Origin: an uncultured archaeon
Lineage (GTDB): Archaea; Asgardarchaeota; Thorarchaeia; Thorarchaeales; Thorarchaeaceae
Assembly: GCA_964558645.1 (NCBI GenBank)
Contig: CAZLEV010000002.1
Span: forward strand, 256,001-320,000
DNA: 64,000 nucleotides
Reading direction: 5' to 3'
The notes beneath the pieces were generated by a model. It did no database searches. It was not told the DNA's origin and worked only from the letters and a program-made list of their open reading frames with translations. Made by a program: the position numbers and the translations under genes. Below are positions 1 to 64,000 of the stretch, piece after piece. Every line of letters starts with the position of its first letter. The first letter of the stretch is position 1.

Positions 1-114
1 ATGCATCGACAAAACGATTATTTTCTGTCATCAGGGAGTTCAGAGTATCGAGGTCATGTTCTGTTATGCATCTGTTGAATCCGGAAACTACATCAATCGC
101 GCGTTCCTTGCTCA

Positions 115-417
115 TCATATTCTCGGCTCCCGACGATAGTGCGAAGAAATCTTGTTTGGAGCACGACCCCCATCATCGTACGAGAGAGGACGAGGATGTC
201 TATCTGTCCCACAACAGGCATAATCGCATAGTGTGGTAATCACAGCATAGATGAGGAAGCCAAGCACTATTGCCAAGAACTCCAGAGGATGGTCCAGAGG
301 GGAACCGACAAATGTCAGGGTAAAGACAACGAAGAAGACAGTAGCTATGACTCCCATCGCAAGATATCTCATTACAGGAGGCTTGTTCTCTTCCTCTGGA
401 TTCATGAAGATAACCAC
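115..417 (-). CDS. Small hypothetical membrane protein (2 TM)
   Basis: 100-aa ORF with two hydrophobic segments; no family recognised. Confidence 0.5.
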   Translation of the reverse strand: MVIFMNPEEENKPPVMRYLAMGVIATVFFVVFTLTFVGSPLDHPLEFLAIVLGFLIYAVITTLCDYACCGTDRHPRPLSYDDGGRAPNKISSHYRREPRI

Positions 418-592
418 ATCTTACTGATGACGCTTCTTTACAGCTGAGGTTTCAGCTGGTTACACGTAGACGAGTTTGCTTTTCACTGATTCGCAAATGA
501 CTGCCAGCCACAGTAGTCAGCTCGAGAGTAAAGATATTTCAAGAGTACCTCGTCCTAGCATGTCATATCTTATCAGAATCTGGTGCACAGAA

Positions 593-1723
593 ATGGAACG
601 AGTTCAGAGTCCTTCATATCGAAACTTCGGAGAGCCGGCCCTAGTCATCATCGCTGCGGGAGCGGTCTTGACTCTTTCGACGCTGGTTTACTTCTTGATA
701 GCGTTGTTCGTCCCATTCGTTTCGTACCAGGGGGTGATGGCCAATCTATACAGCGGATTCATCTCCCAGATGGTCACTGCGATGGTTCTGCTCCTGATGC
801 TCTCACCGCTTAAAGTGAGAAGAGTTGACTATGCGAAGCCCGATATGAAAGGGCTCAAACAGACGATGCTTACCATTGCGGGTATCATGGGCGTCATGCT
901 CGCGGGAACCCTCGTACTGAACTCTATGTTCCTACTGCTCGGCCTCATCCCTGAAACTGGCTATACAGGTGTGATATTGATTGGCGAAGAACACCTTGCC
1001 GATCCTATGAACGTGGTCATCTTCTATGCAGTCGGAAGTGTTGGAGCCCCGATATTTGAAGAACTGCTATACAGACGAATCACCATCCCGATGTGCGAAT
1101 CGCGGGGGATGGGAACGTTCAGCGCCGTCTTTACCTCAACCCTAGCCTTTGCATTTGCCCACGTCCCCCTGGACATTCTGAATGGGAATCTTGCTGGCGC
1201 CACCCTACACTTCTGGACCACTTTCATCACAGGATTTGGTCTGGGCGTTCTGTATGTCCTGACACGTAACATCCTCTTCCCGATTCTTGTGCATGCTGCC
1301 TTCAATGCGCTCTCATTCACGGCATACATAGGGACGTTGACAGAGAGTCTGCTGTACTTGACAGGATTAGTTGGACTGCTCTACTTGATATTGATACCTA
1401 CTGGCTTGATAACCGTGTTCTACTACGGTTTCTGGAGATCAGAAAGATACGAAAAATGGCAGAGTCTGAAAGATGAGCCCCTTATGGGGAAATCAACCAA
1501 GGCCATCATATTCTTTGTGGGCCTCTACCTCATCATACTGACGCTTCTCGAAGTCGGTGATATTGCCCTGTGGGCACTGATAGGTACACAGGATGTGCTC
1601 TACTACATTCTCTCCATGACCGTTGTCAACCTTATGGTGGCAACCCTCGGTTTCACTATCGCCTCAAGAGCACAACGTATCAAGACGCCCAGAAAGCTCG
1701 AAGCCGAAAAGTCATCCCGGTAA
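593..1723 (+). CDS. CPBP family intramembrane glutamic endopeptidase (Rce1/Abi-like CAAX protease)
   Basis: Motifs EELLYR, FAFAH, HAAFN in a multi-TM protein; ORF is open from 476, start 593 chosen for the upstream GGTG. Confidence 0.85.
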   Translation: MERVQSPSYRNFGEPALVIIAAGAVLTLSTLVYFLIALFVPFVSYQGVMANLYSGFISQMVTAMVLLLMLSPLKVRRVDYAKPDMKGLKQTMLTIAGIMGVMLAGTLVLNSMFLLLGLIPETGYTGVILIGEEHLADPMNVVIFYAVGSVGAPIFEELLYRRITIPMCESRGMGTFSAVFTSTLAFAFAHVPLDILNGNLAGATLHFWTTFITGFGLGVLYVLTRNILFPILVHAAFNALSFTAYIGTLTESLLYLTGLVGLLYLILIPTGLITVFYYGFWRSERYEKWQSLKDEPLMGKSTKAIIFFVGLYLIILTLLEVGDIALWALIGTQDVLYYILSMTVVNLMVATLGFTIASRAQRIKTPRKLEAEKSSR

Positions 1724-1868
1724 TGCTCTGCACGTTGAATTGTCCCATTGTTCGGAACGTTATAGGATATCTTATCCTATAGATGCGCGTATTGATATTC
1801 ATATCGAGAGCTAGATATGCAGATGATTAACAAATGCCATAAACCCGCATAGCTACATCTAAATCAAG

Positions 1869-2492
1869 ATGACTCTGTGGTTTTCGATATGCCTAGCGGG
1901 CTTCATTCTGATACAACCGATTCTCTACAAATCGTATGAACATGAGGCACTAAGGTCACGCTTCGAACCAGAGAAGGCGGAGAGAGTGGGCAGGATACTA
2001 GGAATAGTGAGCGGTTATGCATTCTTTGCCTTTTGGATTGGGTTGTGGATTGCCCCACAGCCAAGATTTGAGATTGGGTTCTTCCAAGAAGTCGTCATTG
2101 TGATACCGTTTTTGCTTCCCTATATCTCCTGGAGGGTTCCGATTGTCCATTTCCTTGCCGGTGCCGCTTTTTTCCTGCCGGGCGGATGGCTAGGACTCAA
2201 GGGAATGACCGAACTCACACTTCAAGTTTCACAGAGCCATAATCCAAGTGAGGTGGTCAGATCAGGCATCTACTCCAGTATCAGACATCCGCAATATCTT
2301 GGAGGATTATTGTCACATCTCGGGATGACACTGTTCCTATCATCTTGGCTATCGCTTGCCTGCACACCTATTGTTGCCGTAGTCATCTATATGCTATGCA
2401 GAAAGGAGGAGAGAGAGCTCATCAGGGAGTTCGGAGATGAATATAGAGAGTATAGGCAGCAAGTACCAGGGTTCATTCCTGATCTACACTAG
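1869..2492 (+). CDS. Isoprenylcysteine carboxyl methyltransferase (ICMT/PEMT) family membrane protein
   Basis: GIYSSIRHPQY and EERELIREFGDEYREYRQQVP motifs, several TM helices. Confidence 0.85.
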   Translation: MTLWFSICLAGFILIQPILYKSYEHEALRSRFEPEKAERVGRILGIVSGYAFFAFWIGLWIAPQPRFEIGFFQEVVIVIPFLLPYISWRVPIVHFLAGAAFFLPGGWLGLKGMTELTLQVSQSHNPSEVVRSGIYSSIRHPQYLGGLLSHLGMTLFLSSWLSLACTPIVAVVIYMLCRKEERELIREFGDEYREYRQQVPGFIPDLH

Positions 2493-2558
2493 GCTTGAGA
2501 AACATAGAGTCCCGATGGAACTACCATCGTATACTTGTTACTGCAGTTCAAACAGTGA

Positions 2559-2924
2559 TTATTCGATTCCAATCCTGCCAGCAATCTTTACAATCACAAA
2601 CACAACAAATGCCACGATTATGAATGTTAGCAAGGCTCCCGCAAAGTGGCCGACCCTGAACATGTAGAAAGTGATATCCTCCCAGTTAATCTCCCCCAGG
2701 GGTATCTGGACGATGGGCATAATCAAGTCGTTCACCAATGCTTGAACAAGATTTCCGATGTAGATGCCCAGGATGAAAGCCACAGCCAACCCTAGCACCT
2801 TGTACTTGCTCAAGAAGTTCACGAATTCATCAACGAATCCCTCAGGTTTCGGCTCCGGCGGAGCCGGTTCGAGAAGCTTTCTGATATTGCGTAATTCCTC
2901 CAGAATCTCGTCATTTCTCTCCAT
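2559..2924 (-). CDS. mscL: MscL-family large-conductance mechanosensitive channel
   Basis: EFVNFL..YKVLGLAVAFILG...LVQALVNDLIMP and G.F...LLTFIIVAFVVF match MscL S1/TM1/TM2. Confidence 0.85.
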   Translation of the reverse strand: MERNDEILEELRNIRKLLEPAPPEPKPEGFVDEFVNFLSKYKVLGLAVAFILGIYIGNLVQALVNDLIMPIVQIPLGEINWEDITFYMFRVGHFAGALLTFIIVAFVVFVIVKIAGRIGIE

Positions 2925-3003
2925 ATGATAACCACCTTTGACTGACGAGCTAATGGTATGGAGCCTGCCTTATACAGATATTGCATTTCTCGAAATCGGG
3001 ATG

Positions 3004-3615
3004 CTATTCCGTCCTGAGGGAGGCGGGAATCTCAAGTTCATCCGCAACGAACTGGGCCACATCGTTCCCATGGATAATCTCCAAGAGACGGAGACCTAAC
3101 GGGATGGATGACGCGACTCCTGCAGCAGTGATTACTCTGCCATCGAAGACGACTCGGTCATTCGTAACTTCGGCATAGTCCTCAAGCTCCCTCATGACAC
3201 TCCAATGAGTAGTGGCTTTCTTTCCCTCTAGAATTCCAGCAGCTCCTAAGATGAGAGCCCCAGTACAGACAGAGCAGATGGGTTTTGTCTTGCTGAACCC
3301 TCGCAGCCGATCAAGCATCTGGTTGTCCTGCATTACGTCTCGAATACCTCTCCCGCCTGGCACTATGACGAAATCATATCTCGAGGGGTCGTCTGTAATA
3401 GTATGGGGCTTAACAACCAGGCGATTAGCACACTCAATCGTTTTGAAGGGAGAGAAAATCTCAACATCCACGGGATCATCGATATCTAGCAGGCCCTCGT
3501 CAACGAGAGTCTTCACACTGGCTAGTATCTCATAAACTCCCGCAAAATCGAGCTCCTCAGCAAAGGGGAACAGGTATATTCCGATTTTCCTGACTTCTTT
3601 GAGTTCGAGGGACAT
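3004..3615 (-). CDS. DJ-1/PfpI family protein
   Basis: EELDF, VIVPGG, SVCTGA, ATTHW, ITAAGV motifs. Confidence 0.9.
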   Translation of the reverse strand: MSLELKEVRKIGIYLFPFAEELDFAGVYEILASVKTLVDEGLLDIDDPVDVEIFSPFKTIECANRLVVKPHTITDDPSRYDFVIVPGGRGIRDVMQDNQMLDRLRGFSKTKPICSVCTGALILGAAGILEGKKATTHWSVMRELEDYAEVTNDRVVFDGRVITAAGVASSIPLGLRLLEIIHGNDVAQFVADELEIPASLRTE

Positions 3616-3643
3616 AGTATCTTTCTCCTGCTTCGTTTCAGCT

Positions 3644-4897
3644 CTACTTGCTGACTGGACTCACGTTGCCGCTATCATGGACCACCAAGACATCGATATT
3701 CGTTCCCAGCTTGTCGATTGCTGCATCGATGGCGGCTTGAACAGTCTTGAAGCCCTTCATATGCATGCTACAGACTTTCTCGTCAGGCATCTCGGTGACC
3801 ATCCAGAGGTCATTCTTCTCCAGAAATGGAGGAACGGACCCCACTTTGTGCCAACCGAGCTCATAATCTTCCTTGACCTCAAGGAACTTCCGGTACATTT
3901 CCTCTACGCTTTCAGCGGATGTCATCATGCGTTCATAATCATCAGAACCAATCCCACCGGGACAGGCAGCAACTAGTACGAGAATCCCGCCGTCCCTTAC
4001 TGCCATGCGCGTGTTCTCAAATCCCTTGGCGCCTTGATAGAGATCTTGGTCAAGTGGCGAATGGACAACAGAGAGAACGAGGTCAGCGGGTCGCTCAATC
4101 TCGGGAGCGTAGATTTCGCGAGCGGTCTCCGCCCCCACATAGAGCTGCTTGAATATGTCACCAGCAACGACTCGAGCAACCTTTCCCTCGCCATCTTGGA
4201 TGATGTTGATTGCGAATGTGGGATGATTCTCTAGAAGTATGTGTACGGCTTCTTCCATGTCTTCGTGCAAGGGATTGCCTTCCAGATGAAGAAGCCGTGC
4301 CTCGTCCAGAAGTGCCATAGAGTGGTTGGCTTCTACAGTTTCATACGCGGCTATGCCAGGGAACAGGCTCTTCCGTCCGCCCGTGAAGCCTGCGAAATAG
4401 TGAGGCTCGATCGAGTTGATTGCAATGAATGCCTTGAAGTTGTTCACCGCAGCATTGAACTTGAGGGGGGTTCCACGACTGGTCGTGCCCAGTTCGTGCA
4501 TCTCACTCTCCTTTGCACTGTGAAGTATGACTGAATCACGAAGCTCATCATAGAACTCACCGAGGATGATGTCGCGAATGTCTTCCTCAGAGGGTCGTGC
4601 ATGGGTTCCACTTGCAATTATAATCTGGAACTCCTTGCCTTCAAGGAATGGTAATATCTCTCTTAGAACAACAGGCGTTGGAGTGCTCCGCGCATGGTCG
4701 TTCACAATCACCAAGAATGATTCGTAGGTCTTGACAAATGCTTCGAAGGAAACAGACTCTATTGGGTCATTCATCGCCTCTCGGATCATTGCGCTCTCAG
4801 ATTCTGAAGTCTGAACCGATTTTGGTTCAACGACGTGAACATTGCAGGTATCAGGAATCTCAATCTCTTCTTCAGAAACACTGTATTTGACTTTCAT
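3644..4897 (-). CDS. larA: Nickel-dependent lactate racemase family protein
   Basis: VNDHARSTP, ASGTH, EPHYFAGFTGGRKS, DLYQGAK motifs; start trimmed to MKVKY. Confidence 0.85.
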   Translation of the reverse strand: MKVKYSVSEEEIEIPDTCNVHVVEPKSVQTSESESAMIREAMNDPIESVSFEAFVKTYESFLVIVNDHARSTPTPVVLREILPFLEGKEFQIIIASGTHARPSEEDIRDIILGEFYDELRDSVILHSAKESEMHELGTTSRGTPLKFNAAVNNFKAFIAINSIEPHYFAGFTGGRKSLFPGIAAYETVEANHSMALLDEARLLHLEGNPLHEDMEEAVHILLENHPTFAINIIQDGEGKVARVVAGDIFKQLYVGAETAREIYAPEIERPADLVLSVVHSPLDQDLYQGAKGFENTRMAVRDGGILVLVAACPGGIGSDDYERMMTSAESVEEMYRKFLEVKEDYELGWHKVGSVPPFLEKNDLWMVTEMPDEKVCSMHMKGFKTVQAAIDAAIDKLGTNIDVLVVHDSGNVSPVSK

Positions 4898-5052
4898 GCG
4901 CAAGAAGATATCACCATGGTTAAATCTCGCAACGTCCAATATAGGTGTAAGGAAATGGCCAAATCCAGCCTTCTGCACCGATGGAAACATATTCTCTGGC
5001 AGTGTGGACTGCAACATGGTCTGTGAATGATGAATGAGAGGTTGCTCGAATA

Positions 5053-6183
5053 ATGAAACTTGATGAATTTCACTTGGAGAGAATACAGTCCAGATGGGAA
5101 CACGTGGTTGAGTACAACTTGAGCGAGAGTGGTATTGAGCCCCTGAGACTCAATGAACTGATCCCGGACAACAGGTTGCAGAGAACCATTCTGGAAACCA
5201 AGCTCGGCTATCCGCAGACAAATGGGACTATCCCCCTGCGAAGAAACATCAGCCACCTCTATGAAGAAGCAACAGAAGAGAACGTTCTCGTCACAAATGG
5301 CGGCTCTGAAGCAAACATGGTCAGCATTTGGAACATGGTGCATGAGAGTAAAGACCGAAAAGAGATTGTCATTGAACTCCCCAATTACATGCAGATATGG
5401 GGGTGTTCGAGAGCCCTTGGAGCTGATGTGAAGTCATTCTGGCTGACGAACGAGGATGGTGCGTGGGTCCCCGATATCGAGGGGCTGAAAGATGTTGTTT
5501 CAAACAAGACCGGGCTGATTGCGCTCTGTAACCCGAACAACCCAACAGGTGCAGTGATGAATGAAGAGCATCTGAAGGCAATCGCGGACATAGCAGAAGA
5601 CCACGGAGCATGGATACTCTCAGACGAGATCTACTCGGGAGCGGAGCTGATTGAAGAGAGAACTCCAACGATGTGGGACTACTATGACAAGGTACTTGTC
5701 ACCTCGGGACTCTCGAAGGTATACGCTCTGCCGGGTCTTAGAATCGGATGGATAGCATGTAAGAATGAGGACAAGGTGAGTGAGCTGTGGGCGTATTCGG
5801 ATTATACGAGCATTGCACCCTCGATGCTGGGAGATACACTAGGACAGATTGCACTCCAGCCTGAGATGCGAGAGTTGATAGAGAAGAGGACGAAACAGAT
5901 TCTGAGGGAGAATTGGGCCGCCATGGAGAGTTGGTTGGAAGAGAATGAAGATGTATTCGACTGTATTCCCCCTCAGGCATCTCCCATATGCCTGATCAAA
6001 TACGATGATGACATCAAATCTACGGAGCTGGCGGAGAGGTTGATATCGGAAAAGAGTGTCCTCATTGCACCCGGAGACCATTTTCTACTACCCCACAGAA
6101 TTAGAATCGGCTATGGTCATGACAGGAAGAGGCTCGTCAAGGGGCTTTCCCTCATCGCGGATTTTCTGAGAGAAGAGAAGTAG
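5053..6183 (+). CDS. PLP-dependent aminotransferase class I/II
   Basis: NPNNPTG, SDEIY, SGLSKVYALPGLRIGW. Confidence 0.9.
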   Translation: MKLDEFHLERIQSRWEHVVEYNLSESGIEPLRLNELIPDNRLQRTILETKLGYPQTNGTIPLRRNISHLYEEATEENVLVTNGGSEANMVSIWNMVHESKDRKEIVIELPNYMQIWGCSRALGADVKSFWLTNEDGAWVPDIEGLKDVVSNKTGLIALCNPNNPTGAVMNEEHLKAIADIAEDHGAWILSDEIYSGAELIEERTPTMWDYYDKVLVTSGLSKVYALPGLRIGWIACKNEDKVSELWAYSDYTSIAPSMLGDTLGQIALQPEMRELIEKRTKQILRENWAAMESWLEENEDVFDCIPPQASPICLIKYDDDIKSTELAERLISEKSVLIAPGDHFLLPHRIRIGYGHDRKRLVKGLSLIADFLREEK

Positions 6184-6204
6184 GTGGGGGAAGTCCCCAC
6201 CTTT
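6183..6204 (+). terminator. Hairpin plus T-tract after aminotransferase
   Basis: GGTGGGG(G)-AAG-TCCCCACC-TTTT directly after the stop codon. Confidence 0.5.
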
Positions 6205-6229
6205 TGGTCTTCAGAGGGCATGACTGATC

Positions 6230-7036
6230 TCAGTCTCTTGCGAGATAGAAGTCAGATATCTTCGTCTTCTTGACTACAGGTAGAATTGCAATCAGGATTG
6301 CAACCAGTATGGCTACTCCAGCCGCCGTGAAGAATATCACTGGACTCGCAATCTGCTTGAGTGCGATTCCGGTTGAGGCCCATATGACCACTAGGCCAAA
6401 GGCGAAGTCACGCCGCTGGATGAGCATGAGCAGGGTCAGAACAAAGGCCACAATCACCATTGCAGCAGTTGCAAACTCTTGAACTGCAATCGGAATCCCC
6501 GGAATGAGAACGTTCAATACAGATGCTACATTAGCTATGGTGGCTAGGGATATCCAGCCAAGATAGACACTCGCAGGCAGGTGTACTGCCAGCTTCTCAC
6601 GCAGGGGCACCTCTTTCAGTCCGATTCCGAGTCGCATGTAGATGAAGAGAAGTGAGACCAGAAGAAGCAAGATGGGCACTGTGGATGCCACTAACAGAAT
6701 GGGAATTCCAGCAGAGTAATGGAAGAGGAGTATCCAGACTACATTACCGATTGCTCCCAGAAGGTGCCAGTAACCAATCTTGGACAGATATTCAGCATGC
6801 TGCTGCGAGGGTCGTGCCTGATATATCATGAACACCACCAACAGTACGTAGATCGCACCCCAGATTGCGAATACCCAACCGGGTGGAGTGAAGAGATTGG
6901 GATAGGAGTCTGCAACATCGCCAGTAGAGACCCCATTGATTGGAATGATATTGGCCAGCGCATTCACAATCAGTGTCATCAAGATTGCGATGATGTTGAC
7001 CACTTGAAAAATCCGGTAATCATTACTTTCCGTCAT
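6230..7036 (-). CDS. TspO/MBR-related tryptophan-rich membrane protein
   Basis: NALAN..PING..TG.V...YPNLFTPPGWVFAIWGAIY and SVYLGWISLATIAN; start trimmed to MTESND. Confidence 0.8.
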   Translation of the reverse strand: MTESNDYRIFQVVNIIAILMTLIVNALANIIPINGVSTGDVADSYPNLFTPPGWVFAIWGAIYVLLVVFMIYQARPSQQHAEYLSKIGYWHLLGAIGNVVWILLFHYSAGIPILLVASTVPILLLLVSLLFIYMRLGIGLKEVPLREKLAVHLPASVYLGWISLATIANVASVLNVLIPGIPIAVQEFATAAMVIVAFVLTLLMLIQRRDFAFGLVVIWASTGIALKQIASPVIFFTAAGVAILVAILIAILPVVKKTKISDFYLARD

Positions 7037-7182
7037 GGTCGCACGAGATTTCACAATTGTTAATAAGGTTGTCCCTTCAAAGTAGGACGTATCTCCATTG
7101 CTCCCATTCTTCAATAAATGGAAGCGTGGGAGCATCAATCCTGCGTGGGCTAGCCGTTCGATTTTGAGTGAAGGCAGGAGAT

Positions 7183-7905
7183 TTACTCGGCCGCTTTGAC
7201 AGGCGCACCGCAGTACGGGCAGAATCTGTCCTCGGATTTCAATGCGAATCCACAATAGACACAAGCACCAGCAGCCTCCTTGACCGAATCAGGAATTCGA
7301 ACAGGTGTGGGTATAGTCCCTCCCGTGGAGGGATCAAACCAGATGTCAGTGGACCCACGTCTCTTCTCTCGGACGATGTGTTCTCTAGCCTTCTCTTGTG
7401 GTACACCGGCGCTGTCAGCAATATCGGACACAGTCCGACCAGAACCCAGACGAATCTCTCGAGCCACCTCAGAACGGCCACGAGTACTCTTATGCAGGGT
7501 CGATACGAGTGAGGCAATCAGGACAAGCAGGGGAATGAGAAAGAGCCAGCTTCTGGTGATCCAATATAGCCATCCAATGATTATGATGGGGATGAACGTC
7601 CCACAGGTCACTCCCTCCTCTCGCTGTCGTTTCCGGTCATAGAGGGGTTTGGTGGAGCGAGATGTCTTCTCGAGGGTGGGACCTGAGGTCGGAGTGTCAG
7701 CATCTGGCGCTCGCCAGTAGTCAACCTCTCTCTCGGTCCTGTTGATCTTTTCCTCTTCGGTTCTATCTGACACCAGCACGCATACCAAGATGAAGATGGG
7801 AATGAAGAGCCAACCATTACCTGTTATCAAGAACACAATGAACAGAACACCGATAGGAATCAACAGTCCCCGGTTACTGTCGTCGTCAAAGTCGTCCGTA
7901 TGCAT
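7183..7905 (-). CDS. Membrane protein with HTH-like segment and C-terminal zinc ribbon
   Basis: Two similar TM hairpins, TVSDIADSAGV HTH-like segment, CVYCG...FCPYCG. Confidence 0.75.
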   Translation of the reverse strand: MHTDDFDDDSNRGLLIPIGVLFIVFLITGNGWLFIPIFILVCVLVSDRTEEEKINRTEREVDYWRAPDADTPTSGPTLEKTSRSTKPLYDRKRQREEGVTCGTFIPIIIIGWLYWITRSWLFLIPLLVLIASLVSTLHKSTRGRSEVAREIRLGSGRTVSDIADSAGVPQEKAREHIVREKRRGSTDIWFDPSTGGTIPTPVRIPDSVKEAAGACVYCGFALKSEDRFCPYCGAPVKAAE

Positions 7906-7998
7906 TAAGATGGCCCCGTGTGAATGCGTGTCATCAAGAACGTGAACGCTTATTGGTCTTGCTTGTTGGGGGTTTTTCGGACCGCGTGAACGATTGTA

Positions 7999-9018
7999 TC
8001 ATCTTCTTCTTACAACAATCAATCCAACAGCTATCGCCAAAGCAACGAGTGCCATGAGTAGGAAGGGACTGGCTGGAAGTGTGGGGAGTGTTGGAGTACC
8101 GGTATCTGTAGTCGATGTTGTTGTGCTAGATGTCGTGCTCGTGGTTGTTGCACCTGTTGGGACCCATCCCGCAAGCCGTGCCGCAAGCCACCAGAAGGCT
8201 CGCCCCTTCTGTTCACAGCTTGTGTACGTGGTGTGGCCGGCCTCGTTACCGTTGAAGTCTGAATGTTCCACAGGGATGTCTAACGTTGTTCCTTCGTTCT
8301 CGTATTCGTATGTGGCGTAATCACCATTGCTCCAACAATCCAAGTCCGCAAAATCAAACAGAATCTTGCCATTCTCTTGACAGTATTCCCGAATTTGCTC
8401 GTTCCGTAACCACCTGTTGTATCCGTCAGCACCAGTGGATTGAGCGTTACAGGTCATGTACACAAATGTGACATCAGTATTTGCGTTCTCCAGACCAGAT
8501 ATAGTATCAAGATATGCTTGTGTCTGTGATTCAGAATAGTAGTTCAGTTGTGCGCACCAGGACCACAAGGAGATGGTGAGGGAGGGGTTTTCATCAAGAG
8601 TTGACTGTGTTAGCTGTAAGCCGCTCGTTGATTCCCAGTACAATTCGGGAGTGATATACGATTGATCCCCATTTCCATCGTAGATACACAGGGCTCCAAC
8701 CTCATCAGGCAGATATCGGTCTCCCCGCGATTGGCTGAAAGTCGAGTTAGCGGACTCGATTCGCGACAGTCCAGTGGTTACCTGACTGCCATGACTGGTA
8801 TGGGCGTAGTGTATCTTCAACTCGTCCTTGGCAGTATCGATCCATTCGGACGGAATCTGACCGAGCTCAATACAAGTATGGTCAATCAGAATATGCTCAT
8901 TTGACTGAGCAGGAAACCGCCGGTTCGATTGAGCCGGTGGCACTCCTGCATCGAACATAGTAATTGCAGAAACAAGGACTACAGCAAGCGTGATAGAGAT
9001 GAACCTGTGGGGCGGCAC
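7999..9018 (-). CDS. Secreted, C-terminally anchored hypothetical protein
   Basis: Signal peptide, globular domain (YAHTSHGSQ), Thr-rich linker, TM helix plus RRR. Confidence 0.8.
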
Positions 9019-9150
9019 GGTCTTTTCCTCCTGTTTCTATCTGCCTAAAAAGATAATATCTCTTCTTCCGTGAAACCACTAGTCAGAACATTCAATTGTT
9101 TCAAGGACATTGGAACTCCCAGAAACATCCTAGCAGGAGAAACAGACGCG

Positions 9151-9660
9151 ATGGAAGAATCAAGATTATGGCTCATTGTCTTCACTCTCGTTATCTCGGC
9201 TGGAATCATGCTGAAGTTGGTACTCACTCCACTAGGTATTGATGTTGTAGTGGTCAATGGCGTCCGCCTTCTATCGATATTCTTGGGTATGTTGGGAGGT
9301 ATAGCTCTGGGAGAGTATCTGAAGATCCGTAAGAATGAGAAGACGGGGGATATCCTTCTTTCAGACCTCACGGAGGAGCTCAGAGTCAATCGAGAGCTGC
9401 TTGGAAAGGACATCCCATTGAGAAAGGGGTTCTGGATCCTTGGTGTGAGGTCAGGACGTGCGGAATATATACCCGAAACAGAGAGACGAATGCTTTGGGG
9501 AATCTATCCAGTAATCACGCACTACAACGACGATCTTGCTCAGGTCCATCGAGCCGAACTCATAGGTAAAGATGTAAGCCCCAAAGTTCAATCCGAGTTG
9601 GAACGACTTGCTGCAGATATTAGGAATAAGATTGACGAGTTCTTGGAGAGCCAAGATTGA
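9151..9660 (+). CDS. Hypothetical membrane protein
   Basis: Two N-terminal TM helices and a helical C-terminus; start trimmed to MEESR. Confidence 0.65.
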   Translation: MEESRLWLIVFTLVISAGIMLKLVLTPLGIDVVVVNGVRLLSIFLGMLGGIALGEYLKIRKNEKTGDILLSDLTEELRVNRELLGKDIPLRKGFWILGVRSGRAEYIPETERRMLWGIYPVITHYNDDLAQVHRAELIGKDVSPKVQSELERLAADIRNKIDEFLESQD

Positions 9661-9705
9661 TAGGTAGCATCTTACTGCCTATCCACAAAGAAACGGTGAG
9701 CGGAA

Positions 9706-10497
9706 ATGGTGATGTTCATATCCTGTTCGACCCTCGGTGGCCTGCGGACTGACTCAGACTCAGAGATCTTTCTCATTGACCAGATAACTACCCTTTACAG
9801 AGTCAAACACTCTGGATATGACTGTGTCGAACTATACTACCGGCCTCATCCGAGCTGGGTGAAAGACACGATAGTTGCAGCACTTGAAGACCTCGAGCTG
9901 GCCGCCTATTCCATCCATCTCCCCAAGTTTCTGTTTGGATATGAAGAGAACGAGTTCCGTGAGATTCTTGAGCATGCTTTCGGTCTGGCCGGTGATGCTG
10001 AGGTCGAGGTTGTAGTACTTCACCCACCAAATGAAGCTGATCTGAAAGGAGATCTCTGGCGCGGCTATATGGAGAGGATGTTAGAGGCCTGCAACGAGGC
10101 GAACTGCACCCTCACGCTTGAGATTGTTCCCTATCTGACGAATGTTCACGAGTTCATCCGCGACCAAGTCGAGTTCTATGATGAGCATGACTTGGGTGTA
10201 ACAATCGACCTTGAGTTCATGCATATCCAAGGACTCCGAATTGAAACCCTGATGGATATGTTTGGGGACAGGGTCAGCAATATACATTTCAGAGATAGTG
10301 ATGGAGAACTCCTAGACCAAGAGGGACGGAGAAAATACTTGGTTCCAGGCAGTGGAGAGATTGACCTGAAAAACGTCATCAAGGTGCTGAAAAACAATGA
10401 CTATGAAGGAGCGGTGACAGTGGAGGTTTCTCATAAGAAGCGTAAGGATATAGTCACAGCCAAGCAGTACCTTGACTATCTTCTCTCGATAACGTGA
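9706..10497 (+). CDS. Sugar phosphate isomerase/epimerase (xylose-isomerase-like TIM barrel)
   Basis: SIHLP, VVLHP, TLE, TIDLEF, IHFRD, PGSGEID, TVEV metal-binding pattern. Confidence 0.85.
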   Translation: MVMFISCSTLGGLRTDSDSEIFLIDQITTLYRVKHSGYDCVELYYRPHPSWVKDTIVAALEDLELAAYSIHLPKFLFGYEENEFREILEHAFGLAGDAEVEVVVLHPPNEADLKGDLWRGYMERMLEACNEANCTLTLEIVPYLTNVHEFIRDQVEFYDEHDLGVTIDLEFMHIQGLRIETLMDMFGDRVSNIHFRDSDGELLDQEGRRKYLVPGSGEIDLKNVIKVLKNNDYEGAVTVEVSHKKRKDIVTAKQYLDYLLSIT

Positions 10498-10596
10498 ACA
10501 TTTGTTCTGAGAAATGACCGTTATACATGACGTACGTCGCCACTGCAATCATGATGAGTATGTATCATCTCGCCAAGACGGAATGGAGGCCGAAGA

Positions 10597-10953
10597 ATGA
10601 GTTACTACCAAGACACTAGTGGAATGCTGTCGCGGAGGGAGCTAGCAGACCTAAGAAGATTGAAGGCTGTACGGGAAGCGCTGGATGAACTGAAACGAAA
10701 GGGAATCTCAACAGATATTCCAGTGTGTCCAAACTGCAAGAGCGTCCGATTGGTCGACCTGACATCTTATCATGATCTGGGATATATCGGATCATTCCAG
10801 CCTGCATACTACTGTCTGGACTGTGGGTGGTATGGTAGAGTACTGACAATCATGTCAAATCGGGATGAACAGGATGCAATCTTGAAGGACATGCGGGATA
10901 CATTTCCATCAATGCTTGATGATGTAGAATCGACAGAGAGAAACAGACCTTGA
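10597..10953 (+). CDS. Zinc-ribbon hypothetical protein
   Basis: CPNCKS and CLDCGW; GGAGG RBS upstream. Confidence 0.7.
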   Translation: MSYYQDTSGMLSRRELADLRRLKAVREALDELKRKGISTDIPVCPNCKSVRLVDLTSYHDLGYIGSFQPAYYCLDCGWYGRVLTIMSNRDEQDAILKDMRDTFPSMLDDVESTERNRP

Positions 10954-11045
10954 TGTTCATCCTAGCTGCTTTGTCCCGGTCACCTACAGTGCGTGTCTCC
11001 TGCCCTTTTCACATACTGTAGTAGTACCACAATTCTCTTTCAGAG

Positions 11046-11708
11046 CTAAGCCATAGAGAGGAAATAGCTACAGTGTCGACTCAGAATACACTGATCACAC
11101 AGGGGATTTCTGGCTCGGCAAATCTGGCGCCCATGTGTCACTAGGTTGTGATTCAATGAATAGATGCAGGATTTGGGGATGATTGCCTCAAGGAGTTCAT
11201 GAGCCTTCTCTCTTGTAGTGTCGGAATCGATTAATCCCAGACGTTTCGTCACTCTCCAGACGTGAGTGTCGACGGGTAATGCTGCGCGGCCGAATGAGAA
11301 TAAGAGAACGATTGCAGCAGTCTTGGGACCTACGCCATGTAATGAGGTCAACCAGTCTTTCGCTTCGGCCAATGGCAAGTCTTTCAAGTGGGAGATATCG
11401 AGAGAACCGACCCTTTTCTTGATCTCAGAGAGTGCAGCCTTGATTCTCTCCGTCTTTATGCGGAAGAAGCCTGAAACACGGATAGCATCCTCGACCTCTT
11501 CATTGGGCGCCTTCAGCAGTTCCTCCCAGTTTGAGAATCTCTTCTTCAGTCTTGCAAAGGCACGACTGGTATTGACATCGGAGGTGTTCTGACTCAATAT
11601 TGTGAGAACCAGTTCATCGATGGCGGGTAAGCGTCTCGTGGCAATCCTGTCACCGTATCCCTCCGAAAGAGCATCACAAATTCGTTGCGCTTTCCGCTCG
11701 ACCGACAT
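11046..11708 (-). CDS. nth: Endonuclease III family DNA glycosylase
   Basis: ILSQNTSD, HhH LHGVGPKTA, PVDTHV, C-x6-C-x2-C-x5-C Fe-S motif. Confidence 0.92.
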   Translation of the reverse strand: MSVERKAQRICDALSEGYGDRIATRRLPAIDELVLTILSQNTSDVNTSRAFARLKKRFSNWEELLKAPNEEVEDAIRVSGFFRIKTERIKAALSEIKKRVGSLDISHLKDLPLAEAKDWLTSLHGVGPKTAAIVLLFSFGRAALPVDTHVWRVTKRLGLIDSDTTREKAHELLEAIIPKSCIYSLNHNLVTHGRQICRARNPLCDQCILSRHCSYFLSMA

Positions 11709-11711
11709 CTC

Positions 11712-13511
11712 TCATCCAGCCATTGCTTGATGTGCCTGAATCTGCAGCTCGTACAAGGAGTAGTACTTACCCCTCTTCTTCATGAGTTCAGCATGACTTC
11801 CCGATTCAACAATCTCGCCATCTTCGAGGACAAGGATTCTATCAGCCTTGACAATAGTGGAGAGTCTGTGAGCGATGACTATTGATGTCCGATTTCTCAG
11901 GAGTGCCTTCATTCCTTTCTGGATTGCATATTCGGTATACACATCTATTGAACTCGTAGCCTCATCCAGCACCAAGATTCGAGGATTTGCTAGCAACGCA
12001 CGAGCGAAACTCACGAGCTGACGCTCACCCTCGCTAAGCCGCTCACCGCGCTCGCCCACTTCTGTATCAAGTCCGTTCTCGAGCCCTTCAATAATTCTTC
12101 GAGCACCAATTGCGTCGACAGCAGAAACTACCTCCTCATCACTGGCATCTGGCCGCCCGTACTTAATATTCTCTCTGACAGTACCCATGAACAGGAAGGA
12201 GTCCTGAAGAACCAGGCCGATAGTCGCTTGGAGTGAGTCTAGAGTCACATCTCGAATATCAATACCGTCAATTCTGACAGATCCCTTGTCTACGTCGTAG
12301 AATCTGTTGAGAAGACTGACGACCGTTGTCTTTCCGGCACCAGTGTCACCAACGAGGGCTATCGTCTCTCCGGCTTGTATCTCGAGGTTAAAGTTCTCAA
12401 GTACGTTCTTACCCTCAACATAGCTGAATGTGACATCGTCAAACTCGATGTGGCCATCCACATGAGGCATCTCGATTGCGCTCGGCCGGTCACGTACCGT
12501 TGATTCAGTGTCCATGACTGTGAAGACTCGCTCACCACCAGCAAATGCGCTCTGTACGCTGGTGTAGAAGTTAGAGATGATCAGAATCGGCCTGAAGAAC
12601 TGGTCGCTGAAGCGGATGAACATGACGACTGTTCCGAGGGTCACAAGACCTTGAATGAGCCGCATTCCTCCAAACCACAGTATGAGGAATGTTCCAAGAC
12701 CACCGATGAAACGGATGGAGGGAAAGAAGGTAGACTGTGCCTTTCCTGCATCTACGTTGGACTCGTAGTCTGCTCGGTTCACCGTATCGAAGTTCTCCAC
12801 GTTTATTCTCTCGCGTGCAAAGCTCTTCGTGACCTTAGCGCCTGATATGCTCTCAGCCAGGTTCGCAGTGACAACCGAAATGGTCTTTCGGGTCTGCCTG
12901 TAGGCCTCCTTTAGCCGCTTTCGATAGTATACGGTTGAAACCAAGAGGAGAGGAACCACGGCCAACGTGACCAGAGCAAGCTCCGTGTCCACGGTGAAGA
13001 TGACTCCTCCGATGGCAACTACAATGAATACCTGAGCGAAGGCATTGATGAGGCCACCATTGAGCAGTTCACTCATTCTGTCGATATCGTTTGTCAGTCG
13101 AGAGATGACTCGGCCACTTGCAGATTCATCATAGAAGTCTTGGGAGAGCCCCTGTAGATGGGAAAAGAGATCTTGCCTGATATCGTAGATGGCATTCTGA
13201 CCCATCCAACTCATGAGATACTCACTACCATATGTCGATACCCAAGAGAGAATCTGCAGAATCACATAGATAGTTGCTGTCATCAGGAGAGCCTGAAGGT
13301 CTCCACTGGGAAAGTCAACATCTATAGCCTGTCTTAGTGCAAACGGGATCAAGACACTGGTCACGATTCCGAGTACTACGAAGGCAACCACTGCAGCAAA
13401 AGCTCGGGGATATCGTAGGAGATATCCAACCATCCGTTTCAGAAGCTGTGTATCAGAGAACTCGTAGGTTCTGGCCTCTGGCTCGTCCTGTTGGTTAAGA
13501 GCACTACTCAC
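11712..13511 (-). CDS. ABC exporter, fused TMD-NBD subunit of a heterodimer
   Basis: GDTGAGKT, LSEGERQ, ILVLDEA, IAHRLST; probable GTG start overlapping the upstream stop. Confidence 0.9.
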   Translation of the reverse strand: MSSALNQQDEPEARTYEFSDTQLLKRMVGYLLRYPRAFAAVVAFVVLGIVTSVLIPFALRQAIDVDFPSGDLQALLMTATIYVILQILSWVSTYGSEYLMSWMGQNAIYDIRQDLFSHLQGLSQDFYDESASGRVISRLTNDIDRMSELLNGGLINAFAQVFIVVAIGGVIFTVDTELALVTLAVVPLLLVSTVYYRKRLKEAYRQTRKTISVVTANLAESISGAKVTKSFARERINVENFDTVNRADYESNVDAGKAQSTFFPSIRFIGGLGTFLILWFGGMRLIQGLVTLGTVVMFIRFSDQFFRPILIISNFYTSVQSAFAGGERVFTVMDTESTVRDRPSAIEMPHVDGHIEFDDVTFSYVEGKNVLENFNLEIQAGETIALVGDTGAGKTTVVSLLNRFYDVDKGSVRIDGIDIRDVTLDSLQATIGLVLQDSFLFMGTVRENIKYGRPDASDEEVVSAVDAIGARRIIEGLENGLDTEVGERGERLSEGERQLVSFARALLANPRILVLDEATSSIDVYTEYAIQKGMKALLRNRTSIVIAHRLSTIVKADRILVLEDGEIVESGSHAELMKKRGKYYSLYELQIQAHQAMAG

Positions 13512-15429
13512 CACTGACACCTCCCACTGTAACCTTCGCGGTGTCTTCCTCGTCAGGAACGGATGCTGCAAGTTCCATCTCTGTCAGGGTGGAATGAATA
13601 CCTGCATAGAGCCCGTCCTTGGCTAGCAGCTCTTCATGGCTACCCATCTCAATGATCCTCCCTCGTTCCATCATCACTATGATGCTGGCATTGCGGATAG
13701 TGCTAAGCCTGTGAGTGATGATGAAGGTGGTTCGACCCTCCATTAGATACTCCATGGCCTCTTGGATGAGTTTCTCTGTGTTGGCATCAACAGAGCTTGT
13801 CGAATCGTCGAGAATCAGAATCTGCGGATCCGCAAGGAGTGCCCGTGCAATGGCAATCCTCTGCTTCTGACCCCCGCTCAATGTCACACCGCGTTCGCCA
13901 ACAACCGAGTCATACCGCTCATCAAGGGTCATGATGTAGTCGTGGATTCTAGCGGCTCTTGCGGCATCTTTCACCTTCTCTAATGGAACATCAGGACAGG
14001 CGAACGCTATGTTCTCACGGATTGTGGCTGAGAACAGGAAAGGATCCTGATGTACCATGCCAATCTTCGCACGTAGTTCTCGAATTCTGAATCGCCTGAC
14101 ATCGATGCCATCGATGAGGACGCTCCCCGGAGGACATATCTCGTACTCCTTTCCCTCAATCTCAACAACGCCATTTTTGACTGGGTACTTCTGTTCGTCA
14201 ATTCTGACAAACTCACCATCAATGACTCGACGCACCTGTCCGTCATAGTAGATTGTGGGGTCCGAACTGACATCATAGAATCGGGGAATCAGGTTCATGA
14301 GACTGCTCTTTCCAGAACCTGTCCCACCAAGAAGCGCCACCACAGCACCCGGCTCCACAGAGAAATCTATGTCTTTGAGCTGGTACTTCTCTCCACTGTA
14401 GCTGAAATAGACATGCTCGAAATCTATTGCGCCCTGTATCTCATCGATATCAACAGGATCTTCAGGGTCAGTGACCTCTTCTTCATGGTCTAGTATGTAG
14501 AAAGTCCTCTCAGCTGCTGCAGAGGCACGTTGATACATACCCACACCCCAGCTTAGAAAACGAGCGGGGAGGATGAGCATACTCACTAGTGTGATATATG
14601 CAACAAACTTGCCGTATGTGAGGCCTTCGAAGACGAAAGACACACCACCTAGGTAGATGAGGAATCCTATCGCCAGGCCAAACAGAGTGGGCAGCATTGG
14701 CCGATAGAGAGCAAGAAGTCGGAATGCCTCAGTCGCGAGATCGCGGTATTTGCTGTTCTCCACTTCAACACGTGCGTTTTCCCGTTCCTTTGAGGCGTAG
14801 GACTTGACAACCTTCATGCCTACGATGTTCTCAGCAAGGACTGAGCTGAGCTCACCGTATTGGCTACGGGTCTTGTAGAAGACCGGTCGAACCTTCTTTG
14901 CAAAGACATAGACAAATGTGCCAATGACGAGGAGCATGGGGAGCATGTATAGTGTCAGTGTGGAGCTGATTGTCCACATGACGGCATAGGTGCCAACCAG
15001 AGTGGCAAGACCGATGACAATCACCCTGTACCCCCAATACAGGAACTCACGCATGGTGGTGACATCAGTCGTGACTCGAGCCAGCAGTTGACCGGTCTCA
15101 TTGGCATCGTAGAACGAGAGGTCTTTCTCCATCAGTGATTCATATAGCTCGCTTCTCATGTCATAGATCGACTGCTGAGAGGAGAGAGCAGCACCGTATC
15201 GACCAGCAATATCGAATAGTGCATATAGACCGGCCAGTGCCAAATAGAGGAACACATTGGGGACAAGGGCGCTGTAGTCCTGTGCAGGTATGACTTGGTC
15301 TATGATCTGTTCAATGACGATTGGCGTCAGTACGTTGAATACAGTCCCAGCTATTGCACACGATAAGAATCCGAGAAACAACTTTCGGTTCCTGAGAGGA
15401 TAGCTGGTTAGACGCGAGATGTAGCCCAT
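13504..15429 (-). CDS. ABC exporter, fused TMD-NBD subunit with degenerate Walker B
   Basis: GGTGSGKS, LSGGQKQR, ILILDDS; TM287/TM288-like pairing. Confidence 0.9.
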   Translation of the reverse strand: MGYISRLTSYPLRNRKLFLGFLSCAIAGTVFNVLTPIVIEQIIDQVIPAQDYSALVPNVFLYLALAGLYALFDIAGRYGAALSSQQSIYDMRSELYESLMEKDLSFYDANETGQLLARVTTDVTTMREFLYWGYRVIVIGLATLVGTYAVMWTISSTLTLYMLPMLLVIGTFVYVFAKKVRPVFYKTRSQYGELSSVLAENIVGMKVVKSYASKERENARVEVENSKYRDLATEAFRLLALYRPMLPTLFGLAIGFLIYLGGVSFVFEGLTYGKFVAYITLVSMLILPARFLSWGVGMYQRASAAAERTFYILDHEEEVTDPEDPVDIDEIQGAIDFEHVYFSYSGEKYQLKDIDFSVEPGAVVALLGGTGSGKSSLMNLIPRFYDVSSDPTIYYDGQVRRVIDGEFVRIDEQKYPVKNGVVEIEGKEYEICPPGSVLIDGIDVRRFRIRELRAKIGMVHQDPFLFSATIRENIAFACPDVPLEKVKDAARAARIHDYIMTLDERYDSVVGERGVTLSGGQKQRIAIARALLADPQILILDDSTSSVDANTEKLIQEAMEYLMEGRTTFIITHRLSTIRNASIIVMMERGRIIEMGSHEELLAKDGLYAGIHSTLTEMELAASVPDEEDTAKVTVGGVSGE

Positions 15430-15484
15430 AGTATCTTCTTCCTGCCCTCAATCATTGTGTATGATAAGAGTTGTGAAAACTACA

Positions 15485-15916
15485 TCAAACTTTCGGATTC
15501 TTGGCGCATTGCCGGGCCAAGGCAACACCCAGCTCCCGACAGGCATCAAGATCCCGACCGTAAGGATGGTCCTTGACCTTGAGTGGACTCTCTGCTACCA
15601 GTACCGCTCCGACATTTGCCAAGTGCTCAGCAATGATGTCCGGAGCTTCACCGCTCCATCCGTAAGACCCAAAGGCTGCAGCAGGTATCTCGTCAATCTC
15701 AGCAAGCTCTGCGAGTATCTGACGAACCTTGGGCAAGGGTTTCTTCATCCGTGTTGAGCTTCCGATGGCAACAGCACAGTCATCAACTACTCCGTCGAAC
15801 TTGCGTGCCTCAACGAGTCTGCATTCAAGGCCCTCTGACTCGACCCCCTCACAGATCGTTTCGGCCATCTTCTTTGTTCTACCCATGGTACTCTCATATA
15901 TGACCAGTATTCGCAT
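15485..15916 (-). CDS. Flavodoxin domain protein
   Basis: YESTMGRTKKMAE and AAFGSYGWSGEA. Confidence 0.88.
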   Translation of the reverse strand: MRILVIYESTMGRTKKMAETICEGVESEGLECRLVEARKFDGVVDDCAVAIGSSTRMKKPLPKVRQILAELAEIDEIPAAAFGSYGWSGEAPDIIAEHLANVGAVLVAESPLKVKDHPYGRDLDACRELGVALARQCAKNPKV

Positions 15917-16049
15917 CTGAATCAGGACTCATGTGTTAGCCTCTGTTTTCTAATTAAATTGTCCGATAAGAGTGTCAGATTCCCTGTTGTTTGCCCCTGA
16001 AGAAACCATACTCAAAGGAGATTATATACCACCGTCACGACTAGCATAC

Positions 16050-16266
16050 CGGACTGGGTGAGTGAGCCAGTGCGGCAAGAGCAGCACCGAGGCTGCCACC
16101 GAAAACTCGGAGGAAACATATCTCCGAAGGGAAGTCCTCACTCTCCATCAAAGGAACTGCATCAGCTCCCGGAGAGTCCGCGGCTGTTCACCTTGCTCAA
16201 TCGAGCCTCGCTGCCTTCAGCGACGGATACCACCCAGTGCCGTTACCCAGGGAGATAACTCTCTGG
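16050..16266 (+). ncRNA. Candidate structured non-coding RNA, family not recognised
   Basis: TATA-like ATTATATA at 16021; seven mutually compatible nested helices, including a closing stem 16053-16060/16231-16238; intergenic. Confidence 0.5.
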
Positions 16267-16333
16267 TGTCCAATATACAATGAACGGTTCTGCAACAAGC
16301 ATCTTCCTTGTCAGGAGGAAAAATAAACGGAAG

Positions 16334-16356
16334 GGGACGCCCTAACGGCGTTCCCA
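16334..16356 (-). terminator. Hairpin after the 16367-17092 gene
   Basis: GGGACGCC/GGCGTTCCC inverted repeat followed on the minus strand by T-rich sequence. Confidence 0.45.
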
Positions 16357-16366
16357 AAGATGGGGT

Positions 16367-17092
16367 CTACTCCCAGTTGTAGAAGTCGTCATCCTCGGAT
16401 ACTCTTGATGAGAACCTCTTGATCTTCTTCATCGAGCGGCTGACAGCTCGTTCAACTTGGTCTCCTATACGCTCTCCAAGGTTCTCAAGATCTTCAAGGC
16501 CTTGGATCCCGTTCTTAGTCACCAGTATCTCCTTGCCGTTAGAGCCTCTGACAGATACTCCCTCTTTTCCAACAGAGACCATCTTGTCCTCGCTCACAAC
16601 ATAGACGCGTTTGCCGTAGGTGAGGACCAGCTCATCTTCTTTGACAACCAGAACGATTTTGGTGTCTGATTCATCTCTGCCGATGAACACCTTACCATCA
16701 GGCTCATAGTTGCCTGATTTCTGGTCATGCTGACCCAAGATGGATGCAGCTTCTGCAAGGAACTCAGCCTTACCTTTGAATCCAGCTCCTGGGAGATCTT
16801 CATCCTCAGCCGTTCTGGAGTGCCCTTCGATGTCGGGCTTGTAAAACAGCAGCTGCACTCCTTTCAGATTGCCACTCTCGGATTTGCCCACCGCACCTGC
16901 ACGGGTCTCCGCAATGGCATCGACCACGAATCTGGCCGGCCCTGCAAAGACAATCCCTACTCTTCTATCACCTAGAGTAACATAGGACCAGACACACTCT
17001 GGCCCCATCTCGATGATAGCCTTGTCTGTGGATATCGGCAAGTAGGCCTCGGTTGTTACCATGACTCGCTCGTCAATCTCCAGCCGTACCAT
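16367..17092 (-). CDS. Hypothetical beta-rich protein coupled to the ArsR-like gene
   Basis: 241-aa ORF overlapping the upstream stop by 1 nt. Confidence 0.75.
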   Translation of the reverse strand: MVRLEIDERVMVTTEAYLPISTDKAIIEMGPECVWSYVTLGDRRVGIVFAGPARFVVDAIAETRAGAVGKSESGNLKGVQLLFYKPDIEGHSRTAEDEDLPGAGFKGKAEFLAEAASILGQHDQKSGNYEPDGKVFIGRDESDTKIVLVVKEDELVLTYGKRVYVVSEDKMVSVGKEGVSVRGSNGKEILVTKNGIQGLEDLENLGERIGDQVERAVSRSMKKIKRFSSRVSEDDDFYNWE

Positions 17093-17883
17093 TACTCTTC
17101 ATCCTCCTCTGAGTAGTTCTCTGATGTGCATTCCGATTGCTCCGCAGAGTCTTCGGGTTTGCCCTCGTCGAATTCGACACCCACTTCGTCCTCATCCTCT
17201 CGAACTTGGCCATTTGTCAACTGATACTCAACCCTGCTGGTGAGCCATTGAGCGAGCCGATAGGCAAGGCGGCCTACCACAGTCACATAATAGGTACCAC
17301 GGACCTCACCCTTGATGATATATCCTGCGTCCAGGAGAGGATTCAGATGATGTGTCAGAGAACTCCCGGTCTTCCCGGTGTGAGCCTCCAACTCGTTGAA
17401 CGACTTCCCGCCATCTTTGAGGAAGTCCAGTATCTTCAGACGTTCTTCACTGCCAAGTGGGCTTATGACCTCCGCCACACGTTCGGGCGGAATCTTCTCG
17501 ATCTCCCGCTTCTTGTGCTTGCGTCTGTGTTTCACCTTGAACTGGGGAAAGTTGAGACTTGCTTCGATTCCCTCAATGCCTCTCAGGCTTGCCGAGATCT
17601 GCTCACCTAGCCCGTCCATCATCTCTTCTAGACTCTCTGTGAGACCCTCAAGATTGATGGTTGCACCGTAGGGTCTTGGTGGATGAGGGGGACCAATCTT
17701 CTTTGGAGGGATAGGTTTCTTTGGACGTTCATGTCTTGGATGCCGTCGCCGTCCCTCTGACTCCCTCAGTCGCTTCTTCTCTTCACGAACTTCCTCGACC
17801 TCCTTCTGCAGAGCCTCCTTGAGCCTGCGAACTTCCTCGAGTTCATCCTTGATTCTGTCTATGTCATCACTCAATTGTATCAC
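17092..17883 (-). CDS. ArsR-like winged-helix regulator with N-terminal coiled coil
   Basis: LGSEERLKILDFL..GGKSFNEL....SSLTHHL..L..AGYI; acidic tail. Confidence 0.85.
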   Translation of the reverse strand: MIQLSDDIDRIKDELEEVRRLKEALQKEVEEVREEKKRLRESEGRRRHPRHERPKKPIPPKKIGPPHPPRPYGATINLEGLTESLEEMMDGLGEQISASLRGIEGIEASLNFPQFKVKHRRKHKKREIEKIPPERVAEVISPLGSEERLKILDFLKDGGKSFNELEAHTGKTGSSLTHHLNPLLDAGYIIKGEVRGTYYVTVVGRLAYRLAQWLTSRVEYQLTNGQVREDEDEVGVEFDEGKPEDSAEQSECTSENYSEEDEE

Positions 17884-17889
17884 TGATCC

Positions 17890-18033
17890 TTAGACTATCA
17901 TGTATGAACGGAGTGCGCTTGTACCATAGCGACTGACTGGAATTGTAATTTCTTCAGTGTCTGGTGTCAAATGGTTACCATCGCATCCTGAACTTTCAAT
18001 CTCCTGCAGTGCAGTATCGACTTCGTCGCACAT
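17890..18033 (-). CDS. Small 47-aa ORF heading the ArsR-like operon
   Basis: MCDEVDTALQEIESSGC...SYMIV*; lies between a TATA-like box (~18069-18074) and the regulator gene. Confidence 0.45.
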   Translation of the reverse strand: MCDEVDTALQEIESSGCDGNHLTPDTEEITIPVSRYGTSALRSYMIV

Positions 18034-18045
18034 GATTCTCGCCTA

Positions 18046-18058
18046 ACTGTATTACAGT
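18046..18058. promoter_or_regulatory. Palindromic operator candidate
   Basis: ACTGTA-T-TACAGT perfect inverted repeat between the TATA-like box and the ATG. Confidence 0.45.
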
Positions 18059-18381
18059 ACATTATTACATATAAGCGTTTTCATTCGGTCAAATTACAGC
18101 AAGGCCAGCAGGGTCAAAATAGTTTTTACTTGGTTATGAACTCATTATGGATAATCTAAGCGGAGCATAGACAAGCAAGTACCACTCAAGTTGCTCTTAG
18201 AGATACAGACCCAAAATACACGCCTAAAAAACCCTTATTAACAATATACAGCCTCTCTATACTCTCACGCCTTGGTATTGGATGTTTGCGTGGATGCGGA
18301 GGAGATGCCCCCTCTCATCGATTGAGGGCACATCCACGATGCGTAGACGTTCAGCCAAAAAGAGACGGGTGTGCAAAAAAG

Positions 18382-18579
18382 ATGGCAAAGAAGAAGAAAG
18401 CAACTAAGACGGACTATGTAGTCAAGAAAGCTGTACAAGATTTTGCTCGGGCAAATGACATGATGGTTGGATCCGATTCGTATGATGCGATAAACGCGGG
18501 AATCCATGCCATGCTAGAAGGGGCAGCAGAACGCGCTAAGGCTAACAAGAGAAAGACTCTCAAGGCCTACGACTTCTAG
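18382..18579 (+). CDS. Archaeal histone-fold protein, face-to-face/DUF1931-like, with a short Lys-rich N-terminus
   Basis: VVKKAVQD...M.VGSD.YDAI.....ML..AAERAKANKRKTLKAYDF (RKTxxxxD); start at MAKKKK. Confidence 0.85.
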   Translation: MAKKKKATKTDYVVKKAVQDFARANDMMVGSDSYDAINAGIHAMLEGAAERAKANKRKTLKAYDF

Positions 18580-18698
18580 TTCTAGTATATCCGTTGGGGC
18601 GTGCTCTGCAGAACGCGCCCCACTATTCATCCGTTCCCTCTTATCGGCTTGCCCAAGAGCCAGACGCTGCTTTGACGCTAGAGCGTTTGAAGAGGATC

Positions 18699-19592
18699 TC
18701 ATCCCAGCCCTGCATCTTCGAGAAGATAGTCCATAACGCTCTTCCAGATCTTATTGTCCTCACGCATCTTGTTCTCAAAATTGTTGGTGTTGATGTATTC
18801 TTGCAGAGCAATCTCAGCCGCTTTGCTAAAGCCCTCTTCTGAGGGGGTAGAGAGATAGCCGAGCTCTGACAGTGCCTTCATAATCTTTGAAGCAACATCA
18901 CCCTTTATTGTCAAGAGGTTGCTTGGGTCTTCACGGCTCAGAAGAGTCATGTCATAGATGGAGAAGACACGCTCGAGCTCCTCGATGGGACTTGAATGGT
19001 CATCAACACGGACATCGACATACCTGTCAGTGCCTCCCTCGTAGCCGCCACCCTCCCTGACCACCAGAATTGCAGCTGACTGCATACCACGACGGTCCCC
19101 TCCCTTGCTCTGTCCTGCCTTCAGCGCAGCAAAGAGCCTGTCTATGAGGTCGCCTTGTGTGGCCTCGAAGGTTTCAGCCATAGCACTGACAACCTCAGGT
19201 CCAGATAGGATGTTCCCCTGACAAGCGTACTCGTCACCCACACGGTGCCCGGCCCACTCCATGCACTCCTCACCAGTATGCACAGCCACATTCCCCCTGG
19301 AGTCCACGATAGCTACCTGTCTGTGTTCACGTCCCTCATCTGCAGCAAGAAGGACATCCAAGACCTCGGACGCGTTCATTCCACTCTTTAGAAAGTCAAG
19401 ACCCTTCGGGCCATACGAAACATTCGCCCACGCCTGGGTTGCGATTGCCCCGATCTCGGCCTCTGCCCAAGGGACAAGAGAGCCCACTGCAGGGAACTTG
19501 CTCTGTACTATCACTCCGAGGTCCCCGTTTTCAGGGTCGCGGGCAACCATCGAGAACGTCGAGAGCCTCGGGAGACGTGTGTTGATACTCAT
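18699..19592 (-). CDS. DUF1028 family (Ntn-hydrolase-like) protein
   Basis: TFSMVARD, GAIATQA, QGNIL, GGDRRGMQSAA, DVRVDDH. Confidence 0.9.
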   Translation of the reverse strand: MSINTRLPRLSTFSMVARDPENGDLGVIVQSKFPAVGSLVPWAEAEIGAIATQAWANVSYGPKGLDFLKSGMNASEVLDVLLAADEGREHRQVAIVDSRGNVAVHTGEECMEWAGHRVGDEYACQGNILSGPEVVSAMAETFEATQGDLIDRLFAALKAGQSKGGDRRGMQSAAILVVREGGGYEGGTDRYVDVRVDDHSSPIEELERVFSIYDMTLLSREDPSNLLTIKGDVASKIMKALSELGYLSTPSEEGFSKAAEIALQEYINTNNFENKMREDNKIWKSVMDYLLEDAGLG

Positions 19593-19710
19593 GTCCTATC
19601 CACCAATCAGTGTACGTCAACCAGACTAAGAGATCTTCATGACATAAAACCATCCGGGTTTGATAAGATTACGAGAAGAGCTAGATTGAAGAGGAACGGA
19701 GTCAAGATGA

Positions 19711-20064
19711 TTGAATCGGGTGATGGTCGAGTTGGAGGATATCTCAACTCTCACGTTGTGCGGACATGACTGTTCATTCTGTCCCAGCTTCAGAGGAGAT
19801 GCCGAGCAACGGTGTCAGGGATGTAATGGTCAGAGCGGCAGGCCATGGTGGGGCGAGTGCAAGGTGTACAGATGCGCCGGCGACAGAGACGTCGACCACT
19901 GCGGGCTTTGCAATGAGTTTCCTTGCGACTTACTCGCAGGACACTACGATCCTGACAACCCAGAGGGACAGAAGAATGCAGTCGTGAGAATGGGAGTCTT
20001 GGCCTACCGACGAAGACATGGGGATAGGAACGCTCTGGCGCTTCTAAGGAAGACAAGAGGATGA
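19711..20064 (+). CDS. DUF3795 Cys-rich protein
   Basis: CG.DC..C, C.GC, C..Y.C, CG.C.EFPC. Confidence 0.8.
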   Translation: MNRVMVELEDISTLTLCGHDCSFCPSFRGDAEQRCQGCNGQSGRPWWGECKVYRCAGDRDVDHCGLCNEFPCDLLAGHYDPDNPEGQKNAVVRMGVLAYRRRHGDRNALALLRKTRG

Positions 20065-20091
20065 GGATCTTGCACGCGGGGTGGGTAAGAT

Positions 20092-20346
20092 ATGGAGTTT
20101 GATGGTTATGGAACGCCCTGTCTGCTCTACTGCGGCTCGTGTCGCTACTTCATGAACGCGGAATGCAAGGGCTGTGGAACGGAGAGCAGAGAAGGGTGCA
20201 GCATCTACGAGTGCTGCAGGAACAAGAGGGGTCTGAAGTTCTGTTCAGAGTGTGAACAGTTCCCCTGTGACACCCTGAAACAGAGCGTGGGAGTTCATCC
20301 CAAGTGGCTGGAGGATCAAGCCCAGTTTCCGGCAAAGAAATGGTGA
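20092..20346 (+). CDS. DUF3795 Cys-rich protein
   Basis: Same Cys pattern ending FCSECEQFPC. Confidence 0.8.
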   Translation: MEFDGYGTPCLLYCGSCRYFMNAECKGCGTESREGCSIYECCRNKRGLKFCSECEQFPCDTLKQSVGVHPKWLEDQAQFPAKKW

Positions 20347-20787
20347 GAATCGATTGAGGGCTGCGAAGAAGCCGGACACATGTGTGTAGGTGCTTATTGA
20401 TGATGGTACTCTCTTGAGGCCATCCCTATACGATACAAGACCTCACAGAGTCATTCCCAATACCGTTGCTGGGTGGGCCATTCTGGCCTCCTGCGTCTAG
20501 GTTACAATCAACGCTTTGGCAGATTCATCAGAAGATATACCCCCGACCGAGTTCCCTCCAGAACCCCCCAAATCAACGCGAACATAGTCACAAATTGTGA
20601 CTTCATTGTGTGACCCTCCATTGTGGCTTCGCATTATATACTGATTCTGAGTGGTATTCCTTGTGAAATACAATGGCTCTAGCTACCAATGACCAAGTTT
20701 CATTCGAGAAGAAGAACAGATTCCAGGGCAACACCCACGCGGTCAACGCCCTCTACTACGCATACATCTATCGGAGGTGATAGCACA

Positions 20788-20883
20788 ATGGCAATTACTC
20801 TGGACAACAAGCATCCCAAGGACAGCATCCCGAAGAGGCAACTCTCCACGAAGGCTATCGCGGATGCCTACTTCAGGAGATAG
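20788..20883 (+). CDS. 31-aa small protein
   Basis: Strong GGAGGTGA RBS at 20773-20780 upstream of the ATG; MAITLDNKHPKDSIPKRQLSTKAIADAYFRR. Confidence 0.45.
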   Translation: MAITLDNKHPKDSIPKRQLSTKAIADAYFRR

Positions 20884-21095
20884 AATCACCATGGATGATT
20901 CTACAGAAAGAAACGCATCTGACAGGGCGAACGCCAGGTCAGACCGCAGCAAGAGTGGCTCACTCTCGCTTGCTGAAGTGCTCGCGTTGGAAGCAACGTG
21001 AGCTTTCTCCTTTTTCCGCAAGTCCCGAACCAGACTATGCATGAGTAGATTCATGCCCTGCTGCAACCGTTCATTGTAAGTTGGCTCTTGAAACA

Positions 21096-21635
21096 CTATC
21101 CCTGCTGCCTATTGATCCTGTGGATATAGACGAGCCCAATGATAGAAATCAAGATAGGAATTGGAACCGGTATCAAGCCTGTTAGCATCCACATGTCAGG
21201 CGGAGAGGACAGCGTGGCCAGCACTGGCATGCAAATCTGCACCACCAATGCCGCAAAGACTGAAACCAATCCCAGTGAGAGTCGGTCGACATCGCTTCCT
21301 CCCTTCCACACGACAACTGCAAGGAGAATCCCAACTACAAGAATTACGGAAACAACCAATGACTCCAGCGCAATCATGGGAAAGTCTGCGGTTCCAACAA
21401 GCATGATGAATGCAAACGCACCAGACTCACCAGAGCCGAGGTATAATCTCCAGAAAGGAAAATACCAGATGAAACCATGGACAAACAGCGCTGTGGTGTA
21501 TTCTTGAACGGCATATGGTGTGAAAAGTGTGCTGATGACTATGAGCACAGGCAGTAGGTTTTCTGCCTTTCTGAAATCTCGATTCAACTCGATTCCACAC
21601 CACGGGATCACATATCTCGTGTAAGATTCACCCAT
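21096..21635 (-). CDS. Hypothetical multi-TM protein
   Basis: About 5 hydrophobic segments; architecture similar to 52927-53433. Confidence 0.7.
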   Translation of the reverse strand: MGESYTRYVIPWCGIELNRDFRKAENLLPVLIVISTLFTPYAVQEYTTALFVHGFIWYFPFWRLYLGSGESGAFAFIMLVGTADFPMIALESLVVSVILVVGILLAVVVWKGGSDVDRLSLGLVSVFAALVVQICMPVLATLSSPPDMWMLTGLIPVPIPILISIIGLVYIHRINRQQG

Positions 21636-21660
21636 GGAAGCTCATATGGTTTTTGAATCC

Positions 21661-21684
21661 AATCCCCAGCGCGGATTGGGGCAG
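21661..21684 (-). pseudogene. Short etfA remnant (CP...ALGI)
   Basis: AATCCCCAGCGC and TTGGGGCAG are identical to etfA 33953-33964 and 33975-33983. Confidence 0.5.
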
Positions 21685-21730
21685 TACCAGCAAGCCTCTA
21701 TGAAAGAGATTCGGGAGAAATAACCCCCGG

Positions 21731-21773
21731 AAGGTGTTCAACCATAAATCTCAGAAGCCGCCAACCTGTTGAG
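21731..21773 (+). repeat. Non-coding 43-nt direct repeat, copy 1
   Basis: 40/43 nt identical to 26288-26330. Confidence 0.85.
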
Positions 21774-21984
21774 ATTCAAACAACAAGGGTCTTCGTGACA
21801 GGGATTAGGCCAGAGAAGCATGGACTATCACAGGCATGATAATCTCAAGATTTCAGATATTGGACTGGGCTGCTGAAATAAGAGCCAAGTGATTTCAATG
21901 GTGTCCACAGGCGAATCCATTCGTCCCCTTCTTGTGCGCTAGTTTATATTGATTTGAATCCTCCACTGTGGGAAGGTTTTTGAT

Positions 21985-24825
21985 ATGAAACGCGCTCTAC
22001 CACTACTACTTCTTGCTATATTCTTAGTTGGCATTTTTGCTGTGCCTGAAGACCCGAATCGGAACTTCGCACGCCTAGATGAGATATCGCTTGATGATGA
22101 GATTATCAATAAGGATATTGTATCGTCTAATGGGCCATATCAGAAACTTATCCGGGTGGCGATATATGACCAACCGGAGGCGGAACTCCCAACATATGCA
22201 ACAGGTGGAAGATATACGAACAACGTCCAGAATGTCGCTGAAATATTGGATGCTTCAGGTCATGCTGTGACTGTTTTGTCCAACCAAGAGATTCTTGATC
22301 ATAAGCTCCGGACTGTTGACTTCGATGTGTTCGTTATCGTCGACAACTTACCCCGCGATAATATCACCGACATTGTTAAGGAGTACTGGCTTGGAGGGGG
22401 TAGTCTCCTTTCATTTAACGGAGCACTCGGGTTCCTTTTCTATCATGGCATGATGTACCCCGGTCTTGAGGGCGACTTCGGCCTAGCTGGAGCTGGCTCT
22501 CTGCAAGACTGGAACTACAACTCTGTTGGAAACCTGGACATTACTGCTAGACATCCTGCAGCCAAGGATTACCATATCGGTGATGAGATTTCACGTCCTG
22601 CTGAGGAGAATGTAATCTGGAATAACAATGCTATGCCTGACGAAATTGGTGAGCATTTCACCACTATTGCTACTGATTCATCCTTTCCAGCCACAGGCTT
22701 AGTATTTGGAATCGACAACCCCGATAGGGGCGGAAAGATTGTCCAGATTCCTGGAGACTGCAGTGTTGTTTCGCCGTGGCAGGAATCTATTCTCCTTGAT
22801 GCTGTAGACTGGCTCTGTCCTAGACCAAAAGGAAGGATTCTCTTTGACCTATCACACAAACCGTACTACGGCGTTGATCTTTGGGAAACAGGATATGCAA
22901 GCTTCCCCAATAAATATGCAGACTGGCGCGATACTCTTGTGAATAAGACTTACACATTTGACAAGCTCTGGCCATCAGCAGACGGGAACCTGACCGCACA
23001 GAATCTTGCAGGCTATGATATACTGATTGTTGTAGCCCCAGGCCTTAGCTTCATAGCAGATGAAGTCAATGCAGTCACGAACTGGATAGACTCAGGTGGG
23101 AGTCTACTTGCTCTTGGCGACCAAGAAGGTTTCTTTAATGATGAGCAAATCCATATGAACTACCTTTTGACTAGCTTTGGACTGGAATGGAACACCACGC
23201 ACAACGCAGTCGGCACGATTGATGGGATGACAATCCATCCCTCCTGTGAGAGTGTGAATCTACTAACTAGTGGCCTTGTTGGTATAGTCAATTACCAAAG
23301 CCCTGCATTCCCGGTCGTGACAACAGACCTTGATGAGATCATAGTTGCTGCAGAGGAGTATGGAGATGGTCGAATAGTACTGACTGCTGACATCAACTTC
23401 TTTGATACGAGCAATATTGAGGACTCGGATAACATGAGATTCGGCGTGAATCTTGTCAACTGGTTGTCTGCCGCAAAAGCAAATGTGTTGGTCTATACAG
23501 ATGGCGGATGGAGGATTGACACGGACTACAATTACTATAGGTCTCAGCTGGCCAGCGCGTTGAACGAGTTGGATCTCAGGTTCCAGATGTCCAACAATGG
23601 ATCATTCTTCAACAATAGTCTGGTCAACGAGCAGTGGGACCTTGTGATCTGGGATCAGAACTATCAAGGCATGGATCCGTACCATGGCCATCTAATGGAC
23701 TACTTGGATTCAGGAGGCCGTGCGATTGTTAGGTCGTGGGATATTAAGTCTGCTGATATCTGGGCATATCTAGGGATAAAATGGAACCATACTGTAGAGA
23801 TATCTGGCCCCATGCCTGTCTATCTCTGGGAAAGCGGACATGAAATCTTTCACATCCCACACGACTATGGAGCAAATAACATCTCAGCCAATGTCAACTA
23901 CTATTTCACTGACTACACGTACGTTGAACCTTATGCAAATGCTACTGCTATTGCGGGGATAACTGAAACTCCTTCAGGTAACACATCTGCTATCATCCTC
24001 AACAACGAAGTCCCAGCAATAACAAATGCATTCTCGATATCGCAGTATCTCAATGACACTGATGACTCGACATACCCAGACGGATACGAGATATTCATGA
24101 ATGAAATTGCATATCTTCTGCGTCCTACGATAGATAGCCCGAGTGACAAGGTCGTTGAAGTAGGGAGCACTGGAGAAACAATCACTTGGACTCCTAGCAG
24201 TGATCGACCACACTCATACAAGATAATGCGGAACGCAATCGAGATAGAGAGTAATCCATGGAACGGTAATCCCATCACTCTGGATCTGATGGAGAACAGC
24301 CTGGGTACTGTGTCCTTTACCATCACCGTCTATGACTCAGCGGGCTATTCTGCAACCGACGTGGTGTCTGTGACAAAGGAAGACACAACAAGTCCAACAC
24401 TGGTAAACGCCCCAACGAACCTCCAGTATGAGGAAGGCAAGCTAATTCATCTCTTCAACTGGACCTTTAATGAACTACTGCCAGACACCTATGTTCTCTA
24501 CTTCAATGAAACTCTGGAAGAAACCAATCCTTGGGACGGCTCAATGATTTCTGTCAATGTCGGAGGACTACCTGTTGGAATCTACAATATGACCCTCCGA
24601 GTCAATGACACATCCGGGAATCACGCGACATCCTCAGTCTTTCTGAACGTCACAGCGGTTCCCACAACAACGACTACAACCACAACCAGCACCACAACAA
24701 CGACTAGCACTACACCACCTACTGCATCACCTCAAGGTGATAACGTCATGTTGATTGTGATCATTGCGTTTGCAGCGGCTGCAGTAGTCATAATCATTAT
24801 AGTCGTTATGCGGAAGAGACCTTAG
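21985..24825 (+). CDS. Large cell-surface protein (GATase-like/DUF4350-like domains, Ig-like repeats, TM anchor)
   Basis: Signal peptide, repeated GG.LL / N.V.WL units, two Ig-like repeats, poly-Thr linker, TM plus RKRP. Confidence 0.85.
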   Translation: MKRALPLLLLAIFLVGIFAVPEDPNRNFARLDEISLDDEIINKDIVSSNGPYQKLIRVAIYDQPEAELPTYATGGRYTNNVQNVAEILDASGHAVTVLSNQEILDHKLRTVDFDVFVIVDNLPRDNITDIVKEYWLGGGSLLSFNGALGFLFYHGMMYPGLEGDFGLAGAGSLQDWNYNSVGNLDITARHPAAKDYHIGDEISRPAEENVIWNNNAMPDEIGEHFTTIATDSSFPATGLVFGIDNPDRGGKIVQIPGDCSVVSPWQESILLDAVDWLCPRPKGRILFDLSHKPYYGVDLWETGYASFPNKYADWRDTLVNKTYTFDKLWPSADGNLTAQNLAGYDILIVVAPGLSFIADEVNAVTNWIDSGGSLLALGDQEGFFNDEQIHMNYLLTSFGLEWNTTHNAVGTIDGMTIHPSCESVNLLTSGLVGIVNYQSPAFPVVTTDLDEIIVAAEEYGDGRIVLTADINFFDTSNIEDSDNMRFGVNLVNWLSAAKANVLVYTDGGWRIDTDYNYYRSQLASALNELDLRFQMSNNGSFFNNSLVNEQWDLVIWDQNYQGMDPYHGHLMDYLDSGGRAIVRSWDIKSADIWAYLGIKWNHTVEISGPMPVYLWESGHEIFHIPHDYGANNISANVNYYFTDYTYVEPYANATAIAGITETPSGNTSAIILNNEVPAITNAFSISQYLNDTDDSTYPDGYEIFMNEIAYLLRPTIDSPSDKVVEVGSTGETITWTPSSDRPHSYKIMRNAIEIESNPWNGNPITLDLMENSLGTVSFTITVYDSAGYSATDVVSVTKEDTTSPTLVNAPTNLQYEEGKLIHLFNWTFNELLPDTYVLYFNETLEETNPWDGSMISVNVGGLPVGIYNMTLRVNDTSGNHATSSVFLNVTAVPTTTTTTTTSTTTTTSTTPPTASPQGDNVMLIVIIAFAAAAVVIIIIVVMRKRP

Positions 24826-24883
24826 TCCGGTGGAGACTGCAGAGAGTAGTTTCCTCTCCCTTTCTCTCCTGAAACAGGATTGA

Positions 24884-25186
24884 CTATACGGGTGTCAGAC
24901 GCGTAGCCTCGAAATCGGTTCGGATTTCTTTCACTCTTTCAGTCAACTGGCGGTACTTCTCGTCCTCTCTCAGTTCCTGCACAGTCTTCTGGTACTCGTC
25001 TTCGTTCTCGTATCGTGCCATGTAGTAGCTGACATGCGGATTCTCGCGGTCCCGCCAGTGGCCCATTATGTCCACATCATGCTTCTCATAGAGGTCCATG
25101 AATTCCTGTCGGAGGTTCTCTATCTTCTCTACCCTGTCGGGAGTGGTTTCGTTTCTATACATCATCACTAATGCCAATCGAATCAC
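24884..25186 (-). CDS. NIPSNAP-like protein
   Basis: LYEKHDVDIMGHW...YYMARYEN pattern, ~100 aa. Confidence 0.7.
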   Translation of the reverse strand: MIRLALVMMYRNETTPDRVEKIENLRQEFMDLYEKHDVDIMGHWRDRENPHVSYYMARYENEDEYQKTVQELREDEKYRQLTERVKEIRTDFEATRLTPV

Positions 25187-25504
25187 CTTAGTTTACTATA
25201 GTTAATTCTGTGTTTATTAAGATTGGGAAATCGCTACCGGTTGCGGGAGGGGGCTCGTGTGACGTGGTGATGGGTTCTTTCCGTATGTTGGTCTGAATGG
25301 TGCTCTGGGAAAAACAGCTCGTTAGTCGGTATGAACGGAGAAGTGCCATGTGGAATCGTGTGAACAACAAGACACAATGCATGGTGGTTGCCTTTGGTTG
25401 CCAATAGCGCTCTTGGTGGCTGGAGGCAGAGGATTCAGCGCAACATGTATTGCTCTGAAAGAAGGGTGGATCTCACTCTATGTGAACAGACCGGAGCATG
25501 CTTG

Positions 25505-25628
25505 TCTCTCCGCCTGATCTCGTCGATGATTGCAGAAACCACATCGAACAGCGCAGTCATGATACCAAAGTCCGCAGTCTAGAAGATCTGAGTCCAAGGC
25601 CTTTGTTCACGGGAAACATGGTGTCATC
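25505..25628 (-). pseudogene. Degenerate etfA 3'-end copy
   Basis: Translates DTMFPVNK(frameshift)..QIF*TADFGIMTALFDVVSAIIDEIRR, versus EtfA ..[35 protein letters not shown]. Confidence 0.8.
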
Positions 25629-25632
25629 TTTC

Positions 25633-26052
25633 TTACTGGGAAAACGAACGAGGTGTCCAGACAATGGCAAGAATGCCGCCTAATACTCCAAGTATCACGC
25701 CTAGACCCATTCCGCCCATTCCTCCAAAGATGCTCAGGGCTGACAGTACTATGATTGCTGCACCCCATCTCTCATGCTCATAGGGCCTTCTACGCAGCAT
25801 TATGGCAGAGAGCACGACACCTACTCCGGACAGAATGCCCAGATAACCTGCGGCAAAACCCAGGGTACCGAAATCCATGAAATGCAAGTGCCCATCAATG
25901 CCGTGCATGAAACCGTCATACCAGTTCATCCAATCGGGAAACCAGCCAACAGCCATGGCGTAAAGCCAAAGCACTCCTGCTGTTGCGATTGCCAGACCAG
26001 CAACAAGGGATATTATGAACGCTCCTTCGGGCCGGTCATCCATCTCATTCAT
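25633..26052 (-). CDS. Hypothetical Gly-rich membrane protein (DUF6114-like)
   Basis: AFIISLVAG...WGAAIIVLS.LS..GG.GG..LG.ILG..GGILA. Confidence 0.7.
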   Translation of the reverse strand: MNEMDDRPEGAFIISLVAGLAIATAGVLWLYAMAVGWFPDWMNWYDGFMHGIDGHLHFMDFGTLGFAAGYLGILSGVGVVLSAIMLRRRPYEHERWGAAIIVLSALSIFGGMGGMGLGVILGVLGGILAIVWTPRSFSQ

Positions 26053-26206
26053 TTTGTCTCATCTCCAGTTCTTGGCATATCCAGTATCATCAACTCTTAC
26101 GTTCAGAGCACACTTGCAAATGGGAATGCCCCTGAACGCATCGGCTTAACTATAGTTATCGGCCTATAATAGGTTGCCGGTTCGGCAGAGTAGCAGAGGG
26201 ACTGTT

Positions 26207-26276
26207 GAAAACCGGAGCCTCGGGGGGTTTTTCACGGCAACCATAGTGTCGCTCGAGGACATTCCTGCTGGATGGT
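26207..26276 (-). pseudogene. Degenerate etfA near-3' fragment
   Basis: Translates AGMSSSDTMVAVK(frameshift)PEAPVF. Confidence 0.75.
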
Positions 26277-26287
26277 TGGAAAACAGC

Positions 26288-26330
26288 AAGGTGTGCAACC
26301 ATGAATCTCAGAAGCCGCCATCCTGTTGAG
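26288..26330 (+). repeat. Non-coding 43-nt direct repeat, copy 2
   Basis: 40/43 nt identical to 21731-21773; next to an etfA remnant. Confidence 0.85.
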
Positions 26331-26400
26331 CTGTACACAAGAAGGTTCAAGAACCGAATCTGCTATCAAGGGATTGTAGTAGCTGAGGGGTATTCCCAAG

Positions 26401-27000
26401 ATGAAACATTGCAGACGCATGCCTGTTCTGATTGTGTTCTGTCTATTGCCGGTCGTCCCTCTTGCGATGATGTGTTCAGCTATATCGGTCCAAGTTGGTC
26501 AATGGGTCCCTGATAATCAAGGACCCACCATAACGCCGGAGATGCCCAACTTCATAGATACCATTGGGACAGGAGAGTGTGACGAGTATTACCTGGTTCT
26601 TCGTGCCAGCGTGAATGATTCCGAAGGCGTGGCAGCAGTAATTGGCAGCTATTGCAACAGGTCAGAGGGTGTCTGGCACAATGTGACCATGTCAGTCAAC
26701 CCTGAATTCGAAAACGGAATCGTCTATGAATCAGAGCCGGTCAACTATACCCTGTGTAACTACAACAGCGGCGTGGTCTGGGACATCAGATTCTACGCCC
26801 AGAACTCCTTGGGCGTATGGTCAATGGGGAACACATCTCAGAGCGTCTGCAGGATATGGATCTCAAACAGCAGAACTACAACACCCGCAGATCTCTCAGG
26901 AGTTACTATTCTGCTGATATTCAGTGTGCCGGCAGCCATCATCGCCATTGTGGTATACGTGAAACGTGTCGGTTCTTCAGCATCCGACCAAACCAGTTGA
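26401..27000 (+). CDS. Secreted Ig-like protein with C-terminal TM anchor
   Basis: Signal segment, DNQGPTI...ASVNDSEGV...W.NVTM...FYAQNSLG, then TM. Confidence 0.75.
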   Translation: MKHCRRMPVLIVFCLLPVVPLAMMCSAISVQVGQWVPDNQGPTITPEMPNFIDTIGTGECDEYYLVLRASVNDSEGVAAVIGSYCNRSEGVWHNVTMSVNPEFENGIVYESEPVNYTLCNYNSGVVWDIRFYAQNSLGVWSMGNTSQSVCRIWISNSRTTTPADLSGVTILLIFSVPAAIIAIVVYVKRVGSSASDQTS

Positions 27001-27225
27001 TGAAGTATGTCACGGCGTCGACAACAAGTGCGATTAGGATGGATATCCAACAGCAATTCGCCTTGGCATCGCTTAGAGAGGGCGGTCAATACCGAAGAGC
27101 ACAACGACGGGGGTTAGTGAAGGACAGAATCTAGAGTTTTCAGTTCATCAGGGGGACAAGGTGCGGAGATTCCGCCTGAACTAGAACCACTGAAGACACC
27201 GTGTCGCGCCATTGTCTTGGACTGT

Positions 27226-28680
27226 CTAATCAGACACAGCAGATGGAGACCTATACCCTAGCCGGTGGAGAACTATCAGTACTGAGAAGACGACTGCAAC
27301 AGAGGTTCCGACAAGAGTCAGCAGGAGAGATACGGGACTCAGGAAGGGGATGTCCTGAGATGATGAAGGATGGACTATGACCATCACGGTATCAGATGCA
27401 ACGTTGCCAGCGAGGTCGCGGACCAGCAGCGTGTAGTTGTAGGTCCCTACCTCAAGCCCGTCGATGGTGATACTAATAGTTGATGTCTCCCACGCACCAG
27501 TGTCGATGAGAGTACCGTTCCGGTACAGCTCGTAGGAGCCGGGATGCAGGTCTGAAACGTGCCAGGTGATGGAATGCCCTGTGGTGTCGGCTTCATACTC
27601 GATGTGTCCTGGATGCTCAATCTCTGGGTCGAGGAGATCATAGAGGACAGGATGTTGGTCGACGCTCTGAGCAGCGCCCGGCACCTCATAGTCCCCGACT
27701 CCGTCATAGTCATCCCAGTAGTTGCCATGGGTCCCGTTGTCCCACCGGTTCATGGCACCATCATCGTATCCGTTCGCAGTGTTGTTGAACAGGGTGTTCA
27801 GATACATGAGGCTCCCACTGGCATCCCCTAGGAGATACACACCACGCCTGTTGTATGATGCCGTGTTGCGAATGATGGTGCAATTCCTGACAGAGACGAG
27901 TATGAATCCATCTTCTACATTCGCAGTTGCAGTGTTGTTCTCCAGGGTGCAGTTCTCGGACGGCAGGTGCTCGAAACCGAACCCTAGGGTATAACTGAGG
28001 TTGAAGCCGTGTTGGGTGTTATTGGAGGCCATATTGTCCTTGAGATACAGTCCAACAGCGTAGCGTAAAACGAAGCCTGTCCCCCCATTTGCTGCGGCTG
28101 TGTTTCCAAATACGATGCAGTCAGAGCAATCCGTGAGAAACAGCCCGCTCCCGTTGTTCTCCACCAGCGTGTTTTCAGCAATTGTACACTGCTTCGCGCC
28201 CCAGATAGAAATACCTGTACCGCAGTGAATCACAGTGTTGTTTGTGATAGTGATATCTCTACAGTCTAAGAGGCTGATGCCGATGCCGCAATGGCTGATG
28301 ATGCATCCCTCCACGGCGCCATGTCGAACCCGCTGGAAACGGATGCCGTTATTAGCCATTGTGTCAGGAGAGGAGATGAAGCAGTCGCGGATGACGAAGT
28401 AGACGGTGGTCTGGGAGATAGAGATGGCGGTGTCGTTACTTGTAATGTTCAGCCCCGAGATGACGTAGGGATCCTCCTCGGTGCCGGAGCCGGGCCAGCC
28501 CTGGTCGGTGAAGTTGGTATCTGATGTTATGACGATGGGGTCGTGGGGAGTGTACGATGCGAGTTGCGAGACTCCAGACGCTTGCTGTGATTGAGTCAGC
28601 AGACCACCAGACCCAGGCGGACCATGAATGATCAGCAAGACCATGATGGGTGTGATAGCAGTGGCAGATCTGAAATTCAA
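27226..28680 (-). CDS. NosD/right-handed beta-helix surface protein with Ig-like domain and TM anchor
   Basis: GSGT.EDPY.I, repeated GI.L...N.TI.NN, GNYWDDY, C-terminal TM. Confidence 0.88.
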   Translation of the reverse strand: MNFRSATAITPIMVLLIIHGPPGSGGLLTQSQQASGVSQLASYTPHDPIVITSDTNFTDQGWPGSGTEEDPYVISGLNITSNDTAISISQTTVYFVIRDCFISSPDTMANNGIRFQRVRHGAVEGCIISHCGIGISLLDCRDITITNNTVIHCGTGISIWGAKQCTIAENTLVENNGSGLFLTDCSDCIVFGNTAAANGGTGFVLRYAVGLYLKDNMASNNTQHGFNLSYTLGFGFEHLPSENCTLENNTATANVEDGFILVSVRNCTIIRNTASYNRRGVYLLGDASGSLMYLNTLFNNTANGYDDGAMNRWDNGTHGNYWDDYDGVGDYEVPGAAQSVDQHPVLYDLLDPEIEHPGHIEYEADTTGHSITWHVSDLHPGSYELYRNGTLIDTGAWETSTISITIDGLEVGTYNYTLLVRDLAGNVASDTVMVIVHPSSSQDIPFLSPVSLLLTLVGTSVAVVFSVLIVLHRLGYRSPSAVSD

Positions 28681-28941
28681 CGAACACTCCTCCAGATGCA
28701 GTCAGCGCCGCCTACATATTGTCCCGCTAACCTATAAACACACTACATCCCGCATGTCACCTAGGAGTGGCTTTGCCCAGAGTTGATGATGGGCATTGAA
28801 TCTTATGTGGGGCCCTGATAATCCTTTTACTAAAGCATTCGTTAGCCAAAAAAAACTTTTTATAGATTCGTAGTACAATACATCAAACAAGTCTGTCCTC
28901 ATGATTAATCAAGAGAGATAGGCGGGAGAGGAGATCGTGAT

Positions 28942-29916
28942 ATGAACGAATCTAAGTGTCATCTAACAGTAATCTATCTAGTTCTTCCACTGGTGTTTCT
29001 GTCCTTCTGCTTGGGACCTGTTGTCCTTGCCATTGGTCCCTCAGCACATGAGGAGAGCATCGATGTGTCTGCACATGACGCGTTCTCGACCCTGTCAACG
29101 ATACCGGTCAGTCTAATGTCCAGAGAGACAAGTGGAAACCTATACAGCGAGATGAAAGCAATACGAGAGCTCTTTGTCCAGTACAATCAACAATATGGAA
29201 GCCGTTTGGATATCAACACCGCGACGGGTTCTTCAGCCACCCTCAGCAGAATGCAGTCGTACATCTTGACGACTGAACGTATGCACCTCACGGCTCACGG
29301 CTCCTATGGTGACGAGGGCCCGACACTCCAGTTGTATGGGGGTTACCTCACAAGTAAGGTTGTTAAGGACTGGAGTCTCGAGAGTGGGCTCTGCAAACTG
29401 GTCTACCTCAGCGCGTGTAACGGGATGGGCAAAAACGGTATGCTCAATACTGACTTAGCATACAACCTGCGGCGACGAACGTCGGTCGAAACGGTGCTTG
29501 GTTTCAAGGATGAGATTAGCATAGTCACAGCCACGACAATAAGTCAGTCATTCTGGATGTTCCACGTGACCTATTCCTTTGCAGGAGGTATGTCTGCAGG
29601 AAGCTCGTATCTCAATACTCTTGATAGGATCAACAATAAGATTCTGATAGCCAAAGTCTTAGCCGTTACCTCTGTTGCAACTGCGGTCAGCTACCTTGTT
29701 GCACAACTCGGACTCTCTGCACTTGGCTCAGCATTCATTTCATCTTTGTTAGGCGGGATAACAACGGAACTACTATTAGAGTACCTATTTGGTGAAATGG
29801 AGCGTGGACTGAACAACTGGGAGATCTACGGTAATCATGACTTACCAGGGCTCTGGTGGTATTCCTCCGGCGGAGGAGGAGGAGGCGGAAGTGGTCCCAT
29901 ACATCTTCCATACTAG
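28942..29916 (+). CDS. Secreted caspase-fold (CHAT/C25-like, clan CD) protein
   Basis: Signal peptide; HLTAHG and VYLSAC His/Cys dyad motifs; hydrophobic C-terminal hairpin and Gly-rich tail. Confidence 0.65.
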   Translation: MNESKCHLTVIYLVLPLVFLSFCLGPVVLAIGPSAHEESIDVSAHDAFSTLSTIPVSLMSRETSGNLYSEMKAIRELFVQYNQQYGSRLDINTATGSSATLSRMQSYILTTERMHLTAHGSYGDEGPTLQLYGGYLTSKVVKDWSLESGLCKLVYLSACNGMGKNGMLNTDLAYNLRRRTSVETVLGFKDEISIVTATTISQSFWMFHVTYSFAGGMSAGSSYLNTLDRINNKILIAKVLAVTSVATAVSYLVAQLGLSALGSAFISSLLGGITTELLLEYLFGEMERGLNNWEIYGNHDLPGLWWYSSGGGGGGGSGPIHLPY

Positions 29917-29965
29917 CTAGAGGGAGCCAGAATCCAGAGGGGTTATATTCCCTCCTTCTCAAGAG

Positions 29966-31327
29966 GTGATGAGGATGCAAAGCTCAAGGGTTCCTATACA
30001 GGCAATCGTACTGATATCGATCATAGGCCTTTCTGCGATGGTGCCCTCATGGCCTGCGGAAACTATGATGCCACAAGAGGGTGGTGTTCCACGTGACTGT
30101 GATCACATCTCTGCTGGTTATCAGACCACCCGAATCGATGCGATCATAGACTATTTGTCAGTGCTGTATTCAGCAGAGGACAGGGTATTCCGGGGATGGC
30201 TGAGTGCAACCCCCTTTGACCCGAGAATCGGGTTATATCCGAGCATATACGAGGTCTATGACCCCTTCAGAATTGTAAGGCAACTGGGGCGGGAACATGA
30301 CTTCAACTGGACAGACCCCATCGAGTTCCTCAGAGGCCTTGTGAACACAGACCCGGCATCTCCATACTACGGGCTGGTAAACGATTCGATAAGCCATTCC
30401 ACCTCCGTGATAACACTTGCTGTTGCAGTGGAGCTGTTCCCCCAGCTCGGGCTGGAGGACTGGCTCTATCCTCAGGAGATTGCGAATTACATCGCGCAAG
30501 CCCAGACGCCTCAGGGAGGATTCAGACTACATGCGACCGATACAGAATACATTCCCGACATGATCGTGACCCGGCGTGCCTTGGAAGCCCTGCACGCCCT
30601 TGACCTGCTCTCGGAGATCGATGCGGTTGCTGCACTGGAGTGGGTCATGTCCTGCTACCAAGAGGATGGCGGCTTCTCCAACTGGCCGGAGGTCGAGCCC
30701 CTTCCGGATGTCGTTCCTCTGGGGCTCTTCAGTCTGGAATACCTAGGCCGGACCGACCTCATTCGGGTCGAGGACACCACTGAGTATCTCTTGCAGTACT
30801 GGGACAACAGCACGGGTTGTGCCAGAGGGGGGACCATTGTGAACACGGAACGGCTCGTCTGGTCCCTGTTGACCCTTGGGACCTTTGACAGGATCGACGA
30901 GACTGCTCTGCTAGAGTGGGTGCTGGCATGCCAGACCAGTCATAATGGAGCATTCTTATCCCACCCGGCTGCGGAGTCCAGCAATGAGCGCATGGAGTGG
31001 TGCCGGGCTGCCGTGCACATCTTGTATCTGTGTGACAGACTGGACCTGCTGGAAGAGGAGATTACCGTGCAAGTGGCTCCTGAATACACAGTTGACCCAT
31101 GGTACATAGACTATGTCAATGAACATTTTGGGACCACCACAACGCCCGGAAACTGGTTCTATCCGGTCCTGCCCAACATTGACCTGCTCGGGATGCTTGT
31201 GACAGCCATGCCCTACGTTGTCATAGGGGCCATTGTTGCGTCTCCGGGGCTCTACATCCTGTGGGCACGAGAGAAGAAGCGAGCTGAGCGTCGTGCCATG
31301 CGAGAAAAGCGCAAGAGGGGAAGATAA
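29966..31327 (+). CDS. Prenyltransferase/squalene-oxidase-repeat protein, secreted and TM-anchored
   Basis: Repeats Q..QGGF, WVMSCYQEDGGF, WVLACQT..GAF; C-terminal TM plus basic tail. Confidence 0.8.
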   Translation: MMRMQSSRVPIQAIVLISIIGLSAMVPSWPAETMMPQEGGVPRDCDHISAGYQTTRIDAIIDYLSVLYSAEDRVFRGWLSATPFDPRIGLYPSIYEVYDPFRIVRQLGREHDFNWTDPIEFLRGLVNTDPASPYYGLVNDSISHSTSVITLAVAVELFPQLGLEDWLYPQEIANYIAQAQTPQGGFRLHATDTEYIPDMIVTRRALEALHALDLLSEIDAVAALEWVMSCYQEDGGFSNWPEVEPLPDVVPLGLFSLEYLGRTDLIRVEDTTEYLLQYWDNSTGCARGGTIVNTERLVWSLLTLGTFDRIDETALLEWVLACQTSHNGAFLSHPAAESSNERMEWCRAAVHILYLCDRLDLLEEEITVQVAPEYTVDPWYIDYVNEHFGTTTTPGNWFYPVLPNIDLLGMLVTAMPYVVIGAIVASPGLYILWAREKKRAERRAMREKRKRGR

Positions 31328-31519
31328 GAGCAACGCAGTTGATTATGCTGGCGTTAATGGTCCTTCATGCTCAGAGTTGGATTCATCATCAGAAGGCTAC
31401 CAGGAGGGGGCTGGAATCTTAGTAGCTAGAAGTTGGTATGATGCCTGCATGCTTTAGAATCTCGCCTCAAAATGAAAGGAAAGCGAGTGCCTCCTCCAAA
31501 AGAGCAGGCACTGTTGGGG

Positions 31520-31666
31520 TTATCTCTGAGCTTGAAGTTGCTTGATTGCATTGATTATCTCTGGCACAACATCAAATAAGTCGCCGACAATACCAAAGTC
31601 CGCAATCTCGAAGATTGGTGCCTCAGGATCTTTGTTCACTGCAACCACTATGTCTGACGACGACAT
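31520..31666 (-). pseudogene. Displaced etfA 3' end (48 codons)
   Basis: [48 protein letters not shown], 33/48 aa identical to the EtfA C-terminus. Confidence 0.9.
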
Positions 31667-40885: not shown

Positions 40886-42268
40886 ATGACTTTGCAACTC
40901 AGTCTGCCACAAATGAGTCTGGTTTCAGATGTGTTCTCGGCGCATAATGCAATTGGATACTCCGAGATTGTTTCTAAAGGACATGAAATCACCGTAATCA
41001 GAGAACTCGTAGAAGCCGGCATACTTGAAAAGCGTCTGAAACCAGAGATTCCTTGTCCTGCTTGCAATCGTACGATGGGGATTAGACTTGATATCGGATA
41101 TACATGCACAAGCTGTGGTCGAGTAATCCTACTCGAAGATGACCATCTTCTTGAGCACTCCACCTATCGAGCATCTGTACAACATCTTGTCAAAACCATG
41201 AGGAATCACCTAGTCAACGAAGGATTCAATCTCATCTCAACCGAAGAGAGCAGAATTGCAGGTGTGTATGCAATCGGTCGAATTCAGAGCGGTTCCGAGG
41301 GTGAACTTGATTTGGTGCTGCTTGCAAAACCTCTGAGTACAACGACCTTGTCCGCACTGCTAGGTGATGCAATTGCACATAGTACGAATACAGCGGTGTT
41401 TATCCCATCCAGTGAATCAGGTTTCGAACGCTCTCAAAGCGAGCTCATAGCCTTTCCCAAATTGCTCACAATGGATTTGCCCCTATTTGGTCAAGAGCCC
41501 ACAATGAGAAATCTGGAACGCTTCCTAAGCCACTCGGCCTTTCTCTCATCAATTATTGCATCCATTCGGGAGGTCACTGGGAGTGATCAGAGCCTGTTTA
41601 TGACACGGGATGAGGTTCAGTTCCTTGAAAATGCAAGAAGACTCTCCCAGACTGGGAGAAAGAGATTCGAACCGATAGCATTGCGACTGCTTCAACCTCT
41701 TGGGATAACCTCCCGGTTTAAGGCGGGAGGTTATGGCCCGGATGGTATGCTGTACCTCCCTGATGAGTTCTACATTGTTGATGCAAAATCAACCGAGTCC
41801 CAGTTTGAATTTAGAGTTGAGGAACGTGACAAAATTCATCGTTACATCCGTGCAATCGAAGACAATTGCGATTTCCTAGGAGAATATGGCTTCTCAGGAG
41901 AAATCATTGTCACCCCTTCCTTGAAGGAGCCGCACTCTGATACGTTGGATAAGGTAGAGGAGTACTTCTCAAAGAATCCGATTAATGGTCGCTTGGTCAT
42001 CATCTCCTCCGACGCGTTAATAGATTTGCATCGTAGCATTTTCGCTGACTTGGAGTATTTTCATCGGCTCCAACCAAAGCATCATGTCAAAGACCTTCTA
42101 AGTGGCCGACTGTCAGTTGATCCAACGGGTGATTCCCCCCAATTCCTGCATGTTGTCTACGTTGGCGAGGAAACAATGCAGAGATTCTATAGTTTGGTAT
42201 TAGATTCGCCGGCACTGAGCATGCGTAGCGTTTCATATCTCGACAGTTGGATTGAGAGTGTCTACTGA
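40886..42268 (+). CDS. Zn-ribbon plus PD-(D/E)XK restriction-like nuclease
   Basis: CPAC...CTSC; FE...GPDG....YIVDAKS nuclease motif. Confidence 0.75.
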   Translation: MTLQLSLPQMSLVSDVFSAHNAIGYSEIVSKGHEITVIRELVEAGILEKRLKPEIPCPACNRTMGIRLDIGYTCTSCGRVILLEDDHLLEHSTYRASVQHLVKTMRNHLVNEGFNLISTEESRIAGVYAIGRIQSGSEGELDLVLLAKPLSTTTLSALLGDAIAHSTNTAVFIPSSESGFERSQSELIAFPKLLTMDLPLFGQEPTMRNLERFLSHSAFLSSIIASIREVTGSDQSLFMTRDEVQFLENARRLSQTGRKRFEPIALRLLQPLGITSRFKAGGYGPDGMLYLPDEFYIVDAKSTESQFEFRVEERDKIHRYIRAIEDNCDFLGEYGFSGEIIVTPSLKEPHSDTLDKVEEYFSKNPINGRLVIISSDALIDLHRSIFADLEYFHRLQPKHHVKDLLSGRLSVDPTGDSPQFLHVVYVGEETMQRFYSLVLDSPALSMRSVSYLDSWIESVY

Positions 42269-42358
42269 CGGGTACTTCGATTTCAGCGTCCTCTTCCACA
42301 CGAGTTCCCAATGCCATAACAGTGGGCTCGCTTCGACAGCAAGAAGGGGGTTAGATGG

Positions 42359-42382
42359 CCCGGAATCGTCACGCCTAAGGAG
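42359..42382 (+). pseudogene. Degenerate uS19 3'-end remnant with internal deletion
   Basis: CCCGGAATC plus GTCACGCCTAAGGAG (11/15 to GTCCCGCTCAAGTAG); the following spacer resembles that at 55407-55432. Confidence 0.55.
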
Positions 42383-42407
42383 GACCATCTCTCAACGAGA
42401 CCATCTG

Positions 42408-43061
42408 TCAATTGCCCTTCTTCCTTCTCTTCTCACTGCGAGCTCGGTCAGCCGCCTCAATCTCCTCCCACTCCTTCATCTTCTCACGAACGCGTTGGGA
42501 TTGTCGTTCCATTGCGGCCTTGAACTCGGGTGTCTTTGATGCCTCATCCACGATTTCGTAGTACGCGATAGTTTCACCATCAGTGAATTCGTAGGAAGTC
42601 GTGACTACATCATATATATGGATGTGCTCTGTGCCCTCCGTGAAACCCTTCTCTTCTAACAGCTCCACTGCTTTATCCACTCTCATCCTCCCGAGATCTT
42701 CGGGGCCCGTGTTGCTGCGCAGGATTCTTATCAATGCCTTCTCCCGCTCCTTGAGGTTCTGGTAGTGTTCTGATCCCTCATCAGAGAGAATCTTAAGATG
42801 CCACACCGGCCTTCCGGGGTCAATATCAAACTTCGTCGCGTCTTCCGGAGAAACATGGTCCAGGGTCTTGTCAATGATCCAATCGTCCAGCAGTTTGATG
42901 ATCACTCTGCGAATGTCATCCTCTGTACAGTCCATGCCCTCATCCTCCGAGGACCCGAGTAGCAGGGCCACAGCCTTGTCCAAGGGAATTCCGTATTCCT
43001 CAGGATGAGATTCAATGAGGGCCATGAGGTTTTCCTTCACAATTAGAATATCACAGTTCAT
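42408..43061 (-). CDS. Gene X: hypothetical protein, possibly winged-helix, with a charged C-terminal helix
   Basis: 217 aa; overlaps the upstream stop (ATGA); its 3' end recurs four times in the island. Confidence 0.8.
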   Translation of the reverse strand: MNCDILIVKENLMALIESHPEEYGIPLDKAVALLLGSSEDEGMDCTEDDIRRVIIKLLDDWIIDKTLDHVSPEDATKFDIDPGRPVWHLKILSDEGSEHYQNLKEREKALIRILRSNTGPEDLGRMRVDKAVELLEEKGFTEGTEHIHIYDVVTTSYEFTDGETIAYYEIVDEASKTPEFKAAMERQSQRVREKMKEWEEIEAADRARSEKRRKKGN

Positions 43062-46000
43062 GATTCCTCACCCACAAGTTCGTCATAATAGCATGGGTAC
43101 CCTGTGCTTTTTAGCTCCTCTGCTATAGGTTTGCCTAGATCTGGTCTGCTTCTAACCCACTTCTTCACCTTCTCCAACTTCGTCACATCATTAGGGGGAC
43201 ACATGAGTACAAATCGCATAAGTTCCGTGATTCGAGAGGTACTGTACATCCATTCACTTGACACTCGGCCAGAGCCCTCATAGAATGTGATTTTTACCAG
43301 ATAGGGCTTCACTGCAACACCTATTGAGGCAAGTGCATCTATCTCATCCTGAAACAACTGCGGCTTATTCGTTTCAACTATCTCACGGAACTCGTTGCAT
43401 GTTGCAGACGTTTCAGCAACTTCCTTTAACTTTCCGCCCGTCATTTCCCACCTAGGCCCAAACCGCTCATCATCTTCTCGCGTGCCATTTTCTTTGATTA
43501 CTCCAATATGCTCGTCTTTGATACAGGATTCAAAATCGTACTCCTGTTTTGAGGGATCTGCAAGGGTAGTGGCACGAGTAACAGAAAACTTGGGTCTCTT
43601 TCCCAATTCATCTAGAGAAAATGAGCCATCTTCACAGAAGGTTTCCCTGAAGTAGCATGATTTGATCTTAACAGATCCATATCGGATGAACCTCGGAAGA
43701 CGAGTCGCCTGCATTCCCTTGTCACCAGGCGGAAATCCTCGTGAAACCAACAACCGCCCCAGCACACTGGTGAATCGTACCTGTCGCACGCCATTCTCCC
43801 TGATCGCGACATGGTAGTAGACATCGCCCAAGGGGCGGACACTCGCGATAACGATGTCCACGCGGTCAGGGTCGCACTCGGTATAGACGAAACCATTCTG
43901 TTTGAGTTCAACATGTCCATCCGACAGTCCAGTCCCGAACAACTTCGCGAAAAGAAGGTCCACAGCATATGGGTCCTTTGGGAACCGCGGATTCTCGATA
44001 CCACCGTGCTTGTGCCGACCGATCCGCCTGAGGCGCGACTCGACGGTGTCAGGACCAACGCCCAGCGTATCGAGGATGAGGGCAAGGGTGGCCCCCTTGA
44101 GATACGGGGCACGGGAATTGAGGTCAGCGTTCTGTGAAGACTTGAACACTGTTCGATTATAGTCAGTGATTTGCCCAATGAGCTTGCTGAAGTACCTGTC
44201 ACCTACCAGTCCAAGACGGTCGCGGGCAAGAGTAATGAGCGTCCGCTTATCCGAGCGCCTTCGGAACCTGAATATCTCCTCACGATACAGATGCATCCAG
44301 TTCTGCTCACGGGTGTCGTGCATGCGAAAATACAGGCGGTCGTTCACCACACCCAGCCTGAGCTGGCGCTCCGGGTCATCAGCAAGCCTAAGGCGAACAT
44401 TGAGCTCCTGCTCGATGGCCTCCCGCTCCCGCAGGGTGGCCTTGGCGATGCGCCGCAGCCAATTTGGCCCACCATAGCTGATATTCCGCATGTCAGCCCA
44501 CAACACTCGCCGTGGATGCTCCGCTGAGAGATAGACCTCCGCGATTGCCCGTGAGAGTTCATCCACCGTGGGTTTCTTGACTTCCCTGAGATGGCGTAGA
44601 TGCGCATAGACCACCTCAGGCGGTATGCGATGCTCGAAGGCCTCGGGGCTCAGGTTGCCCTCGTATTCGGCCCGTGAACTCTCCGCAGACCCGAGCATCT
44701 TGAAGATCCTTGGGGTCTTCTTCTCTGGAACCCAATACCGTACTCTTGCCGCCGTGGTTTTGAGGATCTTGGCGATCTCAACATAGGTCAGTTTCTCAAT
44801 GTCGCGACGGCTCTCCATCTCCTTGAGCCCGATGTATGCAAGGGCCGACCTGTTCAGGGTCTTGAAGTTGCGCTGGTCGCGGTAGAAGTTGTGGCGTCCC
44901 AGCATGACCTCGTACTCCAGACGGCAGGACGGAATCCATGATGAGTCCTCCCTCCGCTCGATGTCCGAAAAGCCATCCTGCTTAATGCCCACCCCGATGA
45001 GGGACGGTGGTGCACCCCTGAGCCAGTCGATAACCCGCTCCGAGGAAACGCCGAGGCGGTCAGCGAGCCTTTCCACCGACACTCTACGATAACGCTCCTC
45101 CCCGTCCACCATGACAAAGGGGATCTCGTGGTTGTGGGCGGCACGCATGACCTCGCCCCAGGCCTGAAACTCCGCGCACCAGAAGTCCACCGTGAAGCTC
45201 TGGGATATCTCCTGGTCGTCCTTTACCATGGTGATGATTCGCTCCATGCTACCCTCGTCCTCATGGAGAGTGCCGTATCGAAGCATCCGTGACCAGCGTC
45301 GCTCAATCTCTAGACTCCAGAGATTCCGGATGAGCTCGGGGGCGTTGTCATCATCAGCCAGTTCCTCGATGCGCTTGCGGTCGATACCCAGCTGTCGGGC
45401 CAGTTCGTCAAGATCGGGCTCGTTATCCGCCTCCTCGAGGGCCTTCTTGACACGGACATAGTCCTCCGCGTCCTTGAGTCGCTCCTCCAGCTCCTCCTCG
45501 TCCAGTGACTCCCTGTAAGCTGTGACATACCTTTTCAGGCTCTGGTTGCTCTTCAGGGACTCCTTGGCCTCCTCCCTGAGGCGCTCCTTCTCCTCCTCGG
45601 GGAGCTTCTCGAACTCCTCTTTCAGCAGGCGCCTCAGGCGTTCCTCGCGGGTCTCAGGGAACATTGAAGGGCGCAGAGGGCCACCATCAGGAAAGATACT
45701 GGAAAGCGTCGTATGAAGTCTCCCCCGTTCATCGGGAGTCTCTTCCTCTTGCACTGACTCCTCTCTCTCCCGGACATCCTCAGTGGGGGATCCGGTGTTC
45801 TCTTCCGAGATATCTTCAGAGGCGTTTGTGTCAGGCTCAACGTCAGATTCCTCTGACTGCTCAACATCCACCCTCGAGGGGCTCTCGGACTCGACCTCCT
45901 CAGAGAGCTCCACGTCCTCCGTGGTGTCTGATTCTTCCGTTTCAGACTCATCTTCTCCCTCCTCGTCGGTGGTCTCAACATCGGGCGGCTCTATCTCTTC

Positions 46001-46786
46001 GTCAGTCTCCTCCTTGACCCTCACATCCTCAGAGACATCGGGTTCACCGCTGTCCCCCATGGCCTCATGCCCGTGTTCGTCAAGAACCTCCTGGCTCGTG
46101 TCCGCAGCTGCGGTCTTGTCAACCTCTGACTCCTCAGCCGCCACCTCAGCGTCAGCGTTCTCCTCTGGTTCCTCCTCAGTCTCGATCTCTACGGTGACCG
46201 TGACCTGTTGATCCCCCGCGTTCTCCTCCACGCGGACCTCCCCTGATTCTGAGGAGGACATATCCGAAGAAGCAGACTCCTCCTCGGGTTCTTCCTCGAC
46301 CTGTTCTTTGTCTTCTTCTAACTCAAATTTTTCCCTCAGCTCAGACTGGTACTCCTCAGAGAGCCTCTCCGAAGCCTGTCGTATCTCGGCAGAGGTCTCC
46401 TCACTGGAGAGTCCGTCGCCAGTCCCGGGATTGTCCTTCTCTGGATTCCGCCTCTCCTCATGCTCCGCCTCGTTCTGGCGCCTGACCTCGTCCACCATCT
46501 CCCTGATACTCTGGTCAAACTCAGCACGCTCGCGCCGAGTCCGCTCTCTCGCCTCCTCCACTGTCTCGCGTATCTTGCGGTCGAACTCGGACTCCTCACT
46601 CGCCTTGGGAGGTTCATCTCCCTCAGTCCTCGCCTCTGTCCCCCCATCTGCATTTCGTTCGGCTGCCGTTCTTCTCCGGGCCTCGTCTACCAGCTCACGC
46701 ACACGACGCTCGAACTCCTCATCGTTCTCTATACCCTCTCTACTCTTTCGTGACCTCTTCTCCTCCCCGCCCTCACCGGCCATCAC
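43058..46786 (-). CDS. Giant acidic protein with multiple HTH motifs and a C-terminal LAGLIDADG-like endonuclease domain
   Basis: Glu-rich N-terminal half; three HTH-like motifs; LFGTGLSDGHV, FPPGDK..LPRFI and YFRETFCEDGSF match DOD blocks C, D and E. Confidence 0.75.
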   Translation of the reverse strand: MMAGEGGEEKRSRKSREGIENDEEFERRVRELVDEARRRTAAERNADGGTEARTEGDEPPKASEESEFDRKIRETVEEARERTRRERAEFDQSIREMVDEVRRQNEAEHEERRNPEKDNPGTGDGLSSEETSAEIRQASERLSEEYQSELREKFELEEDKEQVEEEPEEESASSDMSSSESGEVRVEENAGDQQVTVTVEIETEEEPEENADAEVAAEESEVDKTAAADTSQEVLDEHGHEAMGDSGEPDVSEDVRVKEETDEEIEPPDVETTDEEGEDESETEESDTTEDVELSEEVESESPSRVDVEQSEESDVEPDTNASEDISEENTGSPTEDVREREESVQEEETPDERGRLHTTLSSIFPDGGPLRPSMFPETREERLRRLLKEEFEKLPEEEKERLREEAKESLKSNQSLKRYVTAYRESLDEEELEERLKDAEDYVRVKKALEEADNEPDLDELARQLGIDRKRIEELADDDNAPELIRNLWSLEIERRWSRMLRYGTLHEDEGSMERIITMVKDDQEISQSFTVDFWCAEFQAWGEVMRAAHNHEIPFVMVDGEERYRRVSVERLADRLGVSSERVIDWLRGAPPSLIGVGIKQDGFSDIERREDSSWIPSCRLEYEVMLGRHNFYRDQRNFKTLNRSALAYIGLKEMESRRDIEKLTYVEIAKILKTTAARVRYWVPEKKTPRIFKMLGSAESSRAEYEGNLSPEAFEHRIPPEVVYAHLRHLREVKKPTVDELSRAIAEVYLSAEHPRRVLWADMRNISYGGPNWLRRIAKATLREREAIEQELNVRLRLADDPERQLRLGVVNDRLYFRMHDTREQNWMHLYREEIFRFRRRSDKRTLITLARDRLGLVGDRYFSKLIGQITDYNRTVFKSSQNADLNSRAPYLKGATLALILDTLGVGPDTVESRLRRIGRHKHGGIENPRFPKDPYAVDLLFAKLFGTGLSDGHVELKQNGFVYTECDPDRVDIVIASVRPLGDVYYHVAIRENGVRQVRFTSVLGRLLVSRGFPPGDKGMQATRLPRFIRYGSVKIKSCYFRETFCEDGSFSLDELGKRPKFSVTRATTLADPSKQEYDFESCIKDEHIGVIKENGTREDDERFGPRWEMTGGKLKEVAETSATCNEFREIVETNKPQLFQDEIDALASIGVAVKPYLVKITFYEGSGRVSSEWMYSTSRITELMRFVLMCPPNDVTKLEKVKKWVRSRPDLGKPIAEELKSTGYPCYYDELVGEES

Positions 46787-49700
46787 ACGTCGGCTCCATC
46801 AATGATGGCTGTGACCTGCTCGAGCACTCCTGCGTTCTCATGGTCCATGTGCTCGTCTGCCACCAGCCCCAGCAACACCTGTACAGCGGCTCTGCTACCG
46901 TCACCATGTCGTTCCGCGGCACTGAGGATCAGGTTCGCAATGCCTCTGCCGTCCCCTCGCTCCAGACACTCCCGGCAGTACTGAGCGAAGGTCTCGTTCG
47001 TCACTATCCGCTGCAACTCGCCACTGCCTCCAGCCACCTCAGGCTCCACGGTCTCCTCCCGTGGCTGCCGCTTCGGAGGATGCTTCAACCGGTCGATAAG
47101 TCCCTCAGGGAGGGCCTCCGAGGACTGGAACTCCGGGTGTTTCTGGATGATTTTCTGCATGTGTGACCGAAGAGTCTCAGGGGCAACTCTGTCCTGAACC
47201 CGAGTGGAAGGAACCATCTTCTCCAGAGGAAGGATACGGACGTTCTTCGGCTCACCCTCGTCCTGCAGATACACCACGGCCTCGCCTACTTCCATTCCCC
47301 CGATGTGCTCTATCTGTGCGTTGGTACATCGTGCATGACGACCCACCAGCTCGCGGTCCTCCTGGTGGGGAAGAGCGTGAATAACGAGGTTCACGATGAT
47401 CTTGAGGGCCTGTTCCACGAGCTCCGTGGGTGACTGGTCCAGAATAATCACGCCCAGGCCCGTTCCGCCCAGTACCCGCAGCATCTGGATGAAGGACCGA
47501 ACTGCCAGCGCGTGCGCATCTTCTCCCATACCCATCTTCCCAAGGAGATAGTGAGCCTCCTCCAACACCAGCAGGTTCGTGACCTGGTGCTCCGGATGTG
47601 CCAGTTTGTACTCTATGACCCCGGCAGTGAGCAGGCCCATGAGCAGGATTCGGTCACTGTCTGACAGCTCGGTCATGTCCACGATGGTCGGCTGGGACAG
47701 GAGGTCTTTGATGGTCACGCCAGTGGGGGTGTTATACATGTGGACCAACGAAGGCTTGCGGAGGATGCTCCTGACCCTGGTGGCTAGGATGCCGTGGAAG
47801 TTCTGGACCACCCGGTCCTCATATGTCAGGGACCGGCAGACATGCTCCACCGCATCAACAATGTCTGGCAGCAGGATTGGTCTACCTCCCTCACCGGTCT
47901 CACGGTCGTATCCGCAGATGTCGTAGACCGTGTGGATCAGGTCATCGATGTGTACGGCTATGACCTTGTCACTGGGCAACCACAGAGTCCAGACCTGCAC
48001 CAGCCGGTCGATCCACTTGTTCAGGCTGACACCCTCTGGAGGCCTCCACATGTTGAACGCCAGGTTCGCTATGTCATCTCTCCCACAGGTGAACACTCGG
48101 ACTTTCGAACGGATCTTGGTCAGGGGCCACCAGTCCTGACCCTTGGTGAGGGCAAGGATGAGGGGGTTGACGCCCTTGACCATGGACTGAGCACAGATAC
48201 TCAGCGCCGTGGTGGTCTTGCCTGACCGGGTAGCACCGAAGATTCCGAAGTGCATGTCGAAGTGTTCCAGCCTGGAGACCACCAGCTTCTTCTCAAGGAC
48301 GCGCCCGGCCTGGTCGATGGGGCTCCCGAAGAAGACCCATGGCAGGCGAGATGATGATGAGACCGTAGTCTTCTCTGTACGTCGCTGGGACTGTGGGTCT
48401 CGGCCTGGTTGCTCCTGACGAGTTCCCGAGGAGAACCGCTCCCGACTGGTGACCGGGATCTCCAGGTCCCTTCTTGGGATCGAAACGTATCCGGCAGCCT
48501 CATCTATGGTCAGGACGGACGACTTCTTGGCGGGGAACCCGAGCAGAGACCGCTTGACAGTGCGGTCCTTGGTGGTGTAATGAACATCGAACTCCTCGTG
48601 TTCGTCAGCCGGCCTGAGAGAGCCTATCAGGGCTCCAGCAAGGCGTTGCACTGCACGGTCTGCCTGCGCCACGTCACGATGCCACGCGGCCACAGTGACA
48701 CTCACCTTGCAGAGGCGCTCATTTGACAGCCGCCGGATACGACGCTCCAGTCGCTCGGCACGGAGCCGGGCCTCAGGGTCAACTATCGTCCTCGACTCCT
48801 GCTGGACTCCACTGAACAGTGTGCTCTTCTTTCTGGAGATAGTCTTCTCAGAGCGCTCCATCTCGTGCTGGTACTGGGATTCAAGGGACCGCAACTCCCT
48901 CTTCTTGCTGCTGAAGGGCTCAAGGGACACATGGTAGATACCGTTGGTCATGCCCTGGAGGACGCCGGCAAGGGCCTCCAGCGTGTCATGTCCCTTCCCC
49001 TCTGCATCCACGACCTTTGGCACACCGGTGATGGTGGCAGCAGCCGCCCGGTCTGTGGCGGGGGGTATGATGCCTGAGAACGAGGTGCATGCCTGGAACC
49101 TGAAGCCAACAAGGTTGTGCTGCAGGGCATCCATGAGGAGGGTGTGCTGGTGATCGAGCTGCGCCTCGTCCCTCGCCCATGTCAGAAAGAGGACCCTCGT
49201 CTTGGAGTGCAGCCGCTCGATACGAAGAGCAAACGGAACAGCATTCAGGGCGCGGATGACGCGGTGGAGCTGCACGGCGATGTGCTCGGAACTCCTGGTG
49301 GTGTCTCCGGGGAAGGCGTGACCATGAGGGACCTCGGTGAGTTCCACAGCCGCGATGCGTTCCTGTGACCTCCGCCACAGGTGGGTCAGGGATGAGCTGA
49401 CGGTACTGCGGACCGACCTAGTTGACGACTGGATTTGACCAGGCCTCCTGTCTGTGTCTTCTCTTCCGTCCAGGTACCACGGTACCAGTATCACGACGAA
49501 GAAGAGGACGGCCACCACGACCTCTAAGGCGCTGCCAATAAGGGGGATGCGTATCTGGGAGAGGATGACAATGATTGTGGCAACGATGCAGCCGGGTACG
49601 GTTGCGAACCCGACGATGAGAGAATAGAACCAGTAACGGATGTTCTTTGCGACCAAGAGAATGCCGGCCCCGACAAAGAACACGAGTCCGGAGAAGACGA

Positions 49701-49845
49701 GGCTGGGCCCGATGAAATAACGGGGGACGAAGGTCATGGAGATGAGGGCTGTGAATACCGCCGTGCAGGGGCCAATGGTCAGGAGCAGGAGCGCTATGAT
49801 CTTGAGAAACAGATTGACGGGTGAACCGGATGACTTATCGGCCAT
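46783..49845 (-). CDS. Membrane-anchored HerA/VirB4/FtsK-superfamily ATPase
   Basis: Four N-terminal TMs; Walker A GATRSGKT, Walker B LLVLEEAH, ILDQSP motif. Confidence 0.88.
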   Translation of the reverse strand: MADKSSGSPVNLFLKIIALLLLTIGPCTAVFTALISMTFVPRYFIGPSLVFSGLVFFVGAGILLVAKNIRYWFYSLIVGFATVPGCIVATIIVILSQIRIPLIGSALEVVVAVLFFVVILVPWYLDGREDTDRRPGQIQSSTRSVRSTVSSSLTHLWRRSQERIAAVELTEVPHGHAFPGDTTRSSEHIAVQLHRVIRALNAVPFALRIERLHSKTRVLFLTWARDEAQLDHQHTLLMDALQHNLVGFRFQACTSFSGIIPPATDRAAAATITGVPKVVDAEGKGHDTLEALAGVLQGMTNGIYHVSLEPFSSKKRELRSLESQYQHEMERSEKTISRKKSTLFSGVQQESRTIVDPEARLRAERLERRIRRLSNERLCKVSVTVAAWHRDVAQADRAVQRLAGALIGSLRPADEHEEFDVHYTTKDRTVKRSLLGFPAKKSSVLTIDEAAGYVSIPRRDLEIPVTSRERFSSGTRQEQPGRDPQSQRRTEKTTVSSSSRLPWVFFGSPIDQAGRVLEKKLVVSRLEHFDMHFGIFGATRSGKTTTALSICAQSMVKGVNPLILALTKGQDWWPLTKIRSKVRVFTCGRDDIANLAFNMWRPPEGVSLNKWIDRLVQVWTLWLPSDKVIAVHIDDLIHTVYDICGYDRETGEGGRPILLPDIVDAVEHVCRSLTYEDRVVQNFHGILATRVRSILRKPSLVHMYNTPTGVTIKDLLSQPTIVDMTELSDSDRILLMGLLTAGVIEYKLAHPEHQVTNLLVLEEAHYLLGKMGMGEDAHALAVRSFIQMLRVLGGTGLGVIILDQSPTELVEQALKIIVNLVIHALPHQEDRELVGRHARCTNAQIEHIGGMEVGEAVVYLQDEGEPKNVRILPLEKMVPSTRVQDRVAPETLRSHMQKIIQKHPEFQSSEALPEGLIDRLKHPPKRQPREETVEPEVAGGSGELQRIVTNETFAQYCRECLERGDGRGIANLILSAAERHGDGSRAAVQVLLGLVADEHMDHENAGVLEQVTAIIDGADV

Positions 49846-50094
49846 GGGGCAGTACTTCCTCCTTTCAGTGGTGAGATGTTGCGCCGGACCGCAACCTACC
49901 GAGTACAGTGATTGTCACCAAGTATCATAGGTGTTGTGTGATTGCTGTCTACAGCCTCATAGCCAAGATAGGGAGGCATCGGAAGTTATGAGAGTCTAGT
50001 GGTAACTAATACGTTGATACAGGCTTTTATGAAGCATATGAGTCATGGATAGCGGTCACTGATGTGGTCCATTGGACATTTGTATACAATGCCA

Positions 50095-50133
50095 GGGACG
50101 ACTAAGAGCCCTGACGCCGTTCCACTCAAGTAG
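50095..50133 (+). pseudogene. Degenerate uS19 3'-end copy
   Basis: GTTKSPDAVPLK* versus GATKSSAYVPLK*; ATTGGACAT (IGH) at 50071. Confidence 0.75.
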
Positions 50134-50141
50134 GAGGAATT

Positions 50142-50392
50142 CTATGCGAAATGGGTCATTATGCGCCATTTTTTTTTCTTCTTCGTGCTTACAAGACGAG
50201 CCCTATCTTCCGCCTCGAGCTCGGCATCCCGCGTCATTTTCTCCATCAATCGTTGGGACTGTCGCTCCATCTCAGCCTTCCACTCAGGGGTCTTTGAGAA
50301 CTCGTTCACAATTCCACAACAGGGTAACATCTCATCATTGACAGTATTAGACGAGTTTCAATAACACCCTCGATATGGATGTGTTTCCGTTA
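50142..50392 (-). pseudogene. 3' fragment of gene X
   Basis: HIHIEGVI...IVNEFSKTPEWKAEMERQSQRLMEKM...EAEDRAR versus HIHIYDVV...IVDEASKTPEFKAAMERQSQRVREKM...EAADRAR. Confidence 0.88.
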
Positions 50393-50466
50393 TATAGGAC
50401 GTGACTTTCCCATCGCTCAGAAAGAATAAATCGTAGTCTGTACATTGACTACACGGTGGTATTGGA

Positions 50467-51429
50467 ATGAAGAAGGGCTTCATTGTATTATATGCAATTC
50501 TCATTTTAGTAGTTTTCATGCAAGCGCAGGTAGATGCAACAGCCCAAGGGGACAGTGAGTTTGAAACGAAAGACTTCCTGCTTGATGATGGCACACTGAC
50601 TTATCGAGGCTGGATGCAGACCGAACAACCTAGCAGCTCCAATCCGTACGGAGTAGAAGGGTTGTTGAATGTGAGTATAACCGCGTACGCCAGTGTGAGA
50701 TCGCTCTCGGATGAAATTGTGAGGTTTGAGGTTTCGATGTACTTCAATGCACAAGAGTGCTATCAGAAGCGTCAGGGCACGGAGTACACGCCAGACAGCG
50801 ACGGAATACGATACTATGATAGTGAACTGGACTTCATTGGCACAGACGATATGCAGTATGAGTATGAGGGGAACGTGAACAAGAAGGACGGCAGGTACTC
50901 TCTCTTCCACGCGCCGCAGGGAGCATCATACTACTCGGTTGCTGCCTACTTCGACAGTGTCTTCGTCTATGAATGGATTGCAACGCTACCAGTGCCATTC
51001 CCGGAAGCAGGAGAACAGAACGGGTTCTTCGTCCATAATATCTCAGAATGGTCCATTGGAACAGATTACCATAAGGACTACACCGTATCCGGGGAGTCGA
51101 CCTATGGTTCCTATGAAACATGGGTCTTGGAGCCGAAGAGTAACCTAGCAGGCATGGATGTTTTTGAGGACAGGATAGAGTGGGAGAAAACCAGCGGCCT
51201 GTTTCTCCAACAAGACTCAAGATTCGTGGAAACCAATGAGTTCGATTTTGAGTACCATCTCAGAGCCACTGAGTATGAAGATATGATTCTGATACCAGCT
51301 CCAGCCGTTGTTGACCCCTTGATGACAGGTATTGGAGGATTTGCGGTGGTGGGAATCATTGCCATAGTTATTCTCTACAAAAGGCAGAAGGACAGCCATA
51401 GCCAAGTCGTGCTACCTCCCGGATTCTGA
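50467..51429 (+). CDS. Secreted, TM-anchored hypothetical protein
   Basis: Signal peptide, aromatic beta-rich body, C-terminal TM. Confidence 0.8.
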   Translation: MKKGFIVLYAILILVVFMQAQVDATAQGDSEFETKDFLLDDGTLTYRGWMQTEQPSSSNPYGVEGLLNVSITAYASVRSLSDEIVRFEVSMYFNAQECYQKRQGTEYTPDSDGIRYYDSELDFIGTDDMQYEYEGNVNKKDGRYSLFHAPQGASYYSVAAYFDSVFVYEWIATLPVPFPEAGEQNGFFVHNISEWSIGTDYHKDYTVSGESTYGSYETWVLEPKSNLAGMDVFEDRIEWEKTSGLFLQQDSRFVETNEFDFEYHLRATEYEDMILIPAPAVVDPLMTGIGGFAVVGIIAIVILYKRQKDSHSQVVLPPGF

Positions 51430-51545
51430 CCGCCTTATTCTGTATCGCGATGAAAACGAGGCGAATTCCTATATCAGAGAATTAGTTATATGCTAGTAGA
51501 AGGAAGGCAGGTTTGCTTGCGTCGCCATAGGATAGGGAGTTTCGT

Positions 51546-52541
51546 ATGAGAAAGCTAGCTGTAATCATATTTCTAGTCACTGTAATGCTACCTACTTCCT
51601 GTTATGCCGCAGGATCCTTTCATGTGGCAGACACGAGATTCGACTTTGACGAGAGCATATCTCCTGGAAGCTGGTATTGGATTCGCTCATCTAGTGTAGA
51701 ACCCGGAATGGGATTCTACGGAAGCGTGAAGGTCGACTCTGGCCAGGACCTAGACTTCTTCGTCTGTGATGTTGATGGCTATAACGATGTTCAGAACGGA
51801 AAGAGTACAACCCCTCTCCATCACTGGGGGGAAGATATCACGGGCACCACCGATTTCGAGTTCATTGCTCCTGATAATGGTGATCTGTATTGGTGCTTCA
51901 GTAATCACGACAGCGTCTTCACAACTATTCATATTCAGGGATACCTGAGTCGCGACCTGACAGCACCCGAACTTGACATAATAAGCCCCAATCAAGGTCA
52001 GACTGTGGATGGAACGGTGGTACTTGAAGCGACTGCCGAGGACAATCAGTTTGAAGTGGAACTGATGCGCGTCTATGTTGATGACAGCCTGAAGAAGACT
52101 GTCAGTTCTGACTCAATCACATACTACTGGGACTCGAAAGAGGTTGACGACGGCGCCCATACCGTCAAGTTCTACGTCAGTGACAACGTGAACAATGAGC
52201 GTGAGATCATCCGAACGGTATACGTGGACAATATTATCGAAGTAACTTCTACGACGGGGACGAGTTCAACGACCTCCACGACAGATTCAGGTTCAACACC
52301 AACTCAAGATCCAGGTGGCCAAGATCCAGCGAATACCTCCCCGATGCTTCTCTCCATGCCTCTCATCACTGGGGCATTCATCGTGTTAGGGATTGCTGGC
52401 GTTGGTTATGCGGTAAGTAGGAAGGAGAGCGCAACGTCGGCTCCGGTCTCTGAAGCCAAGGTTTTCGTCATCTGTCCGTACTGTGGTGCAAAAGTGGAAC
52501 AGGGAATCACGAAGTGCCATAAGTGCGGTGCAGAAATCTAG
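51546..52541 (+). CDS. Surface protein: beta-sandwich plus Ig-like domain, S/T linker, TM, cytoplasmic zinc ribbon
   Basis: D.TAP...IISP..G.TV.GTV, WDS..V.DG.HT, CPYCG...CHKCG. Confidence 0.85.
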   Translation: MRKLAVIIFLVTVMLPTSCYAAGSFHVADTRFDFDESISPGSWYWIRSSSVEPGMGFYGSVKVDSGQDLDFFVCDVDGYNDVQNGKSTTPLHHWGEDITGTTDFEFIAPDNGDLYWCFSNHDSVFTTIHIQGYLSRDLTAPELDIISPNQGQTVDGTVVLEATAEDNQFEVELMRVYVDDSLKKTVSSDSITYYWDSKEVDDGAHTVKFYVSDNVNNEREIIRTVYVDNIIEVTSTTGTSSTTSTTDSGSTPTQDPGGQDPANTSPMLLSMPLITGAFIVLGIAGVGYAVSRKESATSAPVSEAKVFVICPYCGAKVEQGITKCHKCGAEI

Positions 52542-52789
52542 ACCTCAAGAGTGTGTAGGGTGGGCGGCCGCCCAGAATCTGTCGCTCACTTACCCCCTCC
52601 CCCTTGATACTTTGCGACCTTCTCGGACCGGCTGCTAATTGAGTACAATATGCTAGGTTTTCTGAATGCCAAGATGAAAACTTACAGACTACCGGTGGGA
52701 ACGTAGTGATTCAAGAGGGCCAGAAGGGCAGCGACTTAGGTTTCCATTTCGCCTGAAAGACTGGTCTTCTGCCATGGACTTCCCTTCGT

Positions 52790-52923
52790 ATGTCCTTCTT
52801 TCTCTTCTTCTTCCGCTCAGTGCGTGCCTTATCCGCTGCATCGATCTCCTCCCACTCCTTCATCTTCTCAAGTACACGTTCAGACTGGCGTTCGGCTTCT
52901 CGCTTGTACTCCTCGGTCTTCAT
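52790..52923 (-). pseudogene. 3' fragment of gene X
   Basis: KTEEYKREAERQSERVLEKMKEWEEIDAADKARTERKKK versus KTPEFKAAMERQSQRVREKMKEWEEIEAADRARSEKRRK. Confidence 0.9.
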
Positions 52924-52926
52924 GCA

Positions 52927-53433
52927 CTATGGCTCTTCCGAACCGGATGAAGACCGATAATCGCTTCTGGCGTGCCACCTATGGGCAACGAAGTAGGTCA
53001 GTATCTGAAGAACAGGAAGCGGGAATGCATCCATACCAGCCCAACCATCCAGGCGGTATGAAAAGGCTACAAGATAGAACAACGGAATGATAAGAGTTCC
53101 AAGCAGTACGCCACGGATGGTCTTGCCCTTGCCCCAGGCACGACAAGACACCATCCATAGCAGGAAGACGCCCAGGGTCATTGCCATTGCGCTCCAAATG
53201 GTGTGCACGATTGTTGGCATCAGCAAAGAAAGACTTGAGAATGGGCCAGATAGGTAGCTTCCATAGGAGTAGCTGATTGTCCAGACTGTTGCTACTAATA
53301 TGATACTGGTCTGATGGTTGTCCACCAAAGATCTGAATTCAATACTCAATGTATGGGGAGCTAGAAGAAATATCAGCACCAAGATGAGGATCTGACGAGT
53401 TGAAATGCTGGAGCTTGATTCCATTTTTCCCAT
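52927..53433 (-). CDS. Hypothetical multi-TM protein
   Basis: About 5 TMs; start trimmed to MGKMES. Confidence 0.65.
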   Translation of the reverse strand: MGKMESSSSISTRQILILVLIFLLAPHTLSIEFRSLVDNHQTSIILVATVWTISYSYGSYLSGPFSSLSLLMPTIVHTIWSAMAMTLGVFLLWMVSCRAWGKGKTIRGVLLGTLIIPLFYLVAFSYRLDGWAGMDAFPLPVLQILTYFVAHRWHARSDYRSSSGSEEP

Positions 53434-53641
53434 CTCAATTGACCACCCTGCAATATCGTTGGAACAGAGAACTAGGAATGATCTCTCCCGAAGAACAATT
53501 GCTTTGTTTCTTCTTAAACTATCCTGCAAGTTTCTTATTGCGGGAGGGCAGGAGGCGATGGCCGAAATCTTCGACAAATCGAAGATGAGGATGTAAAGGG
53601 GTGCATTTCTAATAGCCTGACATGTTTGACCCAATCGCCCA

Positions 53642-54094
53642 CTACGAATCACGGGTTCTCCGGACAAGAAGTATGTATATCTCGATGCAGGAGGTGACAA
53701 CCCCGAACAACCCCAGCACAACCACCACAGCTGCGAGATCCATCGGGACATAGGGCATCATGACCAACACAAAGAGCAAGAGAAAGGTGGCGTAGAAGGA
53801 GAGGTATAGAACGAAACGCGGCACGAGTCTGTTGCCCAGGAGAAGGTAGAACCTGAGTTCGCCCAGAGGAACAAGTCGTACAACCGTGTATCGGCCCATG
53901 TCATCCCCAGCCACAAGGCCAAGGGACTCCAGCTTCTTCAGATGATACGATGCGAGGCTGACGCTGGACAGCTTCGTCCCGTCCTTCACCTCGCGACGAG
54001 TCCTGCCCTCGTTCTGTATGATTAGCCAGCGATAGACTTGGAGGGTCGTCCTATGGAGGTCAGGTTCTTTGTCGTCCGCCGTCATCCATGGCAT
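53642..54094 (-). CDS. Winged-helix regulator with C-terminal TM helices
   Basis: TTLQVY...REV.....LSS.SLA.YHL.KL...GLV....G.Y plus two TMs. Confidence 0.8.
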   Translation of the reverse strand: MPWMTADDKEPDLHRTTLQVYRWLIIQNEGRTRREVKDGTKLSSVSLASYHLKKLESLGLVAGDDMGRYTVVRLVPLGELRFYLLLGNRLVPRFVLYLSFYATFLLLFVLVMMPYVPMDLAAVVVVLGLFGVVTSCIEIYILLVRRTRDS

Positions 54095-54111
54095 CCCCAG
54101 ATTCCTGTGAG

Positions 54112-55239
54112 CTACTCCACTTCCATTTTCCTAACGGATCTCCTTAAAGCGTATTCTGTGGAGAGAGCCGCTACAACGGCAACTGTCATACTTGTCACCG
54201 TAAAGAGAATCCAGAGCGTTTCGCATGGACGCTCTAAGACTGCCAGGTCTAGGCTCTCACGGTACGGCACAGTCTGCACGACCTCGCCCGTGCGCGCATC
54301 GATGAGCACATCACATCGTGATACATCATCAGAAGTCACCACATACCAGACAAGGCGCATATGGTGTGGTGTGGTCTCTGCCTCAATCGTGTCGCTTACA
54401 GTGAGATTGTACATGACAACCCGTTTCCCAGTGACCTGCTTCGCTATGTCATACGCACTGAACTCATTTATCGTTGGACCCAGTGTGAAAACGCCCAAAT
54501 CGCGCCAGAGGTAATGGAATCCTGAGACCCGCCCGGTCAGGATATCCACTTCGATAAGGATGCCATCCCCACTGTACCCCAATGAGAAAGAAGGAGGGGA
54601 TTTGATGGAGATGCCATTAGAAACGTGTTCGAAAGCGAGGTGGTAGTTGCCGGATGTATGATGCTGAATCACTCCACAATAGCGTGCGTCCTTCGGCAAC
54701 GTGATATTGTTCAGATTCAAGAATGCCATTGCAGAGGCCTCTGCAGCAGCTGGTGCGATTGGCTGGGTCTGATTCTCTGAATCGCCTCTGAGAGCACCAC
54801 TTGTACACTCGAATCTGATCACCTCCCCCGAGACCGCGCTCACCTGAACCCATGTGCTCTTTTCATTGACGAAGAAGCGCCACGCCGGGATACGGGAGAC
54901 CTTACTGGCATATATGAGATGAAATGAGGACCAGTCCCATTCCGGGTAGTTCAACTGGAAGAACGATATTGCGTTCTTGCGGGCCTGGCTCTCGTTGACT
55001 AAGTAATACTCAGAACCGGGATCAACAACGATGAATGAACCGTTTTCGATGACCAGGTCCTGAAATCGGAACACACGTTCGGATTCATCGACATAACTCC
55101 AAAAGGCTGTTTCATCTATCGGTAGAGAGCCGATCTTTGTTTCTATTGGGAGGCTATTCGCTCCAACAAAGGCAATTGAACCCACAAGTATACCGAATAC
55201 GATGCAAGCCAGCCATGTCCCTCTCTGTATCATGAGCAA
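54112..55239 (-). CDS. PepSY-like domain secreted, TM-anchored protein
   Basis: VSAVSGEV, VDILTGRV and IDARTGEV repeats; signal peptide and C-terminal TM. Confidence 0.75.
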   Translation of the reverse strand: MLMIQRGTWLACIVFGILVGSIAFVGANSLPIETKIGSLPIDETAFWSYVDESERVFRFQDLVIENGSFIVVDPGSEYYLVNESQARKNAISFFQLNYPEWDWSSFHLIYASKVSRIPAWRFFVNEKSTWVQVSAVSGEVIRFECTSGALRGDSENQTQPIAPAAAEASAMAFLNLNNITLPKDARYCGVIQHHTSGNYHLAFEHVSNGISIKSPPSFSLGYSGDGILIEVDILTGRVSGFHYLWRDLGVFTLGPTINEFSAYDIAKQVTGKRVVMYNLTVSDTIEAETTPHHMRLVWYVVTSDDVSRCDVLIDARTGEVVQTVPYRESLDLAVLERPCETLWILFTVTSMTVAVVAALSTEYALRRSVRKMEVE

Positions 55240-55337
55240 ACCCCTGTCAGACCAGTGGATGAGCTATACTTATTCAGGACTAGATGATAAGACTACTTTT
55301 TTTCCTCTGATTCAGAAGAGAAATGGCTATGACCAAT

Positions 55338-55406
55338 CGTGAAGTTCGACATGGATCGCCCGGAATCGGTGCCACGAAGAGCTCCGCGTACGTCCCGCTC
55401 AAGTAG
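55338..55406 (+). pseudogene. Displaced uS19 3' end, best-preserved copy
   Basis: REVRHGSPGIGATKSSAYVPLK* identical in protein to 39012-39080; 15 of 23 codons differ synonymously. Confidence 0.95.
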
Positions 55407-55432
55407 AATCATCTTCGAGACGAGGGGCACCA

Positions 55433-55523
55433 TCAACCCTTTCTTCCTTTCTTTTTCTTCTGCTCAGCGCGAGCCCTGTCCTCTGCATCGATCTCCTACC
55501 ACTCCCTCATCTTCCCCTCTCAC
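55433..55523 (-). pseudogene. 3' fragment of gene X with an internal stop
   Basis: KMREW*EIDAEDRARAEQKKKKGRKG*. Confidence 0.88.
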
Positions 55524-55694
55524 TCCCTATTCCAGTGTTGTATCAGAATCTACTGGCGCCCGAAATCGGCGTTATTCTGACACAACGATTTCCATGCCAG
55601 TTTTTGTTGGAGAAGAGTATAGAATACATATCACAAGCCTCTTATATTATTCCGAATTAACTATTGTTCACTACATACACTAATAGGTGATTTA

Positions 55695-56099
55695 TTGATG
55701 AACCGAACAAAATCCCTTCTGGCTATGGCTATGATCATGGTTTTCCTCAGCATAAGTTCTGTTGGAGCCGTGACCATCGAAGATACAGCAACTCTAACTG
55801 TAAAGCATCGAATTCCCGGTACTGCAGCAGGTCAAATCCTGCTTGGTGACCCATTCGCTCTGCCTTTTGAGCTACCAGTGGACGTCTACGTTAATGGTGA
55901 ACTTGCCTTTACTTTCTCTTTCAGAGACACGGTAGGTCCCATCGAATTGCCGGCAGGTACATACACCGTAGAGGTAAAACTCGCGGGTACTGACATCACA
56001 GTCATCGGTCCCCTTGACCTAACTCTTGAAGCTGGTGATGATGTCACCGCAGTAGCTGTCCTGCAAGGACGACGAGGTCCAACATTACTCCTTGAGTAG
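55695..56099 (+). CDS. Secreted DUF4397-like protein
   Basis: V.H.IPG, PVDVYVNG, LPAGTYTVEV. Confidence 0.75.
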   Translation: MMNRTKSLLAMAMIMVFLSISSVGAVTIEDTATLTVKHRIPGTAAGQILLGDPFALPFELPVDVYVNGELAFTFSFRDTVGPIELPAGTYTVEVKLAGTDITVIGPLDLTLEAGDDVTAVAVLQGRRGPTLLLE

Positions 56100-56244
56100 A
56101 TTTTTGTTTCCGATGTCAGAGAGGCTAATATTTTAGCCTCATCCTTCTTTTCCTTTTTCTCTTCCAAGGAATTTCTCGAGTGTGCTTCTCGCCTGTACCC
56201 TCCCAATAGTGACGACTTAGGCTCTATTGTCGGCTCAGGAGAGC

Positions 56245-56400
56245 GATGAAGAGAACATCTGATTGGACTCCGAGTCGGCCAAAGAGGAGCTGTTGACTCT
56301 GCTGGATTCCTTTCCGGATGAACGGCTGGAGGGCATCGAGGTTTCGCGAGAAGTCAATGATCCAGAGAACGAGGGGCCGAAACTCATCCTTCCGGTTTAG
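56245..56400 (+). pseudogene. C-terminal remnant of an SRAP (YedK/HMCES-like) protein
   Basis: EENI*LD....ELL.LL..FPDE.L....VSREVNDPENEGPKLI resembles the SRAP C-terminus with the Trp of WLD read as TGA. Confidence 0.6.
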
Positions 56401-56496
56401 GATAGGCCTCATCATAGACAGTCTACCACTGAGCCAGACATCCGGAGCAGATGCATTCAAATCCACGAAAACCAGTGCATTCAGAGGTGTGAGGTA

Positions 56497-57081
56497 GTGA
56501 ATGCCGAGAGAGTATCATCCCAGAGTCGGCGATTTGTCCCTCCCGTAACAGGCCTATGGCCCGGCGAGAGGATAGTCTGGATCCGAAGACCAGGAACCGG
56601 GTTCTGGATAACGTGTTTTGGGATTTTGTTGGTATTAAGCATTATTTCGCTCCCCTTCACGATTGCGTCCGATCTTGGTCTCTCAGGAGCAGCTCCCCCG
56701 CTCTTTGCGGCAGTGGGTGGTATTGTCATCTTCATGTACTTCTATATCGTGAGAAGACGTACAAGATACTACCTGACAGATGAGCGGATAATCGAGGTCC
56801 GTGGCGACCGTATCGTCAAGGAGATGTCATTGGAGCGTTTCGCTGGAAGACCCATGGGCCAGTTTTTGGAGTCACGTGTCACACATACTGTCAACAACAT
56901 GCCGATGTATGACATTCGGATATATGACCCTCTCTCAGATGAGACCATGGTGCTCAAGAGCCTGGATGGCTTCTCTGCATCGTGGCTAGAGGAGATTGGG
57001 AAGATACGGGAGTGCCGTTATTGTGGTCTTGAAAATGTGGCCATAGCGGGCAAGTGTAAGAACTGTGGAGCGGTGCTGTAA
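56497..57081 (+). CDS. Membrane protein with bacterial PH-like domain and zinc ribbon
   Basis: L.PGE.I.W..RP, two TMs, T.Y.LTD.RII, CRYCG..CKNCG. Confidence 0.75.
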   Translation: MNAERVSSQSRRFVPPVTGLWPGERIVWIRRPGTGFWITCFGILLVLSIISLPFTIASDLGLSGAAPPLFAAVGGIVIFMYFYIVRRRTRYYLTDERIIEVRGDRIVKEMSLERFAGRPMGQFLESRVTHTVNNMPMYDIRIYDPLSDETMVLKSLDGFSASWLEEIGKIRECRYCGLENVAIAGKCKNCGAVL

Positions 57082-57161
57082 CCTATACAGTACAAGGGGA
57101 GTATTTTCTCTAGGTCAACTGACGTGCTAGAAGGAGAATAGAGAAGAACGGGATAAAAGAG

Positions 57162-57197
57162 GCCTCCACCAAAGCTACGTACGCGCCACTCAAGTAA
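57162..57197 (+). pseudogene. Degenerate uS19 3'-end copy at the distal island boundary
   Basis: ASTKATYAPLK* versus GATKSSAYVPLK*. Confidence 0.6.
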
Positions 57198-57517
57198 GTC
57201 TGTATCCTGAGAAATAGTAGGATAGCACGCCTCTTTCTTACCTTGTCATACGCCGTAGCTTCAATCAGTACCGAAACAGCAGACTGAATGCAAACCCTTT
57301 TGGTTTCTCATTGAACCTAAGATTGCAGGCACCAAGCAGATTGGCCCATCAGACCCAGTCGCCATTGCACAAGAGGACTAATGCCGACTCTTTTTCCAGC
57401 AGTTCGTTTGTTATCTTTGGTTACTCTAGGTATCATTCGGCTGTTCACAGCAAGATCTAGGTGTGGCTCTTCGATTCTTTCGCCTTTCGTCAGAAGAGGA
57501 AGCGAAGCATGTGTGCG

Positions 57518-58174
57518 TTATCGGTACTTCTTGACAATCTCTAGGAACTTCTCCACGTTCTCAGTGATAATGTCGAAGCGCCCTTCCTTGATTGCTTTCT
57601 TATCTGTGATTGCAGACCCGACTCCGAGTGCGAATGCACCCGCACCCAGCATTGGGCCCGCAGTATCAAGATCCACACCTCCTGTTGGTACCAAGGGAAT
57701 ATGAGGGATTGGAGCTCTTACTGCCTTAAGATAGGAGGCGCCCCCCAGATTTCCACATGGGAACACCTTGACGGCGTCGGCACCCATAGTGTAGGCTTCA
57801 AGAATTTCTGTTGGAGTCACAGCTCCGGGGATGCAAGGTTTCGCGTATCTTCGGCTTGTTTCGATGAGCTCTCTTGAGTAGGAGGGGCTCACAATGAACT
57901 CGCTTCCTGCAAGAATTGCCTGGCGTGCTGTAGCTCCATCAAGAACAGTGCCTGTTCCAATCAGAACCTTGTCGCCATAGCTGTCGGCCAGTTGTTTCAC
58001 AACGTCAATTGCACCGGGCACACTGAAAGTGACCTCGATGATGTTAACACCGCCTTCCAAGAAGGCATCTGATACCTTGAATGCTAGGTCTGGCGAGTCC
58101 ACTCGGATGATGGGAATGAGACCAGTTTCGTAGATTAGACGCATTGCTTTCTGTTTCTCCCACATATTATTCAC
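57518..58174 (-). CDS. eda: KDPG/KHG aldolase
   Basis: IEVTF, GTGTVLD, FIVSP, PGAVTPTEI, KVFP, PTGGV. Confidence 0.92.
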   Translation of the reverse strand: MNNMWEKQKAMRLIYETGLIPIIRVDSPDLAFKVSDAFLEGGVNIIEVTFSVPGAIDVVKQLADSYGDKVLIGTGTVLDGATARQAILAGSEFIVSPSYSRELIETSRRYAKPCIPGAVTPTEILEAYTMGADAVKVFPCGNLGGASYLKAVRAPIPHIPLVPTGGVDLDTAGPMLGAGAFALGVGSAITDKKAIKEGRFDIITENVEKFLEIVKKYR

Positions 58175-59170
58175 CTATCTGTCTATTCTAAGACCTCTCT
58201 CTCGTCCCTTGATTAGCTTTTCAACTTCTTCTCTATAGACGAAGGCTAGGTCGCCCGGCACAGAATGTTTTATGGCCGAGAATGCAGAACCGAAATCCAC
58301 TGCCTTCTGAGTATCGCCAAGCTCGAGGTAACCATAGATGAATCCTGCACTACAGGAGTCACCTCCTCCGAGCCTGTCAACCACCTCAACATCATACTTC
58401 GGACTGCGATAGACCTTTCCGTCGGAGTATGCAAAGACGGACCATACATTCTTCCATACTGAGGGCGTTTCTCTCAGTGTTATTACTACGACCTCGAACC
58501 CGAATTTGTCAACAAGCTTAGCTGCAACATCCTCGTAGTCTTTTCCCTCGATACCATAGACCACCTTTGTGTCTTCTTCGGTCGTGATCAATATGTCTAT
58601 GTGCTCGGAGGCCGGCCCGGTGAACTTGTTTGCTTCTAAGGGGCTCCACAATTTCCCTCTATAGTTCACATCATAAGATACTTTGCAGCCCTGCTCTTTC
58701 GCCACCCTGAGGGCTTCGCTGGTTGCCTCTCGGCAGGTCGCGCTTAGGGCCGGTGTTATACCGCTAGTGTGGAACAGCTTGGTCCCTTTCAGAATCTGTA
58801 TCCATTCCACTTCACCCGGTTTGATCTTACTGATTGCAGAATCCTTTCGGTCATAGATGACGCGATTGGTGCGAGGGGCTGAACCAAACTCGACATAGTA
58901 GACTCCACAGCGGCTATCAGGGCTCCACAGTATATGTGATGTTTCAACACCATGTTCTCTAGCTTTATTTCTTATGAAGTGACCAATGGAGTTGTCGCCC
59001 AACTTGGTCACATAAGCAGAATTCAGACCCAACCGAGCACAGGCCACTGCAACATTCATCTCTGCGCCTCCTGCATGCGCGTTGTAGCTGTGGGTCTGCT
59101 CGAAACGCATGAAGTCTGGAGGCGAGAGTCTCAGCATAACCTCGCCAAACGTAACAACATCGTAACCCAT
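58175..59170 (-). CDS. kdgK: 2-keto-3-deoxygluconate kinase (PfkB family)
   Basis: FGEVMLRLSPP, GGAE.NVA, VIYDR, D.NYR.KLW, DRLGGGD. Confidence 0.85.
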   Translation of the reverse strand: MGYDVVTFGEVMLRLSPPDFMRFEQTHSYNAHAGGAEMNVAVACARLGLNSAYVTKLGDNSIGHFIRNKAREHGVETSHILWSPDSRCGVYYVEFGSAPRTNRVIYDRKDSAISKIKPGEVEWIQILKGTKLFHTSGITPALSATCREATSEALRVAKEQGCKVSYDVNYRGKLWSPLEANKFTGPASEHIDILITTEEDTKVVYGIEGKDYEDVAAKLVDKFGFEVVVITLRETPSVWKNVWSVFAYSDGKVYRSPKYDVEVVDRLGGGDSCSAGFIYGYLELGDTQKAVDFGSAFSAIKHSVPGDLAFVYREEVEKLIKGRERGLRIDR

Positions 59171-59245
59171 TGAACCACCATCTCGTGACTTAAGGTAGTA
59201 AAAGAAGTGTTGGTCCGAGATTTAAAACGTATTGGAAAAGACAAG

Positions 59246-61603
59246 TCATCTGAACACCGTTCTGGCAATGACTTCATCCTGAACGAATGGATCGAGTTCA
59301 ATGAAATATGCACTATATCCTGCTACACGAACAATGAGGTCTCTATGCTGTAATGGGTTGATTTTCGCATCCTCGAGGGTTTCTCTAGAAACCACATTGA
59401 ATTGCACATGGAAGGCCCCCATCCTGAAGTAGGCATCTATCATTCCTGCGAACTTCTCTCTTCTCGTCTCAGTACTGAAGAACTCAGGAATGAATTTCAT
59501 GTTGCAAAGGGTTCCGTTGTAGCATAGTCTGTGATTCAGTCTGGCCACTGATTTCATGGCCGCCGTTGGACCATTCACGTCTCGATTCTGGGTCGGTGAA
59601 ACTCCATCAGACAGCATATGTCCTGCATGTCTACCGTCTGGTGTGGCCCCCACTACCTCTCCCTGTGGGATATACATTGACACCGAGAAAAGAGCGCCAT
59701 GGTAGCCGCCATCACGCGTTGTCGGGCGCCTTTGAATTGCGTCGCAGAACACTTCTCCTGTGCGGCGAGCAAGTAAATCTACTCGCTCTATGTCGTTACC
59801 GTACTTCTCTGGGTCATTCTCAAGTTTCAAACGAAGCGTTTCTTGGCCCTCATAGTCATTGGAGAGAACTTTCAGGAGACTCGCCATCGGAATCTCCCCA
59901 GTTTCGAAGATGAATTTTCGAAGTACCTGTAGGGAGTCAGCGACGATGGCTATTCCCACACCCATAATTCCTCCAGAGTTGTACTTGGCACCGCCTTCCT
60001 GCATTGTCTTACCTTTCTCGAAACAGCCTTCAAGCAGGCTGGAGATAAATGGCGTTGGGACATTCTCTAGATGAATGCCGGCTGCAACTCTGTCTGCACG
60101 CGTAAGTAACTCAATAGCATGGTCAACCTGCTTCTCAAACGCCTTCCAAAGATCATCGAAGCTGCTGAAATCTACAGGATCCCCCGTTTCAAGTCCCACC
60201 TGCATGTTGGTTCTCGGATCTCTCCCGTTGTTAAGTGTGACTTCAAGAATCTTGGGCAGATTGACGTAGCCGATGTTCTGCCTTGAATCTGTCTTTCCTC
60301 CGATTATCGGCTCAACACAACCGAGTATCGAATAGTCATGAACCTCATCTTCGTCTGTGCCCTTGTCCCGCATGGTTTCCATTATTGCCTCGTCGTTGAA
60401 GAGACCTGGCATCCCTAGGCCCTCTACAATTACCTCAACCACCTTCATCTTGAGGGCTTCTGGGGTATTGCTGTGCCATCTGAAAGAAACAGTCGGCTGT
60501 GTCACCCTTATGTTAGCCGTTGCCTCAAGGACCAGCTCTGTCAGGCTGTTTGAGGCATCTCTTCCGCTCGAATCTTGGCCTCCGATTGTGAGGTTCTGGA
60601 ACATCGGGTGTCCTGCAAAGGCCACGCTGTAGTATTCGTCTCTCAGTTTGATAAGCGAGGTGAACTTCACCCACAGCATCTCGAGGAGCTCAAGCGCATC
60701 GTTTCTCGAGAACCTCTTTGCTTTGATGCCTGCTTCGTAGTAAGGAATCATATATTGGTCAAATCTACCTGTAGATATAGAGTGTCCATTTGATTCGGTC
60801 TGGACAAGAAGATGAATGAACCAGAATGACTGCAGAGCTTCGTGGAAAGTATCAGCCGGATGGGCAGGTACCTTTCTGCATATCCGAGCAATCTCGTTCA
60901 GTTCTTTCCTGCGATTGGCGTCAGTTTCGTCATCTGCCATCTTCGAGGCTAGTTCTGCGAAACGATGCGCGAACCTGATGACCGCTTCATAAGTCACCTT
61001 GACTGCTTCATAGAAACCAGGGGGCTCTTCTTCCAAGTCATACGATTCGAGCTTGGTTTCAGCCTGCCGAAGTATTCCCAAAAGTCCCTCATTCAGGACT
61101 CGCTGATAATCTACTATGACGTGTCCTATTCCAGTACCTGGAGCACCGATGGTGAACAGGCCTGCCTTCGATGACTTTAACGATTCTTCAGGCATGCGAA
61201 TCGAGGCTATCTCTGCCGTGCTGCGACCCTTCCAGAACTTGAAGACCTTTCGGAGTTTCTTCTTGTCTTCCCTGCCAATCTGAAATCTCTCGGTTCTTCT
61301 TCTATTGAAACGGTCTAGCTCATTTTCTATCCATTTCCAGCTGTATTCCGGGAAGACCTGGCACGATCTCGGGGTTGGCCCCATGTTTCCGACGATGAGT
61401 TCCTCTGGCTCGATTCTAATTGTCATGTTGTCTAGAACATATGCAAAGGCCCCAGAAAGACGCCGAATCGGTGGTTCGTCGAGGTGTGATTCGATGTATT
61501 CCGTGAAAAGGAATGCTCTCTCGGATGAGATTGTAGGCTCTGAAGCAAGCATCCGCTCCTTCATTCTCATTGTTCGCGAGGTCATTATACGTATGCTCCG
61601 CAT
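59246..61603 (-). CDS. Glycyl radical enzyme (diol-dehydratase-like/PFL2 group)
   Basis: GCVEP active-site loop, RVAGY glycyl motif, ESNGHSIS, FQNLTIGGQ. Confidence 0.92.
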   Translation of the reverse strand: MRSIRIMTSRTMRMKERMLASEPTISSERAFLFTEYIESHLDEPPIRRLSGAFAYVLDNMTIRIEPEELIVGNMGPTPRSCQVFPEYSWKWIENELDRFNRRRTERFQIGREDKKKLRKVFKFWKGRSTAEIASIRMPEESLKSSKAGLFTIGAPGTGIGHVIVDYQRVLNEGLLGILRQAETKLESYDLEEEPPGFYEAVKVTYEAVIRFAHRFAELASKMADDETDANRRKELNEIARICRKVPAHPADTFHEALQSFWFIHLLVQTESNGHSISTGRFDQYMIPYYEAGIKAKRFSRNDALELLEMLWVKFTSLIKLRDEYYSVAFAGHPMFQNLTIGGQDSSGRDASNSLTELVLEATANIRVTQPTVSFRWHSNTPEALKMKVVEVIVEGLGMPGLFNDEAIMETMRDKGTDEDEVHDYSILGCVEPIIGGKTDSRQNIGYVNLPKILEVTLNNGRDPRTNMQVGLETGDPVDFSSFDDLWKAFEKQVDHAIELLTRADRVAAGIHLENVPTPFISSLLEGCFEKGKTMQEGGAKYNSGGIMGVGIAIVADSLQVLRKFIFETGEIPMASLLKVLSNDYEGQETLRLKLENDPEKYGNDIERVDLLARRTGEVFCDAIQRRPTTRDGGYHGALFSVSMYIPQGEVVGATPDGRHAGHMLSDGVSPTQNRDVNGPTAAMKSVARLNHRLCYNGTLCNMKFIPEFFSTETRREKFAGMIDAYFRMGAFHVQFNVVSRETLEDAKINPLQHRDLIVRVAGYSAYFIELDPFVQDEVIARTVFR

Positions 61604-61633
61604 TTCGGTTAATCGTTCTTCGCATATGTTCGA

Positions 61634-62803
61634 CTACTTGAGCAGGGTGGGGAGGTACTTCTCGAGCTTGGCCAAGGCCTCGTCTATTTTTTCGGTTGAC
61701 ACAGCATAGCAGAGACGTAGGAAACCTTCGCCATGGCCTCCAAAAGCAGAACCATGAACTGTAACTACTCCAGTTTCCTCAAGAATCTTCAATACTAAAT
61801 CGTAGGATTTCATACCATAGGCTGAAACATCCGGAAAGACATAGAATGCACCACCGGGTGGGTCTATCTCAACCCCCTCTATTGATGCAAGATTCCGAGT
61901 GATAAGATTCCTTCTCTTTCGGAAGGTTGAGATCATCTTGTCTACGCAGTCTTGAGATCCACTCACGGCTGCCTTGGCTGCTTTCTGTGATATACTCGTT
62001 GGCATGGAGAGTATATGCTCCTGAAGCTTGACCATTGCTTGGATGATGTCCTCTGGACCGGTACAGGCGCCTATTCTCCACCCCGTCATTGCGTAACTCT
62101 TTGAGAGCGAGAAGATAGAGATTACTCTCTCCTTCATCTCTGGAATGGATCCAATAAAAAGGGGTTCGGGGCTATCATAAATGAACTTCTCGTATGCTTC
62201 GTCTGAAATAACATAGATATCGTTCTCCAAGCATAAGTCTGCAATTCTTCTGATTTCCTTGTTGCTAGTGACCCCTCCGGTAGGGTTGTTTGGGGAGTTG
62301 AGGACGAGTAGCTTTGTCCTCTCAGTGAGTCGGCTCGCGATATCTTCAGCAAGCATCCCAAATCCGTGCTCCTTTCTCAGAGGAACGACAACTGGCTTCC
62401 CCTGGGCGAGTGCCGCGTGCGCAAAATGGCTGACAAATCCAGGGTCGGGATAGAGAACCTCGTCTCCAGGATCGACTAAGACAAGATTCGCAAGAACAAG
62501 CGCCCCCATTCCTCCTGCAGTCAACATGATATCTGTGACCGGATCGGCGTCTATTCTGTTATCGCGTTTGAACTTCTCTGCCATAGCCTCCCTGACGTCC
62601 ATGTAGCCTGCATTGTGAGTGTATCGTGTGTATCCTTTATCTATGGCATCCTTGGCTGCTTCCTTTATGTGAGAGGGGGTGTCGAAGTCAGGGACACCTA
62701 GTGTCATATCGAGGACGTCTGGACGGTCTGCAATCATATTGAAAATTCTGCGAATTTCACTGGCAGGTACATATCTGTTTCTTTCTGCAAGCACTGACAT
62801 CAC
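61634..62803 (-). CDS. PLP-dependent aminotransferase class I/II (AspB-like)
   Basis: G.PDFDTP, NSPNNPTG, SDEAY, SLSKSYAMTGWRIG. Confidence 0.92.
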   Translation of the reverse strand: MMSVLAERNRYVPASEIRRIFNMIADRPDVLDMTLGVPDFDTPSHIKEAAKDAIDKGYTRYTHNAGYMDVREAMAEKFKRDNRIDADPVTDIMLTAGGMGALVLANLVLVDPGDEVLYPDPGFVSHFAHAALAQGKPVVVPLRKEHGFGMLAEDIASRLTERTKLLVLNSPNNPTGGVTSNKEIRRIADLCLENDIYVISDEAYEKFIYDSPEPLFIGSIPEMKERVISIFSLSKSYAMTGWRIGACTGPEDIIQAMVKLQEHILSMPTSISQKAAKAAVSGSQDCVDKMISTFRKRRNLITRNLASIEGVEIDPPGGAFYVFPDVSAYGMKSYDLVLKILEETGVVTVHGSAFGGHGEGFLRLCYAVSTEKIDEALAKLEKYLPTLLK

Positions 62804-62907
62804 CGGCGGTGAGGGGAATGTCTGGCGGTTTATATAAGCTCTCTAATGTACAAGTTCACTTTAACAGACAGCGGCATTTTTCAGAGGAGATTTAAGACCG
62901 TCTAGAC

Positions 62908-63423
62908 ATGACAGATTTGGATGTGAGTTCTATGGATGAACCGACGGCGGATGTTGTTCGGAAGACAAACATGGCCACGCTGGCAAGCGCACACGTAGTC
63001 TATATTGAAACCTTCAGGAAGGTCATGGGAAAGAAGGGTCTTGAGGCTATAGGAGAGGAGAATCGGCTTCATGGTGTCAGTCTGGGCAAGGCAGCACTGG
63101 CGGGCGGCTCTCTACGGAAGGGCGACCTCATATCCATCTTTGAGATGTTCAGAGATGCCTATCCGTATTTTGGATTCGAGCTCAGCGTGTCTGATCATGA
63201 TGATAATCGACTTGATCTCAAGGTTACGAAGTGCCCATGGATTGAAACCTTCAAGAGCATGAGCGCAGCTGATGACATCTGCAAATGGGTAACAAAGACT
63301 GACGAGGGTATAGCACAAGCCGTAGATCCCTCCTTGAAGATGACTCTTCCGAGGTGCATGATGAGAGGGGACAACCACTGCATCTACAGATGGCAAAAGC
63401 AAGAGGGTGAGTGGCACCAATGA
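62908..63423 (+). CDS. ATC-hydrolase/V4R-like protein
   Basis: VTKCPW, C....D, CMMRGD.HC.Y. Confidence 0.75.
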   Translation: MTDLDVSSMDEPTADVVRKTNMATLASAHVVYIETFRKVMGKKGLEAIGEENRLHGVSLGKAALAGGSLRKGDLISIFEMFRDAYPYFGFELSVSDHDDNRLDLKVTKCPWIETFKSMSAADDICKWVTKTDEGIAQAVDPSLKMTLPRCMMRGDNHCIYRWQKQEGEWHQ

Positions 63424-64000
63424 CTAACAGGAGTGACTCCATTCTGCAGCGAACTCTCAAGCTCTACGTTGCGGCTGTTTCAGATGCTGCTGATGAGGTG
63501 GGTTTGGATGGAGTCTGTATGGACCGCGGCATAGTTCCTCTTACAGAGAACCGGAGGATGGCGGGGTTCGCCAGAACTGGCCGCATGGTCAGGTCTCCGG
63601 AGGACAGACCCTACGACGAGCGGCAGCTCGATACCTTCATGAGTTTGGCAACCAAAGCTAGGGATGGAGATCTAATTTCCATAGATACGGGCGGTGCAAT
63701 AGACTGCTCTGCTTGGGGCCAAGTTCTCACACGGATTGGGCAAACCTGTGGTGTCAGAGGGGCGCTGGTCGAAGGGACGTCTCGTGACATTGACGACATT
63801 AACAGGATGCACTTCCCAGTGTTTGCCAGAGGTCGTCATCCAGGCACTATGCGCGGTCGTCTGGATATGGAGTCGGTGAATGAGCCTATTGTTTGCGGGG
63901 GCGTGCTCATTCATCCGGGAGACCTGATCTTTGGTGACGGTGACGGCGTCGTTGTTATCCCCGCAGATTCCATAGAGGATGTGCTCACGCACGCTGAGAA
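63420..64000 (+). CDS. RraA/HMG-aldolase family protein, truncated by the window end
   Basis: Read from ATG 63420: AAVSDA, AWGQVL, G.SRD, FPVFARG, PGDLIFGDGDGVVVIP. Confidence 0.88.
   Translation, partial: MTNRSDSILQRTLKLYVAAVSDAADEVGLDGVCMDRGIVPLTENRRMAGFARTGRMVRSPEDRPYDERQLDTFMSLATKARDGDLISIDTGGAIDCSAWGQVLTRIGQTCGVRGALVEGTSRDIDDINRMHFPVFARGRHPGTMRGRLDMESVNEPIVCGGVLIHPGDLIFGDGDGVVVIPADSIEDVLTHAE

Follow-up and report, generated by a model that had tools for sequence, protein, structure and literature searches.

A composite island at the uS19 gene of Thorarchaeota carries a substitute 3′ gene end and a predicted LAGLIDADG endonuclease

Homing elements with a spare gene end

Homing elements that bring along a spare 3′ end for the gene they invade have been described in fungal mitochondria and in two genera of yeast, and it was from yeast elements of the WHO type that the mating-type switching nuclease HO arose. 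In Torulaspora and Lachancea, WHO elements reside at FBA1. The donor's nuclease cleaves the sensitive host gene and the donor chromosome templates the repair, with the 3′ part of the recipient gene pairing with the old fragment behind the element; repetition of the process results in clusters (PMC7282813; bioRxiv 10.64898/2026.08.13.744650). The mORFs with a C-terminal duplication, described for atp6 of Allomyces and for atp6, atp9, cox2 and nad3 of Glomus, have native and inserted C-termini that are 64–81% identical as DNA and almost the same as protein (PMC3630166).

The locus reported here lies in a window of 64,000 nucleotides, the whole stretch of DNA that was analysed, from a Thorarchaeota (Asgard) genome (G000) that is a 3.6-Mb metagenome bin with 6% contamination. 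Two other species of its genus are designated G001 and G002. In the window, two copies of the uS19 ribosomal protein gene's 3′ end, which we call tails, are separated by 16.3 kb of DNA of variable composition (the island, about 38993–55328). As with WHO, an essential host gene is closely followed downstream by a free-standing gene for a predicted LAGLIDADG endonuclease; the element supplies an alternative 3′ part, and the old part is displaced downstream, its proposed role there being that of second homology arm. In both cases the fragments start at about one position and the element-borne 3′ ends are highly diverse; the tandem WHO clusters reach 9 units, and the arrays of tails in Thorarchaeota are comparable in kind. 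In contrast to WHO, the island has an archaeal host and targets a ribosomal protein gene. WHO replaces half of its gene, whereas the island replaces only about 30 codons, and where WHO has a zinc finger the island has HTH segments, with the nuclease forming the C-terminal domain of a 1242-aa protein. The island also travels with a second protein (X), a membrane ATPase and cargo cassettes, and its host has no meiosis to unite alleles. We propose that the island element works in a manner similar to WHO, but its nuclease is not a member of the WHO/HO family by sequence.

The mORFs are alike in that an endonuclease ORF was inserted together with a foreign C-terminal part and the native C-terminus was left downstream (the two tails of the island are 72% identical in DNA), and in that the native part matches close relatives lacking the insertion. 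They differ in that they are single insertions in organelle genomes, with small endonuclease ORFs and neither accessory genes nor cargo. With intein and intron homing (PI-SceI/VDE, I-DmoI, I-Tsp061I) the island shares the fold of the nuclease domain and the principle that the empty allele of a conserved essential gene is cleaved and then restored from the occupied one; however, it has no RNA or protein splicing, and it is the spare end that keeps the host gene whole. Ordered stacks of cassettes are known from integrons, including those reported in Archaea. The one-sided stack of mostly single-gene cassettes at a fixed site, with a recurring boundary site, resembles such arrangements, but here there is no IntI and there are no attC hairpins, and the recurring site is the coding end of uS19, which is kept as protein. 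In islands in tRNA and ribosomal protein genes and in ICEs the 3′ end is likewise regenerated, the old end is found at the distal junction and sites are occupied in tandem; these, however, carry an integrase together with an identical att core, neither of which was found in the uS19 island. Our literature search, the coverage of which was incomplete, returned the WHO elements and the mORFs and no such arrays in Asgard or other archaea. The archaeal host, the ribosomal protein target, the giant multi-domain nuclease with its two partner genes and the stacking of cargo distinguish the element from known homing elements.

The working and the displaced end of uS19

Searching the whole genome for uS19 gave one full copy and one tail match. 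The full copy is the working gene (38670..39080, + strand; 136 aa; Pfam Ribosomal_S19, E 3e-29), which stands isolated behind a TPR gene and a phosphoglucomutase gene in an upstream order that is the same across the family. This order reads phosphoglucomutase (− strand), TPR protein, uS19. In the window (region 36560–39080), uS19 is situated away from the ribosomal protein operon, and uL22 is found on another contig (G000 contig C4, 224629–225027). A free-standing uS19 gene with nothing co-transcribed behind it may have an end that is tolerant of insertions.

The working tail (39012–39080) and the displaced tail (55338–55406) are translated into the same peptide, REVRHGSPGIGATKSSAYVPLK, of 22 residues followed by a stop codon. 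When compared codon by codon they are unlike at 15 of 23 positions, the stop (TAA/TAG) counted, and no residue is altered. At the DNA level 19 of the 69 bases are unlike and 50 are identical (72%), with a longest identical run of 8 bases; the sense part alone accounts for 18 base changes in 66 bases. The replacements include a serine switch (AGC/TCG) and two arginine switches (AGA/CGT and AGG/CGA), each of which takes two or three mutational steps. When 18 random substitutions were placed in the 66 sense bases by simulation, the peptide was retained in 0 of 300,000 trials. Retention of the peptide despite 18 changes means that both copies diverged almost wholly while they were working coding sequence. 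GC3 was 0.68 in codons 1–97 of the gene and 0.39 in codons 98–137 (Fisher p = 0.003), and it was 0.63 in the displaced copy. An earlier reading of the sequence alone had described the tails as protein-identical and silently recoded at 15 of 23 codons, and the gene as passing from G/C-ending to A/T-ending codons with the displaced copy in the G/C style; translation and codon alignment confirmed the former and the GC3 values the latter. The homology of the displaced copy extends leftwards beyond 55338, to about 55320–55329 (E109...M112 T113 N114), and we annotated the displaced native end at 55328..55406 (+ strand), where it is peptide-perfect from T113.

The two alleles are most unlike close to the junction. 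In codons 108–115 about 15 of 24 bases differ together with 2 residues (SMTN vs SPTG), and beyond this point the differences are silent only. Divergence of this kind near the junction, with two residue changes, is what target immunity would need, and the island does encode a nuclease, with a predicted LAGLIDADG fold, that recoding of the tail could evade. The target site of a LAGLIDADG nuclease is typically about 20–30 bp. With a site of that length and a junction at codons 108–112, most of the recoded codons 115–137 fall outside the target; for these, the recoding is accounted for equally well if the element-borne tail evolved separately for a long time under selection on the protein. The divergence over codons 115–137 is as deep as that between genera. 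As the sequence-only reading proposed, the low identity of the direct repeats may also reduce loss of the island through recombination.

Contigs of three public sequencing runs were placed on positions 37500–57000 of the window at 90% likeness: the source run, a marine-sediment run (X2) and a freshwater-sediment run (X3), the latter two being independent of the source run. Runs X4–X8 contained little or none of this stretch and were left out of the evidence. Contigs of the source run covered 37500–46073 and 46178–55372, and one X2 contig (54316–56826) was identical to the window from the end of the island through the 55338 tail into the right flank; the arrangement is therefore not an artefact of assembly. 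In X3, one contig (depth 45) joined 38992 to 55328 through 9 other bases and a second (depth 19) joined 38996 to 55350 through 27 other bases. Both joints were in frame and gave ordinary intact uS19 ends (…GEFSMTNREVRHG… and …GELSITNKQVRHG…). These joints are island-free alleles in which the working tail is of the 55338 type, known here from short X3 contigs placed at 90% likeness, and the site is polymorphic, occupied in the window and empty in X3. The nine joint bases restore codons 109–111, which are garbled in the displaced remnant of the window, so that the island-free allele is not simply the product of excision from a genome like G000.

Two proposals of the sequence-only reading, that the 3′ end of the working uS19 is imported, which makes the gene a chimera, and that the 55338 copy is the original, are borne out by these alleles, in which the uS19 body runs into a 55338-type tail. 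The same reading had named a 38961–39080-type tail in island-free relatives as evidence against it; X3 carries the 55338 type and not the 39012 type. Its breakpoint at about 38960, in contrast, did not hold. An X3 island-free contig was at least 90% like the window across the 54 bases of 38939–38992, which include codons 98–108, and this places the junction near codons 108–112 and led us to reject a breakpoint at 38960 drawn from GC3. The switch in codon style precedes the junction by about 30 bases and so does not belong to this insertion.

The relatives hold related structures. In G001 the corresponding island is 1.9 kb long and consists of a homologue of X and a nuclease gene reduced to a stub. 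A decayed copy of the displaced tail comes next, and then the right flank known from the window (82.6% identity over 55343–55496); the working tail of G001 is of the island type. The working tail of G000 is 88% identical to that of G002 and 81% identical to that of G001, the three tails group together, and their match continues for 50–64 bases past the stop codon. Identity between G001 and G000 is 62% in codons 98–112 and 87% upstream, a drop which hints at older conversion tracts of varying length. Among the species-representative genomes none had a displaced-type tail in its working gene, the nearest tail being 76% identical. The exact uS19 protein was absent from the protein collection, in which the nearest uS19 was 90% identical and of the G002 type, and pattern scans of metagenomes for the displaced tail and for the right flank gave no matches. 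Taking the insertion and the identity of the native tail jointly, we hold both with high confidence.

The nuclease module and the arrays of tails

The island begins with the substitute 3′ end of uS19 (38993..39144, + strand), which comprises codons from about 108 to 137 with the stop and a 64-base spacer; its left limit is set by the island-free contigs, which diverge at 38992 and 38996. The spacer is common to the islands of G001 and G002, which align with the window to 39144 and 39131, respectively, and then diverge. It is followed by a proximal cargo unit (39145..42353, + strand) with a GC of 0.43–0.48, below that of the neighbouring DNA, that is absent from G002, where the spacer leads directly into the gene for the 217-aa protein X. 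The unit holds an ORF of 396 aa without a family (39695–40885, + strand) and an ORF of 460 aa (40886–42268, + strand) with zinc-ribbon-like cysteines and a faint match to the FokI cleavage domain (E 0.0016), and this pair (39695–42268) may be defence or restriction cargo. At 42354..42375 (+ strand) there is a possible, very decayed tail remnant (GATGGCCCGGAATCG...), a weak candidate identified by eye, which has 10 bases (CCCGGAATCG) in common with the displaced tail and adjoins the stop codon of the gene for X.

Three genes on the − strand make up the nuclease module. Protein X (42408..43061; 217 aa) is acidic with a basic C-terminus, is encoded convergently with uS19 and gave no family match. 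The second gene (43058..46786) encodes the 1242-aa protein, which is acidic in its N-terminal half, contains HTH segments and ends in a double-motif LAGLIDADG domain (43061–44149). The third (46783..49845) encodes a HerA/FtsK-like ATPase of 1020 aa with Walker A motif GATRSGKT at residue 537. About four membrane helices are found in the first 130 residues of the ATPase, and a weak match to Ced-type DNA-translocating ATPases (E 2e-7) is confined to its Walker A region; from these features, a role of the protein in moving DNA between cells is conceivable.

The assignment of the C-terminal domain was made through its motifs and its fold. Searches of the 1242-aa protein with Pfam, NCBIfam and PADLOC gave HTH matches only and no LAGLIDADG model, and the Pfam models LAGLIDADG_1, LAGLIDADG_2 and LAGLIDADG_3 did not match it even at E values up to 10. 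Across the large ORFs of the island as a whole, Pfam, NCBIfam and PADLOC likewise yielded HTH and HerA-like matches and no model of an integrase or of LAGLIDADG. Homology to the WHO/HO type, an intein-derived LAGLIDADG with a zinc finger, was not found with Pfam or NCBIfam. A word-based protein search returned 8 database homologues, none of them annotated and none with a precomputed Pfam hit. The protein contains the motifs LFGTGLSDGHV and YFRETFCEDGSF (LSDGHV, CEDGSF), and its last 363 residues have homologues, often several in one genome, among the Thorarchaeota (51 of 86 genomes). Within an alignment of 32 homologues, S76 and D77 of the first motif (SDG) were conserved in at least 90%, and the second motif, (E/D)(D/E)G, was acidic in all 32. 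An AlphaFold model of the domain, made from this 32-sequence alignment, which had been built from genome hits, reached pLDDT 90.5 and pTM 0.88; the single-sequence prediction of the same domain gave pLDDT 36. The model agrees with the LAGLIDADG fold, which is defined by two helices at a pseudo-dimer interface, each followed by a DNA-binding saddle of beta-sheet. The top Foldseek matches in the PDB were all of this fold (E 1.6e-7 to 1e-3, probability 0.93–1.0), with I-Tsp061I, PI-SceI, the TliVMA intein endonuclease, I-DmoI, I-OnuI and I-SceI at probability 1.0. PI-SceI was among the best, at 10–12% identity, and the non-catalytic WhiA regulators were also among the matches; to our knowledge, WhiA lacks the motif acids that are conserved in the Thorarchaeota homologues. 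By fold and motifs, the domain is a predicted monomeric LAGLIDADG endonuclease with two motifs.

The nuclease is linked to uS19 well beyond this genome. In its closest clade (37–41% identity) the gene is convergent to the working uS19 tail in G096, G069, G057, G062, G078, G065 and G002, usually with a homologue of X in between, and G001 has a nuclease remnant at uS19; the uS19-linked clade covers at least three genera. The order uS19, substitute tail, (cargo), X, nuclease is found in the window and equally in G002, G069, G057, G065 and G096. Such linkage across three genera at low protein identity indicates that the association of nuclease and uS19 is old and specific. Homologues of X (34–67% identity) lie between nuclease and uS19 in G002, G069, G057 and G065 and adjoin the nuclease in G095 and G058. 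More distant members of the nuclease family are located elsewhere in the genomes. In G000 a second trio is present on the contig that also bears the window (C2, region 106000–120000, locus L167, 6641–13999), with an X-like protein of 193 aa, a nuclease homologue of 1160 aa and an ORF of at least 1116 aa that has the size of the ATPase; neither a tRNA gene nor an evident end of a target gene was seen beside it. Three further paralogues of the nuclease domain are located in G000 at C2:405423, C2:410810 and C10:21569.

Beyond the module, a decayed tail remnant with internal deletions (WSIGHLYTMPGTTKSPDAVPLK and a stop; 50065..50133, + strand) is homologous from codon 103, and behind it lies a further remnant (50142..50385), made up of spacer and the 3′ end of an X-family gene, which is 75% identical to the sequence behind the tail of G002. 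The distal cargo unit (50386..55327) is missing in some strains, as seen from an X3 contig that joins 50343 to 55457. It contains ORFs at 50467–51429, at 51546–52541 (Ig-like domain and zinc ribbon) and, on the − strand, at 52927–53751, at 53642–54094 (HTH) and at 54112–55239 (PepSY). To the right of the displaced tail, the native flank (55407..55496, + strand) is common to G001 and resembles the spacer behind every other copy of the tail, and an older decayed remnant (…STKATYAPLK and a stop) lies at 57132..57197 (+ strand). The DUF4397 gene of the right flank (55695–56099) is not conserved in relatives and hence this flank provides no synteny anchor.

Strains also differ within the module. 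At about 43.9 kb, inside the nuclease gene (region 43600–44200), GC falls from 0.58 to 0.47. In an abundant X3 strain the stop of the working tail (39079) was joined to 44496, and 44496–50343 was shared with the window at 90–98%; X and the LAGLIDADG domain are thus replaced or more than 10% diverged in this strain, and the N-terminal half of the nuclease protein and the ATPase are shared. Together with the drop in GC, this pattern looks like a modular swap of the specificity domain along with the tail. The joint of 50343 to 55457 indicates that repeats of the array recombine, or are filled differently, between strains.

Similar arrangements were observed throughout the Thorarchaeota. A 40-residue tail used as query matched in 73 genomes, about half of which had extra tails, in arrays of up to 7–8 spaced by 0.7–5 kb. 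All 50 remnants examined were 3′ ends oriented like the gene. Their starts, called at the peptide level since boundaries of DNA identity are unreliable under high silent divergence, fell in two clusters and not one, at codons 106–112 (29/50) and at codons 115–118 (19/50). In 40 pairs of a remnant and the working tail of the same genome, pS was 0.63 and pN 0.055, from which it follows that each tail diverged while in use as coding sequence and that silent recoding with a kept peptide is the rule in the family and not a peculiarity of the window. The units between tails mostly consist of one or two genes of varied function, among them genes for LRR and beta-helix surface proteins, MFS transporters, TPR proteins, hydrolases and acetyl- and methyltransferases. 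Nuclease genes or their stubs, and likewise the intact ones, were seen only in the unit next to the working uS19. In the window the inner remnants (50065 and about 42354) are more decayed than the outermost copy at 55338.

In the longest arrays, seven remnants are packed into about 15 kb (L037, G081:C84, 1193–15967; L038, G069:C188, 1895–15124). The copies in the array of G081 hardly differ in the last 20 bases of the tail (AGCAGCGCTTACGTGCCTCT), and the preceding codons vary silently; no nuclease gene was found in this array. On G083:C1 (CP070658) two full uS19 genes, at 1263512–1263631 and 1318872–1318991, lie 55 kb apart in opposite orientation, which is either a real duplication or inversion at this locus or a scaffolding artefact.

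Homing and its alternatives

The best reading of these observations, and in our judgement a probable one, is a homing element of the WHO/mORF kind. A composite island of about 16.3 kb (about 38993–55327), built around the free-standing LAGLIDADG module of X, the 1242-aa nuclease and the membrane ATPase, was copied into uS19 near codons 108–112. Its gene-proximal end is the substitute end of uS19, and the old end was displaced to the far side; since the substitute end encodes the same protein, the essential gene stays whole. We infer that the nuclease cuts the naive uS19 allele near codons 108–112, and that the imported, recoded tail is immune to it and is not a substrate. The break would be repaired from the element-bearing copy, with the uS19 body as the left homology arm and the fragment of the old tail at the far end as the right arm. 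Repeated rounds, with cargo between the two tails, could then build the tail arrays of the family. On the homing model the pristine 55338 copy implies a recent event, and an extra assumption is needed for the decayed inner remnants, namely that a ready-made composite array was copied from the donor in one step. The island-free X3 alleles and the decayed orthologous remnant in G001 fit recent, independent invasions. Against homing, most distal cassettes in other genera are surface, transporter or enzyme genes with no remnant of a nuclease, and many units may therefore move or accumulate in another way. It also counts against homing that the sequence libraries fail to recognise the nuclease domain, that its fold is likewise that of the non-catalytic WhiA, that the greater part of the recoded codons falls outside a target of LAGLIDADG size, and that the island-free allele is known from short contigs.

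Such nuclease-free cassettes are an argument for traffic that does not depend on the nuclease at all, in which circles of cargo and one tail loop out by homologous recombination between tail repeats and re-enter the working tail by a single crossover of the Campbell type, the nuclease module being mere cargo. The X3 joint of 50343 to 55457 does resemble a deletion or insertion between homologous post-tail repeats, and the repeat unit, a tail with the next 100 or so bases, has a length that suffices for homologous recombination in archaea. However, tails within one array are only 67–88% identical, with identical runs of about 8 bases in the window, and would be a poor substrate; moreover, such traffic explains neither the place of one nuclease clade beside uS19 in three genera nor the common start codons of the remnants. 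We consider it unlikely as an account of the locus. Homing would also have to be set against integration by a tyrosine or serine recombinase, encoded elsewhere or lost, with attB in the uS19 3′ end and attP accompanied by the replacement end. Precedents for this are islands in tRNA genes and the streptococcal ICEs in ribosomal protein genes, and the outward architecture would be the same, with the 3′ end replaced, the old end at the far side and tandem arrays. Recombinase or integrase genes were nevertheless not found in the 17 ORFs of the island and its flanks, in the related islands or in 72 cassette ORFs. The whole genome of G000 contains one PF00589 match, which might be taken in favour of integration, but this sole integrase gene is on contig C1 and not on the contig of the island. 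No identical att core longer than 8 bases is shared by the two junctions, and the junction positions differ among remnants. Integration of this type appears quite improbable.

Two copies of one peptide 16 kb apart in a metagenome bin with 6% contamination could reflect a gene end that was duplicated locally and then changed by drift or gene conversion, without any import, or the mis-assembly of two strains. We give these explanations almost no credence. Eighteen silent changes and no replacement cannot arise in a dead copy, and the working tail clusters with those of the island type in G001 and G002; as for mis-assembly, both junctions were reproduced by independent runs and a third run shows the empty site.

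Returning to homing, we tentatively put forward a wider reading, for which the odds are somewhat below even, in which the island is a prokaryotic counterpart of WHO that has turned into a platform for gene capture. A LAGLIDADG lineage specific to the uS19 end would repeatedly replace that end, and genes lying between the substitute and the old tail would be copied along, so that surface, transporter and defence cassettes stack up. An arms race between nuclease and target would be visible as the near-saturated silent recoding and as swaps of tail, X and nuclease-domain modules. The membrane ATPase of the element might move DNA between cells and bring donor and recipient DNA together in organisms without meiosis.

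On the homing reading, the third category of homing elements, those with a spare 3′ end, would extend to the chromosomes of prokaryotes, where it would act at a ribosomal protein gene in many genomes of the family and in at least three genera. It predicts a new set of nucleases with long sites and known natural targets. The 3′ end of uS19, a standard phylogenetic marker, is mosaic in this lineage and calls for caution. For the Thorarchaeota themselves, the island offers an explanation without an integrase for the hypervariable regions behind conserved genes, and a route by which accessory genes can accumulate.
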